From contig OY820579.1 in the NCBI GenBank assembly GCA_963681965.1, positions 928,001 to 992,000 on the forward strand: DNA of 64,000 nucleotides. The letters are read 5' to 3'. The notes beneath the pieces were generated by a model. That model was not told the DNA's origin, made no database searches, and saw only the letters and a program-made list of their open reading frames with translations. The stretch is from a bacterium (GTDB lineage: Bacteria > Electryoneota > JAOADG01). Made by a program: the position numbers and the translations under genes. Shown one piece after another: positions 1 to 64,000 of this stretch. Within the stretch, counting starts at the first letter, position 1; each line of letters opens with the position of its first letter.

Positions 1-760
1 ACTTCTTCTTCGTATCCCAGTGTTCGCGTAACAGTTCGCCGAATGCATCCAGATTCCCGGATTCAAACGCTCGTCGCGTTTCGTACCCAATTTCCTTAAT
101 TCGGTGGAGTCGATTCAACGTGTTGGTGTCGTCTTGTTTCGATTTTTCACTCTGAACACGCAGAATATCCGATGCGCTACGCTCGATCCCGGTATAAAAC
201 AACATAATGTTGCTTTCAAGTTCGAGAATTTTTTCGTGAGTAATTTTTAACGGTTCGACCGTGACCGTTCCATCGTGATCGAATGTCAGACAGGTCAGAC
301 CGCCGTAAGTTGCCATGTATTGGTCTTGTTTACCGGTCGGTTCGTGGCAAATCTCCATTTCGAGATGGCATGCTTTTTCGGCTAGTTCGTGTAAACCCAA
401 ATAGTTACGATTGTAGGCGTGAAGCCCATTGAGCAACGCTACCGTGAATGTTGCAGAAGAACCCAATCCGCAATTTGATGGTACGTCTGCCATTGAGACG
501 ATCTCAATCTGCGTCTTGATCCCCATCATTGTAAGCGATTCGCGGAACAGTTTGTGTTCGATTTGCTCGACCGAATCGACAATTTCGGTTTTCGAATAAC
601 TAAGCCGTATACGTTCGTGAAAACATCGATTAATTGCGATATAAATGTGCTTGTCGATACCGGCTGCTATAAGAAAACCGCCAAACTTGGAGTAATAAGA
701 AGGGAGATCGGTACCACCGCCGCCAAGTGAAATGCGGACCGGTGCTCGAGAGACAATCAT
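1..760 (-). CDS. GHMP-family sugar kinase (HddA / D-glycero-D-manno-heptose-7-phosphate kinase-like), 3' end runs off the window
   Basis: Not in the ORF track because it is truncated. Manual translation from ATG at 760 gives MIVSRAPVRISLGGGGTDLPSYY...ADVPSNCGLGSS, i.e. the GHMP N-terminal motif and the PxxxGLGSS ATP-binding loop. Confidence 0.85.
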   Translation of the reverse strand, partial: MIVSRAPVRISLGGGGTDLPSYYSKFGGFLIAAGIDKHIYIAINRCFHERIRLSYSKTEIVDSVEQIEHKLFRESLTMMGIKTQIEIVSMADVPSNCGLGSSATFTVALLNGLHAYNRNYLGLHELAEKACHLEMEICHEPTGKQDQYMATYGGLTCLTFDHDGTVTVEPLKITHEKILELESNIMLFYTGIERSASDILRVQSEKSKQDDTNTLNRLHRIKEIGYETRRAFESGNLDAFGELLREHWDTKKK

Positions 761-890
761 CGGGTGCCTTTACTAGCTAAGTTAGATATTGAAAATAGAT
801 CGTTACTCAGCGAAAACGCAATATAACGAAAACCCAATTATAGTGCAAATAGATGTTTGTTTAGGCTGAATTTGAATATATTTTAGCAAT

Positions 891-2426
891 ATGACAGAAC
901 ACCTAACTTCACATGATCTAGACCGGTTAAGTCGGCTTGGAATTGCACCGGAATCGGCAAACAATCAGCTAAGGCTGCTGCATGAAGGTGTGCCACCGCT
1001 TGTTCCGGTGCGCACTTGCACGATTTCCGATGGAATTCGGCAAGCATCGGCACAACAAGTTACCGACTGGTTGGAGATTTGTCGGACTGCAGTTTGCGAG
1101 GGAAAGGTAACCCTGTTTATTCCCGCGTCCGGGAATGCTTCGCGGATGTTTAGCATGCTTGAAAATGTTCGTCGGCGAATCATTACACTCACTCGCGACA
1201 ATCTTACAAGTGCCGTTCAAGCAGGTGATAAAACCGCATCAGACGTACAAAACTTCTTATTTAATATTTCAAAATTACCGTTTTACAATCGATTATCCGA
1301 TTGTTGCACGAAAAATGGTACTGAACTCACAAGTTTGCTGAATTTCGGTGAGTATAATCGAATTCTGGATTTACTCCTCGATGAGAATGGGTTAGGCTAC
1401 TCAAGCCTTCCCAAAGCCTTGATCGACTTTCAAGCGTATCCACAAGAAACACGCTCATTTGCCGTCGAAAACGCGGCTGCTGCATCGGAATGGGGAGTGG
1501 ATCGGAACTGTGCTACCCGGATACATTTTTCTGTACCAGAGGGTTATCAGAGTCGATTTGAGCTGCAAATTCACGAATACGAGAAACAACACCCCGAGCG
1601 ATCTTTTAGTTGCGGTTATTCCACACAATCCCCCGCAACCGACACATTATCGCTCGATCAATACGGCAATTTGCTACGTGATGCCAACAATGAATTGGTA
1701 TTGCGCCCCGGTGGTCACGGCGCATTGCTTCAAAACCTCAGACTGATTGAATCCGAAGTGATCTATATTAAAACGATCGAGAATATCGTTCCAGATCATA
1801 AGGGTGTAGATCGCAATCGTCATCGAAAAATCGTTACCGGATGTCTGATCGAACTGAAATCGCAAATCGATCGATGGCTAGCTCGAATGTCGTCTGGTGT
1901 TGGCATTACCTCTGAAGAAGCAAAAGGAATTTCGGATTGGATTGTCGATTGGTTTGGAGTCACCTGTCCAATCGAAGTGCAAAGCGATCTACGAAATTGG
2001 ACGCAGTGGTTGATCGATCGATTGGATCGCCCGATGTCGGTAGCGGGTATGGTGCCGAATACCGGTGAACCGGGTGGGGGTCCGTATTGGGTAAAGATGC
2101 CCGATCAAACAATTCTTCCACAAATTGTCGAACAGAATCAGCTTGGTGATGACAATGATGAGTTGATTAAATGCTCAACGCATTTCAATGCTACCGAGAT
2201 CGCTTGTTCGATTCGAAATCGACACGGCGAACTCTACGATTTGTCCCATTTTCTCGAACCAAGTATGGCGATGATTGTCGAAAAACAGTTCCGTGAGAAA
2301 ACGATTCGATGTTTGGAATTGCCGGGACTGTGGAATGGTTCGATGGCGTATTGGAATCGCGTATTTCTTGAAATCGATATCCCCGAATTTCTCCCGATCA
2401 AGACAGTAATGGATTGGCTGAGATAA
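891..2426 (+). CDS. DUF4301 family protein (nucleotidyltransferase-like fold)
   Basis: Motifs FIPASGxASRMF, RPGGHGALL, GEPGGGPYW, QIVE, THFN and LELPGLWNGSMAYW are characteristic of DUF4301. Confidence 0.85.
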   Translation: MTEHLTSHDLDRLSRLGIAPESANNQLRLLHEGVPPLVPVRTCTISDGIRQASAQQVTDWLEICRTAVCEGKVTLFIPASGNASRMFSMLENVRRRIITLTRDNLTSAVQAGDKTASDVQNFLFNISKLPFYNRLSDCCTKNGTELTSLLNFGEYNRILDLLLDENGLGYSSLPKALIDFQAYPQETRSFAVENAAAASEWGVDRNCATRIHFSVPEGYQSRFELQIHEYEKQHPERSFSCGYSTQSPATDTLSLDQYGNLLRDANNELVLRPGGHGALLQNLRLIESEVIYIKTIENIVPDHKGVDRNRHRKIVTGCLIELKSQIDRWLARMSSGVGITSEEAKGISDWIVDWFGVTCPIEVQSDLRNWTQWLIDRLDRPMSVAGMVPNTGEPGGGPYWVKMPDQTILPQIVEQNQLGDDNDELIKCSTHFNATEIACSIRNRHGELYDLSHFLEPSMAMIVEKQFREKTIRCLELPGLWNGSMAYWNRVFLEIDIPEFLPIKTVMDWLR

Positions 2427-2481
2427 TTATTCCGAAGAGTATTGATGCTCATTGAACCGATCCGATCCAACACATAAAGGT

Positions 2482-2511
2482 AACCTCACTGAGAATCAGT
2501 GAGGTTTTTTT
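2482..2511 (+). terminator. Rho-independent terminator after DUF4301
   Basis: AACCTCACTGA-gaa-TCAGTGAGGTT stem followed by a T run. Confidence 0.8.
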
Positions 2512-2620
2512 GTGCAAAATTACACGAATTTACTCGATGTTTATCGATATTTTTTCAATACCCCAGTAATAACACTCGATTTATTAAATAATTCTACCCA
2601 TCACTTAATTTTTAAGTGTT

Positions 2621-2674
2621 TATTGGTACAGTACTTGTTGAAATATGATAAATGTTGTATTATTTGTATCAATA
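2621..2674 (+). promoter_or_regulatory. Candidate promoter/operator of the Rrf2-cydAB operon
   Basis: AT-rich region with TTGTTG-N17-TATTAT (2635-2663), flanked by the imperfect inverted repeat TATTGGTACA (2621-2630) / TGTATCAATA (2665-2674). Confidence 0.35.
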
Positions 2675-2705
2675 CTAACGAACTTATGTTTAACCGAGGT
2701 GAATT

Positions 2706-3152
2706 ATGCGTCTTACGCTGGCTGGTGAATATGCCATTCGCGCAATGTTGTTTTTGGCAGATCAACCGACTGATCGTCGGGTTCAAATCTCTGAAATTGC
2801 CGAGACGGGTTCGATCCCGGAAAACTTCTTGCGGAACATTGTATTGAAGTTGGCAAAGAATCAATTAATTCAAACCCATCGCGGAGCGGGAGGTGGTGTC
2901 AAATTGCTTCGCCCGGCGTCTGAAGTGACACTACTCGATGTGATCGAAGCGGTTGAAGGCAAGTTATCGCTTAATCATTGTCTTGTACAGGCGCAAGAAT
3001 TTTGCGGTCGAACGGAGTGGTGCTCGGTTCATTTAATTTGGTCGGTAGCGCAATCGAAAATGATCGAGGAACTCACTGCGACTTCGCTTGCTGAATTGGT
3101 CATCGCAAACAAACAACGGTTTGCGGAAACAGTATGTTATCGGAGTAAATAA
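2706..3152 (+). CDS. Rrf2-family transcriptional regulator (IscR/NsrR-like, three Cys)
   Basis: EYAIRAM...EIAE..IPENFL...RGAGGG.L.RP..ITLLDVIEAVEG pattern; C-terminal CLVQAQEFCGRTEWCSVH; RBS GAGGTG. Confidence 0.92.
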   Translation: MRLTLAGEYAIRAMLFLADQPTDRRVQISEIAETGSIPENFLRNIVLKLAKNQLIQTHRGAGGGVKLLRPASEVTLLDVIEAVEGKLSLNHCLVQAQEFCGRTEWCSVHLIWSVAQSKMIEELTATSLAELVIANKQRFAETVCYRSK

Positions 3153-3154
3153 TC

Positions 3155-4483
3155 ATGTTTGAAACGGAGATGCTATCCCGCATTCAATTTGCCATGACTG
3201 CAGGATTTCATTTTTTATTTCCTCCACTTTCGATCGGACTGGCTTGGTTGCTGGTAATTATCGAGTGGAAAGGATGGAAAAAGAACGACGACGAGTACGT
3301 TCGATTAGGCAAATTCTTTGGTAAGATCTTCGGATTAACATTTGCCGTGGGTGTCGCTACCGGTATCGTGATGGAATTTCAGTTCGGCACGAACTGGGAT
3401 CGCTATTCGAAATTTGTCGGTGACATTTTTGGCGCACCGCTAGCTGCCGAAGCACTATTTTCATTCTTCCTCGAATCGAGTTTCCTTGGTTTGTATATGT
3501 TCGGTCGCGGACGGGTGTCGAAACGAACACATTGGATTTCATCGCTAATGGTTGCGATTGGCGCGACATTATCTGCGCTTTGGATTATCATTGCCAATTC
3601 ATGGCAACAGACGCCGGCGGGATTTATCGTGCGAAACAATCGAGCAGAATTGAACGACTTCTTCGCGGCAGCATTCAATCCTTCTACCTTCCAACGATAT
3701 TTCCATACTGTAGATGCGGCGCTGATCGCAGGCGCGTTTCTGATGGCGGGAGTCTCGGCGTATTTATTGTTAAAAAATTCACGCGATCCACTTGCGCGAA
3801 AGTCGCTCCGACTGGCTGTTTACTTCGGATTGATTGTTGCATTGTTGGAAGTGTTCCCGTTCGGTCATGAATCCGGTCGTCAAGTTGCTGCCACGCAGCC
3901 GGAAAAGTTCGCGGCAATCATGGGCGTCTATACTTCCCAAACACATGCGCCGATCGCGCTGTTTGCCGTTCCTTTCGATCATCCACCGGAGTTGAAAGCG
4001 AAAATCGAGATTCCAGGTCTACTAAGCTGGTTGGCATTTGGAGACATTAATGCAAAAGTAAAAGGGATCAACGAATTTCCACCGGACGAGCTACCACCAC
4101 TGTTTACGACTTTCGTCTCTTATCACAACATGGTAGTGTTGGGTATGTACTTCATCGGGATCATGGCGCTCTCGGCATGGCTGATCCGCAGCAACAAGAT
4201 CTGGGATAAACGATGGTTGCTGAAGCTTCTAGTGATTTCGATTCCACTACCGCTGGTGGCTTGTCAATTCGGCTGGGTTGCTGCTGAAGTTGGGCGACAG
4301 CCGTGGATCGTTTATAAGTTGATGAAGACCAAAGATGCATTTTCGGCAACGCTTTCTGCTGGTGAAGTGTTGTTTTCGATTGTACTCTTTGGATTGATCT
4401 ACTTGTTTCTGCTCGCGATGTACATCTTCCTGTTGAAAAAGAAGATCGATGTGGGTCCGGAAACTGCTGGAAAGGGGGTATGA
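3155..4483 (+). CDS. cydA: Cytochrome bd ubiquinol oxidase subunit I (short Q-loop)
   Basis: LSRIQFAMTAGFHFLF, GIVMEFQFGTNW, QPEKFAA, GWVAAEVGRQPW motifs. Confidence 0.96.
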   Translation: MFETEMLSRIQFAMTAGFHFLFPPLSIGLAWLLVIIEWKGWKKNDDEYVRLGKFFGKIFGLTFAVGVATGIVMEFQFGTNWDRYSKFVGDIFGAPLAAEALFSFFLESSFLGLYMFGRGRVSKRTHWISSLMVAIGATLSALWIIIANSWQQTPAGFIVRNNRAELNDFFAAAFNPSTFQRYFHTVDAALIAGAFLMAGVSAYLLLKNSRDPLARKSLRLAVYFGLIVALLEVFPFGHESGRQVAATQPEKFAAIMGVYTSQTHAPIALFAVPFDHPPELKAKIEIPGLLSWLAFGDINAKVKGINEFPPDELPPLFTTFVSYHNMVVLGMYFIGIMALSAWLIRSNKIWDKRWLLKLLVISIPLPLVACQFGWVAAEVGRQPWIVYKLMKTKDAFSATLSAGEVLFSIVLFGLIYLFLLAMYIFLLKKKIDVGPETAGKGV

Positions 4484-4484
4484 G

Positions 4485-5504
4485 ATGCTCGATCTAAATA
4501 CGATTTGGTTTTTGTTGATTGGCGTATTGATCGTCGGGTATGCCATCCTTGACGGATTCGATCTGGGTGTCGGCGTTTTACATCTATTCACCAAGGGTGA
4601 AAAAGAAAAACGTACCAATCTGAATGCAATCGGTCCGGTGTGGGATGGTAATGAGGTTTGGCTGTTGACCGCTGGTGGTGCCTTATTTGCAGCCTTCCCT
4701 GCGGTTTATGCGACTGTATTTACCGGTTTCTATCTAGCGTTAATGCTGTTGCTGGTTGCACTGATCTTTCGTGCAGTGGCGATGGAATTTCGCAGTAAAG
4801 TCGAAGCACCCTCATGGCGAAATTTTTGGGATAAAGCATTCGGCATCGGTTCGCTCCTTCCGGCAATTCTGTTTGGTGTTGCGGTGGGCAATATTCTTCG
4901 CGGTGTACCAGTCGATGCAAATGGAACCTATACTGGAACCTTTCTCCAATTGCTGAACCCATACTCGATCCTGATCGGTCTGGTCAGTCTGGCGTTTTTT
5001 GTGGCTCATGGTGCGATTTATTTGACTCTAAAAGCCGGAGACGAATATCGCGATCAAATTGCAGCGAAGATTCCAAAGCTTTGGGCGGTATTTGAAATTT
5101 TATATCTGGTGGCAACATTCGCAACAGTTTATGTTTCACCGTTTCTGTTCGAAGGTATGAGCACCAGTATTTTATTCTGGGTGTTTATCGGCTTGCTGCT
5201 GGCAGCAATCGGAAATATCAATGTTGCAGTAAAAGCAAAGAAATATTTCTTGGCACTGATTTCGTCGTCAGCCACGATCGCTGCGATGATCGGATTGGCG
5301 GCAGTCGGTATGTTCCCGCGATTGGTACCGTCGAGTATCGATTTGCGGTACAGTTTGACAGCGACGAATTCGGCTTCCAGTGAATACACACTGACGATTA
5401 TGCTGATCATTGCCGCAATCGGCGTTCCGATAGTGTTGGCGTATACCTTCTTTATCTACCGTGTATTCAAAGGGAAAGTTGTTATCGGCGACGAGAGTTA
5501 TTGA
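4485..5504 (+). CDS. cydB: Cytochrome bd ubiquinol oxidase subunit II
   Basis: YAILDGFDLGVG, IGPVWDGNEVWL, LFAAFP motifs. Start placed at ATG 4485, directly after the cydA stop, with RBS AAGGGGG (ORF track starts at 4449). Confidence 0.96.
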   Translation: MLDLNTIWFLLIGVLIVGYAILDGFDLGVGVLHLFTKGEKEKRTNLNAIGPVWDGNEVWLLTAGGALFAAFPAVYATVFTGFYLALMLLLVALIFRAVAMEFRSKVEAPSWRNFWDKAFGIGSLLPAILFGVAVGNILRGVPVDANGTYTGTFLQLLNPYSILIGLVSLAFFVAHGAIYLTLKAGDEYRDQIAAKIPKLWAVFEILYLVATFATVYVSPFLFEGMSTSILFWVFIGLLLAAIGNINVAVKAKKYFLALISSSATIAAMIGLAAVGMFPRLVPSSIDLRYSLTATNSASSEYTLTIMLIIAAIGVPIVLAYTFFIYRVFKGKVVIGDESY

Positions 5505-5547
5505 TTATCGGGTTATCGTATCTCATGAAAAGAAGTTGTTATCGGTA

Positions 5548-5598
5548 GTAGGGGCGGACCCCCGCGTCCGCCCGCAGGTCAGGCGAAGCCTGACACCG
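5548..5598. repeat. REP-like palindromes (a GTAG-headed hairpin plus a second hairpin)
   Basis: GTAG-GGGCGGAC-ccccgc-GTCCGCCC followed by GTCAGGC-gaa-GCCTGAC, between convergent genes. Confidence 0.5.
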
Positions 5599-5639
5599 AA
5601 TCATGACAACTAATTTTTAAGAACCACAATAATCCAAAC

Positions 5640-5670
5640 AAAACGAGCGCTCATCTAGAGCGCTCGTTTT
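5640..5670. terminator. Bidirectional intrinsic terminator
   Basis: AAAACGAGCGCTC-atcta-GAGCGCTCGTTTT between convergent cydB and the reeler-domain gene. Confidence 0.8.
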
Positions 5671-5692
5671 ATATTTTATGAATGTAATTCAG

Positions 5693-7492
5693 TTATCGAA
5701 GCAGCGTGATCGATCGCGTAATTGTTTCCCTTCCGACTTTACACTGCAGCAGGTATGTTCCCGAAGCAAGAGTATTGCGATGAATCGACAACCGGTGCGA
5801 ACCACTTTCCAGCATACCCCAGGAATATTGTGCTACTGATTGACCGGACGTGTTGTAAAGCGTTCCAGTGACCGGTGCCGCCTGTGGAAGTGTGAGGATG
5901 AGTGCCGTTTCGGCATTGAACGGATTGGGATATGGTTCCGATATCTTGATTGAAGTCGGTAGCGAAACCTCGTTTTTCACTCCGGTATTGGGTGCGATTG
6001 TAAAACGTTGTGTTGATTCGATCGTCGTATCGGGAAAACTGGAATGACCTGTGACCCACCATGAAATCGATTGTCCGATTTGGAAAAATGGGAGAGTCGC
6101 AACATTAAAATCGAGGTTGTTCTCCGAGCTACGAGGGATCGATGTCGAGTCGTGATCTATTTTCAGCCAAAGTCGATACTCGACAGAGTCGGCATAATTC
6201 GGGTCGATCAGGGTTGTCCATGAGAAGTGCATTGCTTCCCACGATGCGATCGAGCTGTTCGAAGGAGTCAACAACTCAATTTGACCGGTTGGCGGTAGCG
6301 GATTACTGATGTAGAAAATTCCATTCGACGATACAAGTGTGGAATTCCCGTGATTGTCGGTAGCACGAACACTCCAAACATAAGGGGTCTCTTCAATCTG
6401 GAGTGTCGTAGTATAGGTCGTGTCGCGATCGATCATCACCGAGTCGCGGAAATCGGGGTAGTTCAACATCCATTTTGTTACCGTATAGGTGACGGTATCT
6501 TCGGGATTGGGATCGATCGCCCGTCGCCAACGGAATACAATTCGATGATCGGTAATGCGACCATTGGGTTCCACAAGATCGAATGGTTCCGGTGGACGCG
6601 AAACATCCATCAAAATCGAAAAGGCTTCATTCGACCATCGGGCATTCCCGTGATTGTCATACGCGCGAACTTTCCAGAAATTGCGTACCCCATTTTGGAA
6701 AATACTGATTTGAGCGGAACCACCATCGATTGCATCGGTACTATCGCGAGTACGGAAAAGCGAATCGGTTGAAGTGAAAACCTTGTAGCTGACGATGTCA
6801 CCAGCGTTCGGATCGCCATTCGTTTCCCACGAAAGCGCAACCGGTTGTGAACCGATAAATGTATCGGGTGGCGGAGTACGGAGTGAGAAGAAATTAGGTG
6901 GCATTTGCCCGGCAAATTCTCGAATGGTGTCGACTCGAGTGTAGGCATATTCTCCCGTCTGGTCGCCGTTGTTGTTGCAGGCAAGACCACAGATGTATAA
7001 CAACATCGGTCCTGACAATACCGGTGGTGCTTGCCAGGTAAATTGCCAAGTCACGGGACCGGTAGCAGTGCCCCGGAAGTTTCCCGCGGTAGTTTGATTG
7101 ACGAAATCGCGAGCAGCAGTGGTATCGGTACTAACCGAAACATTGGTGTTGCTGCTGGAGACAGTGCCGCCACGTGTGGCTGGTGTTTGAGTATTAAGGA
7201 TGGTTGCTTGCATACCCCAGCGGTACATCCGGATCTGACGAAGCGTAACGATAATATTGTAAGTTTGACCGGGGATGTAACCATTGATTGGATAACCGGC
7301 AACCGACATCGTACCGATCGTGCTGTTGACCGGATTACCGGAATGACACGCTGAACAATTGCGCGGAGTTGTCGGTGTATTGCAGTAATTTTGGTTGCCC
7401 ATTCCTTCGGAATGTGCGAGGCAGAGTGAGGATAGCGAGAGCAGTATTTCTGCTATTACGATCATGCGTTTCATAACTTGCTCCATCAACAT
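5693..7492 (-). CDS. Secreted T9SS-CTD protein with an N-terminal reeler/choice-of-anchor V-like domain (CxxCH) and three Ig/FN3-like repeats
   Basis: Signal peptide (MKRMIV...CLA); NCSACHSG, YIPGQTYNIIVT, WQFTWQAP, NNNG.QTG; three 'W...DPN..D.V.Y' repeats; C-terminal PYPNPFNAET...SGTYLL...ITLLR. True start is probably the MKR Met at about 7471. Confidence 0.75.
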   Translation of the reverse strand: MLMEQVMKRMIVIAEILLSLSSLCLAHSEGMGNQNYCNTPTTPRNCSACHSGNPVNSTIGTMSVAGYPINGYIPGQTYNIIVTLRQIRMYRWGMQATILNTQTPATRGGTVSSSNTNVSVSTDTTAARDFVNQTTAGNFRGTATGPVTWQFTWQAPPVLSGPMLLYICGLACNNNGDQTGEYAYTRVDTIREFAGQMPPNFFSLRTPPPDTFIGSQPVALSWETNGDPNAGDIVSYKVFTSTDSLFRTRDSTDAIDGGSAQISIFQNGVRNFWKVRAYDNHGNARWSNEAFSILMDVSRPPEPFDLVEPNGRITDHRIVFRWRRAIDPNPEDTVTYTVTKWMLNYPDFRDSVMIDRDTTYTTTLQIEETPYVWSVRATDNHGNSTLVSSNGIFYISNPLPPTGQIELLTPSNSSIASWEAMHFSWTTLIDPNYADSVEYRLWLKIDHDSTSIPRSSENNLDFNVATLPFFQIGQSISWWVTGHSSFPDTTIESTQRFTIAPNTGVKNEVSLPTSIKISEPYPNPFNAETALILTLPQAAPVTGTLYNTSGQSVAQYSWGMLESGSHRLSIHRNTLASGTYLLQCKVGRETITRSITLLR

Positions 7493-7605
7493 TGCATACG
7501 GTTTAAAGAACGATGTGCCGGAAGGAACTATTTACTCCCGGCTGTAGTGGTAGTTGAAAGAATTTTTTAATCGGATTCAGCAATCAACAATACTATTACC
7601 CGGGG

Positions 7606-8886
7606 TCAGATGATTGTACCATCGGGAATCGTCGCCCCTTTTTCGATTACGACAATCCCGTCTCGCACATACCACCCTTCGCCATCGTCCGTTTCGCCGA
7701 TACTGCGGCGGCGAATCTTGACATTCTTACCGACGCGGGCATTCTTATCGATGATTGCTTCCTCGATCATGCAATTTTGTCCGATGCCCATATCGGGTCG
7801 ATTCGCTTCGCGATTCTGTTCGCGATCGGCATCCGACTCGTATTCGTCGGCGCCCATCATCACAACGCGTTGCAGTCGGGTACCGCTGTCGATTCGTGAT
7901 CGAATCCCGATCAGACAATCGCGGAGTTGTACACCATCGAGAATACACCCTTCGGTAATCACTGAACGCTGTGCCGTCACTTGATTGATCTTCGAGTAGG
8001 GAAGAAAGCGTGGACGGGTGAACAAGCGATTTTTGGGATCGAATAAATCGAATTTCGGAATTGGTTGAGCTAAATCCAGATTGGCTTCGAAAAAGCTCCG
8101 GATTGTTCCGATGTCTTCCCAATAATCGTTGAAGACGTGCGTTTTGACATTGAATTGTCGAATCGAACCGGGAATGACTTCACGTCCAAAATCCAGTTTC
8201 GATCCATCAGCCAGCGATTTTTCCAGTACATCGCTGTTGAACACATAAATACCCATCGACGCGAGATAGGGTCGGTGTTTCCAATCGATGCGCGAATCCG
8301 TTGGAATCGGTTTCGGGACACGGAGCGATGGATACAGCGCAAGATCTTTCGGTTTCTCGAAGAAATCCAGTACTTTCCCATGTTCATCGATTTTGAAGAT
8401 GCCGAGTTCCGGCACCTTTTCCTCTTCCACGGGAATTGCCGCAATTGTCACTTGCGCACCACTTTCGCGATGATTCTCGATCATCTCGCGATAGTCCATC
8501 CGATAAATATGGTCGCCACTCAAAATCAGGGTTTCGCGGCTGCGATACGGACGTAAATGCTTTAACGATTTTCGAACCGCGTCGGCAGTTCCTTGAAACC
8601 AAGCGTTGCTGTCGGGAGTCTGTTCGGCGGCTATAATATCGACAAATCCGTCGCGAAACGAGTCCAGCGAGAAACCGTGATGAATATGGCGATTGAGCGA
8701 CGCGCTATTGAATTGTGTGAGGATGAAGATCCGGTGGAGACCGCTGTTCAGACAGTTTGAAATAGGAATATCAATCAACCGGTATTTTCCACCGATTGGT
8801 ACTGCCGGCTTCGAACGGTGCTTGGTTAATGGGTATAACCGCGTACCGGCGCCGCCGCCAAGGATAACTGTCAGAACATCGTGCAT
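7606..8886 (-). CDS. glgC: Glucose-1-phosphate adenylyltransferase
   Basis: [68 protein letters not shown]. Confidence 0.97.
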
Positions 8887-9048
8887 AGCCGTTTCCTTTC
8901 TACTGGATTGTTAACTGCGAAGTCGCACGTGGAATCCGGTAAACAGCAAGGCGAATTGGTAACGATTGGTTCCACTACCGAAATACGGCAATACAAAGAA
9001 TATAACCATTTCCTCCGATTATTTCCTCTGGTAGATGTTACACGAATC

Positions 9049-9080
9049 AAAAAGGGCGGACGAAACCGTCCGCCCTAAAA
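9049..9080 (-). terminator. Intrinsic terminator after the 847-aa T9SS cargo gene
   Basis: AGGGCGGACG-aaac-CGTCCGCCCT stem with an A run on its left (U tract on the minus strand). Confidence 0.75.
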
Positions 9081-9100
9081 AATGTTGTTTTAGGGTAAAA

Positions 9101-11644
9101 CTACTTCACCAGTACGATCTTCCGAGCGGCATTGAACGATCCGGCGTGCATCCTGACAAAATAGACCCCGCTGGACAACCGCGTTCCGTTGACGGTCGCA
9201 GTATAGGTGCCCGCTTTCATTTCGCCTTCCGCCAGTTTCGTGACCTGCTGACCCATCATGTTGAAGAGTGCGACACTAACTTTTGCCCGATAGGGTACCG
9301 CAAATTTGATTTCGGTTGTCGGGTTGAATGGATTGGGATAGGCATCATAGAGTGCAAAGTTGCCCGGCATCGTTGCCGTAACAATTTCCTTCACGTCGGT
9401 ACCGCGAGTTGTTAGCACGTGAATTCGGAATGCCATAATATTGGAATCGGTCAGTGCGATTCCAGTGTAATGATAGCTATGAGATCGAATATACGGCTCG
9501 TCGAAATTGTGTCCGACAATCATCAGAGTATCGGTGGTCGAACTGCGTTCGATCGACACATAGAAATTACCCCAATGATTAACGATCGGGTCGGTGAGTG
9601 TGCAAGTATACCAGTTCGATAAAGTCGAATCGCGCGGTACTGCGATGTCTTGAGTTCGAATCACCGCACCGGGCTGACCATTGAGATCTTCGTATACTTT
9701 AATGGTTGCTGATCGGGTTTCACCAACCGGAATTTCCGGGCGACCGTTGAACTGCATCCGCACAGCGGTAATGGTCAATGTCGAAGTAATCGAATCCGAC
9801 ATCGGTGTGAAGCGCACGATCGGATAATTGGTCGAGGTGATATTCCATGCGTGTGTGAACCGGCGCGAATCGTAGCCGAGTTCGTATGTATTAGTCGCAC
9901 GTACCGTAACGGAGTCATGAATTAAGAGTTGTGAGTTGTAGAAACTGGTTGAATCGTTCCCATGGGTCGTGTCGTCGGTAACACCCGCTAGATATGCGTC
10001 TACCATAAAGTTACCGGCAGCGGTCGGGGTCCAGCCCAAAGCATTCCGACCAGTGGAGCCGGTGCGTAATGTGATTACGGTATCGAGATTGATACGGAGC
10101 GCTGGAACGGTGATTGCCGGGAACATGGCGCGATTGCGTCGCCAATAAAATCCGACATCGGTTTCGGGCATGCGTCCGTTATTCAACATATGAATCGATC
10201 CACGCGTCAGGAAACCTACTGTGGTTGGATAGGGCAGGAACATTTTCGCTAACCCAACTTCGTGATCGGGTTGGTTGGACGAATAGAAGAAGATGTCGTC
10301 CAGATGCATTCCCGTACCTTGATCGCCATTGTGAAAATCGCCGTAGACGATAAAGCGGATTTGAATGGTGTCGCCAGACCACGGTGTCAGATCCATTTGA
10401 TCGTTAGGAGAAGTGTTATTGGTCGGGAACGGATCGCCTGCCACGTAAGTGTGCCAGCGTTCGCCACCGTAATAGGAACGGCGGTAGTCGTGATGTTGAT
10501 ACGTCCATCCACTGTCCGGATGAGTGTCTTTGATTTGAACGCGGTAATAATGTCGGAGCGAATTTTCCGAGCCGGGGATATTCGGATCGTTGATGACCGA
10601 ATCCATCAGATCGCAAAATACGTTATACTGCCAATAATGGCGGCTTCCCGATGGAAGGAAAATCGGCGGCGATGTCAACGCACAATACGGACCGTCGTGA
10701 TTTTCTTCGATCATTACGCAATGTGTCGGTGAGTGCCCGGCACTATCGTCGGTAGCAACGTGAAATACGGTTTGTGAAACGGCACCATTGACCGGAGTAA
10801 AATCTGCCGGAATGGCAACGTTGTCGCCGTTGTTGTCCAATAAAACCGTAGCGCCATTCGTCACGCGAATCGAGTCGACACATAAACCGAACCATGCGTG
10901 ATTCGCGGTTGTCGTATCGGCTGTACAAGCGCCTGGATCAGAGGCAAAAGTAAATCGGAAACGGAAGTTTGCAACGCGTGCCGCAGTTGGAATTGGTACT
11001 GATACGGAATGCCAACCGACGGAGTTACCGCCCCAACCGCCAATACCGGTACCCATTCCGAAGGAGTACCCAAAAGCATAAGACGATGTCACATTATACA
11101 AGAAGCCTGTTGCACCCGATGTTTGTGTGATCGGGAGAACCGACCAAGTAAGACCGCTATCGATCGAGTACCAGACGTTGGAAGCATCCCATCCGTCGTA
11201 ACCGGGAATATCGACCCCTTCCGGTGGCTCGGAATTTTGATTGATCTGGAACGATAACACTGGATTGGATAGACCGGAAAGGTTGAGAACCGGTGAAACA
11301 AGATGTTCCATGTGTTCATCGAAATAGCCGCCGTTGGGAAAGTGAACGGTATCGCCGGCATTCCATGATCGACCAGTATTGCCCAAGGCATTGCGACGAT
11401 CCTTGTGAAAATTTGGCAAACTGTCGGTAAAGTTCGTCACAGTCCAGCCTTGTAAGCCTGTTTCGAAGTTGAAGTTCGCGACTGTATCGACATTAATTTC
11501 ATCGGAAGCGGAAACCGGTGTTCCGTTTCGATACATTGCCGGTACCGAATGGAAAGTTTCCATTTTCAATGACGGTTCAAATTGCGAAGCTGCTAGCACG
11601 GTTCCCACGAACGCTAGGATCGCAATGAATACCCATGATTTCAT
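9101..11644 (-). CDS. Secreted T9SS-CTD protein with MAM/jelly-roll-like beta-sandwich domains and a CARDB-like domain
   Basis: Sec signal; FNFETG..GW, LVSPVLNLS, YSIDSG.TW, FRFRF..D...VDSI and a second copy (LTSP, IQIRF, LDDI); C-terminal AYPNPFNPTT...SSGVYF...KIVLVK. Confidence 0.75.
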   Translation of the reverse strand: MKSWVFIAILAFVGTVLAASQFEPSLKMETFHSVPAMYRNGTPVSASDEINVDTVANFNFETGLQGWTVTNFTDSLPNFHKDRRNALGNTGRSWNAGDTVHFPNGGYFDEHMEHLVSPVLNLSGLSNPVLSFQINQNSEPPEGVDIPGYDGWDASNVWYSIDSGLTWSVLPITQTSGATGFLYNVTSSYAFGYSFGMGTGIGGWGGNSVGWHSVSVPIPTAARVANFRFRFTFASDPGACTADTTTANHAWFGLCVDSIRVTNGATVLLDNNGDNVAIPADFTPVNGAVSQTVFHVATDDSAGHSPTHCVMIEENHDGPYCALTSPPIFLPSGSRHYWQYNVFCDLMDSVINDPNIPGSENSLRHYYRVQIKDTHPDSGWTYQHHDYRRSYYGGERWHTYVAGDPFPTNNTSPNDQMDLTPWSGDTIQIRFIVYGDFHNGDQGTGMHLDDIFFYSSNQPDHEVGLAKMFLPYPTTVGFLTRGSIHMLNNGRMPETDVGFYWRRNRAMFPAITVPALRINLDTVITLRTGSTGRNALGWTPTAAGNFMVDAYLAGVTDDTTHGNDSTSFYNSQLLIHDSVTVRATNTYELGYDSRRFTHAWNITSTNYPIVRFTPMSDSITSTLTITAVRMQFNGRPEIPVGETRSATIKVYEDLNGQPGAVIRTQDIAVPRDSTLSNWYTCTLTDPIVNHWGNFYVSIERSSTTDTLMIVGHNFDEPYIRSHSYHYTGIALTDSNIMAFRIHVLTTRGTDVKEIVTATMPGNFALYDAYPNPFNPTTEIKFAVPYRAKVSVALFNMMGQQVTKLAEGEMKAGTYTATVNGTRLSSGVYFVRMHAGSFNAARKIVLVK

Positions 11645-11800
11645 ACACTTATCCTTTCACGAGATCAGACCATCGGGGTACAAAGATAATATCAGATTTG
11701 TTGCAAAAGAGTACATTTTCCAAGGTAGCGTGTTTGTCGAATTACCGCAAGTAAATTGGACGTATTGGGTCATTTTATCCAATTTCAGGATAGTTGGGAC

Positions 11801-11838
11801 AAACAAAAACAGCGCTCCATCAGCGCTGTTTTTGTTTT
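11801..11838 (-). terminator. Intrinsic terminator after the DUF5723-like gene
   Basis: AAACAAAAACAGCGCT-ccatc-AGCGCTGTTTTTGTTT perfect inverted repeat. Confidence 0.8.
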
Positions 11839-11852
11839 TGAAATTTTCACAA

Positions 11853-13130
11853 TTACAGTAAAACACTGTGTGATAAAGCGATACTGAATCCTTTCGCTGA
11901 ACCAAATATCCCGCGTTCGTACCCACCTGAAAGATCAAGCCGATAACTAGGTAATCGCAATCCAGCACCCAGTTGAATTTCAAAACTAGTAGACCCACCG
12001 AACGAAAAACCACCACGGATGGGGTATTTTTCGAATTTGCCGTACTCGGACCCGAGAGCCAGTTTCATTTTCTTCGAACCGCCAACCATGGTTGCTTCAT
12101 CGTCGAGACCTTGTTCGATACTGCCAACAAACAACCAGTCCTTATTCAACCGATAATCAGCACCAATTAGCAAGTACGGAGGAAGGCGCATGTCGACGGT
12201 ACCATTTTCACTATTGGTACCGCTTTTATAGTTTGCCCAGCGTTCGAAAAATCCTTCTTTTGTCAAACTATCGACCGGAATACCTTTTGAATCGACATTA
12301 AATGAATTGGAACGCACTTTCGCTTTGTCCCAATTAACGCGACCGGAAAGATTCATAATCGACAAAGACCAACCCCAATTGTCATCCTGGCGTGATGCGA
12401 CACCTAAATCGAGGTCGATTCCATCGCCTGATGTAGAATAGGCAGAGACAATATCGCCATGAAGCGAGACGGTATCAGGCTGAACATTGGTAAGGATCGA
12501 ACCGGTGCTCTTGCGAATACCGCCGTAAGCGTGACCGATAATGTATTTTACGGTTAATCCAACAGCGAATTCCTTCGCAAAGTCCATTTCTTCGAACGAT
12601 TTTCCGAACGACAGATTGAGTGCTGTTCCAGCCCAACCGCCGCCTTTTAGATTGGATAAATCGTAACTTACACCGGGTTTGTTTCCGCTGAGTGCAAGTA
12701 CCATGACTTGCTGGGGAATCTCGCCGTTCATTGCCCCGACCGCATCCAATGCTACGACGAAATTACGGTATTGATATGCCGCACCAGTACCGACATCGGC
12801 AGCAAACCGGAAATCGTCGGACATTGCATCGGTAAACGTTTTCCGCTCGGATGCCGTCCAATATCGGTCTTGTTGGAACCAATTAGCGAGTTCGGAGGTT
12901 TTGATCGCATTGTTACCGATGTGATAAACGAAACCGGGCAATTGAATCGACTGATAGGGACCACCACGCAAAGCAAGCAACGCAGGATTGACAAACCGTG
13001 CTTCAGCGCCGCGGATATTTGAAATTCCCGCGCCAGCGGTACCGTTGATCATGCCCGATGGTGGACGCGAAGCGAACACAATTTGAACGACCATGAGTGT
13101 TGCCAGAAGGAGGAGGAAAAGTCGCTTCAT
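11853..13130 (-). CDS. Outer-membrane beta-barrel, DUF5723 / PorV-FadL-like
   Basis: Signal peptide, 'FVNPALLA' N-terminal motif, VGLTVKYIIG, G.DLDLG, amphipathic beta strands; overlaps the upstream lipoprotein stop codon (TAATG). Confidence 0.65.
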   Translation of the reverse strand: MKRLFLLLLATLMVVQIVFASRPPSGMINGTAGAGISNIRGAEARFVNPALLALRGGPYQSIQLPGFVYHIGNNAIKTSELANWFQQDRYWTASERKTFTDAMSDDFRFAADVGTGAAYQYRNFVVALDAVGAMNGEIPQQVMVLALSGNKPGVSYDLSNLKGGGWAGTALNLSFGKSFEEMDFAKEFAVGLTVKYIIGHAYGGIRKSTGSILTNVQPDTVSLHGDIVSAYSTSGDGIDLDLGVASRQDDNWGWSLSIMNLSGRVNWDKAKVRSNSFNVDSKGIPVDSLTKEGFFERWANYKSGTNSENGTVDMRLPPYLLIGADYRLNKDWLFVGSIEQGLDDEATMVGGSKKMKLALGSEYGKFEKYPIRGGFSFGGSTSFEIQLGAGLRLPSYRLDLSGGYERGIFGSAKGFSIALSHSVLL

Positions 13131-15325
13131 TATTGGACCTCCCCGGTATTTACTACTAGTGTGGCAGCAGTCTTGATCCGTATGAAATCCTGTACGTTGC
13201 CAAAGATTTTCGTCCGAACCGTATCGTGCGTAACGGGATTAATAGAGTCAGTGCCAGCCACCGTACGTAATGGTCTTGTTCCGGTTAATGACAATTTCGC
13301 ACGGGTGTAAAACTGAGGTGCTTTGAAATAATTTACCAGTGAATCGCGGATGATAAACGTTGACGTTTTCGAAACGGGGGAGATGGCTCTGTGTGTCGTA
13401 GGGGATATCTCCGGAGTAGGAATAATATCACTTCCTATCGTTCTCCATCCATTGGTATCAGTTGAGTCTTTACTTATCTGAACCGTTATTGTACCACCGA
13501 TTGGTAAATGATTCTCGCTCTGCACAATTAAGTTGATTTGCTGAAGCGGTCGATCTTGTCCCTCACGACCTTCTGGATCGGGAATTAAGGTCTGTGGATC
13601 CAGCGAGAAATACATCGGTCCTTCAAGAGTGGCGTGTCCCGATACCGCAGCGTTTTCCGAGACCCGCATCCGTCCGGTAGAGGGGATATACTGACGACCG
13701 AGGTAAACTTTACCAGTCGAAACAACCCGCTCGGGAACGATATTCAGGATTCCCTGAACACCGGGAATGCGAACAGAACTAGCCAGTGTCGGGAAATATT
13801 GATTGGTCGTATCCCATGCGGCATTGCGACCATTCGGTGCATAGGCACGAAGGTGATAATCCATTTTAACCGGGATTGTCGAGTCTGCGTCTCCCGTCAC
13901 TCTCGGAGATACAACCAAGTACGCCGATTCCATCCCCAAATTCGTGACGCCGTTGGGGCGATTGGTTACGGTCGTCGTGGTCGAATCGAAATCGAATGTG
14001 ACGGAATAGGGAATACCGTCAAAGTTAGAGAAATACGTCTTTCCTAAGTTGTAGCGAATATCAATGCCGTCGGTTGGTCGGATGCTAGCCATATTCGGTG
14101 CCAGTACTGGATGAGTATAAGCAAGTCCATAAGTCTTGAAGCGTTGAACCGAGTCCGGACTAATTTTAATTTTCGAAAGCTGTAAGTCAATCGAATCGGA
14201 ATACGATGTCAAACGTGGAAGCGAATGCGGAATTTTCCACACGAGCGTGTCATAAACCGTTGGTTGTGACGCTCTTGGCTGGGAAAAATCGCGGAAGACG
14301 ATTTTCAACGAGTCCAACGTTACATCAAGTCGATTAGTGATTGTTAAAAAGATTTTACCACGTTTCACTTCGGCAGCGTAAATCCGGTCGTTAATTCCAG
14401 TTTCAAGGCTGGTATCGGCGCTTGCAACCTGTCTGGGAACTGCTGCACGGGTCTCCGAAACGCGGATTCGATTGGTTATCAATTGAACGTTTATACTGTC
14501 ACGGGAAGTCAAGGTGACCGGGGTTGAACCGGCACGAATTATTCCTTTGCCGCGCAACACCATCATCGAATCAATCCTGGTACCGGACGGAACCTCCATA
14601 TTGATAATGGTATCGCGACCTGCTGCAAGGGTGCGAATAGTGTCGGATACTGCCAATCGGGTCGAGTCTGAGTAGCGAAGTAATTCGAAGTGAATGTTTT
14701 CCATCTTAGTCGGCATATCGTTATTTACGATTGCCATCATCCGACCGGTACCCCACAATAAGTAGGTAAAATAAACAAAATTGGATCCACCACTCTGGTC
14801 GTACTTGTACATAGTATCGATTGCAAGAGATTGATTCGCTGCAATTGTCCGGTTAAGAATACCCATCCGCGAAGGCTTGAAGCTCAATTCACCGCAAAAC
14901 AGCGAATCCAACATGATTGTGCTAATATTATAAGTGAAAGTGCGTGGATCTTGGGCATCCGAACTAAGTTTATCGACAAAGGTTTTCGGTTCGATGTTGC
15001 CGGTGACGTAAAAGACCAGCGAATCATTCAAACTGTAAAACCCGTGATCGTGCGCACTCCTCACGGAATCGATGCGGTAATCGTTGGCGTTCGTGACTTC
15101 TAGGTCGATTAAGTCTTTGAGATAGTAAGTACGTTCGGCAAATGGTATCGTTATCGGAAAATCCCATTTTGGCTTATCCGGAATTTTAAAACAACCGGCT
15201 ATGATCAACGCAAACAGCAAGGTGAAAAGCGCTATCACACCCAATCGTTTGTGATACAATTGTGCCGGTGGATGTGCGTTTTTATCCGGAATAGGATCGG
15301 AATGATTGGGAGTAGATGAAATCAT
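13130..15325 (-). CDS. Large beta-rich lipoprotein, hypothetical
   Basis: Hydrophobic helix ending in lipobox LIIAGC, followed by P.WD..I.IP; RBS GAGGA; lies between sprA and the DUF5723-like gene. Confidence 0.7.
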   Translation of the reverse strand: MISSTPNHSDPIPDKNAHPPAQLYHKRLGVIALFTLLFALIIAGCFKIPDKPKWDFPITIPFAERTYYLKDLIDLEVTNANDYRIDSVRSAHDHGFYSLNDSLVFYVTGNIEPKTFVDKLSSDAQDPRTFTYNISTIMLDSLFCGELSFKPSRMGILNRTIAANQSLAIDTMYKYDQSGGSNFVYFTYLLWGTGRMMAIVNNDMPTKMENIHFELLRYSDSTRLAVSDTIRTLAAGRDTIINMEVPSGTRIDSMMVLRGKGIIRAGSTPVTLTSRDSINVQLITNRIRVSETRAAVPRQVASADTSLETGINDRIYAAEVKRGKIFLTITNRLDVTLDSLKIVFRDFSQPRASQPTVYDTLVWKIPHSLPRLTSYSDSIDLQLSKIKISPDSVQRFKTYGLAYTHPVLAPNMASIRPTDGIDIRYNLGKTYFSNFDGIPYSVTFDFDSTTTTVTNRPNGVTNLGMESAYLVVSPRVTGDADSTIPVKMDYHLRAYAPNGRNAAWDTTNQYFPTLASSVRIPGVQGILNIVPERVVSTGKVYLGRQYIPSTGRMRVSENAAVSGHATLEGPMYFSLDPQTLIPDPEGREGQDRPLQQINLIVQSENHLPIGGTITVQISKDSTDTNGWRTIGSDIIPTPEISPTTHRAISPVSKTSTFIIRDSLVNYFKAPQFYTRAKLSLTGTRPLRTVAGTDSINPVTHDTVRTKIFGNVQDFIRIKTAATLVVNTGEVQ

Positions 15326-15441
15326 GGAAATTCCTCAACAAGGAGTGGCTCGTACTTGAATCGACACAAATGTATACCCATTGGTTAAATATAGTACGAC
15401 TTTTTTTTTCGTTTCGCTCTGTAAAAAGGAAAAATTTCCAA

Positions 15442-18400
15442 TTATCCCCGAATTTCGATACGGACATTAAACTTGAATGCATTGATTCTAGTGGTTCCGC
15501 CTGATGTGCTCTTGGTCACACCATAGTCGTACTGTACGTACCCGGTGACTGTTCGACTGAAAGTTACAGTGACTTTGGGAGTGAAGGTGTAAGTCGATGT
15601 ATTCAACGTTTCAACGAAACCACCCCATCCCGCTGAGGAATGGTTGTTTTGTTCGGTTGTCGACGATGTCTCGTTGAACCCGACCGATATTTCGGTCTGA
15701 TTTTTGAATCGTTTGCCGTTGAATGGCCAAAACTGGAAGGGAAGCCGGAATCCTTGTTGAAAAGTGTACCCGGTTGCGAGTGCCAACGCTTTTTGGGTCG
15801 TGCGCTGACGACTGACATTTCCAAGGTGCCCGTCGGAGAAATTACTGGTAATCGTGTACCGGGCTGTGGAAGAAATTCCTTTCTTCCATTGAACGTTGAC
15901 ACCGATCAACGGATTCCAATTCGTCGAATAAGCAACGCTGCTTAATGTGTTACGCGACTGTTGTGTCGCAGAGTATGTCGCTAGCGATGATGCTTGATAT
16001 CCATTTTCCAGAGTCACCGTTTGCGTTACTGCTTTCCACGGACCGAGAGTTTCCAGACCCGACCAGCGAATCGAAAAGTTCGGTACATCAATTTCGGTCG
16101 GTACATCATCCCCTTTTTGTAAGAGGAACACACTCTTTTTCAACGATTGACTGGGAGTGATCGAAATATTCTCGGTTCGTAACCATGAATGGTCGAGACT
16201 GATCGAAAAATTGTCCGATAAATGGAAGCCTGATCGAGTCGCATACTCGCGCGTTAAAGTCGCCGTTGGAGCTGTTGGAATTGCCGTTGCAGTGGATACC
16301 GAACCCAATCCCGGAGTGTTGATCAAACCCAACTGGAAGCGATAATCTGCCTGTCCGTCTTTGACAGCGTAGACTTGATAAGTACGCCGTCGACTGACAT
16401 TAACCGAGATGTCGTCGAGTCGATCGACGATAGCCCAAAGGAAATCAAGTTTCGATTTTGGTCTTTTACTGTCATCGGTTTTCGACGTCGAGGTGGAATC
16501 CGATTGATTCGCTCGAGCACGTCCGGGACGGCTTAGGTCGTTGATCGACTGAGTTTGAGTCGGTGTTGAGGCCGTCGGAGTCGACACTGGCGGAGGAACT
16601 ACTGCCGTTTGCGACTTTCCACTCAAATCGATCGGAGTTGTCGTTATCGGGTTGGTTAGAGTTGGATTTTTTGGGTCGAAGGTCGAAGTGTTTTTCGTAT
16701 CGCCCATCGGATTCTTGGTATCGATTGGCGTGATACCGGGCATCGGTGATTGGAATTTGGAAGTATCCATTCCTGGTGCGTTGTCATGCTCAACCGGACG
16801 TGAATACGCGCTGGCGGATCGTCCCAGCAATCGTCCTAAGCGAAGCGTATATACTTGATTGGCACCGCTTGCGGTTTGCACGTTACGACTTGTTGCCGTG
16901 GGTTGTTGCCACGACCACGAATAAGCGGAAGAATAAGTGTAATCAGTTGTCAACCATTCGAAAAGTTGTGGATTCCAACTTGCCGAGACGTTTTGATCGC
17001 GTTGTTTCGCTCGGAAATAGTACCCACCGAATTTTTCGAATACATCGGAACGCGGTTTCGGCAGTTGTTGGACTAGTGAATCGGGCAATGTCGGTTCCGG
17101 GGCTAAAGAATCGGCGCCATGGAACAATGAATCGTTGAGGTCGACGCCGGCAGCAGCATACGCTATCTTAAATCGGTCGCGGGACGATTTTACGGCTTCC
17201 GAAGCGATCGAAAGCGAATAATCGAGATTCATATTCTGAAATAACCGTATTCCGGTAGCATACCGTTTGGTTATTCCAAATGCCCAGGTGGAAGTTGGAA
17301 CGCCACTAGTGATTGCCGAGCCGGTCTGCTCTGAACCGTCGACTCCGAACGATAATCGATTGGGAAGATAGCCGATTTCAGTACTGTCGATTTCACGCAG
17401 GATCGGAATCTTCGATGTCCAACGCAACGGTTTCACGCTGTTGGGAATGTCGATCGGTATGGTCAAATTGAAGCCGCCCGAACGGGTTCGCGACTTATTG
17501 AAAGGTGCCAGCGGACCGGCGTTGTACGATTCCGCGTGATTGTAAGAGATTGTCCAGCGATTGACGAGCCATTTTTCCCACCACTCTTCCGGAGGGGTCG
17601 TGCGCGAGAAATTCGAAACACCGATGGAATATCCCTTTGACAACGTCAACAGCGTATCGGCGTTGCCCTGCCGTTTTTTCAGATCGAGTAGATTCAGGTT
17701 CGTCAAATATCGCCAATAAGGTTTCCATACCGGTTCGCTTTTACCGGTTAAGCGATCAAGTGAGATGTCGCCGTCGTACAAGTAATCGGGTCGGGTAATC
17801 GTCTGGTTGTATGTCATCGTCACTGGAAAATTCAATCCCAACGACTTCGGGATAAATTCGGTTCCCTGAATCGTTGCCGATGCCATACCGGTGAGCGAAG
17901 AACTATGCGATCCACTGCGAACATTCACATTGTGGAAATTCCCGTCAGTTTGCGACATCGACATCGAGAGACCAACGATGTGTGCCATGTCGATGTTGGT
18001 CGAGACCCGGTATGCCGTTCCGGGAGTGCGTTTGACATCGGTTACCCGCAATTCGTCTGCCCAAACTTCCACATTGTCCGTTTCGGCAATATTTCGTCCA
18101 CGGTTTTCGATTGCGACCGCCATAAACGTAATCGTTTTCAAGGTCGGTTGCTGGCTGGGTCGACCGATGACACGTAATTCCGTTCCATCCGGCAAAAGGC
18201 GGGCTTGGGTAGGGTATGCCGTGTCGGTGCGAGCGGTCGTACGTGCCAACCACTCGTATTTCATCGTCGGCAAATCATCGAGATTGATATCGATTTTATT
18301 CCGCTCGTCCCACCCCGGATAGATCCGCTTTGATATTTCGTAATAGGCTCTGGTAGTATCGATACCCATCCGGAGTTTGAAGTATAGTTTGTACTTGTCG

Positions 18401-21400
18401 AATTCGTTGATTCGGGCGGCTCCGGAAGCGATCGGGAATGCACCGCCGTAGATGAACATTTTCAATTTCCGATAGTCGCGGAAACTCAACGGTTCGTACA
18501 GCGTTTTCACCAAATAACTGGTTTCGCCATTAAGCAGACCTTTTACTTTGATGCGAAGCGCTTGTTCTTTTAATCTGATATTGGTATTCGGATCCTCTTG
18601 ACCGGAAACACCGGGAGGGGGATTGTAGGTTTCGCGATTATCGTATGTATTCAAGACATCGGCTTCGAGATTGTACGGATGAAGATTGCGAGTCTGCACT
18701 GTTCCTGGCGGTTGCCATTCGTTCCCGACGATATCGACTTCAGCGAAGGCGACCGTTGTTTTCCGAATGCAATTGGTCAAACCGATGCGCGCATAAAAAA
18801 TGTTCTGCAGCGAAGGATTGCCGACGCGAATCGAATCGGCGATCGGAATACGATACAACCGCCAGCCGTAAATATTGTCTTGACCACCGACGACATATTT
18901 CGCATCATTCGATAGATCGACCACAAACCGATAAAAGTCGTCCTGAATATCCAGCGATCCGTTGCCGTTCAAATCCTCGGTATCGGGATACTGGTTGTCG
19001 TCTTTGTTTCCCTGAGTACCGTTAATATGGGTATAATCGTCGGGAGTATTGGGACTGTAATCAAAATTGTCGAATGAAAACGGTTCTTTCACCAGTCGTG
19101 TCTGATTGCCCAGTGTTATCGTTGCAGTGTCACGACTACCGTCGCCATTGAGGTCCCAATAATCGTAGAGACCAGTAACTGAGCCGTAGGGAGGATCCGG
19201 TAAACTGACACCGTCGATACCGGTATCGTCATTCTGACCGAGAATCGGATTCCGTACACTCGTACCGGCAATAAAACTTCCTTCTGCCATTACACTGTTA
19301 TTGTGCATTGGAATTTCACGTTCACTGATACGACCGAGATCGACGAACAGTTTTCCGGAACGTTGCGTATTACGAACCCACAGTTCGAGGTATTTGGATT
19401 CCGACTGATTTGCAAATCCCGATCCGAGATATTTCGTAATGGCTGCCCATGAATTTTGCGGATTCACCAGCGTATCCCACGGCGTGCTCCGGTTGAATTT
19501 CGGATCCACCGACAGTTCCATCGTTTGTACCGTGTTCGCAACGTTGCTGTTAACTTCCCGTGCCGGCCAAATATTCTTAACCGGTTCCTGATGGAACGGA
19601 TTGTACCACATGAACAATCTTGCTGGAAACGCGTCGAGTGTATCACCTGCCGGATTGAGCCCGGTAGTGAGTGGATATGCCGATAAGGTCCAACTTTGGC
19701 GCGTGAGTGGAAGCGGTATGATTCGTTTCGCGGACTCGAAATCGTCAACGTAAGCGACGCCGTTGTAGTCCCCGGTGGCATCATTGCTCATGTTGTTGGG
19801 ATTGGGAAAGACTTGCGCAATTTCACCTTCGATTTGTACACGGGAAGCTTCTTCGGTAGCTACGATCGGCAGTGCATCCATCGCTTTGGTTAAAAAGTCG
19901 GGTTTGAAAACCAGACGGGTGTTCACATCCCAGATCTTGTTGGAGATCGGTTCGCTACCGAGGCGAATCCGTTGATCGAGTGGTTTCTCGGTTAATGACA
20001 GAACGGTCGCACCAATGAATGACTCGTCCCATAATTCGTATTCTGCGCGAGCGCCGAGTAAAGTTTTCCGGTCGAGCTGAAAGATTTGACCGGATTCGTA
20101 AGTGACTTCGAGATCGGCGCCGGGGGTAGATGCGCCAGCATCGAGGATCGTCAGCGTACCGGAAAAATAATCGATCGTATAGTCGCGACCTCGGGACAAG
20201 GTTCGACCATTTAGCGTAACTTCTTCCGATCCTTCCAAAATACCGATACCAAGCTGCATGACATTGGATCGCGACCGGATATGAACTTCAATCGTGAATT
20301 TCGATTGTAACGACGATACTGATGATGGAGGAGTCGTGTAAATTTCCGGCTGCAGTAATAACGAATCAATAGCGCGAAAATCACCGATCGTTGGAACAGC
20401 ACTACCTCGGAAGTAGCCCGAGGGGCTGAATGGAGTTAAATCCGGAAATTTTAAGATGCCGTTGGTGAAATCGATGAAGCTAGCGATATTGTCGATTTTT
20501 CCGTCACCACCTGCAGCGGGAGTGTTATTCGGACCGAATTGATCGATTCCGAGTAAATTTGTGAAAAATACTCCACCCGCAGCATACTGCTTCGGATCGA
20601 GGTTCGTTCGATAAATCGTTCCCTCGAAACTTTCCGGTGTGATATTTGTCCCTTGCAACGAATACCAGTTCTTCAGCATGAACTTCCAAACATTGGAAGC
20701 CGGATCTTCGATATTACCCCGCAACAATTTTGTGACCAAGCGTGTATCGGTTTGTGCGCTATTCGTGAGGGTTCCGAAGATGTTCCCCTCACTGGTTCGA
20801 TAGGAGATGCCTAGAATGTCGCTTGCAGAAGCGGGAATCGATTGTTTCAGCGAAAGTATTCCGCGTTGTTTGTCGAGATCGTAATCGGTGCCTTCGACAA
20901 GTAGTTTGAAATTGCCGTAGAAATTATTGTGGGAATCCCAATTGATGGCGTTACTATCGACGTTTGCCGAATCCGGCGGATTTTCAAGTGCGAAACCCCA
21001 TCTTAAAACTTGTCCATTCGAGGTTCCGGAAACTGATTGGTAGACGTACGCTTCCAATACTTGGTGATTGGCAGGTACTAACGGCACCATATTGGCATCG
21101 AACCGGTTGAGATAATAGAGGAACGTCGTGTCCAGTACGAAGAATTGACCATGAGAGAAATTGACATCGGTAAGGATATGCGGTGTACTTTCCTCGCCCC
21201 CGGTTTTCTTCAGTTTATTCTTCTTTCCTTTTTCCAGTGATGCAATAGTTGTCAGTTTCAACGCACCGATTTTCGCGATACTTTTCAGTCCGAACAACCC
21301 CTTGTTCTGACCCGAAAATGTTGCCAGCGACGTTCCCGGAAGATCCAGTGCGATATTACCGGCTTCGATTTTCTGGATGATTTCGTCTTCAGTTCCGGTA

Positions 21401-22065
21401 TACTCCAGCTTAACCGCATTCTCAAATTCGAATAGCCGTTCACTGTCCTGATCGATGCGTACAGTAACTTTGTCGCCAACATTACCGGTGATCGTAAATC
21501 GCTGCTTCTGATCGATTTTAAAGTTAGTCGAAGGGGCTTGTCCCTGCTGGGTGATTACTTTGTCGTTGGATTCGCGACGGAGTTCGCCATTGATCGAAAT
21601 TTCACCGTTGACTCTCAGTCCAACCTTGTCGCCACCGAAAATCCGCTTGAAGGTTTTCGATTTTACTTTCAACGGTACTTGAATTTCCAGCGCTTCCTGT
21701 TCGATCACTCGTTGACTGGACACTGCTATTACCGCGGCTTCACGGAAGAATTTCGCTTGATCGCGCTGAAGCCGTTCCCTGCGATAGCTCATCATATCGA
21801 AGCGGGTCGGGTGTCCGAAGGGTTTGCCATTCAGGCTGTATTGGACTTCCACGGTACGTGAAGTCGTATCCCAGCGAACGGCGGAACTCAAATACTTGTT
21901 CGGACCTCCGAGGAGATATGCCGAACTCTGACCGAGATAAGGTAATTTGGATGGGGCTGGGGTAAAGATATCGGGTCGAAACGGGAGTGGAAGTCGATAT
22001 TTGATACCAAACACAATCGGCGCTTCCGCCAATACCGGCGTAAGCGAAAATAGAATGGCAATCAA
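15442..22065 (-). CDS. sprA: T9SS outer-membrane translocon SprA
   Basis: 2207 aa; IFGG...G.VGDK.....FEFENAVKLEYTG.EDEIIQKIEAGNI, GLFGLK, G.DYTIDYFSG, AYVDDFE, PDTEDLNGNG, WRLYRIP, EVWADELR motifs. True start may be upstream at 22098 (see findings). Confidence 0.93.
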   Translation of the reverse strand: MIAILFSLTPVLAEAPIVFGIKYRLPLPFRPDIFTPAPSKLPYLGQSSAYLLGGPNKYLSSAVRWDTTSRTVEVQYSLNGKPFGHPTRFDMMSYRRERLQRDQAKFFREAAVIAVSSQRVIEQEALEIQVPLKVKSKTFKRIFGGDKVGLRVNGEISINGELRRESNDKVITQQGQAPSTNFKIDQKQRFTITGNVGDKVTVRIDQDSERLFEFENAVKLEYTGTEDEIIQKIEAGNIALDLPGTSLATFSGQNKGLFGLKSIAKIGALKLTTIASLEKGKKNKLKKTGGEESTPHILTDVNFSHGQFFVLDTTFLYYLNRFDANMVPLVPANHQVLEAYVYQSVSGTSNGQVLRWGFALENPPDSANVDSNAINWDSHNNFYGNFKLLVEGTDYDLDKQRGILSLKQSIPASASDILGISYRTSEGNIFGTLTNSAQTDTRLVTKLLRGNIEDPASNVWKFMLKNWYSLQGTNITPESFEGTIYRTNLDPKQYAAGGVFFTNLLGIDQFGPNNTPAAGGDGKIDNIASFIDFTNGILKFPDLTPFSPSGYFRGSAVPTIGDFRAIDSLLLQPEIYTTPPSSVSSLQSKFTIEVHIRSRSNVMQLGIGILEGSEEVTLNGRTLSRGRDYTIDYFSGTLTILDAGASTPGADLEVTYESGQIFQLDRKTLLGARAEYELWDESFIGATVLSLTEKPLDQRIRLGSEPISNKIWDVNTRLVFKPDFLTKAMDALPIVATEEASRVQIEGEIAQVFPNPNNMSNDATGDYNGVAYVDDFESAKRIIPLPLTRQSWTLSAYPLTTGLNPAGDTLDAFPARLFMWYNPFHQEPVKNIWPAREVNSNVANTVQTMELSVDPKFNRSTPWDTLVNPQNSWAAITKYLGSGFANQSESKYLELWVRNTQRSGKLFVDLGRISEREIPMHNNSVMAEGSFIAGTSVRNPILGQNDDTGIDGVSLPDPPYGSVTGLYDYWDLNGDGSRDTATITLGNQTRLVKEPFSFDNFDYSPNTPDDYTHINGTQGNKDDNQYPDTEDLNGNGSLDIQDDFYRFVVDLSNDAKYVVGGQDNIYGWRLYRIPIADSIRVGNPSLQNIFYARIGLTNCIRKTTVAFAEVDIVGNEWQPPGTVQTRNLHPYNLEADVLNTYDNRETYNPPPGVSGQEDPNTNIRLKEQALRIKVKGLLNGETSYLVKTLYEPLSFRDYRKLKMFIYGGAFPIASGAARINEFDKYKLYFKLRMGIDTTRAYYEISKRIYPGWDERNKIDINLDDLPTMKYEWLARTTARTDTAYPTQARLLPDGTELRVIGRPSQQPTLKTITFMAVAIENRGRNIAETDNVEVWADELRVTDVKRTPGTAYRVSTNIDMAHIVGLSMSMSQTDGNFHNVNVRSGSHSSSLTGMASATIQGTEFIPKSLGLNFPVTMTYNQTITRPDYLYDGDISLDRLTGKSEPVWKPYWRYLTNLNLLDLKKRQGNADTLLTLSKGYSIGVSNFSRTTPPEEWWEKWLVNRWTISYNHAESYNAGPLAPFNKSRTRSGGFNLTIPIDIPNSVKPLRWTSKIPILREIDSTEIGYLPNRLSFGVDGSEQTGSAITSGVPTSTWAFGITKRYATGIRLFQNMNLDYSLSIASEAVKSSRDRFKIAYAAAGVDLNDSLFHGADSLAPEPTLPDSLVQQLPKPRSDVFEKFGGYYFRAKQRDQNVSASWNPQLFEWLTTDYTYSSAYSWSWQQPTATSRNVQTASGANQVYTLRLGRLLGRSASAYSRPVEHDNAPGMDTSKFQSPMPGITPIDTKNPMGDTKNTSTFDPKNPTLTNPITTTPIDLSGKSQTAVVPPPVSTPTASTPTQTQSINDLSRPGRARANQSDSTSTSKTDDSKRPKSKLDFLWAIVDRLDDISVNVSRRRTYQVYAVKDGQADYRFQLGLINTPGLGSVSTATAIPTAPTATLTREYATRSGFHLSDNFSISLDHSWLRTENISITPSQSLKKSVFLLQKGDDVPTEIDVPNFSIRWSGLETLGPWKAVTQTVTLENGYQASSLATYSATQQSRNTLSSVAYSTNWNPLIGVNVQWKKGISSTARYTITSNFSDGHLGNVSRQRTTQKALALATGYTFQQGFRLPFQFWPFNGKRFKNQTEISVGFNETSSTTEQNNHSSAGWGGFVETLNTSTYTFTPKVTVTFSRTVTGYVQYDYGVTKSTSGGTTRINAFKFNVRIEIRG

Positions 22066-22670
22066 ACTTAATTTAATGCGAACAAATGACTTGCGGATGG
22101 TAGCCCCCTACCCGTTTCTGGATAAGATAAACCGTCGTCGTTACACGATCACAAAGAGGCGATAACCGCTCCATTCGTTCCAGCCGGCGGTTCCGCGGTG
22201 TGGCTGTGGCTGTGCGGAAACATGCCGATATTGGCGTTTGAGAACTCGTGACAAATAATGCTAGTAGAAGTATCGGTCGAAAATCAGACCGGTGTCTGAA
22301 TTTCGGCGCATACAATATACGTAAATCGACCCGATTACGGTATTGACGAAGAACACTCTACTGCAACTGCTCTTGCCTAAAAATGGTTCCAAAATGAATT
22401 ATTCAGCCATCCATTCTGTCTCACCGGCTTGAGAGCCGCTACTATTGTACAAAACGACAATCGCAAATGCAATCGAGAACGAGGAGCGGAAAGTCGACAG
22501 ATTAAGCGGTTCACTTTGAAAAAGACCGCTTCCAGCTACCGGAGCGCGAAAAACGGTCGTACTTTTCACCTATTGTCGGAATCTGGAAAGGAAACGACAC
22601 CAATAATCCAACCGCTAACCAATCGATATTGAAGTTGGATTGCTCGACATTTCTGCGTAGAGAGGCGATA

Positions 22671-23297
22671 TTGACTGAGACGGTTACCCGAATCGGATGG
22701 ATTCGGAAGGCTTTGACCAGCGGTTTGTTAATCGTGACACCAGTCGCTGTGACGCTCTGGTTACTATTAAAGCTGCTATTATTCCTCGATAATATCCTCG
22801 CCGAGCCGGTCAACTGGGTTTTATTGCAGTCGGGAATTTTCACAACCCCACTCCAGCATGTCTATGGACCGGGATTGTTGGCGCTGATCGTACTGCTGAT
22901 TCTAATCGGATGGTTAGCCCGGTTGTACATCGCTCAACGCGTTCTGGCGAAAATCAGTACTTGGATCGAAAAATTACCCATCGTTAGTACGATTTTCTCG
23001 ACGATTCAGCCACTTTCCCAAGCGGCATTCGGTGACCGGAAGAATTTTTTCAAAAAGGTGGTGTGGGTTCCATTTCAGAATGGGCATTCGCTCGGATTTG
23101 TAGTAGGGGAATCCCATCTGCCGGATAATGGTGAATTATGCTCTAAAACCGTTGTTTTTGTGCCATTTTCCCCTCCTACCACGGGAATGTTGGTCTATTA
23201 CGACCGAAGTGACTTGATTGAGACGGAAATGAGCGTTGAAGAGGGAATTAAACATCTCTTTAGTTTTGGTACTTCACAAACGGATGAGCCACGGTGA
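22671..23297 (+). CDS. DUF502 membrane protein
   Basis: GLLIVTPVAVT, IEKLPIVSTI, VFVPFSPPTTG, MSVEEGIK..FS.G. TTG start at 22671 chosen after RBS AGAGG (ORF track starts at 22629). Confidence 0.85.
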   Translation: MTETVTRIGWIRKALTSGLLIVTPVAVTLWLLLKLLLFLDNILAEPVNWVLLQSGIFTTPLQHVYGPGLLALIVLLILIGWLARLYIAQRVLAKISTWIEKLPIVSTIFSTIQPLSQAAFGDRKNFFKKVVWVPFQNGHSLGFVVGESHLPDNGELCSKTVVFVPFSPPTTGMLVYYDRSDLIETEMSVEEGIKHLFSFGTSQTDEPR

Positions 23298-25141
23298 AAT
23301 TCCGGATTGCGCTAATACTGCTGATGATTTTGATCGCACTGGGTGCCAAGGCGGGTGAATGGCGCATTTTGGTTGAACACGATATAACTGCTACTGATTC
23401 GATCGGAATTGGATACCTCGAACAACTCGGCGAGCGGTCGGCAGATATCAGCACGAATAAACAGTTTCAAGCACTCCACGGTACACTCGAAACCGATTTT
23501 CGAGCGGGTGTACTCAATCGTACCGTATCCGGGTACGAGCCGCACTTCAAAGAAGAGATCAAACTCCGCACCTTTTTTCGCGAACAATCGAATCGAATGT
23601 TCACTTATAGTTGGATGCTCGATGGCGAGTCATTTCGCGATCGACAGATTGCACCGATCGTTCAACGCGGGAGTGCCGGTGCGAACATCATCGGTTACAC
23701 GCTTGATGACGCCGCTCAATTTTCGTCCGGCAGCGATGTTGTTCAGCGTCGAGGTCGAATGTTGGCGGGTGGTGAGATCAATACGTCGCACCTTGCAATG
23801 GCGCTGCATGGCGGCATGAGCTACGACGAAGATCTCAAGGATATCGGTTCCGGTCCGGCGATGCAATTCGAATTCCGCAGCGATTCGCTGGCTCTGGCGG
23901 AATGGCACATGATCTCGGAAGCGGGTTATCGACACAGTTGGCTTCGACCGCGCGAAGATGCCAAAGGGATTGCAAAATTTTCAATTACTCGACGCTATGG
24001 CGAAGCGACTGCATTGGTCGATGCGACCGTCGATCACTCGTTGCGTGATGTTGTCGGGACCGTACCGTTACGTCGCAACGATTGGCATGGTCTAGGCTTG
24101 GCAATGCTACAATTTCCCGCGCCCGGACATGGCACCTGGCGGCTGAATGCCGATTGGGAAGGGTCGCAAGTGAAACAAGGCAACACGTTGCCATCCTCTT
24201 CGCAACTTCGGCACGAATATCAACTGGAATGGGCGGGTTCCAACGTCGAACGATTTCTTACAACTTCCTACCGAATTGGATATCAGACATCGAAATCGGG
24301 AAAACAGATTCAAAACGATCAAAGTGAATCGGTGATGCTGAATACCGGTTTGACCAATATGAACGACGACACGCTACAGTTAATCATACAAGGCACAGCG
24401 ACCAGAACCGAAACACCGGATTCCCTCGATTATAACGATCGTGACGAATTGCGCTGGCGACTGCAGTTAAACGGGGTATATCAGGCGTTCCCGGGAATTT
24501 GGGTGATCGGCGATTGCAATGCAGTGTTAATGCACAGCGCTTATTTTTCGAGCCACATGTCGGCATCGAATCGACATACTAACACCTACCAACTCGGCGG
24601 ATCGGTCTATCAGCTCTTTCACCACGGATTCCACCGGTTTCGTACGGAAATCTCGGCGACGTATGTCTTATTCGATTTTAAACTCGCATCGCAACCCGCA
24701 CGCGATGTGCTCTCGCGACGATTATCGTTCTACGATTCGGCGGCGGTTCCGGTCGGCGTTGGATTGATCGAGTGGCAGTGCCGAACGGATCTCGAGGATC
24801 GCGGTGCGTTCGATCGCGATCGGAGTGAACAATCGCTGTCGGAAGCAATTCAAACGGTTGTGGGAACTATCCGTTATCGAATTCCGTTTCATCAGGTAGG
24901 GGTTGCGGTTGGCTTGGCGGCTTATAAGCGACAACCTTACCGGTACGAGCATCGAACCAACAGTACCGTGAAAATTGCCGATATCGCCGTTGCCGGATTG
25001 GGTCCCAGTATGATTGTCGAACGCTCGCCGGGCAATCGGTGGCACCTCTTTGGCGAAGCGACGCTACTCTATGTGAGCCAGTCGCCTCGCGGAAGGTATA
25101 TGCAGAATAGCGTTTCGATTACCTTGTCAAGATCGTGGTAA
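23294..25141 (+). CDS. Hypothetical exported protein, probable outer-membrane beta-barrel
   Basis: Signal peptide, amphipathic strands, C-terminal aromatic residue (ITLSRSW); translationally coupled to DUF502. Confidence 0.6.
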   Translation: MKFRIALILLMILIALGAKAGEWRILVEHDITATDSIGIGYLEQLGERSADISTNKQFQALHGTLETDFRAGVLNRTVSGYEPHFKEEIKLRTFFREQSNRMFTYSWMLDGESFRDRQIAPIVQRGSAGANIIGYTLDDAAQFSSGSDVVQRRGRMLAGGEINTSHLAMALHGGMSYDEDLKDIGSGPAMQFEFRSDSLALAEWHMISEAGYRHSWLRPREDAKGIAKFSITRRYGEATALVDATVDHSLRDVVGTVPLRRNDWHGLGLAMLQFPAPGHGTWRLNADWEGSQVKQGNTLPSSSQLRHEYQLEWAGSNVERFLTTSYRIGYQTSKSGKQIQNDQSESVMLNTGLTNMNDDTLQLIIQGTATRTETPDSLDYNDRDELRWRLQLNGVYQAFPGIWVIGDCNAVLMHSAYFSSHMSASNRHTNTYQLGGSVYQLFHHGFHRFRTEISATYVLFDFKLASQPARDVLSRRLSFYDSAAVPVGVGLIEWQCRTDLEDRGAFDRDRSEQSLSEAIQTVVGTIRYRIPFHQVGVAVGLAAYKRQPYRYEHRTNSTVKIADIAVAGLGPSMIVERSPGNRWHLFGEATLLYVSQSPRGRYMQNSVSITLSRSW

Positions 25142-25200
25142 ATAATGCGATGAATTTGAATAAGGGTAGGATTGAATTTGATTGGCAAAGACCGATACTC

Positions 25201-26508
25201 ATGAAAACGTTGCGAACGTGGTTATACCTGTTTATTATGGTTGTTCTTCCCGTCGTTACCCATGCGATGATCCGGGAAGAACCGCCACCGTTGCATATCG
25301 ACAGCATTGTGGTTGTCGGCAACGACGTGACGCGTTCCGAAATCATTCTGCGGGAAATCGAGTTTTCACCCGGACAGTGGATCGATTCTGCCGAAATCGA
25401 AAAAGCACAACTTCGAATCACCAACCTCAATCTCTTCAATCGTGTAGAAATTTTCCCGATGAAACAAACCGATCGGACTATTCTGGTGGTCTCGGTTTCG
25501 GAAAAATTGTATATCTTTCCGCTTCCCTACGCATCTTGGATCGGTCCGAAATCGAACGACTTCGAATATGGTTTTCGGTATTCTCAGTACAATCTTCAGG
25601 GTTTGAATCGATCGCTTGCCGCCACCATTTATGGTGGTGTGACACGTGGATATCAACTCGTATTGTACGACCCTTGGATCATTCATACACCCGGTATTGG
25701 AGCATTGCTGGTGCTGCAACATCAGACGTGGTGGCAGGATATTCCCGACGAACAGGGTTCGTGGCGGCGGGAACGCATGATGGGAATCGGTGGTATCTCG
25801 AAGCGATTCACACCGGAAGTGACGATCAAGCTATTGGCTGGATACCAACGGATTCGCGTGGTTCCGCGATTTTCACTTAGTGGAAGTGGTATTGATGAAA
25901 TGTACATCGGACGATTCGAGTATATCCAAGATCGGCGCGATTTAATTGAATTGCCGCATCGCGGCGATTTTATGATGCAGTCGGTCGAGTTATTGCGATT
26001 CACTCAACCATGGGAGAGTCGTTATACTTTCACAATCGATTTGCGACAGTACCAACCGCTGTCTAAGCGCTGGACATTGTCGGGTCAAACGATGGCGATG
26101 GCGGTTACCGGAACCAATCCGTCTTACATGGAATTAAGTCTTGGCGAAAGTTTGCCGATTCGAGGGTATCGTAATCTCTCGCAACTCGGAACCTTTATGG
26201 CAAAGGGCGGGGTCGATTTGCGCTATCAGCTCTATCCTACTCATTACTGGACTTGGGATACGGCACCGACTTGGATTGCAAAGAAAGTGAAGAATCTGAA
26301 GTACGGATTATCGGTGAGTGGATTTTATGAAGCGGGTCAATCGTGGCGAAAAACGACGACATTGGAATCGCAACGGTTGATGTCGGGATATGGTGTTGCA
26401 CTCTCGGTTACAATCCCGTATGTCAATATTCTACGCGTCGATGTGGGATTCAATCCCGAAGATAAAATGAAACCGAATTTCAAAGCGGAGATGCGTGCCG
26501 GTATCTGA
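25201..26508 (+). CDS. Omp85/BamA-TamA family protein with a single POTRA domain
   Basis: IVVVGNDVTRSEIILREI...NLNLF POTRA; IRGY barrel motif; GFYEAG and SGYG. Start placed at MKTL (ORF track starts at 25135). Confidence 0.85.
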   Translation: MKTLRTWLYLFIMVVLPVVTHAMIREEPPPLHIDSIVVVGNDVTRSEIILREIEFSPGQWIDSAEIEKAQLRITNLNLFNRVEIFPMKQTDRTILVVSVSEKLYIFPLPYASWIGPKSNDFEYGFRYSQYNLQGLNRSLAATIYGGVTRGYQLVLYDPWIIHTPGIGALLVLQHQTWWQDIPDEQGSWRRERMMGIGGISKRFTPEVTIKLLAGYQRIRVVPRFSLSGSGIDEMYIGRFEYIQDRRDLIELPHRGDFMMQSVELLRFTQPWESRYTFTIDLRQYQPLSKRWTLSGQTMAMAVTGTNPSYMELSLGESLPIRGYRNLSQLGTFMAKGGVDLRYQLYPTHYWTWDTAPTWIAKKVKNLKYGLSVSGFYEAGQSWRKTTTLESQRLMSGYGVALSVTIPYVNILRVDVGFNPEDKMKPNFKAEMRAGI

Positions 26509-26519
26509 CCAAGCTTTCG

Positions 26520-29500
26520 TTACCGGGTCGAATCGGCATTCGCCTGTTGCAGACTTTGCCAATAGCTACGGATCCGTTGTTGCCAAAGCGGATCGACACC
26601 CATCCGCGATAAGTCGAGTAAGCGTTGACGTAATTGGTTTTCAATACTGCTCGCATCGAAATTAACATTCACTCTACCGCCGAGTTCACTACCAGTTTTC
26701 GATTCCCGCTTTTGAGTATAGTCTTGTCGTTGCAACGAGCGTTGCGCATCGAGCAGCCGCGTGAGGATCCGTTGCTGAAGCCGCTGTGTGCGGTCGGTAA
26801 TGGTCTTATCGCGTAACTGTTTTTCCGATTCACTCATCTGGTCGCCGATACCATTCAGTCGACCTGTCAGTTCCTTCATCTGTTGCGCTTGTTGTTCGAG
26901 TTGATTCATCATCTGCGATAACGCGCCCTGTTCGGCGGCAAGCTGCTGCAATCCACCATTCATTCCCGGCATTGGCGTCGTTCCACCGGGGCGGGATCCA
27001 CCGGGCGAATCCATCGGTTGATCGCCACCACCCGGCATCGGCATACCCTGTTCCCCCGACATCTCGCCGGTTTTATCGTTGATCTCCGCTTGACGTCGCG
27101 CCATTTCGGACAATGCCCGCATCATCTCTTCATAACCGGTCGAGGAAGAACTCTTCTGCATCTCACCCATCGCTTGCATCAATAACGCCGCACCTTGTGT
27201 CATGGCGCCGCGAGCACCGATTTGAGCGGGTTTGGCAACACCGGTCATGCGCTCGGTGATCGACCGCGAGGCGCTGCCCATTGCTTCCTGAGCGTTGCGC
27301 AATTCGCCCATCAGCGTGCGAGGCAGAAAGAATGTCTCGCGACCCAGTGCAGCAATGCTGTCCATGGTGATGCCGAGACCACGACGGATCGCTTCCTGAC
27401 GTTCTGCCATTGTGCGAGCCTGTGGAGTGCGCGCGTCAAGTACGCTGTACTGTTCGGTAAGAACATCTTGAGTCTTGGATAATTCCAATAATTCGCCGAT
27501 GCGCCGTCCCATCTTATCGGCTAGATCGTTCTTGGCGTTTTCCCGCAATTTCTTATTCATCTGAGCAATCTGCTCCGCCAGCTTTTCGGCACGCTGAGCA
27601 CCCTGTTTGGCATTCTGTTTACCGGAGCTGGGTTGGTTTTGTTGCAGCGAATTCGCGGATTGCCGCAATGGTTGCGAGGCAGCCTGATCGGACTTCTCGG
27701 CATCGCGCAACGTCTGGGCGTCTGATGGATCCAAGTGCGGACTTTTCGCGGCATCGTCGGCGGTTTTCGCTGCTTGCTCTTCCAGCGCTTTACTCTCGTT
27801 GGAAAGCTTCCCTTGCTCTTTCGATAGTGAATCTTGCTTTGCCGGATTATGACTGGCTGAATCGACTGATAGATCATTGCGGCGTGCTTGTTCGGCAACT
27901 TTCTTCGACCACTGTTCTAACATATCGAGTCGCCGTTCCAACCGAAGCTGTTCAAGCAGTGCCAGCGTGCGGTCGAGTTTCTCCTTCCACTCTTTCTGGT
28001 CGATTTGGAATTGCTGCATTGCCGCTTTGATCTGATTTTGATCTAGTTTCTTAACCGCTTCTTGTAGTTGTTTTAGAGCATCTTTCAGCTCGGGAGAAGC
28101 CAATTCTTCCATCAGTTCTTGCAAGCGCGAGAGCTTTTCCATGGTTTCTTTTGCTGCAGCGCCACTCTCTTCCATTTTTTTCGATAACTGTCGCAATTCT
28201 TTGGCGGCTTTCTCGGCGCGTTCGACAAGTTCCTGCTGGCGCTCTCCGGCGGAGCGCAGTTGCTCCTGCTCTTCGTGCGAGAGTTCGCCTTTTCGCTTGA
28301 TCTTTTGAGCCAACGCTTCCAAGGATTGCGCAACCCGCTCGCCGTTTTTCGATAGCGACTCAAGTTCCGAGGCGACGGCATCGTGTGCCGCTTCCGACTC
28401 TTCCAGCCAATGCTCAAGCGATGGTACTTTCATCCGCCGAATTTCGGAGACACCTCGACCGGGACCGCTAATATTGTTGCCGTCGAATGCGGTAACGAAA
28501 AATTCAATCCCATCGTCGGGAATCAAATCGTAACGACTGGCATCCCACTCCGATGCAATTCCTGCACTAGCAGGTTCGATCTTCTGAAAAGGAATTTTTA
28601 GTGAATCCCAATTCCCCGGTTGATTGGCTTTGACTGATCGGAAAACCAGATACATTGCACCAATTCCGAAATCGTCGTCGGCACGCGCAATGATCGGAAT
28701 TTGAAAACTACCGGGAATATTGCCGTCGACTTCCGGAGCAAGCAATGTTACCCGCGGCGATTCATCCGGTAATAATTCAAAGCGGAGCGGTGGTGGTGGT
28801 GCCCCGTCGCGCTGATTGTTGTCGCGAAGCACAAGTTGTAATATTCCCGCTTTGCGGATGGTGAAATTCGCTTGTAACGATCGAGAAGTATACTTCACGC
28901 CAATTGTATCGATACTTGTCCCGGAATTCCATAACAACATCGCGACACCGATGTCACCGGTTGTCTTTGCTGTCCAGTCGATGCGAGTGCCGGCAAGTAC
29001 CGCTTGATCGCCACCACCGGAAGCCTCGCGCGGGGGTTGACCGCTGTAGCCGGGTGGAAGAATCGTCATTTTCGAATCGGTTAATCGGATACGATAGAAT
29101 GGGGTGAGTGACAATTTCTCGGAAGAAATTCCCTTAACTCGAGCGACTAATTCCATAACGCCAGAAGGGTTGGGTAGTCGGAGTTCCGCTTGATTCGCAG
29201 TGAAATGAAGCGGTATCGATTTTGTCCGGTCGGAATTCGATTCCGCGATCAGTACTTCACCATCGGTAGGTGGAATTGCTATTCCGCTTGGTATTAATTT
29301 TACGATGCGTGAGAGTGGTTCACCTGCCGGATAATTTTCGGTGTTATCGGTCCACTCCAACCGGAACGGCGCTGGCGGCTTGAAATCAGTTTGCGGTTGC
29401 AGCAATCGCGCCAGTGCGGAACTGCCTCCGGGTATCACAATAATTATCGTTAAGAATATTGCAGTGATTGCCATTCGACGGTAAAACTTACGCATCGGTG

Positions 29501-29924
29501 ATTGCCAATCGAAACAGGATTCCGGAGATAATGCGGCTAGTTCGGATTCAAGCCGTTCCACTGCCCAAGCGGAAAGTGAAGAAGGATCGGTCTGTAATTC
29601 CACGGCATTCAATAGACGACCGTGTCCACCGGGAATGTGTCGAAAAAATCGTGCAAGAGTCCCATCGTCGGGGGTCGTGTTCTGGAGCATTCGCCAGCGT
29701 GCATATCCTGTGTACGCGAGTCCGGCAAGTAGCGGTAAACTTGTGACGAACAAAAAGATCGTGCGGATGAGTGGAGCGAAATGAAATAAATTTTCCAGCA
29801 ACAGTGTCACCGCACCGCAGCTTACCGCAACCGGAAGTGCAAAAGTAATCGCATAGCGGTACCGTCGTCGCCACCACGCGGCACGATAGGAGCCTAACCA
29901 ACGATGAAGTGCACGTTCGGTCAT
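26520..29924 (-). CDS. DUF4175-like membrane-anchored coiled-coil protein
   Basis: N-terminal TM pair, RLLNAVEL, PPGYSG, D.SP.V.L..P, A.DDFGI, AFDGNNISGP, long Q/E/K coiled coil, ILTRLLDAQRS. Confidence 0.8.
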   Translation of the reverse strand: MTERALHRWLGSYRAAWWRRRYRYAITFALPVAVSCGAVTLLLENLFHFAPLIRTIFLFVTSLPLLAGLAYTGYARWRMLQNTTPDDGTLARFFRHIPGGHGRLLNAVELQTDPSSLSAWAVERLESELAALSPESCFDWQSPMRKFYRRMAITAIFLTIIIVIPGGSSALARLLQPQTDFKPPAPFRLEWTDNTENYPAGEPLSRIVKLIPSGIAIPPTDGEVLIAESNSDRTKSIPLHFTANQAELRLPNPSGVMELVARVKGISSEKLSLTPFYRIRLTDSKMTILPPGYSGQPPREASGGGDQAVLAGTRIDWTAKTTGDIGVAMLLWNSGTSIDTIGVKYTSRSLQANFTIRKAGILQLVLRDNNQRDGAPPPPLRFELLPDESPRVTLLAPEVDGNIPGSFQIPIIARADDDFGIGAMYLVFRSVKANQPGNWDSLKIPFQKIEPASAGIASEWDASRYDLIPDDGIEFFVTAFDGNNISGPGRGVSEIRRMKVPSLEHWLEESEAAHDAVASELESLSKNGERVAQSLEALAQKIKRKGELSHEEQEQLRSAGERQQELVERAEKAAKELRQLSKKMEESGAAAKETMEKLSRLQELMEELASPELKDALKQLQEAVKKLDQNQIKAAMQQFQIDQKEWKEKLDRTLALLEQLRLERRLDMLEQWSKKVAEQARRNDLSVDSASHNPAKQDSLSKEQGKLSNESKALEEQAAKTADDAAKSPHLDPSDAQTLRDAEKSDQAASQPLRQSANSLQQNQPSSGKQNAKQGAQRAEKLAEQIAQMNKKLRENAKNDLADKMGRRIGELLELSKTQDVLTEQYSVLDARTPQARTMAERQEAIRRGLGITMDSIAALGRETFFLPRTLMGELRNAQEAMGSASRSITERMTGVAKPAQIGARGAMTQGAALLMQAMGEMQKSSSSTGYEEMMRALSEMARRQAEINDKTGEMSGEQGMPMPGGGDQPMDSPGGSRPGGTTPMPGMNGGLQQLAAEQGALSQMMNQLEQQAQQMKELTGRLNGIGDQMSESEKQLRDKTITDRTQRLQQRILTRLLDAQRSLQRQDYTQKRESKTGSELGGRVNVNFDASSIENQLRQRLLDLSRMGVDPLWQQRIRSYWQSLQQANADSTR

Positions 29925-30104
29925 GAATTCCCGGTTATTGGATCAGCGTAAATTACACCACAAAACGTCGTATTCCGAATAGTGTCAAGTATCGGATGAA
30001 TACCCTGCTACTCATTATACGTGTATGGAACGCAATCGGTTCAAGTGTCTAAAACAGCAACAGCGGATGAAGTAATCCGCTGCTTATATGATTGCAGAAG
30101 AAGA

Positions 30105-30548
30105 TTAGTGATTGCCGTATTTCCTGACCACGCCAGTGACCACTCCGAACATCGAGAAATCGTTTTGAGGTCGGATGATCCCGTATTTTTTATTGGCAGC
30201 TTGTAAGTAGTAGCCCTGATCGTCTTTACCGAGGTATTTGATGGTGTAATTGCCATCGACATTTGCCACGACGATTTGACCGGGAACCGCATCGGGTCGC
30301 CGCTCGACAATGACCAGATCACCGGCAAGTATGCCCGCGTCCTTCATGCTGTCGCCGGTAACACGCAACAGAACGGTTCGATTGGGGGAGCGGATCAAGT
30401 ACTGATCGAGTGAAATGGTGTCACTGAGAAAATCGGTCGCAGGAGAGGGAAATCCCGCCGGGATATTTTCGAATACCGGGAGATATGGAGCGGTTTGCTC
30501 TTCGGTAACTTTAAAGATTACTGGTTCTGCTGGTACAGCTTTACGCAT
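30105..30548 (-). CDS. umuD: UmuD-like S24 autopeptidase (no HTH domain)
   Basis: IPAGFPSPA cleavage site, RVTGDSM catalytic Ser, YTIK catalytic Lys, GVV end; lacks the LexA DNA-binding domain. Confidence 0.8.
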   Translation of the reverse strand: MRKAVPAEPVIFKVTEEQTAPYLPVFENIPAGFPSPATDFLSDTISLDQYLIRSPNRTVLLRVTGDSMKDAGILAGDLVIVERRPDAVPGQIVVANVDGNYTIKYLGKDDQGYYLQAANKKYGIIRPQNDFSMFGVVTGVVRKYGNH

Positions 30549-30576
30549 TTTAATACCTGATTTACACTAGAAAACA

Positions 30577-32790
30577 TTAGAACATATAGCCAAATCTGAA
30601 GTTATACAAAGTACGATGAGTTCCGGTGCCGTGAATCGTCAATTCGAGCGGTCCGGCGATGGTTAGCCACCCTCCGGTCACGCCCCACCCCGCTTCGTAT
30701 TGTTTCCGGTCGAATTTCCATTGCCATTTGTCGAACACATTTCCGGCATTTCCTCGCAACAACAGGAAACGTTTGGGTAAGAATTCCCATTGCAAACCCA
30801 TCCGAATCGACTGACGGGCATGACCCCAGCTTTCGCGGTAATTCCATCCCATGAAATCGTCGACACCACCGAGCCAGAACACTGATCCTTCAGGAATTTC
30901 AGGTCCGGTAATCGCGCCGACGGAGTATCCACCGGACAACGTCCAATCGTGTTTGATCGGGAGGTGTCCGGAAAAATTCGATTGGATCGATCGAAATGTT
31001 CGACGGCATCCTAGTTTTCGATCGGAGATCTGACCCAGCAGATTGAAGAGGATCCCGTCGCTCGGATAAACCGACCGGTCAAGTGTTTCCACTGCAATCG
31101 CACTATTAATGGTATAGAAACTTTCAGTTGTTCGAACGGGTTGTCCGATAACAGGATTGCGCACATCGACCGTATTGTAATCGAATTCTACTCCGCCACC
31201 GCCGACAAACGAAGTCGAATAAAGGGTACCCGCATAGATTTCCGCGCGGGAATTGCGCACCCTTAGCTCGGTATAAGGCGAGTATTCTGTTTGCGTCATC
31301 ATGTCGGTGCGCTCATGATCGAGGAGAAACTGCATCCCGAAGCGCGGTCGGCTGTCAGTCATGACGTAATGGGACAAATTGTAGTGTTCGGCATTGCCTA
31401 GCACGATATCAAGTGTAGTCATAGTACCACGCCATGCGATATTGCGCAGCGTAACATTCAATATTGCCGCTGCTTTAATATCACTGTCGTAATGGAAGCC
31501 AAAGCGCAGCAAATCGGTCTTTTTTTCGACCACTTTCACGACCAGATCGTTGCCTTCCGCGTTATCTCGCAGTTTATATCCGACCCGTTCATAGAAACCG
31601 GTGCTATACACCCGGTTTATTGCTTTTTCAAGTTGATCTACGGTTACTTTTTTCGGTGCTTCCAGATCCAGCCGCGATGCGACCAGATTGCGAGTCGTCT
31701 TGTCCAATCCTTCGATATCGATGTTGGTAATATTAACCGAATCGGCAGGTTGAAAGAATTCGCGTTCGATTTGATCGTATTGATTGAGTGAATCCGCCAA
31801 TAATATGAGTTTCGGCAGTTGCAATCGAGCAGCATCTTCGCCGCGTTGGATGATGGCGGCGCAGCGATTGAAATCGAGGATTTTCAGGTCGCCAACATAC
31901 GGTTGAATTAGCAGATTGCTCAATTTGCGTTGCTGCTGATTGACGCTGGCATCGCGGAAACTGATGCTTTGGGCAATGATATCGACCAGATTGGTGATGT
32001 GGCGGGTTTCTTTTAACGGGGCACCGACATCGACCGCAATGACGTAATCCGCACCCAGATCGAAGGCGTCTTGAACCGGAAGATTGCGCGAAACGCCGCC
32101 ATCGACTAACAGTTTGCCGGGCGTGTGAACTGCGGTGAATACTGCCGGAATCGCCATACTCGCGCGGAGTGCTTCGGGAAGATAGCCGCTTTTCAACACG
32201 ACCGCATTTCCGGTTTCAAGATCGGTCGCGATACAGGCAAACGGGCGCGGAAAAGCTGTAAAATCGGTATCGCCGTGGACATGCCAACTTAATCGGCTCA
32301 GCAAGGTGCTGACTTTCTGTCCGGACATGATTCCAGTCGGGAGTTCCAGCCCATTTTTGCTGAACGGAACGGAGATCTGATACCGTTCGTGAAAGGTTTT
32401 TAGCTCCATTGCCAGATCGCGGCGTTGGGGGGTATCGTCGAACAGGTCCATCCAGTCGGTATGTACCGAAAGCGATTCGATTTCGGCAGGGGTGTAACCG
32501 ATCGCGTATAGACCGCCAACAATTGCACCCATACTGGTTCCAGTGACGATATCGACATTGATGCCGGCTTCTTCCAGTACTTTCAGTACACCGATATGTG
32601 CAAACCCTTTTGCACCGCCACCACTTAATGCGAGACCGATGATCGGTTTTCGCGGTAAGGTTGGGATTTTGTGGGTAGAATCTGAAAGAATTGGGGCATT
32701 TTTGGTCGAATCGGGGGTAAACTCTGCGCCAAACGCAAACAGGGTTGTATATAGCAGTAGGAGTGTGGCGAAAGATAAACGCATCGGCAT
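30577..32790 (-). CDS. Patatin-like phospholipase with POTRA and Omp85-type barrel (PlpD / type Vd architecture)
   Basis: Signal peptide; LSGGGAKG, GTSMG, DGG motifs; POTRA (INRVYSTGFY); C-terminal FRFGYMF. Confidence 0.9.
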   Translation of the reverse strand: MPMRLSFATLLLLYTTLFAFGAEFTPDSTKNAPILSDSTHKIPTLPRKPIIGLALSGGGAKGFAHIGVLKVLEEAGINVDIVTGTSMGAIVGGLYAIGYTPAEIESLSVHTDWMDLFDDTPQRRDLAMELKTFHERYQISVPFSKNGLELPTGIMSGQKVSTLLSRLSWHVHGDTDFTAFPRPFACIATDLETGNAVVLKSGYLPEALRASMAIPAVFTAVHTPGKLLVDGGVSRNLPVQDAFDLGADYVIAVDVGAPLKETRHITNLVDIIAQSISFRDASVNQQQRKLSNLLIQPYVGDLKILDFNRCAAIIQRGEDAARLQLPKLILLADSLNQYDQIEREFFQPADSVNITNIDIEGLDKTTRNLVASRLDLEAPKKVTVDQLEKAINRVYSTGFYERVGYKLRDNAEGNDLVVKVVEKKTDLLRFGFHYDSDIKAAAILNVTLRNIAWRGTMTTLDIVLGNAEHYNLSHYVMTDSRPRFGMQFLLDHERTDMMTQTEYSPYTELRVRNSRAEIYAGTLYSTSFVGGGGVEFDYNTVDVRNPVIGQPVRTTESFYTINSAIAVETLDRSVYPSDGILFNLLGQISDRKLGCRRTFRSIQSNFSGHLPIKHDWTLSGGYSVGAITGPEIPEGSVFWLGGVDDFMGWNYRESWGHARQSIRMGLQWEFLPKRFLLLRGNAGNVFDKWQWKFDRKQYEAGWGVTGGWLTIAGPLELTIHGTGTHRTLYNFRFGYMF

Positions 32791-32847
32791 GGAACAAGAT
32801 ACAACGAAAGGGGGAAAGGAGTCACCTGTTTTCGGGAGTCACTCCGA

Positions 32848-34074
32848 TCAAACCGTAATCATAATTCCGTCGAGGCGATCGGGACCAGTTTTGGGTGGAG
32901 TTTTCCGCTTGGCGATCGGGAGGGCGGCAAGATAGATCGCCGTTCCCCGCCCATATTTCAGGTTGAGTTCAGTAATCACTTTGGTCAATTCGGCGGAGCG
33001 CTCGTCCCGTTCGTATTCGCCGAAGAAGTCCGGTTCACTGGTGCCGTTCGGGTCGATATCGACGGTGACACCGGTACCGCGATAGATTCGGGAAGGAATA
33101 AATAGTTTTTCAAAACACTTTCGCACAGCTTTGATGATTGTCTCGTAGTTATTCGTCGGTCGCACCATTTTGATGGAACAGTCGTAAATCTCGAATTCCT
33201 TGGTGCGGAGGAATAGGTGCAACCGTTCGGCATAGATTTTTTTTGCGACCAATAGACTCGTGACCCGGGCGGCATGAAAGGCGGCAGCCGCAAACACGAG
33301 TTCGGGATCGACGGTCTTCAGTTCAAAATTGGCGGTACGCGAGACGCTTTTCGGCATCGGCTCGTCATGCAGGAACGGGTACATCGGTTGACCGTGCAGC
33401 TCGAGCCACATATCCATCCCGACTTTCCCCATCCACTTTTTGACTTTATCGAGCGGAGTATTATAGAAATCGAGTGCGGTCTGAATGCCGTATTTGTTTA
33501 ATTTCAGACCACGCCGTGAGCCGATCCCCCAGATCTCGTTGATTTCGCGATTGCCGAGGAAATCGATCAGATTGTCGTCGGTGATGACGGCGAGACCGTC
33601 TGGTTTGTGCCATTCCGATGCCAATTTCGCCAGTGTCTTCGATTTAGCAATTCCAAGTGAGACCGTGATCCCGACTTCATCCTTGATCCGCTGGCGGACC
33701 CATTCGCCGAGTTCCCAGTAATTTTTCTGGTAATAGGTGTCGAGTCCGGTGACTTCGATGAATCCTTCGTCGATACTGTAGATTTCGATTTCCGGGGCAA
33801 TATCGCGCAGCAGATCGAACATCCGGTTGCTGATGGCACCATAGAACCGGAAATCGACCGAGAGGAAAATCGCTTTCGGGGCGATTTTGCGGATTTCCCA
33901 GGCGGCAGTGCCGACTTTTACCCCGAGCGGCTTCAACTCGTAGGAACGGGAAATGACGAAGGCGTCGAGCGACGATAGCACTGCGACCTGCTTCCCGATC
34001 AGGGAGGGGTTGCGGAGTCGTTCGCACGACACATAAAAACAGTCGGCATCGAGGTGCATGATCATGGTGTTCAT
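32848..34074 (-). CDS. Y-family translesion DNA polymerase (DinB/UmuC-like)
   Basis: HLDADCFYVSCE, SRSYE.K..GV, YSIDEGF, SKTLAKLAS...KP.G, IWGIG motifs. Confidence 0.92.
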   Translation of the reverse strand: MNTMIMHLDADCFYVSCERLRNPSLIGKQVAVLSSLDAFVISRSYELKPLGVKVGTAAWEIRKIAPKAIFLSVDFRFYGAISNRMFDLLRDIAPEIEIYSIDEGFIEVTGLDTYYQKNYWELGEWVRQRIKDEVGITVSLGIAKSKTLAKLASEWHKPDGLAVITDDNLIDFLGNREINEIWGIGSRRGLKLNKYGIQTALDFYNTPLDKVKKWMGKVGMDMWLELHGQPMYPFLHDEPMPKSVSRTANFELKTVDPELVFAAAAFHAARVTSLLVAKKIYAERLHLFLRTKEFEIYDCSIKMVRPTNNYETIIKAVRKCFEKLFIPSRIYRGTGVTVDIDPNGTSEPDFFGEYERDERSAELTKVITELNLKYGRGTAIYLAALPIAKRKTPPKTGPDRLDGIMITV

Positions 34075-34203
34075 TCACCATAAAGTGGGGAGGAAAAAAG
34101 AGTAGGCAAAATTTTGTGCTAAATGATTGAATTTATGTCGTGCGACGTTGATATAAATAAACCTGAATTAATAACTAAAATTCTTTAAACTATATTTAGA
34201 TTT

Positions 34204-35340
34204 CTATAGTAAAACGTTATTATAGAAATCTAAATCGTCGGCTGGATATTCCTCTGTTAAGCTGGCGTTCGGTAAACACTCCAAGTCGTCGATATTCGTT
34301 ACAATCTTGTGCTCGATCATCGAATTCTGGAGAGGAACAGTCAGTTGTTTATTGGGTATGATCTGCGAGTATTTGATATTGCACCGTTCGGGAATTAGCA
34401 AATCTCTGATATATGCGCACTGAACGCGGGTATCATCCTTGATTTTTATTTTTCCGATCAAGCAGCAGCGTTTCACTTTCACGACACCATATAGACTGAC
34501 TTTTTCAGAGGAGGGTGTTTTTGAGAAAAGGTCGTCAATCTGATTGTCCTTGATCCGTAATAGTAAATCCTCAACCTTGAATAAACTCCTGTTAGCAAAA
34601 TAGTCTGCTAACGTTTCTTCTGTGAGGTTAACCGATTGTGAAAAGGTCGGAGGGATTCCAAGAATCGAAAAGCCGAGAATTTCTGCACCGCGTGTCGATT
34701 CCACATTGTTGCCAATAATTAGTGGTCCACCCCATCCTCGACCGTAGCGATAGGAGCTGCTGACAACCCCGCCTCCATCCCGACCAAGGCTATTGTTATT
34801 GCCGATTAAGATCCACCCTCGTTTAAAGGGAATATTAATATTTAGTTTATCGTTTAGCTCGTTATTATTGCCGATTAGGATATCTCCGCCACCCTTATTA
34901 TCGATTTTGATATTTCCTATCTGATTGTTGTTGCCGATCCGAACGATTCCGTTGTTTTCGCCGGTTATTAAATGAATAATATTGTCGTCGCCAAAAGTTA
35001 TGTTGGGTAAATCGATGCTCCCGTTAATAAGATTATTAACACCAAAATGTAAGTTAGAGCCGCGCAGCACTGTATAAGACAGTTTTGACCTTTCGCCGAT
35101 GACGATGTTGTTGCCTTCAATAGCGCACCCTTCACTAATGACAACGTCTTTTCCGATTACTGTTCCTTTTCGGATACGCGTAAAGGGATCAAACACTGTG
35201 AAGCCCACCGATTCAGCCAAATCGATCAGCTCATCTGCAGTATAGAAACCGAACCGTTTGAGTATTTCATTCCGGTATCTCAGAGCTTTCAGGGAATCGT
35301 GTTCGACATGCTGTTTGGGTACTTCGGGAATCAGTGACAT
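34204..35340 (-). CDS. Left-handed beta-helix (hexapeptide-repeat) protein, low GC
   Basis: Repeated [IF]G.N/D turns (VIGKDV, IGERS, FGVNN, FGDDN, IGNNN x3, IGNNV). ATG at 35340 follows AAGGT, 11 nt after the upstream stop (ORF track starts at 35364). Confidence 0.75.
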   Translation of the reverse strand: MSLIPEVPKQHVEHDSLKALRYRNEILKRFGFYTADELIDLAESVGFTVFDPFTRIRKGTVIGKDVVISEGCAIEGNNIVIGERSKLSYTVLRGSNLHFGVNNLINGSIDLPNITFGDDNIIHLITGENNGIVRIGNNNQIGNIKIDNKGGGDILIGNNNELNDKLNINIPFKRGWILIGNNNSLGRDGGGVVSSSYRYGRGWGGPLIIGNNVESTRGAEILGFSILGIPPTFSQSVNLTEETLADYFANRSLFKVEDLLLRIKDNQIDDLFSKTPSSEKVSLYGVVKVKRCCLIGKIKIKDDTRVQCAYIRDLLIPERCNIKYSQIIPNKQLTVPLQNSMIEHKIVTNIDDLECLPNASLTEEYPADDLDFYNNVLL

Positions 35341-35351
35341 CTTTACCTTTC

Positions 35352-38234
35352 TTACCAGTCCCAATCGTTGCGAACACCCATTTCATAATCCGACCAAGGG
35401 CGGCGGTTTTTGAACTCGATGTTTTGCAACTCAGAGGCTGTTCCGCGCTCTTCGTATTTATTCTCGCAACTAGTTACGAGATTGCCTTGCGGTGTGATCA
35501 TAATATCGGGCGCATCCGACCGGCTCTTTTTGGTACTTACGCGAATAAGCCCTTTGGAATAATATACACTCAGGATATCATCCTCACTAATTTCATCGAT
35601 TAAGGAAGAGAACTCCTTGTCGGATACAATAAACATCGACACATCATCCTCTGTTTGCTGGCCGTTGGGATAATATTCCTCGACGCGCCAGCGAACGTCG
35701 TTGTTCAAATTGAAAATCCAGCGGCCCAAGGCTACGATCTCTTTGATATTTGCCTTTGTCACAACGGTATTGATATCCAATTTGATCTTTTTCGTCTTAA
35801 TTTGTTGTAAAAATTCCTCGGCTTTCCGATGCATAAGACGACCGGTATTCTCGAATTCAAAAAGTTTGCTGTATGTTTCGGGAGTAATCGTATGAATTGG
35901 TAATAAGATTTGGTCGAGACAGGTGTCCAATTCATCAAGATCAGCAAGATTCAACTTTATTCCGGTTGTAGTCAAACAGGTATGGATCCGCGTATCGTGT
36001 GCATATTTGATGGCCTGAAACAGCAATGTCTTATGTTCCAGCGGTTCACCACCGGTAAAGGTAAGCCGATGAACCGAGCGCTCTTTTAAAACGTCGATCA
36101 ATTTGCGAATTCGATCGAAATCCATTGGCGGTTCATCGCGAACTGCTCGGTGACAGAACTTGCACCCGATGCGGCAATCTTCGGTGATTTGGTAGGCAAT
36201 ACTGACCGGGCGTGAGATGCGATTGTAAAATTGATAGCGGTTTTTCTGCCATAACTCTAAAAATTTCTTGCCATAATCACCGATCCAGATGTTTTCATGT
36301 GCTTCCTGGAACGACATCCATTTAAATGCGTCGTGTTCGGGCATATCGTTCGGAGTTGAAAAGATCATTTCCATTTCTGAATCTTTACCGGCGAAGTAAT
36401 ATACTAAGCCACGCACACGCAAAGTGTCGTAAAATTTATTCTTTCGCCATCCGACATCGGCAGTTTGATAGCCGAGTTCGCCTCCGGGAATAAAATCGTT
36501 GATGTTTTGGATACCGGTTTCTTCCAGTAGCTCGCGGATCGCCCCTTCGTGGCCGGTCTCGTGATATTCCATTCCCCCTTTTGGGTATTCCCATTTGTCG
36601 AGTGTATTCTTCCGTAACAACATGAGAAATTCATCTTGATCTGAATCGTCAGCTTTCTCGCGAAATACGATAATATCGCAACACTCGAGGACTCGTCGGC
36701 CATATTCCTCACGGACAAAATCACATTTAATCAGTTTATTTAGTTGTGTCTGATCGCATTCGATGGTTTGCTTGCTGTCTTTGATTCCGTTGAAACTGAT
36801 ACCCTTATACGACCAGAAATAGTTATTTCCCTCGATCTCGAAAAGATTGTTGACATAAATTTTAAAGAAATAAGGGGTAATCGCGAGCTTTTCGCCTTCC
36901 CAATCGATGATACTTGCGTGTGCATTATTCTCGATAATCGGATTAATTTCGATTCGACCAAATCCCGATTTAATGAAATTGCTTTGACGATTCAAATCTG
37001 TGCTGAAGAATTCACGAACCGCAGCATTGATCGTGAACTCGACCGATTCCGAGTTTCGCGGTACGACACCGCAAATTGGGAATTTCCACTTTCTTTCGTT
37101 GGTTCGTTCCAGTAAAACGCGCTCTTTTCCATCAACAATCGTGTAAATGTATCCGAAATAAAAGTCGGTTGGATTTTGCAGTAGCAGTTGGTAGAAAAGA
37201 CGTTCCGTTGAATCGGAGATCTGATTGTACAGTGCATCGGTTTTCTGCCAGTTGTCGCTGCCTAATAACCGGAGTTGCTGGAAGATTAGCGCACTGAAAT
37301 ACTCTTTCAAAAATTCATTGGATCCAGCCACATTGAGTTTTGCCTCGAAATGGAGGCGTGCCTGCCGTCGAATCTCGGCGATTGCTGCAAGAACTTTCTT
37401 TGACCTTGTGTCTTTGATATCGTCTGGAATCTCGAAATCGAAATTTGTATCTACCAGTTGAGACATCGAATCGGGAAAATCGTCCGTAACCATAAATTTG
37501 ATCTGTCGTTCCAGACGTACAAAATCGGTTGCCCAGTGGTTATAACCCGTCAGACCAAAATCGATGACACAGGGTGTGCCATCGTGACCGATCAGGATAT
37601 TGTGTTGATGAAAATCGCCGTGACAAATGGTCGATAAACAGGTGTTGGTGATGGGCCACTGCGCTTTGATCGCTTCCCAGTAATCGACAAGGTTTTGTTT
37701 GCCATGGTTTCTAAGATTGCATTCGAGCTCAGTCGTAAGTTGGTTTACATCGATAAATCGATAGACTTCCTTATGAGTATTCGCGTACCAGGGTTCGAGT
37801 ATTCGAAAGGTCTTTTTGATCATCTCGACGAGGTCTTGACGAGTGGCGGCGCTATTCAGGTATGCACCAAGATCCTTCTCGACCTGTCGGTACCGAACGG
37901 CAATACATCCCAACGAATTACGGATTTCAGCGTTGGCATATAGCATTTTCGCATAATTTCGCGTCGAGATAAGCTCTTTTTGGAGTTGAGTGAGCAGTGA
38001 TTTGGGAACAATTTTTATTACCCAATGACTCTGGTCATTACTCTTGAGGTCGATACATGCGGCAAAAACTTGAGCGCCTGATTTTCCCGGAGCTAATATT
38101 CTAAGAGATATAGTGGAGGGATTTTCTTCGTTAAAAATATCCTCCAACTGTAAATCGATTTCTTCAATATTATAGCGTATCGCGGCGAGTGCTTTTCGCC
38201 ATTCTTTTTCGCTACCCAAATATTGGACGCTCAT
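35352..38234 (-). CDS. Fusion protein: APH/protein-kinase-like domain + degenerate NUDIX + NUDIX + radical SAM
   Basis: GKSGAQV, VIK, HGDFHQHNIL, IDFGLTG, DFVRLE (kinase); KWKFP...AAVREFF (degenerate NUDIX); GGMEYHETGHEGAIRELLEETGI (canonical Nudix box); CRIGCKFC and TGGEP (radical SAM). ATG 38234 has RBS AGAGGAG. Confidence 0.88.
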   Translation of the reverse strand: MSVQYLGSEKEWRKALAAIRYNIEEIDLQLEDIFNEENPSTISLRILAPGKSGAQVFAACIDLKSNDQSHWVIKIVPKSLLTQLQKELISTRNYAKMLYANAEIRNSLGCIAVRYRQVEKDLGAYLNSAATRQDLVEMIKKTFRILEPWYANTHKEVYRFIDVNQLTTELECNLRNHGKQNLVDYWEAIKAQWPITNTCLSTICHGDFHQHNILIGHDGTPCVIDFGLTGYNHWATDFVRLERQIKFMVTDDFPDSMSQLVDTNFDFEIPDDIKDTRSKKVLAAIAEIRRQARLHFEAKLNVAGSNEFLKEYFSALIFQQLRLLGSDNWQKTDALYNQISDSTERLFYQLLLQNPTDFYFGYIYTIVDGKERVLLERTNERKWKFPICGVVPRNSESVEFTINAAVREFFSTDLNRQSNFIKSGFGRIEINPIIENNAHASIIDWEGEKLAITPYFFKIYVNNLFEIEGNNYFWSYKGISFNGIKDSKQTIECDQTQLNKLIKCDFVREEYGRRVLECCDIIVFREKADDSDQDEFLMLLRKNTLDKWEYPKGGMEYHETGHEGAIRELLEETGIQNINDFIPGGELGYQTADVGWRKNKFYDTLRVRGLVYYFAGKDSEMEMIFSTPNDMPEHDAFKWMSFQEAHENIWIGDYGKKFLELWQKNRYQFYNRISRPVSIAYQITEDCRIGCKFCHRAVRDEPPMDFDRIRKLIDVLKERSVHRLTFTGGEPLEHKTLLFQAIKYAHDTRIHTCLTTTGIKLNLADLDELDTCLDQILLPIHTITPETYSKLFEFENTGRLMHRKAEEFLQQIKTKKIKLDINTVVTKANIKEIVALGRWIFNLNNDVRWRVEEYYPNGQQTEDDVSMFIVSDKEFSSLIDEISEDDILSVYYSKGLIRVSTKKSRSDAPDIMITPQGNLVTSCENKYEERGTASELQNIEFKNRRPWSDYEMGVRNDWDW

Positions 38235-38288
38235 GCGATCTCCTCTACGCAATTGTTTAGATATAAAAGTAGTGAAGAGGTTGTTTGA

Positions 38289-39680
38289 TTACAATCTTTT
38301 CTCCAGCCACTGCGGAATCTGGTCGAGGGAGACGCGCACCTGCTCGAGGGTGTCGCGGTGCCGGATCGTGGCGGCGTGATCTTCCTTGGATTCGTAATCG
38401 ATGGTAATACCGAACGGTGTACCGATTTCGTCCATACGGCGGTAGCGCTTGCCGATCGATCCACCCTGATCGTAGAACACGCGCCACTTCTTATTCAGCG
38501 TGCGGTAGAGTTCATCGGCGATTTCCGGTAACCCGTCTTTGCGCATGAGCGGGAATACACCCGCTTTGATTGGCGCAAGCCGGGGATGGAAATGCATGAT
38601 AACGCGGTTCTCACCTTCCTGCTCGTCTTCGTCGTAACTGTCGACCAGCACCGCCAGCACTGCGCGGGTCAAACCGGCAGACGCTTCGATGATATAAGGG
38701 ATATATTTCGATTTTGACTCTTCATCAAAAATCGCCTGCAATTTGCCCGAAAATTCGGAATGCTGCTTGAGGTCGAAATCACTGCGATTGTGGATCCCTT
38801 CGAGTTCACTCCAGCCGAACGGGAATTCATATTCGATATCGAAAGCCGCCTTGGCGTAATGAGCTAATTCCCCTTTACCATGTTCGTGGAAGCGGAGTCG
38901 TTCTGGACGGAGACCGAGCACTTCGGTGACATACCGCATTCGCTCCCCTTTCCAGAAATCGAACCAACGATCGTCGTCGCCCGGTTTGACGAAATACTGC
39001 ATCTCCATCTGCTCGAATTCGCGCGTTCGGAAAATGAAGTTTCCGGGGGTGATTTCATTGCGGAATGCTTTCCCGATCTGGGCGATACCGAATGGTGGCT
39101 TTAGGCGCATACAATCGGCGATGGTCAAGGCATTGACGTAAATCCCCTGTGCGGTTTCGGGACGCATATAGACGACCGACGCGCTCTCTTCAACCGGACC
39201 CATAAAGGTCTTGAACATCAGGTTGAACTGACGGACATCGGATAAATCACTCGATCCACAGGTCGGACAGTAGCGATTGTCGGCGCGGGCGGGGGACTCC
39301 CCTTTATCTCCACTCGGTAGACGCCATTTGCGGACGGGAGCACCAGACTCGTCGACCGGTAGCTGATCGAAGCGGAAACGTCCCTTGCAGGTTTTGCAAT
39401 CGATTAATGGATCGGTAAAGTTGCTGACATGACCGCTCGCTTCCCAGACCCGTGGGTGCATCAGGATGGCGGCATCGAGACCGACGATCTCGTCGTGTTT
39501 GCGGGTCATCTCTTCCCACCAGAGCCGAGAGACGGTGCTCTTCAGCTCGACACCGAGCGGACCGTAATCCCAGCAGGAATTCAGACCGCCGTAAATTTCC
39601 GACGACTGAAAAATGAATCCACGACGTTTGCAAAGCGCAACGACTTTATCCATGACCTTTGAGCGATCGGCGATTGCCAT
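38289..39680 (-). CDS. glyQS: Glycine--tRNA ligase, alpha2 type
   Basis: LCKRRGF..SSEIYGG, WDYGPLG, RPETAQG, FRNEITPGNFIFRTREFEQME, SIGKRYRR.DEIGTP. Start placed at MAIADRS (ORF track starts at 39776). Confidence 0.96.
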   Translation of the reverse strand: MAIADRSKVMDKVVALCKRRGFIFQSSEIYGGLNSCWDYGPLGVELKSTVSRLWWEEMTRKHDEIVGLDAAILMHPRVWEASGHVSNFTDPLIDCKTCKGRFRFDQLPVDESGAPVRKWRLPSGDKGESPARADNRYCPTCGSSDLSDVRQFNLMFKTFMGPVEESASVVYMRPETAQGIYVNALTIADCMRLKPPFGIAQIGKAFRNEITPGNFIFRTREFEQMEMQYFVKPGDDDRWFDFWKGERMRYVTEVLGLRPERLRFHEHGKGELAHYAKAAFDIEYEFPFGWSELEGIHNRSDFDLKQHSEFSGKLQAIFDEESKSKYIPYIIEASAGLTRAVLAVLVDSYDEDEQEGENRVIMHFHPRLAPIKAGVFPLMRKDGLPEIADELYRTLNKKWRVFYDQGGSIGKRYRRMDEIGTPFGITIDYESKEDHAATIRHRDTLEQVRVSLDQIPQWLEKRL

Positions 39681-39825
39681 ACCAGTTTCCTTCCAATAGT
39701 AAGCGTATTTCGATACTTGGTTATCGATATAAGAGATACGAACAAGCAATAAAACAGGAATCGGGTGATTATGCAAATCGGGATGTATTTATTACACGGT
39801 CGGGGTTGGGAAAATTAGGATGAGG

Positions 39826-42800
39826 TTACACGTTGAAATGACGACTGACACGCTCAATAAAATCGTTGATCATGAACGGTTTTTGCAGAAATCCGAGCTT
39901 CGGGTCGGAGAGCCGAACAACCATCTCCGATTCGTCGTAACCGGAGACAAACAGCACTGGAACATCGGTATTGAATTCGCGGAGCAGATGGTAGACATCG
40001 ATTCCGCTCATTTTCGGCATCACGATATCAAGCAACACGAGATCGTAGGACTGCTCGCGGAGTAATTCTAAGCCGATTTCGCCGTTTTCAGCTTCATTGA
40101 CCTCGCAACCGATAGTCTCCAGTACATCGCGGGTCAACCCTCTCACCATCGCCTCATCGTCGACGATGAGCACCCGCTTTGTTTCGGTAGGGGGTTCGAC
40201 GATTTCGATCGGTGCCTCATACCGTTTCGGAGGAGTCGGTGCGAATTCTTCCAGGAACTGCGATGTCTCTTCTTCCACTGCAGGGAACACGATCGTTACA
40301 CAAGCTCCCGCACCCGGTACGTTGCTGAGAGTGATCTTCCCGTTGTGCCGGGCGACGATTCCGAATACAGCAGCCAGACCGAGACCGCGACCGGTACCCT
40401 TGGTTGAATTGAAAGGTTCACCCGGGTGGTCGAGAATTTTGGCAGGGAAGCCGGAACCATCGTCATATACTTTGAGCCAAACCGGGATCGTATCGAATGC
40501 CAACGGATTCTGACCGAGCGTCTCGACACCGCTTCCGGTTTCGAAGGTTATTGTTCCTTTACTACTGAGCGCTTCACCAGCGTTAATACCCAAGTTCATG
40601 ATAATCTGCTGGAGCTGCGTTTCATCGATGGCTATGGATGGTAACTTCTCCGCCAGATTCAAGCGAATCGAAATATCCGGATGCATGGTAACACGCAACA
40701 GCTTCTGTACCTCGATCACGATCGTATTGATGTCGATCAGCAGCACTTGCATCGCACCGCCACGGGCGTATGCCAGTAGTTGTTTGACCAGTTCCGCAGC
40801 ACGTTTCGAAGAATCGAGGATTACTTTCAGCATATCGTGTTGCTGTTTGTCGCCGTCGATCCGTTTCGATAGCAGATCGGCGGTGCCCATAATTCCGACC
40901 AAAAGATTGTTGAAATCGTGCGCTACACCACCGGCAAACCGAACGATCAACTCGCGGCGTTGCGCTTCGAACATCTGCTCTTGGAGGAAACGACCTTCGG
41001 TAACGTCGCGAAGAATAATCAGACGGTCAGTCGAGGGAAGCGGAACGATCGTGATCGAGAAGGTGCGCTCACGATCATTGATCGTTTGCGTCTCTTCCAA
41101 CTCGGTGACGCTGTCCGGAAGATTGTTCAAGTAATAACCGAATTCGCCTAAAGCATCATCCAACCGACGACCAACATTATCGCGAACCTGCCCGCCGCAA
41201 ATGGCGTTTGCAGTTTTGTTCATCCTGCGAATCGTGCCGTTCGAGCCGACTACGAAAATTGGATCGGGCATTGCATCGAACGTGATTGCCCAATTCGAGC
41301 TGGCTTTCAGCAACGCTTTCAACAACCGAGTGTTATCGAGCGCCAGCGACAATTGTTCGGTGAATGAATTCAACAACAATTGCAACGACTGCGAGAACGC
41401 ATCGCGATTTGAATGAGCAACAAACAACAATCCGAGCATGGAGTGCCGGGCATTTAGCGGATAAATACCAAACGAGCCGATACCAACCGATTTAAGCAAT
41501 TCGATTGTCGAAGCGGGCATACCGCGACAATTGTCAATATTGAAACAGTGACTGATACTTGCATGTGTAACGACAAACTCATGGAAGGGTGAAGAAAGCT
41601 GCTCAATGAGCGATTGTTCCAAAGGCGGCTCGATTAATGACCGAACGGAAGCCACCCGGATATTATTCTGTTCCGGTTCGAACAAGAGAACTGCACCGTG
41701 TTCTGCAGCGACTGTTTCGAGGATGAGTTGCAATGCCTCCTCTTCCAGCGATTCAGTCGAGATTTGCGTTGCAAGCAGACTGGCAAATTGAACTTCGGAA
41801 GTGGCATTATCGGCGACCGTCTGACGATTTTGCATTTGCTCGTCCATGAGCTGCATCGCTTTTTGTTCGATATTGGCAGCCGATATCCGTGATGCTAGTA
41901 AGTTGGCAAACCGATTGTTGGCGGCTAATTCCTCGTAGGCTTGTCGCAACGCAATTTCATTCGATCTACGTTCGGAAATATCGGTTAGTAATCCCAATGA
42001 ACCGACGAATTCCTGACGTTCGTCAAGTAAGGGGGTTGCCGTCAACATCACGGTGCGCAATGTTCCATCGCTGCGGATAATCACGGTTTCGTAAGTAGAC
42101 GCAATTTTATTTCGCCGCGCTTCGTTTGCTTTGGCAATAATTGTGTGTTGAGTCTCGGGGAATAACGATAGCGCATTGCGACCTAGCAACTCTTCGGTGG
42201 AATATCCCAATAATAGAGTCGCAGCCGGATTGACGATCAGAATGGTATCTTCCGGATCGGTAACCAACACACCTTCGCCCAATTGATCGATCAACGAATG
42301 GTAACGCTGTTCGGCAGAAATCGTTTGTCGAACCAACCGTAAAAGATCGAGTTGACTACCAACGACTCGACTAAATAGTTCGAAAATGTGAGCTTGTTCA
42401 ACGGTGAGCGGCTCATTTTTCCGTAACGGTTGGCTGAGTACGATAGCACCGATATTCTGGTTGGCGCGATCCTTGATTGGTACGATCAGAAGTTCGTGAT
42501 ATTCCACTTCGACGTCGCTTTGGAAGCAACTCGGGAATTGACTTAACATCGACATGACCGGATAGTCTGGTGTGAGTGCATCCGGTGTGAAGAGGAAACA
42601 GTTACCGAACGTAAATCGCGGTTGCAATACCGATTCGAATTCCAGTTCAAACATATCCGTCAGCAGAGTTTCGTGAATTCGTTCTTTCAGTAACGAAACA
42701 TCCGATTTCGACGCAGCAGAATGAATAATGCTGACGGCACGATTTTGATAAGTCGCCGGGAACAAAAATCCGACCACGAACTGGAACATTCCGAGGCGCG

Positions 42801-44100
42801 AGAGTTCGTCAACAGCAGCATCGAATAATTTCTGCAGCTCATTAAGCGACGTTAGCTTTGAAACGGAATCAAGGAGTTGAGCTAATTGCTGATTGCGCCT
42901 TCGCCAATCGCGGAGTGAGCGATTCATGGTAGTAATATCGCGCGAAATCATGATTCCGCCGACAATTTTACCTTGAGCCGAATAGTGGGGGAGGAATGTA
43001 CTGTCGATCTCCAGTTCGTGAAGTGGGGTAAGAAAATGCCAATTAACGTTCTGGAACCACTCGCCCCCGAGGATCGCTCCAAGATCCGGGAGGAAATCGT
43101 TCGGATCGGCGTGATTGAACATTAACTCCTGCATCGTTTTAAATGGTTCCGCTCCCTCGTCCTCGAAGAATAGGTGCTTGGCTGCAGGATTGAGATCGTA
43201 TATCGCTCCGGTGTGATCCCAAAGCACAAAGGCAACGGGACTATTATGGAAAAACTGATGATACGTTGCTTCGGTCTCGCGAGCGTGTTGAAGAAGACTA
43301 TTGGTTTCGGATCGATCAATTAAGTGAATTAGGTAATAAAGCTTTGCATCCGCCCATAAACGTGTTAACTTCAGTTCCGCGAGAAAAGGTTCGCCGTTAC
43401 TACGAAAACAGGGAACATCCGGTAAAGAAAACTCGAAATCATTCACATTGATGCGATTTCTGAGTTCGGTTTGAAATTCTGACCAAGTGGACGGTTTTAC
43501 AAAAGTGGACGCAGGTAATCCGATTAGATCTTCGGGTACCACTCCGACAATGTCTGCAAGTGCAGTATTGGCATAGAGCAAAGTCCCCTCGCGGTCGGCG
43601 ATAGCCAAACCGATCGGGCTTAGTTCAAAGAAGCTGAGGAAGATGTCGTTAAAGCGAATTTGCTTTGAGACCGGTGAAGATTTAGCGGAAACCGATGAAA
43701 TTGTACTATCTTCCATGGGCATGTAAAGAATAAAGGCGTTTGTTCCGTCCTGCGGGTAAATCGAGATCAACCCGGCAGTGAGAATTCCGCCAATCGGCAT
43801 CATCCGAATTGGGTCTTGCGAGGCAATTACTTCGCTCACGGTCGTAAGCAATTGAAAATCTACACTGCTTAACCGGGTGAATATACCCAACGACGAGGCA
43901 CTCTCGAACGCAATGGCAGCATTGTTGCGATGCAACACTTCACCATTGGCGTCGACGATCCACGCTGGTTCTGGAAGTTGATTGAGTGCTTGACGGTCCA
44001 CGGATGTCCGAATTATTATGTTGATTTTTGTACTCGAAATGTAACGATTGTTGCGATCAACGGCAATTCGTTTCTGTGAGAAAAGAAATTTCCCATTCAT
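39826..44100 (-). CDS. Hybrid sensor histidine kinase/response regulator with multiple PAS and GAF domains
   Basis: Several PAS repeats, two GAF-like regions, H-box GGVAHDFNNLL, N/G boxes (NAGEA, DDGSG, GRGLGL), receiver LIVDDE...LLDIVMP...QKPF; no TM helices. True start may be GTG at 44001. Confidence 0.92.
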   Translation of the reverse strand: MNGKFLFSQKRIAVDRNNRYISSTKINIIIRTSVDRQALNQLPEPAWIVDANGEVLHRNNAAIAFESASSLGIFTRLSSVDFQLLTTVSEVIASQDPIRMMPIGGILTAGLISIYPQDGTNAFILYMPMEDSTISSVSAKSSPVSKQIRFNDIFLSFFELSPIGLAIADREGTLLYANTALADIVGVVPEDLIGLPASTFVKPSTWSEFQTELRNRINVNDFEFSLPDVPCFRSNGEPFLAELKLTRLWADAKLYYLIHLIDRSETNSLLQHARETEATYHQFFHNSPVAFVLWDHTGAIYDLNPAAKHLFFEDEGAEPFKTMQELMFNHADPNDFLPDLGAILGGEWFQNVNWHFLTPLHELEIDSTFLPHYSAQGKIVGGIMISRDITTMNRSLRDWRRRNQQLAQLLDSVSKLTSLNELQKLFDAAVDELSRLGMFQFVVGFLFPATYQNRAVSIIHSAASKSDVSLLKERIHETLLTDMFELEFESVLQPRFTFGNCFLFTPDALTPDYPVMSMLSQFPSCFQSDVEVEYHELLIVPIKDRANQNIGAIVLSQPLRKNEPLTVEQAHIFELFSRVVGSQLDLLRLVRQTISAEQRYHSLIDQLGEGVLVTDPEDTILIVNPAATLLLGYSTEELLGRNALSLFPETQHTIIAKANEARRNKIASTYETVIIRSDGTLRTVMLTATPLLDERQEFVGSLGLLTDISERRSNEIALRQAYEELAANNRFANLLASRISAANIEQKAMQLMDEQMQNRQTVADNATSEVQFASLLATQISTESLEEEALQLILETVAAEHGAVLLFEPEQNNIRVASVRSLIEPPLEQSLIEQLSSPFHEFVVTHASISHCFNIDNCRGMPASTIELLKSVGIGSFGIYPLNARHSMLGLLFVAHSNRDAFSQSLQLLLNSFTEQLSLALDNTRLLKALLKASSNWAITFDAMPDPIFVVGSNGTIRRMNKTANAICGGQVRDNVGRRLDDALGEFGYYLNNLPDSVTELEETQTINDRERTFSITIVPLPSTDRLIILRDVTEGRFLQEQMFEAQRRELIVRFAGGVAHDFNNLLVGIMGTADLLSKRIDGDKQQHDMLKVILDSSKRAAELVKQLLAYARGGAMQVLLIDINTIVIEVQKLLRVTMHPDISIRLNLAEKLPSIAIDETQLQQIIMNLGINAGEALSSKGTITFETGSGVETLGQNPLAFDTIPVWLKVYDDGSGFPAKILDHPGEPFNSTKGTGRGLGLAAVFGIVARHNGKITLSNVPGAGACVTIVFPAVEEETSQFLEEFAPTPPKRYEAPIEIVEPPTETKRVLIVDDEAMVRGLTRDVLETIGCEVNEAENGEIGLELLREQSYDLVLLDIVMPKMSGIDVYHLLREFNTDVPVLFVSGYDESEMVVRLSDPKLGFLQKPFMINDFIERVSRHFNV

Positions 44101-45733
44101 GCATCCTGTAACCTTATTGTTTGAATCGGCTGAGAAATATCCTGCTTCGTTAGCACTACGATCACTCGATGCAAGTGCTATAAGGTTTACCTATGCCGAA
44201 TTGGTTGATCGCGTTCGACGGATTGCCAATACCTTACGAGCGCAGGGCATTTCGACCGGTGATCGAATTGCATTATCGGCTGACAATTCCCCATTCTGGG
44301 GGGCTGCGTATTACGGGATTATGGCTGCCGGCGCGACCGTTGTTCCATTCGATGTCAATCTTCCCATCGGCGAAATAGATTTTATTCTCAAAGATTCTGG
44401 CACAGTCGCTTGGATTGGAAACGACATAGCATTCAGCCGAATTGCAGTAGCACCGTCAAATGAATCGATTAAACGTATCCCAATCCGCGGTGATTTTTCG
44501 GGTGCTCTCCCCATTCCGCAACCGATCTTAGCTCCAACTGCAGCAATTGTCTACACTTCGGGAACTACGGGCGTTGCCAAAGGGGTAATGCTCTCCGGAG
44601 AAGCATTGGCAATCAATGCATTAGGAGCGATAGAGCGCATCAAATTGATTGCTCAAGAACGATTCTTTTCTGTCCTTCCGATGTATCACACGTACGAATG
44701 TACTGCCGGATTGATTTTGCCACTCGCGTTTGGTGGCTCGGTTTCCTATGCACGCTCGCTTAAACCGAATGAAATGATTGCCGATGCTGAGATGATTCGT
44801 CCCACCGTCATGTTGGTCGTTCCGCTCTTATTGGAAAAAATCCGGAATGGAATTTTCCGAAAGGCGCGCGAAGCATCCTGGTTCCGCCGACAACTTTTCC
44901 ATCTTTTTTTGAAATTGGGCTATGCAACGGCTCATTCACCGGGAAAGGGACTTGGCGTTCCGTTGTTCCGATCGGTTCGCAGACGGATGGGATTCGACCA
45001 AATGAAGTATCTTGTGAGTGGCGGTGCAGCTTTACCTCACAGTGTGGAACGCGATTTGATGGCGTTAGGTTTTCCCCTCATCCAGGGATATGGTCTCACG
45101 GAATGCGCACCGCTCGTCTCGGTGAATTCTCCGGATATTTATTCTCCGGGTTCCGTCGGTCGTCCGATGTATTATGCCGAAGCGCGGATCGAAGATCCCG
45201 ATTCCGAAGGGGTGGGGATGCTTTATACCCGCGGTAAAATGGTGATGCAAGGGTATTGGAACAATCCGCAAGCGACTGCCGAAGCGTTGACGCTCGACGG
45301 GTGGTTGCGAACCGGAGATTTGGCGCGGATCGATGAAAAAGGGTGTCTTCATATCGTCGGTCGGCGGAAAGATGTCATCGTCACGGCTGGTGGAAAGAAC
45401 GTTTATCCCGAAACATTGGAACAAGTGATACTGGAGGATGAGCGGGTATTGGAAACCGTGGTGATCGGTCGTCAACGCAAGCAGGGGCACGGCGAAGAAA
45501 TTGGGGCAATTCTGGTATTCAATCCCGATTGGATTGCGACTGAAGCCGAAAATGGGAAGACGTACGACGATGACGCGCTCCAACGCTTAGCGGTAGATAT
45601 CTGTGCTGGCGTGAATGACGGACAACCCGATTATCGGAAAATTACCCGCATCGAATTCTCACGCGAAGAATTGGAAAAAACTACAACCCGAAAAATCCGT
45701 CGATTCAAATACCGCAATTGCGCCTCGACCTGA
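44099..45733 (+). CDS. Long-chain fatty acid--CoA ligase / AMP-binding enzyme
   Basis: YTSGTTGVAKG, LPMYH, QGYGLTE, WLRTGDL, GRRKDVIVT.GGKNVYP, KTTTRKIRR. Confidence 0.9.
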   Translation: MHPVTLLFESAEKYPASLALRSLDASAIRFTYAELVDRVRRIANTLRAQGISTGDRIALSADNSPFWGAAYYGIMAAGATVVPFDVNLPIGEIDFILKDSGTVAWIGNDIAFSRIAVAPSNESIKRIPIRGDFSGALPIPQPILAPTAAIVYTSGTTGVAKGVMLSGEALAINALGAIERIKLIAQERFFSVLPMYHTYECTAGLILPLAFGGSVSYARSLKPNEMIADAEMIRPTVMLVVPLLLEKIRNGIFRKAREASWFRRQLFHLFLKLGYATAHSPGKGLGVPLFRSVRRRMGFDQMKYLVSGGAALPHSVERDLMALGFPLIQGYGLTECAPLVSVNSPDIYSPGSVGRPMYYAEARIEDPDSEGVGMLYTRGKMVMQGYWNNPQATAEALTLDGWLRTGDLARIDEKGCLHIVGRRKDVIVTAGGKNVYPETLEQVILEDERVLETVVIGRQRKQGHGEEIGAILVFNPDWIATEAENGKTYDDDALQRLAVDICAGVNDGQPDYRKITRIEFSREELEKTTTRKIRRFKYRNCAST

Positions 45734-45757
45734 CCGGGTGATAGTAATGGTAAACGA

Positions 45758-45782
45758 AAACGGCGGACACTGTCCGCCGTTT
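45758..45782. terminator. Bidirectional terminator between convergent genes
   Basis: AAACGGCGGACA-c-TGTCCGCCGTTT inverted repeat. Confidence 0.7.
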
Positions 45783-45802
45783 CTTGTATTTCAGGTTGAT
45801 CA

Positions 45803-47080
45803 TCACTGTTGGCGTTTGACAAATGCGCGTGCAATCTCACGAAATTCGCGCAGTAACGCTTCTTCACCATCAACCCGACCGTGTTTCATCAAAATCCGAC
45901 CGCTGCTGATAGTGGTGTCGACAATACTACCGTTTGCACTATAAACAAGATTGCTGATATAGTCGTGATCGGGAACCATCGAAAAATGGTGTTCGCGAAC
46001 AAGAATAATCTCGGCGAGTTTCCCTTCGGCAATTTCCCCGGCATCGTATCCGAATTGTCGCCAGGAGTCGCAAGTTGCCATTCGCCAAATATCGTGCGCG
46101 GCTCCCTGTTCGGGATCGCCCGAAGCGTGTTTTTGCAATAATGCCGCAATTTTCATTTCGGTAAAGAGATCAAGCGAATTGTTCGAACCGGCACCATCGG
46201 TACCGAGTACTGGCACGATCCCGGTTTCATGATACAGTTTTAGATTGAGTGGACCACCGACACAGAGCTTCATATTGGAGGCTGGATTGTGGATCACAGT
46301 CACCTGATGTTCTGCCACCAGTTCGCGATCCCGCTTGTCAAGATGAACCATGTGTGCCGCTTTCAAACGCGAGTTCAGCGCTCCCAGCGACAACAGGTAT
46401 TCAACCTGACTCATGCCGGTTTTCTCGCGGCATTGCTCGATCTCCTGTCGAGTCTCGGAGAGGTGGATATGGAATGGAAGATTGTGTTCAGTTGTAAATT
46501 CCGCTGCCCAGCGCAGAGACGATTCACTCACCGTGTAGGTGGCATGTGGTCCGATCGCGAATTTCACATAGGTGGGGTATAGCGATTTCGATCGCTCGAA
46601 CGATTCGCGATTGTGCTGCTGTTGTTGACGAGCTCGCTTTTCATCGAACATATCGATGAAGACACCGGACAGAACTCCGTGTAATCCGACTTGTTCGACA
46701 ATGCGGGCGCATGCGTCGAAATGCCAATACATATCGCAAAATCCGGTGGTTCCGGTTTTGATCATTTCGAGACATGCGAGTCGCATTCCCCACTCGACAA
46801 AGTCTTCGGTGATGCCATTTTCAAGCGGCCAGATTTTTTCCTGTAACCATCGCATCAACGGTAGATCGTCACCATAGCTTCGGAACAGCGTCATTGCCGC
46901 ATGGGTGTGACCGTTAAAAAGAGCGGGTAACGCACGCAGTGACTTGCCACCATCGATCACTTCATCGGTTTCCAGCGGCTCTGCGATGTCGACGATTGCG
47001 TCGATCCGGTCGCCGGACAACTTTATCGATACGATTTTGTCGTGAAGAATAACGTCTTTCAGCCAGATACTCACATTCAC
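45803..47080 (-). CDS. Metal-dependent amidohydrolase, MtaD-like (methylthioadenosine/S-adenosylhomocysteine deaminase)
   Basis: NGHTHAAMTLFR...DDLPL..WL, GPHATYT, HIHLSET, AHMVHL, HNPASNMKL, LGTDGAGSNN. Confidence 0.85.
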   Translation of the reverse strand: MNVSIWLKDVILHDKIVSIKLSGDRIDAIVDIAEPLETDEVIDGGKSLRALPALFNGHTHAAMTLFRSYGDDLPLMRWLQEKIWPLENGITEDFVEWGMRLACLEMIKTGTTGFCDMYWHFDACARIVEQVGLHGVLSGVFIDMFDEKRARQQQQHNRESFERSKSLYPTYVKFAIGPHATYTVSESSLRWAAEFTTEHNLPFHIHLSETRQEIEQCREKTGMSQVEYLLSLGALNSRLKAAHMVHLDKRDRELVAEHQVTVIHNPASNMKLCVGGPLNLKLYHETGIVPVLGTDGAGSNNSLDLFTEMKIAALLQKHASGDPEQGAAHDIWRMATCDSWRQFGYDAGEIAEGKLAEIILVREHHFSMVPDHDYISNLVYSANGSIVDTTISSGRILMKHGRVDGEEALLREFREIARAFVKRQQ

Positions 47081-47219
47081 TCCAGTTGGATCTCAGTATG
47101 AAATATATAGTAATGTTCGGTTGACAGGAAGACAACGACCCGATTCGGTGCTCGAGGGTGTTTCCTCGCCGGGGATTTTTCCGTACCATAGTACGACATT
47201 GAGAATTACTGGAATCGGG

Positions 47220-47951
47220 ATGATTAAAGCCATACTGTTCGATTTAGATAATACTTTAGTCGATTTTACCCGGATGAAACGTGCGGGAGTCGAGGCGGCA
47301 GTCATGGCGATGCTCGATGCCGGACTGAACATGACTCGTCAGGCGGCGGAAGCGAGTATCTACGAAATCTATCGCGAGCGCGGTATCGAATATCAGGAAG
47401 TTTTCGATCGATTTCTGGAACGCATCCCGTCGGCTAGCCCCCGGATCTTGGCTGCCGCAGTTAGTGCTTACCGCAAAGCCCGGAGCCATCACCTCCAACC
47501 CTATCCGGGAATCCGCGAACTGTTGCTCGGTTCGGTTCATCGCGGAATCCGTCTCGGTGTAGTCTCCGATGCACCACAAAAACAAGCTTGGCTGCGACTG
47601 ATCGATACCGGCATCGAAATTTACTTCGACACTGTTGTTGCGTTCGAAGATACCGGAAAACACAAACCCGATCCGGCACCGTTCTTATTGGCGATGGATC
47701 GGCTGGGTGTTACTCCCGAACAGGCAATCATGGTTGGCGACTGGCCCGAACGCGATATGCGGGGTGCCGAAGCAGTCGGGGTGATCACAGTTTTTGCCAA
47801 ATATGGCGATACTTTCGGTACTAAAAATGCCGGTGCCGATCATATTATCGAATCACCGTTGGAGCTTCTGAAATTAGTCGATCGAATTGGAGTTCCGAAT
47901 CCGCACACCGATATCAATAGTCAATTAAATCTACCTTTGGCGGGCGAATAA
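47220..47951 (+). CDS. HAD-superfamily hydrolase, subfamily IA
   Basis: MIKAILFDLDNTL, VVSD, HKPDP, MVGDWPERD. Confidence 0.9.
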   Translation: MIKAILFDLDNTLVDFTRMKRAGVEAAVMAMLDAGLNMTRQAAEASIYEIYRERGIEYQEVFDRFLERIPSASPRILAAAVSAYRKARSHHLQPYPGIRELLLGSVHRGIRLGVVSDAPQKQAWLRLIDTGIEIYFDTVVAFEDTGKHKPDPAPFLLAMDRLGVTPEQAIMVGDWPERDMRGAEAVGVITVFAKYGDTFGTKNAGADHIIESPLELLKLVDRIGVPNPHTDINSQLNLPLAGE

Positions 47952-48350
47952 ATGACTTTTGTCGGTGTCGGAATCGATCTCTGCGAGATCGCTCGAGTCG
48001 TCAAATTATTGGAATCCGAACACGGACAACAGTGGATCGAACGGATCTTTACCCCAGCGGAACGCGAGCGGATTTCGGTTCGATTCGGTAGCGATACGAA
48101 TCAAAAAAAACTTCGCTTGGCGACTCATCTTGCCGGTCTATATGCCGCGAAAGAAGCAATTGGAAAAGCGACCGGAACAGGCTTAATGGGTCCGGGACGA
48201 CTCAGTTGGCAGGAAATTGAAATCGATCATATTGACACTGGTGCACCGATTGCGAAAATTGTAGCGGAACCTTGGTTGGGTGGCAAAGTCGATCTTAGCA
48301 TCAGCCACGATGGCGGTCTCGCAACTGCTATCGCGATGTTATGGAAATAG
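47952..48350 (+). CDS. acpS: Holo-[acyl-carrier-protein] synthase
   Basis: GVGIDLCEIAR, IFTPAE, AAKEA..KA.GTG, LSISHD. Confidence 0.92.
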   Translation: MTFVGVGIDLCEIARVVKLLESEHGQQWIERIFTPAERERISVRFGSDTNQKKLRLATHLAGLYAAKEAIGKATGTGLMGPGRLSWQEIEIDHIDTGAPIAKIVAEPWLGGKVDLSISHDGGLATAIAMLWK

Positions 48351-48395
48351 TCTCGCAAGTAGTTCAAACAACCTCCGAATGAATGCAGGATTTTT

Positions 48396-50009
48396 ATGAT
48401 TCCGATCTTATCAAACGAATCGATGCAAAATGCCGATAAACGCGGTATCGAAGAATTCGGGATACCATCCTTGGCATTGATGGAATCGGCAGGTCGAGCC
48501 GTTGCCGACGAAGCCGGGCGGATGCTGGCGGGAGACAATCCCGGCGGGTTATCGGGAAAGCGCGTTTTCGTACTTTGTGGCACCGGAAATAACGGAGGCG
48601 ATGGGTTTGTCGCAGCGCGACATCTCATGAATCACGGTGCGGAAGTCTGGTTGCGACTGGTTGGCGAACGCGAACGAATTCGCGGCGATGCGCTCGCTAT
48701 GCTGAAACCTTTGGAGCAACTCCGGATTGCAAAGGGACTGCGCGACAGTGGGCGAATTGAACCGTTGCAAGATCTCGAAATCGATACCCTTTCTTATATT
48801 CGCTTTGATCTAGTAATCGACGCCTTATTTGGTACCGGTCTGACCGGTCCGTTGCGGGGTGATGCGCTCCGTGCAGTGGATTTAATAAAACGCTTACGAC
48901 GCGAAAAAATTCCGGTACTGGCTGTCGATATCCCCAGCGGTTTGTCCGGAAATAATGGCGAAATCGCCGGCGACTGTGCCGGTGCTGATACCACAGTGAC
49001 GTTTGCCGCTCCGAAGTTAGGACATATGTTCGAACCCGGACGGATGCTATCCGGAAAATTGAATATCGTCGATATTGGATTGCCACAAGAGATCCTCGAA
49101 TCTGAAGCGACAACTTTTGCCGCATCGGCGAGCGATATTCGGAAGATCTTCCCGGCAATTGCTCCGGATGCTCACAAGGGAAATCGGGGCAAATTGTTCA
49201 TTTTGGCGGGATCGATCGGTTTGACAGGAGCTGCCGCATTATGCGCAAATGGCGCGGTTCGCAGCGGAGCCGGCTTGGTCGTGGTGGGAACACCCGAAAC
49301 CGCAGAAGCGACGGTTGCAGCGAAGTTATTAGAAGCAATGACGGTTGCACTTCCCGATCGCGACGGAAAACTCGTCGAACAAGCCGCTCGAGCACTCCCC
49401 GAGTGGAGCGAATGGGCGGATGCTTGGGCGATTGGACCGGGATTGGGACGATCGGAAGCCGTGACGGCATTGGTTCGGCTGATCTGGGAAAACGTCGAAT
49501 TACCGATGGTCGTGGATGCCGATGCTTTGAATGCTCTCGCAGATGTGCGCAAGGTCACAGGTACGCTACCGGTTTGTCGCGGGAAGCGTGTATTGACGCC
49601 ACATATCGGTGAATTTGCCCGATTGGCAGGCGTCGAAGTCGAAAAAGTAAAATCGGATCGAATTCGTATTGCTCGGGAATTTGCCCGACAAGCCGGAGTT
49701 GTGCTGGTTTTGAAGGGTGCACCGACGATTATCGCGGCACCGGATGGGAAAGTGTGCCTAAATTCGACAGGAAATGCCGCTTTGGCTTCGGGGGGTAGTG
49801 GTGACGTTCTCACCGGGATTATCGGGGCACTTCTGGCACGAATTCACGCCAGTGGCGCCGTTGTCGACGTTTTTTCCGCTGCCGTGGCTGCGACATGGAT
49901 TCACGGTCGAATTGCCGACCGCTGGATTGAAGCCGGTAATGTCCCGGAAGCTTTTTATTCAGAGTGTCTTTTATTGGGATTAACTGATGTTATCAATGAA
50001 ATCTGCTAG
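48396..50009 (+). CDS. nnr: Bifunctional NAD(P)HX epimerase/dehydratase
   Basis: LMESAG, GNNGGDG, DALFGTG, DIPSG, HKGNRG, GPGLG, DADALN, LTPH.GE, GGSGDVLTG. Confidence 0.93.
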   Translation: MIPILSNESMQNADKRGIEEFGIPSLALMESAGRAVADEAGRMLAGDNPGGLSGKRVFVLCGTGNNGGDGFVAARHLMNHGAEVWLRLVGERERIRGDALAMLKPLEQLRIAKGLRDSGRIEPLQDLEIDTLSYIRFDLVIDALFGTGLTGPLRGDALRAVDLIKRLRREKIPVLAVDIPSGLSGNNGEIAGDCAGADTTVTFAAPKLGHMFEPGRMLSGKLNIVDIGLPQEILESEATTFAASASDIRKIFPAIAPDAHKGNRGKLFILAGSIGLTGAAALCANGAVRSGAGLVVVGTPETAEATVAAKLLEAMTVALPDRDGKLVEQAARALPEWSEWADAWAIGPGLGRSEAVTALVRLIWENVELPMVVDADALNALADVRKVTGTLPVCRGKRVLTPHIGEFARLAGVEVEKVKSDRIRIAREFARQAGVVLVLKGAPTIIAAPDGKVCLNSTGNAALASGGSGDVLTGIIGALLARIHASGAVVDVFSAAVAATWIHGRIADRWIEAGNVPEAFYSECLLLGLTDVINEIC

Positions 50010-50098
50010 CGATTTATCGTAGCATATTGAAAATGGTACATGAATTGATCGTTAGATCGTGTAAATCGAATAGTTATAACGACTGAAAAGATCGCATA

Positions 50099-50491
50099 AT
50101 GGATGATAATAACATCGTGAAACATTCCATTCAGTGGCGGTGGAGTTGGATTTGGATCTCACTTGCTTGGGCATTGATTTTAACGATCTTGTCGTCAATT
50201 CCGGGAAAGTCGATGCCGCATTGGCATGTACTTAGCGAAGACAAGTTAATTCATTGCCTATTTTACATGCCTTTTGGTTGGACGATCCTCTCCGCTTTTG
50301 GACGTAAGTATTGGTTTCGATTTGGATTTATGATGATGATTGTGATGTTATATGGCGGTTGTGATGAAGTACACCAACATTTCGTGCCGGGACGCACAAT
50401 GGATGTTTGGGATTGGAGTTTCGATGCACTTGGCGGGGCAATCGGCGGTAGTATTTTTCTTATGTGGGAAAAGCGTTTTCCGCGTGGATGA
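50099..50491 (+). CDS. VanZ-family membrane protein
   Basis: DKLIH, DEVHQHFVPGR...DW..D..G. Confidence 0.85.
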   Translation: MDDNNIVKHSIQWRWSWIWISLAWALILTILSSIPGKSMPHWHVLSEDKLIHCLFYMPFGWTILSAFGRKYWFRFGFMMMIVMLYGGCDEVHQHFVPGRTMDVWDWSFDALGGAIGGSIFLMWEKRFPRG

Positions 50492-50555
50492 CCAACTAAT
50501 TATTATCGAACAACCGATCGCCCGAAATAAACTATTAACTTCAACAAGGTGAATC

Positions 50556-51083
50556 ATGGCAGGCTCAGTTAACAAAGTCATCCTCATCGGTAGACTGGGA
50601 CGCGATCCCGAGTTACGCTATACCCCGAATGGAGCAGCCGTTTGCTCGTTCTCAATTGCCACCGACGATAGTTACACCGACCGTGACGGGCAAAAACAAG
50701 AGCGTACGGAATGGCACAACATTGTTATTTTTCAGAAATTGGGAGAGATCGCTCATCAATATCTGAAAAAAGGATCGCAGGTATATCTCGAAGGTTCAAT
50801 TCGTTCACGGGAATACGTGGACAAAGAGAATGTCAAGCGTCGGATGACTGAAATCGTTGTAAATGAAATGCAAATGCTTGGCAGTAAACCTCGTGATGAC
50901 GAAGAGCATCCCGACGCAGGTGGTTATGGCAAAGTCTATGGATCGCGTCCGACTCAGGGTCCATCCGGACCGAAATCACCACCTAGTCAGTCTGGGAGTG
51001 CTCGGGGGGCTCGACCGACGCCTCCTCCGGCTTCTCCGGGAGGCGCTCCAACGGGTGAGCTGGAAGACGACCTGCCGTTCTAA
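50556..51083 (+). CDS. ssb: Single-stranded DNA-binding protein
   Basis: SVNKVILIGRLGRDPELRYT, TEWH, C-terminal DDLPF. Confidence 0.97.
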   Translation: MAGSVNKVILIGRLGRDPELRYTPNGAAVCSFSIATDDSYTDRDGQKQERTEWHNIVIFQKLGEIAHQYLKKGSQVYLEGSIRSREYVDKENVKRRMTEIVVNEMQMLGSKPRDDEEHPDAGGYGKVYGSRPTQGPSGPKSPPSQSGSARGARPTPPPASPGGAPTGELEDDLPF

Positions 51084-51193
51084 AAAATCATATTACCTGT
51101 TATTTATTATTGTTTTGACCCAAACAGACTACTTTGAGAGGGCAAGGTTTCACAACTCTCGGGTCAGGATTTTTTGATAATCGGATTCTCGGC

Positions 51194-51223
51194 TTGACAT
51201 ATCCGGCAAGGAGCGTATAAACT
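51194..51223 (+). promoter_or_regulatory. Sigma70-type promoter of the giant surface-protein gene
   Basis: TTGACA (51194-51199) with TATAAA at a 16-nt or TAAACT at an 18-nt spacer; implies a 5' UTR of about 160 nt. Confidence 0.6.
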
Positions 51224-51389
51224 TGTTCGAATTCAGTGTATCGTCTTGGACCGTACTGCATCCTCGATTCTCTTCTCCCAAGTAACGATCTCATCAAGAT
51301 TTTGTTCCATAAACCACCCAATTGCTTACTGTGATTTTTTCTAATTCGTTCTCTCTGTTAATTGTACAAAGTGAAATGAGGAGAGTTGT

Positions 51390-54300
51390 ATGACTAATCG
51401 AAAATGGTTCTTCCTGTTCACCGTTTTCATGTTGCTTTCCGTCACCGCGTTGACTGCATTTGCGTCTCCGGGGTCGGGATCGGCAACTCCAAACAGTGAC
51501 GGGCAGTATCTTCAAGACATCGCTAATCGGATGTTGAGAGGCTTACCGGTTACGGCTCAGGAGAAGGCAGATGTAACGCCTTATCTCGAGTCGCAACGCG
51601 GTTATGTCTCACCGATCAGCTCAACCGACGCCGTAAGTGCGGCTCCGGATGGATACGGTTATACCTGGATTGACAACAATGCTCAGGTAACCCCTCCCGG
51701 ACCAACTTACACTTGGATCGACATCAGTACGACCGGAACTACCGGTCCGACCGGTGACGATGTCACGTCAGCCATGGTACCATTGGGATTCACGTTCCCA
51801 TTTTACGGCATGAATTTCACCTCCGTCACGATGAGTACCGACGGTTGGCTCTCGTTTAACAGCGCATTTGCCAGCTTATCGAGTAGCTGGTATTCGCAGT
51901 ATTCGTTGCCATCTGCCAGCATGCCACAAAGCTTGATTGCGGTTCTGTACCGCGACTCTTATGTGACGAGTGCTACTAGTTACATTAAGTATCAGCAGTA
52001 CAATTCCACCACGTTTATCGTACAGTGGAATACTGACTCCGGTGAACAATACGAAGCCATTCTAACATCGGATGGTAATATCAAATTGCAGTACAATGTT
52101 GCCACGGCAAATACCGGAACGATCGGTCTTCAGAACGACGCTCGTACGATTGCCTGTCAATATCAGTATAGCACTGCATGCCCGGTTTCCGGTCGCGCAA
52201 TTTTGTTTGTTCCACCCTGTAACACTGTGACTCAAGTTAGCCCGGCAAACGGGACCATCGGTGTCACTACAGAAACCCAAACGTTGACTTGGGTTGGTGG
52301 ATCTTGCACCGCCAACTACGATCTCTATTGCTCGACAGTTCAGGCAGATGTATCGAGTGGTGCAGTTGCAGCACAACAACTAGTAGGTTCGACTGCGACC
52401 TCTTTTATTATGCCGATTACCGCCGGCAACGTCTATTATTGGAAAGTAGTTGCGCATGGCACTTCGCCTGCAACCAACACTTCCCCGATTTGGACGTTTA
52501 ACACGATCGCGGCGCTGACTGGCACCAAGACGATCAACCCGGCATTACCGACCGGTGGCGATAACTATCAGACCTTCGCCGCTGCCGTTACCGCATTATA
52601 TGCGGCTGGTGCAGGCACCGGTGGTGTAACGTTTAACGTTTCTCCCGGAACCTATATCGAACAAGTCACCTTGACGGGTGCTTATCCCGGTATGGGCGCC
52701 TCCAGTCCGGTCACTTTCCGTGCGGTCGGTGTTGGTGTCAACATCAGCCCGAACGTCACAACCACACTTCAGTACGGTGTAAAACTTTCCGGTGCGCAGT
52801 ATGTAACGTTTGACGGTATCAACATCGTCGACGCCAGCACTGGCACCTATCCACTGTATTATGGATACTGGCTTAACAATAGCGCCGGTACGCTTGGTGC
52901 ACGATATAACACCATCAAGAACGCGACGATTCAAATGCGAATCAACGCATCCTATGCAACCTACGGTGTGTATCAATATTACAATACATCTCCGTATCCA
53001 TCTTCCGCCTTGGGAAGCCAGAGTTACAACCGCTACCTCAACCTGAAGATCTCGAAGGTTCGGTATGGCGTGTACTGCTACTCATATTCTTCCTACCCGG
53101 ATATGGGCAACGAAATCGGCAGCGAAGTTTCCGGTTTCGACAACACCAATCGCTTCGTAATCGGTTCGGCAGTTGGCGATACTATCGGTGGCGCTGGTGC
53201 CGCCTACGGTATCTATGCCAACTACCAGAATGGTCTGTCGATTCACGATATCGATATTAAGAACCTGAAGACTTATACTAGCAGTTACACGATGTACGGT
53301 ATGTATCTGTATTACTCTCCGTATTCTGGTGGTACTGCTTCTCCATTGCTGATTTACAACAACCGTGTTTACGATTTTACCGCGTTGTATACCAGTGGCT
53401 ATACGACCATGTATGGTATCTATTCATACTTGTACTATTCATACGGTCATCAGCGCATCTACAACAACATGGTCTACAATCTGCAACAGACGTATACCGG
53501 TACGGTTACGGCATCGTATTACACGTACGGTATCTATTGCGGATATTATTATCCGACCGTCGTGAACAACACGATCATGTTGAATCAACTTGGTACGCAG
53601 AACTTCTCTTCGGCGTGTCTCTATTACAGTTCGAATTATGCTGCCAACGATACGTGCAAGAATAATATTTTTGCGAACCTGGGTAGCCAGACTTCGACTA
53701 CGCCATATCACGTTGGCATGTACAACCCCTGTACTTACCCGGCAAACTGGATCACGAGTAACAACAGTTACTACATCCCGAATGCTACCGGCGGTTACAT
53801 TGGTTACAATGCCGCAGCTTATCGTGCGACGCTTAGCGCATTTCAGACTGCCTATACGCCGAACGTCGATCTTGCGTCGACTACTGGCGATCCGCTGTTT
53901 AGAAACAGTGCAACGTTACCGTACGATGTCCGCATTCTTGAGAATCAAGGTGCGTCGGTAATTGAAAATCTCGGAACGCCGACATTCGTTACTACCGATA
54001 TCGAAGGTCAAGCGCGTAGCTTGACGACGCCTGATATCGGCGCCGACGAAGGAACGTTCGTTACGTTAGTTCCGACCGCTCCAACTGTATCCTATCCGGC
54101 AAATCCCTCAACCAGCATTCCAACGAATGCGACGTTGATGTGGAACGCATCGGCAGGCGGCTCGCCGATGACTTATGCCGTTTACTACGATGATTTCACT
54201 CCGCCGACGACAGTTCGTGCTAGTGGATTATCCGCTTTGAATTATACACCTTCATCCGAACTCAGCCCGACGACGACCTATTACTGGAAAGTTGTTGCTC

Positions 54301-57300
54301 ACAATAGCTATGGTGATACTCCCGGTGGAATCTGGCAGTTCACGACCAGTGCTGGCGTTGCACCAAATGCGCCTACCGATGCGGCACCTCCAATTTCCGG
54401 CGTTGCCACAACGGCGTTGACGTTTAACTGGGTTGACAACTCCTTGAACGAAACCGGCTTCCCGATCGAACGTTCGACGGACGGTACTACATTCTCGGCA
54501 TTGACAACTGCAGCAATAAATGCCACAACCTATACTAACACTGGTTTGACTCCGTCGACCCGTTACTGGTATCGTGCATACGCGATTGGTACCGGTGGAC
54601 GATCGGCTACCTGGGCATCCGGCGACAGTTGGACGCTTGCCAGTGTTCCTGGTGCACCGACGTTTGGTGCTGCTGCATTCACGACTCTTCAAGTGACTCC
54701 GGCTAACGGTTCGCCTGCCAACTCGGCTGCAGCGACCTATGCAATTCACGAAACCACCACCAACCAGTTCGTTCAGGCAACCGGCGCATTAGGCGCAACT
54801 GCTGTCTGGCAACCGTTGGCAACGTGGGGAACGGTAACCGTTACCGGTTTGTTGCAGGCGACCAGTTACACCTTCGAAGTGAAGGCGCGTAATGGTGCCC
54901 TCATTGAAACCGTTTACGGTCCTACCGGTACCGGTACCACCGGCGATCCGTTCCATCTCGGACCGGATGCTTATGGCTATCGTTTGATCGCCAATAACGG
55001 TACTGGTTACAACTGGATTACCCCGTCTGGCACGGCGACCACGGTGAGTGGCTGGTCGGCCACCGACGACGGTAGCGCAGGTCCGTACAATATCGGCTTC
55101 AACTTCTCGTTCTACGGTCATACTTACACGACGTGGTATGCTGGAAGTAATGGTCGAATTCAGTTTGGTGGACAGAATGCGTACAATTATTCCAGTGCGA
55201 CATTCCCGTTGACTGGTGGCTATCCCGCCGGTGTCTACTTCTGGAACTACGATATGTCGGTCGCCTCGACCACAGTCGTGTACGAAAACCTGACCGCCCC
55301 GAACCGCTTGGTCGTTACCTATACCAACTTCGCCACGCTTGGTGGTTATGGTCCGATTGCGGCTCAGGTCGTTGTGTATGAAGATGGTCGGGTTGATGTG
55401 AATTACGGACCCCGTAACTCAACGACTCAGACGTATTGTGCCGCTGCTGCTATTCAGGATACAAACGGAACAAACGGTTGTCTCCAGTATGCACCGCCGA
55501 CCCCGGATTCGCTGAGAACCTATCACTTCTTCAAGCTGAATGCACCGACGGTTCCGGTTCCTGCCAATACCGCAACTGGCGTTCCGACGAATGCCACGTT
55601 AAGCTGGGTTGGCGACGCCAATGCGACGGGTTACGATGTCTATTTCGGCACATCGGCAACTCCGCCGTTGGTATCTTCGAATCAAACCGGTTTGTCTTAC
55701 ACTCCGGCGACTTTGGATACAATGACTGTGTACTATTGGCGCGTTGACTCCCGCATGGGTTCGACGGTTGTTACCGGTACGCCATGGTCATTCACTTCCG
55801 GTCGGGGAGTTGCACCGAACGCTCCGACGAACGGTCAAATCTTGTCAGCCACGTTGAATACTCTTGGCGGTACGTTTACGGACAACTCCGACAACGAAAC
55901 CGGCTTCATCGTTCAGCGCTCATTGGATGGAACTACCTTTACAAACTATGCAACTCTTTCCGCACATACCGGTACGGGTACGGTTATGTTAGGGGATACC
56001 GGCTTAACCGCCAATACTCATTACTGGTATCGCGTATTCTCAACCAATGCCGCCGGTACTTCCACTGGTTATGCTGCGGCAGATGGTTGGACATTGTCGT
56101 TACCGACGATGGCATTCACAACCACATCATCGGCGACTCCGCTTACTTCGGCAAACTTCGGTATCCGAGTGATTGGCGCTCCGATTACGGTAACCTATAC
56201 GGTTCGTAATACCGGTGGCACGCCGTTGAATATTGGTAGTGTCGTTTCCAGCAATACCGCAGTAACCACAAGCTGGACATCGCAAACGATCGCCGGCGGT
56301 GGCACTCAGAATATCGATGTGATCTGGGCACCGACTGTTGGTGGCGCGCTTGCCAGTACCTTAACGTTTAACTCGGATGCGACCAATAACCCGGTTGTAA
56401 TCAACGTTACCGGTACGGCAATGGCAGTCCATAACTTGCCCATCACGACTGATTTCAGTGGCACCTTCCCACCGTCGGAATGGACCATCATCAATCCCGA
56501 TGCAAGTATTACCTGGACGCAGTACACTTCTCCATACAGTGCTCATATGAACTGGTGGAGCTACGGTACACACGGTGCGTTGGATTATCTGGTCACCCCG
56601 ATTGTTTCGACTGTCGGTGTAACATCAGCCGGATTTGATTTCGACTGGTCCTATTACTATTACTCGTCCTACAATGACTCACTGATGATCAAGTACACGC
56701 TGGATGGCGGTACGAACTGGACAACCATCTGGAAGCGTTGGGGTCACGGCACTGGCACTGACTCGCTACCCGCCGGTACCGGTGGTGCTTCTATGACACC
56801 GGCAACAGCTGGCACTTGGGGTCATGCCTCGATTATGCTCGCTGGCACCGGTTGCTTGGGTCAGCCGCAAGTTCAGTTTGCACTCGTATCCGGTAACGAT
56901 TACGGTGCCGACTTGTACTTGACCAACTTGAACATTTACAACCTTGACGGTGCAGCATTGTCAACCAGTGCTACGTCGTTGTCGTTTGCCGGTGCTTACG
57001 GTAACTGTGCGAATACCCGTTCGATCGTTCTTACGAACACCGGTACTCAACCGTTGCACGTCACTTCGATGACTGCTTCGACCGTTTCGCTCAGTCACCC
57101 GTCGGCGACAATTGCCGTTGGCGCAACCGATACGTTGGTTACCACTTGGACGCCAACCGCTGGCGCAACCTTGGTCGACACCTTGGTCATCGTTTCCGAT
57201 GCACTCAATGGTTCGCCCCGGAAGATTCCGCTTAGCGGCGCTTCGGTGACTCCATTCACCGCGTTGCCCGTTTCCGCAAACTTTGGAAACGTACTCGTGG

Positions 57301-59486
57301 GCGGATCCAAGGTGTTAACAATTGGTCTTACCAATCAAAGTACTTGCCCGCAGCAAATTTCGGCAGTGACCAGTCCCGCGACGGTAACTCCGGAATGGGG
57401 CGCTCGTTTGTTCCCTGCGTTGGGTACTGCTAATATTTCGTTCCTCTGGACACCGACCGTTGCCGGTACGCTCGCTGGTAACGATACGTTGTTCGCCGAT
57501 GGTGGCAATTTGCTTGTTCCGGCAACCGGAACCGCATTAAATGCCTTTGTTGATCGGCAGATGAATGGTGTGACTCCCTGGTTTGCTCCGACCGGTGGAT
57601 TGACCACGACTCCATTTACCTTCACCGCCGGCTTCTATGCAGCGTCGACGATGACAGTTGACTCGGTTGTCGTGATCTTGGGTGCTTCTCGCTACCCGAT
57701 GACTCTTACTGGTGGTACATTGCCTGGTGAACTTGACTATGCAGTTACCACAACGATTCCGACAGTTGGTTCGACGGCTTACACCATCACTGCTTATTAT
57801 CAGTTTGGTGGTGCGCAGACGTACACAACCTCCTCGATTACCGGTCCGACCGTATTGCCGGCTCATACCGGTGGTCCGGATGCAGCAGGCTATTGCTATC
57901 GTACCAGCTTTGCAGATGGCGGTCCAACATTTGGTTGGGTTGCTCATACCGCTTCGGCTGTGACGCAAACAACCTGGACCAGTGTGGACGACGGAAACTC
58001 CGGTGCAGTACCGATCGGATTTTCGTTCCCGTTCTACGGTAACAACTACACGACCATGTATCTTGGCACCAACGGTCGAATCGAATTCGGTGGAACGTAC
58101 GATTACTCGTATAGTCAAGTGACATTCCCGTATGCTTCTGACTCGGCTGCAATCATGTTCTGGAATCGGGATATGCATGTCGGTTATGCGCCGAACACCG
58201 TTGTACGTTACGAAACGTTCACCGATCATTGCGTTATCACTTATGACAGCTTGTCGATATACGGTACAAACGGTGCATCTCGGTTGAGTGCGCAAATCAT
58301 ACTGTATTCGACCGGTCGTGTTGTTTTACAGTATCGCAACTATGTCGGTACTTTATCTCTTAGTTCCGTCGGTATTCAGAATGGTACTGGTTCAACCTAT
58401 CTGGCGTACATCCAGAGTGGTGCGACAATACCAGCTGAAAACTCGGCGATCGAGTTCTATCAACCGGCAATGCTTGCCGCCAACCCAACTTCGGTTGCTT
58501 ACGGTAGTGTTACAGTTGGAACGACGAACAACCAAACAACCTACGTGAAGAATGTTGGCCGCGCCGCGTTGAATATCACCGGCGTGTCCGCACCGGCACA
58601 CGTAACCCCAAGCTGGTTGACTCATACAATTGCCGCTGGCGACTCCGCCTTATTGCAATTGACTTGGGTTCCAACAGCTTCCGGCGACCTGACTGGTAAC
58701 GTCACGTTTACTTCCGATGCCTCGAACAGCTCGTTCGCTATTCCGCTTACCGGTACTGCTTCCGGTTATCCGGATATCGCATTGAACGTCGCTTCGGTTG
58801 CGTTTGGTAACGTGTTGGTTGGTTCGACGTCCAGTTCACAGCTTGTTTACGTACGCAGTACCGGTACGATCCCGTTAACGTTAAACACCGTCACTGGACC
58901 GGCGACATTGGTAGTAACTGAAACACTGCCGATCACGATCCCAGTTGGCGATTCCGCAGCGGTTCATATTAGTTGGCAACCAGGTGCCGAAGGCACGATG
59001 AGCAGCAACGTGGTTTGGGGCAGCAACTCTGTTCCGACCCCCTCGCTGAACCTCCCGTGCTCGGGCTACGGTTACACCCCGGCAGGCGTACCTAACCTGT
59101 CGATCAGCTACAACCTGACACTTACCAAGGTCGTCTTGACTTGGGATCGTCCGGCTGGAACCATTACGGGTTATAAGATCTACCGTAACGCTACTGGTTA
59201 CTTCCACCCGTTGAACGTAGCTCCGCTTCTGACTGGAACGTTGATCCAAACGATCACCGACCCGTCGATCCTGACTTACGAAGACTTGGGCGTAACTGGC
59301 AGGTGGTATTATCGCGTAGTCGCATACAACGATGCATCCTCGACTTCGTCGATCGGTTCAACGACCGGTTCCGCTAAGCGCCTCAACGAGGCTCTCCTTA
59401 GCCCGAACACGACCCTGAATTCGACGACAAAAGTAACTCCGGTTGCACCCGTTACGACCACGACGAAATCACAATTCAAGAAGTAG
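51390..59486 (+). CDS. Giant exported modular protein (nidogen-like 'PDxxGY' repeats, Tyr-rich beta-helix, FN3, choice-of-anchor D/ASH Ig repeats, MAM-like domain); no T9SS CTD
   Basis: Sec signal (..LTAFA); three PDxxGY...GFxFxFYG units; W.DNS.NETGF FN3 repeats; YYW[KR]V repeats; 'FG...N.G...L.I' Ig repeats; ends in a Thr/Ser-rich basic tail. RBS GAGGAG. Confidence 0.85.
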   Translation: MTNRKWFFLFTVFMLLSVTALTAFASPGSGSATPNSDGQYLQDIANRMLRGLPVTAQEKADVTPYLESQRGYVSPISSTDAVSAAPDGYGYTWIDNNAQVTPPGPTYTWIDISTTGTTGPTGDDVTSAMVPLGFTFPFYGMNFTSVTMSTDGWLSFNSAFASLSSSWYSQYSLPSASMPQSLIAVLYRDSYVTSATSYIKYQQYNSTTFIVQWNTDSGEQYEAILTSDGNIKLQYNVATANTGTIGLQNDARTIACQYQYSTACPVSGRAILFVPPCNTVTQVSPANGTIGVTTETQTLTWVGGSCTANYDLYCSTVQADVSSGAVAAQQLVGSTATSFIMPITAGNVYYWKVVAHGTSPATNTSPIWTFNTIAALTGTKTINPALPTGGDNYQTFAAAVTALYAAGAGTGGVTFNVSPGTYIEQVTLTGAYPGMGASSPVTFRAVGVGVNISPNVTTTLQYGVKLSGAQYVTFDGINIVDASTGTYPLYYGYWLNNSAGTLGARYNTIKNATIQMRINASYATYGVYQYYNTSPYPSSALGSQSYNRYLNLKISKVRYGVYCYSYSSYPDMGNEIGSEVSGFDNTNRFVIGSAVGDTIGGAGAAYGIYANYQNGLSIHDIDIKNLKTYTSSYTMYGMYLYYSPYSGGTASPLLIYNNRVYDFTALYTSGYTTMYGIYSYLYYSYGHQRIYNNMVYNLQQTYTGTVTASYYTYGIYCGYYYPTVVNNTIMLNQLGTQNFSSACLYYSSNYAANDTCKNNIFANLGSQTSTTPYHVGMYNPCTYPANWITSNNSYYIPNATGGYIGYNAAAYRATLSAFQTAYTPNVDLASTTGDPLFRNSATLPYDVRILENQGASVIENLGTPTFVTTDIEGQARSLTTPDIGADEGTFVTLVPTAPTVSYPANPSTSIPTNATLMWNASAGGSPMTYAVYYDDFTPPTTVRASGLSALNYTPSSELSPTTTYYWKVVAHNSYGDTPGGIWQFTTSAGVAPNAPTDAAPPISGVATTALTFNWVDNSLNETGFPIERSTDGTTFSALTTAAINATTYTNTGLTPSTRYWYRAYAIGTGGRSATWASGDSWTLASVPGAPTFGAAAFTTLQVTPANGSPANSAAATYAIHETTTNQFVQATGALGATAVWQPLATWGTVTVTGLLQATSYTFEVKARNGALIETVYGPTGTGTTGDPFHLGPDAYGYRLIANNGTGYNWITPSGTATTVSGWSATDDGSAGPYNIGFNFSFYGHTYTTWYAGSNGRIQFGGQNAYNYSSATFPLTGGYPAGVYFWNYDMSVASTTVVYENLTAPNRLVVTYTNFATLGGYGPIAAQVVVYEDGRVDVNYGPRNSTTQTYCAAAAIQDTNGTNGCLQYAPPTPDSLRTYHFFKLNAPTVPVPANTATGVPTNATLSWVGDANATGYDVYFGTSATPPLVSSNQTGLSYTPATLDTMTVYYWRVDSRMGSTVVTGTPWSFTSGRGVAPNAPTNGQILSATLNTLGGTFTDNSDNETGFIVQRSLDGTTFTNYATLSAHTGTGTVMLGDTGLTANTHYWYRVFSTNAAGTSTGYAAADGWTLSLPTMAFTTTSSATPLTSANFGIRVIGAPITVTYTVRNTGGTPLNIGSVVSSNTAVTTSWTSQTIAGGGTQNIDVIWAPTVGGALASTLTFNSDATNNPVVINVTGTAMAVHNLPITTDFSGTFPPSEWTIINPDASITWTQYTSPYSAHMNWWSYGTHGALDYLVTPIVSTVGVTSAGFDFDWSYYYYSSYNDSLMIKYTLDGGTNWTTIWKRWGHGTGTDSLPAGTGGASMTPATAGTWGHASIMLAGTGCLGQPQVQFALVSGNDYGADLYLTNLNIYNLDGAALSTSATSLSFAGAYGNCANTRSIVLTNTGTQPLHVTSMTASTVSLSHPSATIAVGATDTLVTTWTPTAGATLVDTLVIVSDALNGSPRKIPLSGASVTPFTALPVSANFGNVLVGGSKVLTIGLTNQSTCPQQISAVTSPATVTPEWGARLFPALGTANISFLWTPTVAGTLAGNDTLFADGGNLLVPATGTALNAFVDRQMNGVTPWFAPTGGLTTTPFTFTAGFYAASTMTVDSVVVILGASRYPMTLTGGTLPGELDYAVTTTIPTVGSTAYTITAYYQFGGAQTYTTSSITGPTVLPAHTGGPDAAGYCYRTSFADGGPTFGWVAHTASAVTQTTWTSVDDGNSGAVPIGFSFPFYGNNYTTMYLGTNGRIEFGGTYDYSYSQVTFPYASDSAAIMFWNRDMHVGYAPNTVVRYETFTDHCVITYDSLSIYGTNGASRLSAQIILYSTGRVVLQYRNYVGTLSLSSVGIQNGTGSTYLAYIQSGATIPAENSAIEFYQPAMLAANPTSVAYGSVTVGTTNNQTTYVKNVGRAALNITGVSAPAHVTPSWLTHTIAAGDSALLQLTWVPTASGDLTGNVTFTSDASNSSFAIPLTGTASGYPDIALNVASVAFGNVLVGSTSSSQLVYVRSTGTIPLTLNTVTGPATLVVTETLPITIPVGDSAAVHISWQPGAEGTMSSNVVWGSNSVPTPSLNLPCSGYGYTPAGVPNLSISYNLTLTKVVLTWDRPAGTITGYKIYRNATGYFHPLNVAPLLTGTLIQTITDPSILTYEDLGVTGRWYYRVVAYNDASSTSSIGSTTGSAKRLNEALLSPNTTLNSTTKVTPVAPVTTTTKSQFKK

Positions 59487-59497
59487 TAGATTCGGGT

Positions 59498-59524
59498 ACC
59501 CCCTCCGGCTTAGCCGGAGGGGGT
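59498..59524 (+). other. Strong GC-rich hairpin after the giant gene (terminator or mRNA stabiliser)
   Basis: ACCCCCTCCGGC-tta-GCCGGAGGGGGT perfect stem, extendable with CGGG/CCCG; no U tract. Confidence 0.55.
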
Positions 59525-59805
59525 GGTTCCCGGTCACGATTTAAACTTATGCTGCTGGTTGTTACTCTTAGAGAAAAGAGAAGTTAAGTAGTTGAGGAGT
59601 ACATTTTTTCGAGGCGGCATTTGTCGAATTTGGTCTCTTTGAGTTTTAAACTTAGATTAAACAATAGTACAAAAAGTTAATACAAATCACATGATTTTTT
59701 TTTAAGATAGATTGTTCGCTTGCTTTCGCAGAAAAGCCGATTTAATATATCGTTATGTCTGTAGAAAGCGATTTATCAGTTTTTTATTAACATATGGGAG
59801 GTAAC

Positions 59806-60735
59806 ATGAAAGGAAAGGCGCTTGCGATTTTGCTAGCGATCCTTGTTGCCGGAACCGCTTTTGCGTTAGAATCTGGACCATCCAATCCGGTCGGGTTCTT
59901 CACCGTAACTGTCACCCGTGCTGCCAACTCGGTCGGATACAATATGGTTAGTTTTCCGACTTTGCCGGCTAGTGCGACCTTGGCGAATACGATCGGCGCA
60001 CAAGTTCCCGGTAATAACACCAGTTCGTTTGCAACGACGATGTATTGGTACGACAATACCAGTAGCGCGTATTCCAGCGCATATAAGACTGGTACCGGTA
60101 CCACGTGGTCGGGTGCGTTTTCGACTTTGGAATCCCGTAAAGGTTATTATATCGTTCTTCGCAATCGAGCCGGCGTCAATTTGTCTTATGACGTCGTCGT
60201 CGCAGGCGATGTTCGCACGACCGCTTGGGATATGGGCACAATTCAAGTCGGTTACAACATGATTGGTTCCGTTTATGCGGCACCGATTCGTTTGGATTCG
60301 ACTCGTTTGGTTTCTGGTACCACTCGTATGAAAGGTGGTATCAGCCAAGGTCAATCCGACTTGTTAATGTGGTACAATGGTTCTGGATTCTCGACCGCCT
60401 ATTTAAACAATTCTTATGTATGGCAGGGAACTGCGATTACGACGTTGGAACCGGGCAAAGGATATTGGATTGTTCGTCGTTCCGGTCGTACTCCCGCAAC
60501 CTTTGCTTGGAACGATTACCCAGCACCAGCAGGTAGCGGTTCCAGTTCTTCCAGTGGTATTTTGAGCGCCGGCGTTCAACCGACTGTTACGACAACTGCG
60601 ATGCCCAGTCACATCAATGCGACCGCATCGACCAGCAGTGTGAATGTCGGTTCGAAAATCAAGTCGACTCCGGTGACGGCAGCTACGGCAGTGCCAGTAG
60701 TCAACACCACAGCAACTGCGAAGAAGACCAAGTAA
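59806..60735 (+). CDS. Exported protein with N-terminal 'ESxPSNPVG' and two 'GYNM[VI]...TLE..KGY[YW]I' repeats
   Basis: RBS GGGAGG before ATG 59806; signal peptide ending AFA; internal two-fold repeat; Thr/Ala/Val-rich tail ending AKKTK; no CTD. Confidence 0.75.
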   Translation: MKGKALAILLAILVAGTAFALESGPSNPVGFFTVTVTRAANSVGYNMVSFPTLPASATLANTIGAQVPGNNTSSFATTMYWYDNTSSAYSSAYKTGTGTTWSGAFSTLESRKGYYIVLRNRAGVNLSYDVVVAGDVRTTAWDMGTIQVGYNMIGSVYAAPIRLDSTRLVSGTTRMKGGISQGQSDLLMWYNGSGFSTAYLNNSYVWQGTAITTLEPGKGYWIVRRSGRTPATFAWNDYPAPAGSGSSSSSGILSAGVQPTVTTTAMPSHINATASTSSVNVGSKIKSTPVTAATAVPVVNTTATAKKTK

Positions 60736-60815
60736 AGTTTTTGTGTTTGACGTCGACATCGTCTGTCGATGAGATTTTAGGCAAGTAGTCTACCATATTT
60801 TTACATGGAGGAAAG

Positions 60816-63470
60816 ATGAAAAAAACGCTATTCGGTCTTGCGTTTCTAATTATGCTGGTTGGATCGGCTCTCGCCAATCCAATTGGTTTTGACTTTGCGA
60901 CATTCGACGTTAACGGCGAAGTACTCTACACGATTATGTATAATGGCAGCCCGGTTCCTCAGGGAAGCTTGTTACAGGTCATTCGTCCGAACGGCACGTT
61001 ACATGCCCCATCTGAAGCCGCTGGCGATCTTGGTGCAGTATCTGGTGGTGACATCATCAATTCGCAATGGCAAATTGGTGAAGGTACCGGTGCCGATGGT
61101 TTGTTTGCGTTGTTCCTAACGGGTCAATCTTCTGCCCCGAACAATACGCAAAATGCCACTTCGTTGAATGCTGGAACCAATTTCTACGTTCGTATTTGGG
61201 CTGATGTATCACTCGGCGCTTCGGCTCCGTTTGCCTCCGGCTCACATTACGTTGACGGTGGTCCGTATATCGTACCGACTGCTGACGGTTCTTTGTGGGA
61301 TGTCCAAGTTAATCCGACTTCGGCTTCGCCGACTTGGTTGACTTGTGGTTCCGCAGTTCTTCCCGCAGCGATTTCGGTAACTGAAGTTGGCGGTGGCGCG
61401 ATTTCCGCTCCGTTGGATTTCGGTTCCTCGATTATGGGAACTCCGGTTACTCATACCATTCGTATTTCCAATACTGGTGGTTCGGATCTGACTCTTGCCG
61501 GTGGTGCAATTACCGGTGATTTCAGCTATTCCGCATTGACCAGCCCGGTTGCCGCTGGTGGACACCTTGACGTAACTCTTACGTTCAATCCGTCCGCTAC
61601 TGGTGCTCGCGTCGGCGTGTTTGGTTTCACGCACAATGCCGCAGGCAGCCCGTATTCCTTGAGCTTGACTGGTACCGGTCTTCCGGTTCCGGCTCCGGTT
61701 CTTGCCGTAACTGAAGTTGGCGGTGGCGCGATTTCCACCCCGTTAGATTTCGGTTCATCCGTAATTGGTACCCCGGTTACTCATACCATTCGCATTTCCA
61801 ATACTGGAACTGCCGATTTGACTTTGGGTACTGGTTCGATTACTGGCGATTTCAGCCATGCAGCATTGACTACTCCGATTGCCGCGGGTGGTCATATTGA
61901 CGTAGTTCTTACGTTCAATCCGACTGACCTAGGCGTTCGCCCCGGTTTGTTCGGCTTTACGCACAATGCTGGTGTTGCATATTCTCTAGCACTCACTGGT
62001 ACTGGTCTTCCGGTTCCGACTCCGGGTATTGCCGTCAGAATTGGTCTCGTTCCGGTTGGTGCATTGGTTCTGTTTGGTGCCGATACAATCGGTGGCGCCT
62101 CTGACCGCATTTTCACCGTTGAAAATACCGGTTCTGCGGAATTGGTCCTTAACACATTTGCCACGACCGGTGACTTTGCATTCGTTACCGCTCCGGCAGA
62201 TCCACTACCGGTCGCTGCTGGTGGAAACATTCAGTTTACCGTTCGCTTTACTCCGACAGTTGCCGGAACTCGCAATGGCACATTAACGTTCCAGCACAAT
62301 GCGACAGGTTCACCATTCTCCGTGAATCTTGAAGGCACTGGTACTACAGTAAACCGTTGGGCTGACGGTGGAAATAATACTGGCGACAACCCGCATCCGG
62401 GCGACAATGGGAATCCTTGGAATCCCTCGTTCCCACCAGATCCGGGAACGAATAATTTACCGCCAGTTCTCTTGGCGTTCAGCGGTAATGTTGGTGTTCA
62501 GCCGGTTCAGGTTGTAGTCAACTACGTGACCGATTATCCGACCGAATTGCCGGTTGGCGGTTTCACTGGTCCTGGCATCTTCAATCCGATGCCCTACAAT
62601 CCACTTGAAAACATTCAACGTTGGTGGAATATCAACCAGCTCGGTGGCTCAAGCTTCCGCGCCCGTGTTGAACTCTATTTCACTGACAACGATCTGCCGG
62701 TTGGTTTCGGCGATCCACGTACGCATACCCCACGGTTGATGGCATTGGCTTATCACCTTGGCGTGTGGCAGTACTACTATCCGGTAATCGATCTGTACGC
62801 TGCTGGCTCGCCAAACGTATGGCGCGCAACGATGTATAACGTACAGCAGTTCTCGACTTGGACGTTGACCGCTCAGCCAGTTACCCCGGTAACCGCGTTG
62901 ACGATGGACGCTTCGGCAGGTGACCGTCAGGTTACGTTGCATTGGAGTGTTGCGACCGAAGTCAATAACTGGGGCTTTGAGATCGAGCGTAAGCTTGCCG
63001 ACGATCCGACGAGCAATTGGACGCTAGTTCATCAAGAACTTTCCAAGGCTGATGGTGGCAACAGTGCAGTACCGTTAAACTACTACTATGTTGACAGCTA
63101 CAATCTTGAAAACGGTCGTACGTATTCCTATCGTATTACCGACAAGGCACTTGATGGCTCTGTCACGTCGAATACTTCACGCACGGTAACGCCGCATGCG
63201 GCAGTCGTGAATGAATATTCGTTGTCGAACTACCCGAACCCGTTCAACCCGACTACCCGAATTGCATATTCGATGGTATCGGAAGGCAATGTCAAGATCA
63301 CTGTCACCAATATTATGGGACAGACGATTGCGACGTTAGTGAATGGCTCGGCGAAGCGCGGCACGCATTATGTAAATTGGAATGCTAGCGACATGCCGTC
63401 GGGAATTTATTTCCTCCGCATGGAAACTACTGGTTTCAATACGATGCGCAAGATGGTACTCTCCAAGTAG
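60816..63470 (+). CDS. T9SS-CTD protein with three choice-of-anchor D/ASH Ig repeats and an FN3-like domain
   Basis: RBS GGAGG; signal peptide; LDFG...ISNTG..DL repeats; PV..L...V.L.W.VATEVNN.GF.IER; C-terminal NYPNPFNPTT...SGIYF...RKMVLSK. Confidence 0.85.
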   Translation: MKKTLFGLAFLIMLVGSALANPIGFDFATFDVNGEVLYTIMYNGSPVPQGSLLQVIRPNGTLHAPSEAAGDLGAVSGGDIINSQWQIGEGTGADGLFALFLTGQSSAPNNTQNATSLNAGTNFYVRIWADVSLGASAPFASGSHYVDGGPYIVPTADGSLWDVQVNPTSASPTWLTCGSAVLPAAISVTEVGGGAISAPLDFGSSIMGTPVTHTIRISNTGGSDLTLAGGAITGDFSYSALTSPVAAGGHLDVTLTFNPSATGARVGVFGFTHNAAGSPYSLSLTGTGLPVPAPVLAVTEVGGGAISTPLDFGSSVIGTPVTHTIRISNTGTADLTLGTGSITGDFSHAALTTPIAAGGHIDVVLTFNPTDLGVRPGLFGFTHNAGVAYSLALTGTGLPVPTPGIAVRIGLVPVGALVLFGADTIGGASDRIFTVENTGSAELVLNTFATTGDFAFVTAPADPLPVAAGGNIQFTVRFTPTVAGTRNGTLTFQHNATGSPFSVNLEGTGTTVNRWADGGNNTGDNPHPGDNGNPWNPSFPPDPGTNNLPPVLLAFSGNVGVQPVQVVVNYVTDYPTELPVGGFTGPGIFNPMPYNPLENIQRWWNINQLGGSSFRARVELYFTDNDLPVGFGDPRTHTPRLMALAYHLGVWQYYYPVIDLYAAGSPNVWRATMYNVQQFSTWTLTAQPVTPVTALTMDASAGDRQVTLHWSVATEVNNWGFEIERKLADDPTSNWTLVHQELSKADGGNSAVPLNYYYVDSYNLENGRTYSYRITDKALDGSVTSNTSRTVTPHAAVVNEYSLSNYPNPFNPTTRIAYSMVSEGNVKITVTNIMGQTIATLVNGSAKRGTHYVNWNASDMPSGIYFLRMETTGFNTMRKMVLSK
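61376..62027 (+). repeat. Tandem intragenic duplication, about 330-bp unit
   Basis: GTAACTGAAGTTGGCGGTGGCGCGATTTCC occurs at about 61377 and 61707; similarity continues through both Ig units. Confidence 0.9.
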
Positions 63471-63488
63471 TCTATCTTTATTCGAGCG

Positions 63489-63516
63489 AAACGGGGCTGG
63501 CAACAGCCCCGTTTTG
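63489..63516 (+). terminator. Intrinsic terminator
   Basis: AAACGGGGCTG-gcaa-CAGCCCCGTTTT. Confidence 0.85.
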
Positions 63517-63664
63517 TTATTTATGGGAACATTCAATTTAACAGCCGAAAATGTATCGTGAATGCCGCAAGGATTGAAAGTGTATCATGAGTCATGGAAT
63601 GTATCGATTTATTGTTGCGGCAGTGTAAAATGGCATACAGACGTAAAAATTGGAATTCAGCAGA

Positions 63665-64000
63665 ATGAACCGTGATAAGTTGACGATCGCCATTTCGGGT
63701 ACGCACGGATTGATCGGAAAATGCTTGATCGAGCGTTTCCGTAAAATTGGATTCGACGTAAAAAGGATTGTCAGGTTCCCTGAAAAGAGTGCCGATTCAA
63801 TTTACATCGATACGAAAAGTGATCGATACGAAAAATCGACTTTTTCAGGTGTCGATGTCGTCATTCATTTAGCCGGTGCAAGTATAGGCGATGGTCGATG
63901 GACCGCGAAACGCAAACAAGAAATAATCGACAGCAGAGTGATCAGTACGACTGGAATCGCAGAATCAATTAGCTATTCCGAATCAAAACCTTCACTATTC
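63665..64000 (+). CDS. TIGR01777-family NAD-dependent epimerase/oxidoreductase, truncated by the window end
   Basis: Manual translation gives MNRDKLTIAISGTHGLIG...VDVVIHLAGASIGDGRWTAKRKQEIIDSRV. Confidence 0.88.
   Translation, partial: MNRDKLTIAISGTHGLIGKCLIERFRKIGFDVKRIVRFPEKSADSIYIDTKSDRYEKSTFSGVDVVIHLAGASIGDGRWTAKRKQEIIDSRVISTTGIAESISYSESKPSLF

What the first reader, a model, noticed from the sequence alone, without database searches (positions are those of the whole stretch)
59080..59910. Possible split FN3 domain: the giant protein's last domain may be completed by the N-terminal strand of the next gene product
Seen: the 2698-aa protein ends with an FN3-like unit (VVLTWDRP.GTITGYKIYR...LTYED.....WYYRVVAYND) and passes directly into low-complexity sequence. 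The next protein, after its signal peptide (AFA|), begins LESGPSNPVGFFTVTV. Known: FN3 domains typically end Y.V.A.N..GES.PS..V, so 'ES.PSN.V' resembles the G strand. Inference: donor-strand complementation could dock the CTD-less passenger onto the small adaptor, analogous to pilus strand exchange. This would be an undescribed surface-assembly mechanism.
Basis: inference. Interest (0 to 1): 0.75.

Follow-up and report, generated by a model that had tools for sequence, protein, structure and literature searches.

The report
Split FN3 domain docking system
About twenty very large secreted proteins of this uncultured bacterium end in a fibronectin-type domain that lacks its last strand, and one small conserved secreted protein begins with just such a strand, so the two probably snap together as a shared docking device linked to the type IX secretion system.

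Summary
It is also much broader than one gene pair.

- **Missing strand.** The giant protein (51390-59486) ends in an FN3 domain that stops after strand F; AlphaFold2 finds six strands and no G strand.
- **A family of clients.** The same FN3 subtype closes 19 ORFs of this genome, always at the extreme C-terminus. Eight stop 4-7 residues after the YYRV core of strand F.
- **The donor.** The next gene (59806-60735) is single copy. After its signal peptide comes LESGPSNPVGFF, invariant in 9 of 9 close homologs. Its family is in 76 of 79 genomes of the phylum.
- **Natural fusions.** In other lineages this FN3 type and the donor domain lie in one chain, joined at the F|G boundary.
- **Complex model.** The donor strand lies antiparallel to F and parallel to A. 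The score is ipSAE 0.80, best control 0.01.
- **Link to T9SS.** The donor gene is followed by a T9SS cargo gene, or is itself fused to a T9SS sorting domain.

No experiment supports any of this. Export route and final location are inferred.

The parts
51390..59486 (+). Giant secreted protein (2698 aa). It has a signal peptide, many Ig-like/ASH/choice-of-anchor D domains and no T9SS sorting domain; it is one of the client proteins.
59094..59330 (+). C-terminal FN3 module with strands A to F only (giant residues 2569-2647). It carries the subtype marks GY.IYR, GYF.P and YYRV; no G strand.
59331..59483 (+). Ser/Thr-rich tail ending in KK. It is predicted disordered and is not conserved among orthologues or paralogues.
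59493..59535 (+). G+C-rich hairpin just after the giant's stop codon (folded stretch 59480-59560: -40.7 kcal/mol, z -4.15). It is followed by an A+T-rich gap of about 270 nt.
59806..59865 (+). Signal peptide of the donor protein (residues 1-20, ends AFA).
59866..59904 (+). Donor segment LESGPSNPVGFFT (residues 21-33). It resembles an FN3 FG loop plus G strand and is predicted to fill the client's empty G slot.
59890..60540 (+). Two tandem small jelly-roll-like beta-sandwich domains (residues 29-245), an internal duplication. The family is unnamed, with no match in Pfam or NCBIfam above cut-off and none among PDB sequences.
60541..60735 (+). Disordered Ser/Thr/Pro-rich tail of the donor, ending in an invariant Lys, plus the stop codon.
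60816..63470 (+). T9SS cargo protein (884 aa). Its N-terminal domain of about 150 aa is homologous to that of the gene after the donor in 7 other loci (f1, f3, f4). It also has choice-of-anchor D repeats and a type A sorting domain at residues 806-881.

Best explanation
The giant protein and about 18 other large secreted proteins of this genome end in an FN3 domain that stops after strand F. The small protein encoded next (59806-60735) carries, right after its signal peptide, a conserved FG-loop-plus-G-strand segment followed by two jelly-roll domains. In the periplasm or on the surface this segment inserts between strands F and A of a client's incomplete FN3. That is donor-strand complementation, and it rebuilds in trans the FN3-plus-double-jelly-roll module that other lineages encode as one C-terminal piece. 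One single-copy donor thus serves as a common docking partner for many clients. Shown by sequence: the truncated FN3 class, the conserved donor motif, the fusions and the gene neighbourhoods. Predicted: the strand insertion. Inferred only: the donor is tied to the cell surface through the type IX secretion system, either through the T9SS cargo encoded downstream of it or, in one family, through its own fused T9SS sorting domain.
For: (1) Clients. A search with the giant's last 130 aa found 18 places in the own genome, and all 18 lie at the C-terminus of their ORF. A profile of them (A5) gives 19 ORFs at 79 bits or more, all C-terminal. Eight stop 4-7 residues after YYRV, and internal FN3 domains score 40 bits or less. 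Nothing coding follows the stops, and TGA, TAG and TAA are all used. By a crude pattern, 20 of 27 clients have a signal peptide.
(2) Conservation ends at strand F. In A5 (20 rows) W37, R51, F57, Y93 and R94 are invariant, and nothing is conserved after strand F.
(3) AlphaFold2 of the giant's end gives six strands and no G strand. Foldseek finds only FN3 domains among the top hits.
(4) Donor. L21-F32 are invariant in 9 of 9 homologs. The gene is single copy. P-S-N followed by [VA]-G and a hydrophobic, mostly aromatic, residue stands at the mature N-terminus in 25 of 30 distinct loci read. The family is in 76 of 79 genomes of the phylum and in 51 of 51 high-quality ones.
(5) Resemblance to a G strand. 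Internal FN3s of this genome show S-x-Y-[ST]-N and then a strand at the same spacing after strand F.
(6) Fusions. In 11 of the 12 proteins with an A5 match (of 110 family members scanned) the A5-type FN3 ends from -4 to 33 residues before the donor-profile match begins, at profile positions 20-30 (sequences). P0066 reads signal peptide, FN3 strands A-F, short linker, ESDPSETVGF, double domain.
(7) Complex model, ESMFold2 with my own alignments. ipSAE was 0.80, 0.81 and 0.79; the best of 3 controls was 0.01. Partner pLDDT was 90-91, the other chain 64-65, and the runs agree in at least 46% of contacts. The mark was reached by 58 of 80 solved complexes and 2 of 110 mismatched pairs. The lowest-error pairs are 1:88-93 with 2:33-26 and 1:21-25 with 2:29-31. 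The interface also holds the subtype marks 53-58 (GYF.P) and Y92/R93. The PDB holds no sequence relative of the donor, so recall of a solved complex of this family is unlikely.
(8) T9SS link. In 14 of 15 loci with a stand-alone donor the next gene ends like a T9SS cargo (by C-terminal sequence; confirmed by HMM for P0003). In family f2 the donor domain and a TIGR04183 domain are one protein in 3 of 3 read (31-32 bits against a cut-off of 23).
Against: There are no experimental data.
(1) Structure predictors know intact FN3 domains and may place any G-like strand in the empty slot. The controls used unrelated proteins, not other strand-like peptides.
(2) The client alignment had only 4 rows.
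(3) Donor residues 29-37 are a strand of the donor's own first domain in the monomer model, and a paralogue (P0014) keeps that strand but lacks ESGPSNPVG. So only about residues 21-33 are free or shared.
(4) Client and donor counts do not track each other. The donor family is universal, but clear G-less C-terminal FN3s were few in f3 and f4 (5, plus 1 with a 21-residue tail, in 41 loci) and in f2 (1 of 74 domain hits). The profile was built from f1 and may miss them.
(5) Some client-like ends may carry their own G-like strand: the second giant of G044 (TVGITAV) and L101.
(6) The giant and donor genes are 320 nt apart with a strong hairpin between them, and relatives have ssb directly before the donor. 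Adjacency here is therefore weak evidence.
(7) How a client without a CTD, or the donor itself, crosses the outer membrane is not explained.
Confidence: 0.6

Rival explanations
1. The six-stranded FN3 is a self-sufficient C-terminal domain, for example a new secretion or attachment signal read by some other machine. The donor's N-terminal motif is then a relic of the ancestral fused FN3, kept because it caps the donor's own first domain. The two proteins do not bind.
For: Donor residues 29-37 pair inside the donor's own fold. The donor family is universal in the phylum while detectable clients are few in f2, f3 and f4. Predictors tend to complete known folds (caveat). Many clients carry an [AG]SSSS run and a basic tail that could be a signal of their own.
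Against: A relic would not stay invariant over 12 residues in proteins that are otherwise 43-58% identical. Nor would it keep P-S-N..G across the phylum. An FN3 without its G strand leaves the edges of strands F and A and part of the core open. The interface uses exactly the residues that define the client subtype. The cis fusions join the two parts at the F|G boundary.
Confidence: 0.2
2. The donor's N-terminal segment binds the conserved N-terminal domain of the T9SS cargo encoded downstream (P0003 family), or another donor molecule. The giant's FN3 is not its main target.
For: The donor-then-T9SS-cargo gene order is the constant one: 14 of 15 stand-alone loci, often with overlapping stop and start. 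The cargo's N-terminal domain is homologous across 8 loci of families f1, f3 and f4 and gives profile matches in 3 of 6 f5/f7/f9 loci. The upstream gene varies.
Against: This does not explain why 19 ORFs lack just the strand that the donor carries. It also does not explain the cis fusions of FN3 A-F with the donor. The two readings can both hold: strand to clients, jelly rolls to the cargo.
Confidence: 0.12
3. The donor acts as a periplasmic chaperone that caps the incomplete FN3 only for a time, as PapD caps pilins. The final G-strand donor is another molecule on the surface, possibly another client, giving chains of giants.
For: There is one donor gene for 19 or more very large clients, a stoichiometry problem for a permanent anchor. 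It parallels chaperone-usher logic (PMC1868955, abstract in the listing).
Against: No G-strand-like N-terminal extension was seen at client N-termini in the 27 printed (by eye). In f2 the donor itself has a T9SS sorting domain, which argues for a surface location. The cis-fused forms are permanent by construction.
Confidence: 0.08

Closest known systems
Donor-strand complementation and exchange in chaperone-usher pili (PapD/PapA and relatives)
   Same: An Ig-like beta-sandwich lacks its last (G) strand, and a strand from another protein fills the groove (PMC1868955, abstract seen in the listing; the rest is established knowledge).
   Different: Here the acceptor is an FN3 at the C-terminus of multidomain giants, not a pilin. 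The donor is an N-terminal segment of a two-jelly-roll protein with no PapD-like domains (no Pfam hit). No usher is implied, and the predicted strand runs as a native FN3 G strand does. The purpose is docking, not polymerisation.
IrmA of uropathogenic E. coli
   Same: An incomplete FN3-like domain is completed in trans by a strand of another chain (PMC10269718, one introduction passage read).
   Different: IrmA is a symmetric domain-swapped homodimer of one small protein. Here two different gene products are involved, one donor for many clients.
Cohesin-dockerin anchoring of cellulosomes
   Same: By function only: many secreted proteins share a small C-terminal module that plugs into a common anchored partner (recalled, not tested).
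   Different: There is no sequence or fold relation. Cohesin and dockerin are two complete domains, whereas here one domain is split between the partners.
T9SS type A C-terminal sorting domain (TIGR04183) and its attachment to the surface
   Same: It is a C-terminal beta-sandwich module shared by many large secreted proteins of the same genome, which has at least 150 TIGR04183 matches. The donor is genetically tied to T9SS cargo.
   Different: The client module does not match TIGR04183 or any other NCBIfam sorting domain. It is an FN3 lacking a strand. No cleavage or lipid attachment is implied.
Type V pili of Bacteroidota (FimA/Mfa1)
   Same: Strand exchange between beta-sandwich subunits in a T9SS-bearing lineage (titles and abstracts in the listing).
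   Different: Those are lipoprotein precursors cleaved by a protease before exchange. The donor here has a type I signal peptide site and no Cys, and the clients are not pilins.
Engineered split domains (SpyTag/SpyCatcher, split FN3 monobodies)
   Same: A beta-sandwich is cut into a large part and one strand that reassemble (recalled, no call).
   Different: Those are man-made. This would be a natural, conserved, multi-client use.

Membership tests
Fibronectin type III domain (PF00041) | Sequence match to the family profile | tested here: met
   Whole-protein E 1.4e-09, 38.4 bits against a cut-off of 25, residues 2568-2649. Of 20 C-terminal modules scanned alone, 5 match fn3, best E 8.7e-08; the window's own module alone gives no hit at E up to 0.1.
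Fibronectin type III domain (PF00041) | FN3 beta-sandwich fold | tested here: met
   The top 50 Foldseek PDB rows listed are FN3 domains, monobodies or FN3 consensus designs; probability 0.99-1.00, TM by target 0.12-0.62, 0.45-0.62 for single-domain targets.
Fibronectin type III domain (PF00041) | Seventh (G) strand supplied by the same chain | tested here: not met
   The profile match stops at position 72 of 84. The AlphaFold2 model has no strand after F. Eight of 19 paralogous modules end 4-7 residues after YYRV.
Chaperone-usher pilus system | PapD-like two-domain periplasmic chaperone as strand donor | tested here: not met
   The donor protein has no Pfam family at E up to 0.01. Its model is two jelly-roll-like sandwiches with a best structural Z of 4.1.
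Chaperone-usher pilus system | Outer-membrane usher gene with the subunits | not tested
   No genome search for PF00577 was run. One weak Usher hit (E 0.012) on a single client module is most likely noise.
T9SS type A cargo (TIGR04183 sorting domain) | C-terminal Por_Secre_tail domain above cut-off | tested here: not met
   The giant and the donor have none, and none of the 20 client modules matches. It is met for the downstream protein P0003 (38.2 bits against 23) and for 3 of 3 donor fusions of family f2.
Type V pilin (FimA/Mfa) | Lipoprotein signal peptide with Cys, and proteolytic maturation | tested here: not met
   The donor's signal peptide ends AFA|LE, and no Cys follows in the mature N-terminus.
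Choice-of-anchor R domain (NF041539) | Profile match above the curated cut-off | tested here: not met
   16.1 bits against a cut-off of 30, in 1 of 57 family members.

The most novel reading that the evidence does not exclude
The G-strand-less FN3 is a new kind of C-terminal sorting signal, and the donor family is its cognate receptor. The donor captures each client by strand insertion in the periplasm. Through its own T9SS sorting domain (family f2) or its T9SS cargo partner (other families), it then carries giants that have no sorting domain out through the type IX translocon and holds them on the surface. That would be piggyback export by a split domain, conserved across a whole phylum.
Probability: 0.25. 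Interest if true: 0.92.

Novelty: new variant of a known kind. Interest (0 to 1): 0.85.

Why it matters
- **A new use of a known principle.** If true, it would be a natural split-domain docking system. The principle is known from pilus assembly, but here a common FN3 fold attaches many different giant surface proteins to one shared partner.
- **An open question for T9SS bacteria.** It would explain how a class of very large secreted proteins with no recognised sorting domain is handled in bacteria that rely on type IX secretion.
- **Two unnamed families defined.** One is the C-terminal FN3 that ends at strand F. The other is the double jelly-roll donor, present in 76 of 79 genomes of this phylum and, in fused form, in other lineages.
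- **A simple test.** Mixing one small domain with one peptide would test it.
- **A possible tool.** A natural strand-plus-domain pair could be used for protein ligation-free tagging.

Tried and rejected
- **Homologue searches.** A search for shorter homologues of the giant's C-terminus found none. A search for longer homologues of the donor gave three hits covering only 4-7% of the query, which I did not use.
- **Fold of the donor.** Foldseek found no PDB match at E up to 0.001. VIA-align wide gave a best Z of 4.1, only generic small sandwiches. The PDB sequence search gave 0 hits. The protein atlas returned only 'hypothetical protein' clusters. So the fold could not be named; this does not show that it is new.
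- **Named families.** Pfam and NCBIfam hold no specific family for the donor. They hold none for the client module either. Pfam does not recognise the FN3 that precedes the donor domain in most fusions.
- **Pairwise comparisons.** BLASTP of the giant's end against fused proteins was weak: E 1e-4 for P0035 and 0.09 for P0099. I replaced it with the profile test.
- **Promoters and terminators.** The consensus scan between the genes found nothing above the shuffled expectation.
- **Readthrough or frameshift.** I considered that a G strand might be encoded after the stop codons and rejected it.
- **Paralogues of the donor.** I considered that this genome holds more than one; there is only one profile hit.
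- **Earlier notes of this scan.** There was nothing near the finding or by sequence.
- **Literature.** Four searches found no description of a C-terminal FN3 lacking its G strand paired with a donor protein. They also found no account of piggyback export through T9SS. Subscription journals are not covered, so this is not proof of absence.
- **Left open.** The pair donor plus P0003 N-terminal domain, and other clients with the donor, could not be modelled because the caps on complex and structure jobs were reached.
Full report
**What is in the sequence**

ORF 51390-59486 (+) encodes a 2698-aa protein with a signal peptide and many Ig-like, ASH and choice-of-anchor D domains. It has no T9SS sorting domain. 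Its last folded unit (nt 59094-59330) matches Pfam fn3 over profile positions 4-72 of 84 only. A 51-residue Ser/Thr-rich tail ending in KK follows.

A strong hairpin follows the stop codon (folded stretch 59480-59560: -40.7 kcal/mol, z -4.15), then an A+T-rich gap. The next ORF starts at 59806 and encodes 309 aa. It has a signal peptide ending AFA and then LESGPSNPVGFFTVTV. The third ORF (60816-63470) is a T9SS type A cargo, with 38.2 bits on TIGR04183 against a cut-off of 23.

**Does the last FN3 lack its own G strand?**

AlphaFold2 on the last 149 aa, aligned with three orthologous ends, gives six strands: 23-27, 31-36, 45-51, 68-73, 80-84 and 91-97. The last of these is YYRVVAY. Everything from residue 101 on is below pLDDT 50. 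The alignment has only four rows, so this alone is weak. Foldseek confirms the fold: all top hits are FN3 domains.

The stronger evidence is comparative.

- A search of the phylum with the last 130 aa found 18 places in the window's own genome. In all 18 the domain is at the very C-terminus of its ORF.
- An alignment of these ends with two orthologues (A5, 20 rows) is conserved through strand F and not at all after it. W37, R51, F57, Y93 and R94 are invariant.
- A local profile search of all stop-to-stop frames gave 53 domain hits. The 19 ORFs at 79 bits or more all carry the module at the C-terminus.
  - Eight stop 4-7 residues after the YYRV core of strand F, and two stop after 13.
  - The rest have unconserved Ser-rich tails.
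  - About eight weaker hits are also C-terminal.
  - Internal FN3 domains score 40 bits or less and have ordinary G strands.
- No coding continuation follows the stops, and all three stop codons are used.
- By a crude pattern, 20 of 27 clients have signal peptides; several more do by eye.

So the missing G strand is not an accident of one gene. It defines a C-terminal module shared by about twenty proteins. Most are large (12 of the 19 ORFs are 1500-2900 aa), five are 350-610 aa, and two frames (119 and 92 aa) look like fragments.

**The donor protein**

Eight close homologues were found. In the alignment of nine, L21-F32 and the final Lys are invariant, although overall identity is 43-58%. 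The motif and the family occur once in the genome.

AlphaFold2 with 57 rows gives a confident model: mean pLDDT 84.6, and 91-98 over residues 31-240. It shows two tandem beta-sandwich domains and a disordered tail. The internal duplication is confirmed with z 6.6. Residues 29-37 are a strand within the monomer. Residues 21-28 are coil at pLDDT about 75.

No named family matches in Pfam or NCBIfam, and no PDB sequence matches. The best structural Z is 4.1, to generic small jelly rolls.

A full scan of 1.84 billion representative proteins gave 103 relatives. Many are stand-alone secreted proteins whose mature N-terminus again reads E-S-x-P-S-x-x-V-G-aromatic. Others carry the double domain at the very C-terminus of long surface proteins.

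**Natural fusions**

In the fused proteins the double domain follows an FN3-like domain directly. The stretch that corresponds to the donor's N-terminus sits where the FG loop and G strand of that FN3 belong.

- P0066 reads signal peptide, FN3 strands A-F, a short linker, ESDPSETVGF and then the double domain.
- P0035 and P0055 show the same order without a linker.

I scanned 110 family members with both profiles, and 12 have an A5-type FN3. In 11 of these (two are near-identical cluster mates) it ends from -4 to 33 residues before the donor-profile match starts, at donor profile positions 20-30. The scores are low (12-35 bits) but the geometry is constant. What the window encodes in two genes is one chain elsewhere, and the break falls between strands F and G.

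**Complex model**

The model used the giant's last 149 aa (A3) and donor residues 21-250 (A2).

| Measure | Result |
|---|---|
| ipSAE, three runs | 0.80, 0.81, 0.79 |
| Best of three controls | 0.01 |
| pLDDT, partner / other chain | 90-91 / 64-65 |
| Agreement between runs | at least 46% of contacts |
| Calibration of the mark | reached by 58 of 80 solved complexes and 2 of 110 mismatched pairs (rough here, since my own alignments were used) |

The lowest-error contacts pair fragment residues 88-93 with donor residues 33 down to 26, which is antiparallel to strand F. They also pair fragment residues 21-25 with donor residues 29-31, which is parallel to strand A. That is the native place of an FN3 G strand. 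The interface also includes the client subtype marks GYF.P (53-58) and Y92/R93, and a face of the donor's jelly rolls (129-136, 157-159, 241-244).

Two cautions apply. The model supports binding but does not show it. Predictors may complete a familiar fold with any suitable strand, and the controls did not include such strands.

**Distribution and gene context**

With a single sequence the donor is found in 29 of 79 genomes of the phylum. With the family profile it is found in 76 of 79, and in 51 of 51 high-quality genomes, mostly as one stand-alone gene of 270-330 aa. P-S-N followed by [VA]-G and a hydrophobic, mostly aromatic, residue stands at the mature N-terminus in 25 of 30 distinct loci read.

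Gene context:

- **Downstream gene.** In 14 of 15 loci with a stand-alone donor the next gene ends like a T9SS cargo, often with overlapping stop and start. This was judged by the C-terminal sequence and confirmed by HMM for P0003.
- **Cargo N-terminal domain.** It is homologous across eight loci of families f1, f3 and f4. A profile built from it also matches the downstream gene in 3 of 6 f5/f7/f9 loci.
- **The exception, G043.** The downstream protein has that N-terminal domain but itself ends in a G-less FN3.
- **Family f2.** The donor domain and a TIGR04183 sorting domain are one protein in 3 of 3 read.
- **Upstream gene.** It varies. Relatives in family f7 have nnr, ssb and then the donor, so the giant gene is an insertion in the window's family.

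Clients outside the window's family:

| Set examined | C-terminal G-less FN3 found |
|---|---|
| 26 non-f1 loci fetched from families f2, f3, f5, f6, f7 and f9 | ORF ends 1-25 residues after the profile match, which mostly ends in strand F, in 17 loci, all in f5, f6, f7 or f9 |
| f3 and f4, 41 loci | 5 clear, plus 1 with a 21-residue tail |
| f2, 74 domain hits | 1 |

The profile was trained on the window's family, so these low counts are lower bounds.

**Interpretation**

The best reading (confidence 0.6) is donor-strand complementation. The donor's N-terminal segment completes the client's FN3 in trans and rebuilds the module that other lineages keep in one piece. One donor then serves many clients.

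The link to T9SS is well founded genetically but its mechanism is inferred. T9SS moves folded proteins and needs a folded C-terminal domain on its substrates (PMC9251779, passages read). The genome has at least 150 TIGR04183 matches and a porU-porV cluster noted earlier in this scan (not checked here). Whether clients are exported bound to the donor, or meet it on the surface, is open.

The rivals are:

- a self-sufficient six-stranded signal domain with a relic motif on the donor (0.2);
- the donor strand aimed at the downstream cargo or at itself (0.12);
- a transient chaperone role (0.08).

**Comparison with what is known**

The principle matches chaperone-usher pili, where an Ig-like subunit lacks its G strand and another protein's strand fills the groove (PMC1868955, abstract in the listing). 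It also matches the trans-completed FN3-like domain of IrmA (PMC10269718, one passage read).

The present system is not a member of either.

- The donor has no PapD-like domains.
- The acceptor is the end of multidomain giants.
- The strand takes the native orientation.
- The apparent purpose is docking of many clients, closer in logic to cohesin-dockerin (recalled).

Four full-text searches found no description of such a system. I therefore file it as a new variant of a known kind of mechanism, involving two protein families that have no name.

Noticed in passing
L142 240-1649 (-), L143 2337-3680 (-), L144 3186-4574 (+): In family f2 of the phylum the donor's double jelly-roll domain is the N-terminal half of a protein of about 460 aa that ends in a T9SS type A sorting domain. 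Its N-terminus reads D-V-V-G-F-W without the P-S-N loop.
   Followed up: partly
L147 3630-5100 (+): In genome G043 the gene after the donor homologue has the P0003-type N-terminal domain but ends in a G-less FN3 instead of a T9SS sorting domain. There, the donor's usual partner looks like a client.
   Followed up: partly
own genome, 19 ORF ends listed; window 59331-59483 and 60541-60732: Many client tails begin with an [AG]-S-S-S-S run directly after strand F and end in Lys or Arg. The donor and its orthologues also have a Ser run and a tail ending in an invariant Lys. This could be a glycosylation or processing site; it is unexplained.
   Followed up: no
window 59493-59535: The strong hairpin after the giant's stop codon starts within GTAG. 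It may belong to the GTAG-tagged REP hairpins that earlier notes report as filling this genome's intergenic space.
   Followed up: no
window 48396-51083 and L140 173-3894: The order nnr, ssb, donor, T9SS cargo is kept in distant relatives (family f7). The window's family has one or two giant genes inserted between ssb and the donor.
   Followed up: partly
L024 7606-8280 (-): Genome G044 has a second donor-family gene (P0014) after the T9SS cargo. It keeps the first strand of the fold but lacks the ESGPSNPVG segment.
   Followed up: no
own genome positions 1252826-1253182 and 2676089-2676364: Two client-type FN3 ends sit in very short frames (119 and 92 aa) without a signal peptide. They are probably fragments or broken genes.
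   Followed up: no
window 51390-59486: The giant protein contains three copies of a domain of about 190 aa, starting near GYGYTWID, AYGYRLIA and AAGYCYRT, that no Pfam model covered.
   Followed up: no
own genome: At least 150 matches to the T9SS type A sorting domain (246 first-look candidates) in a 4.24-Mb genome, an unusually large share of the proteome.
   Followed up: no
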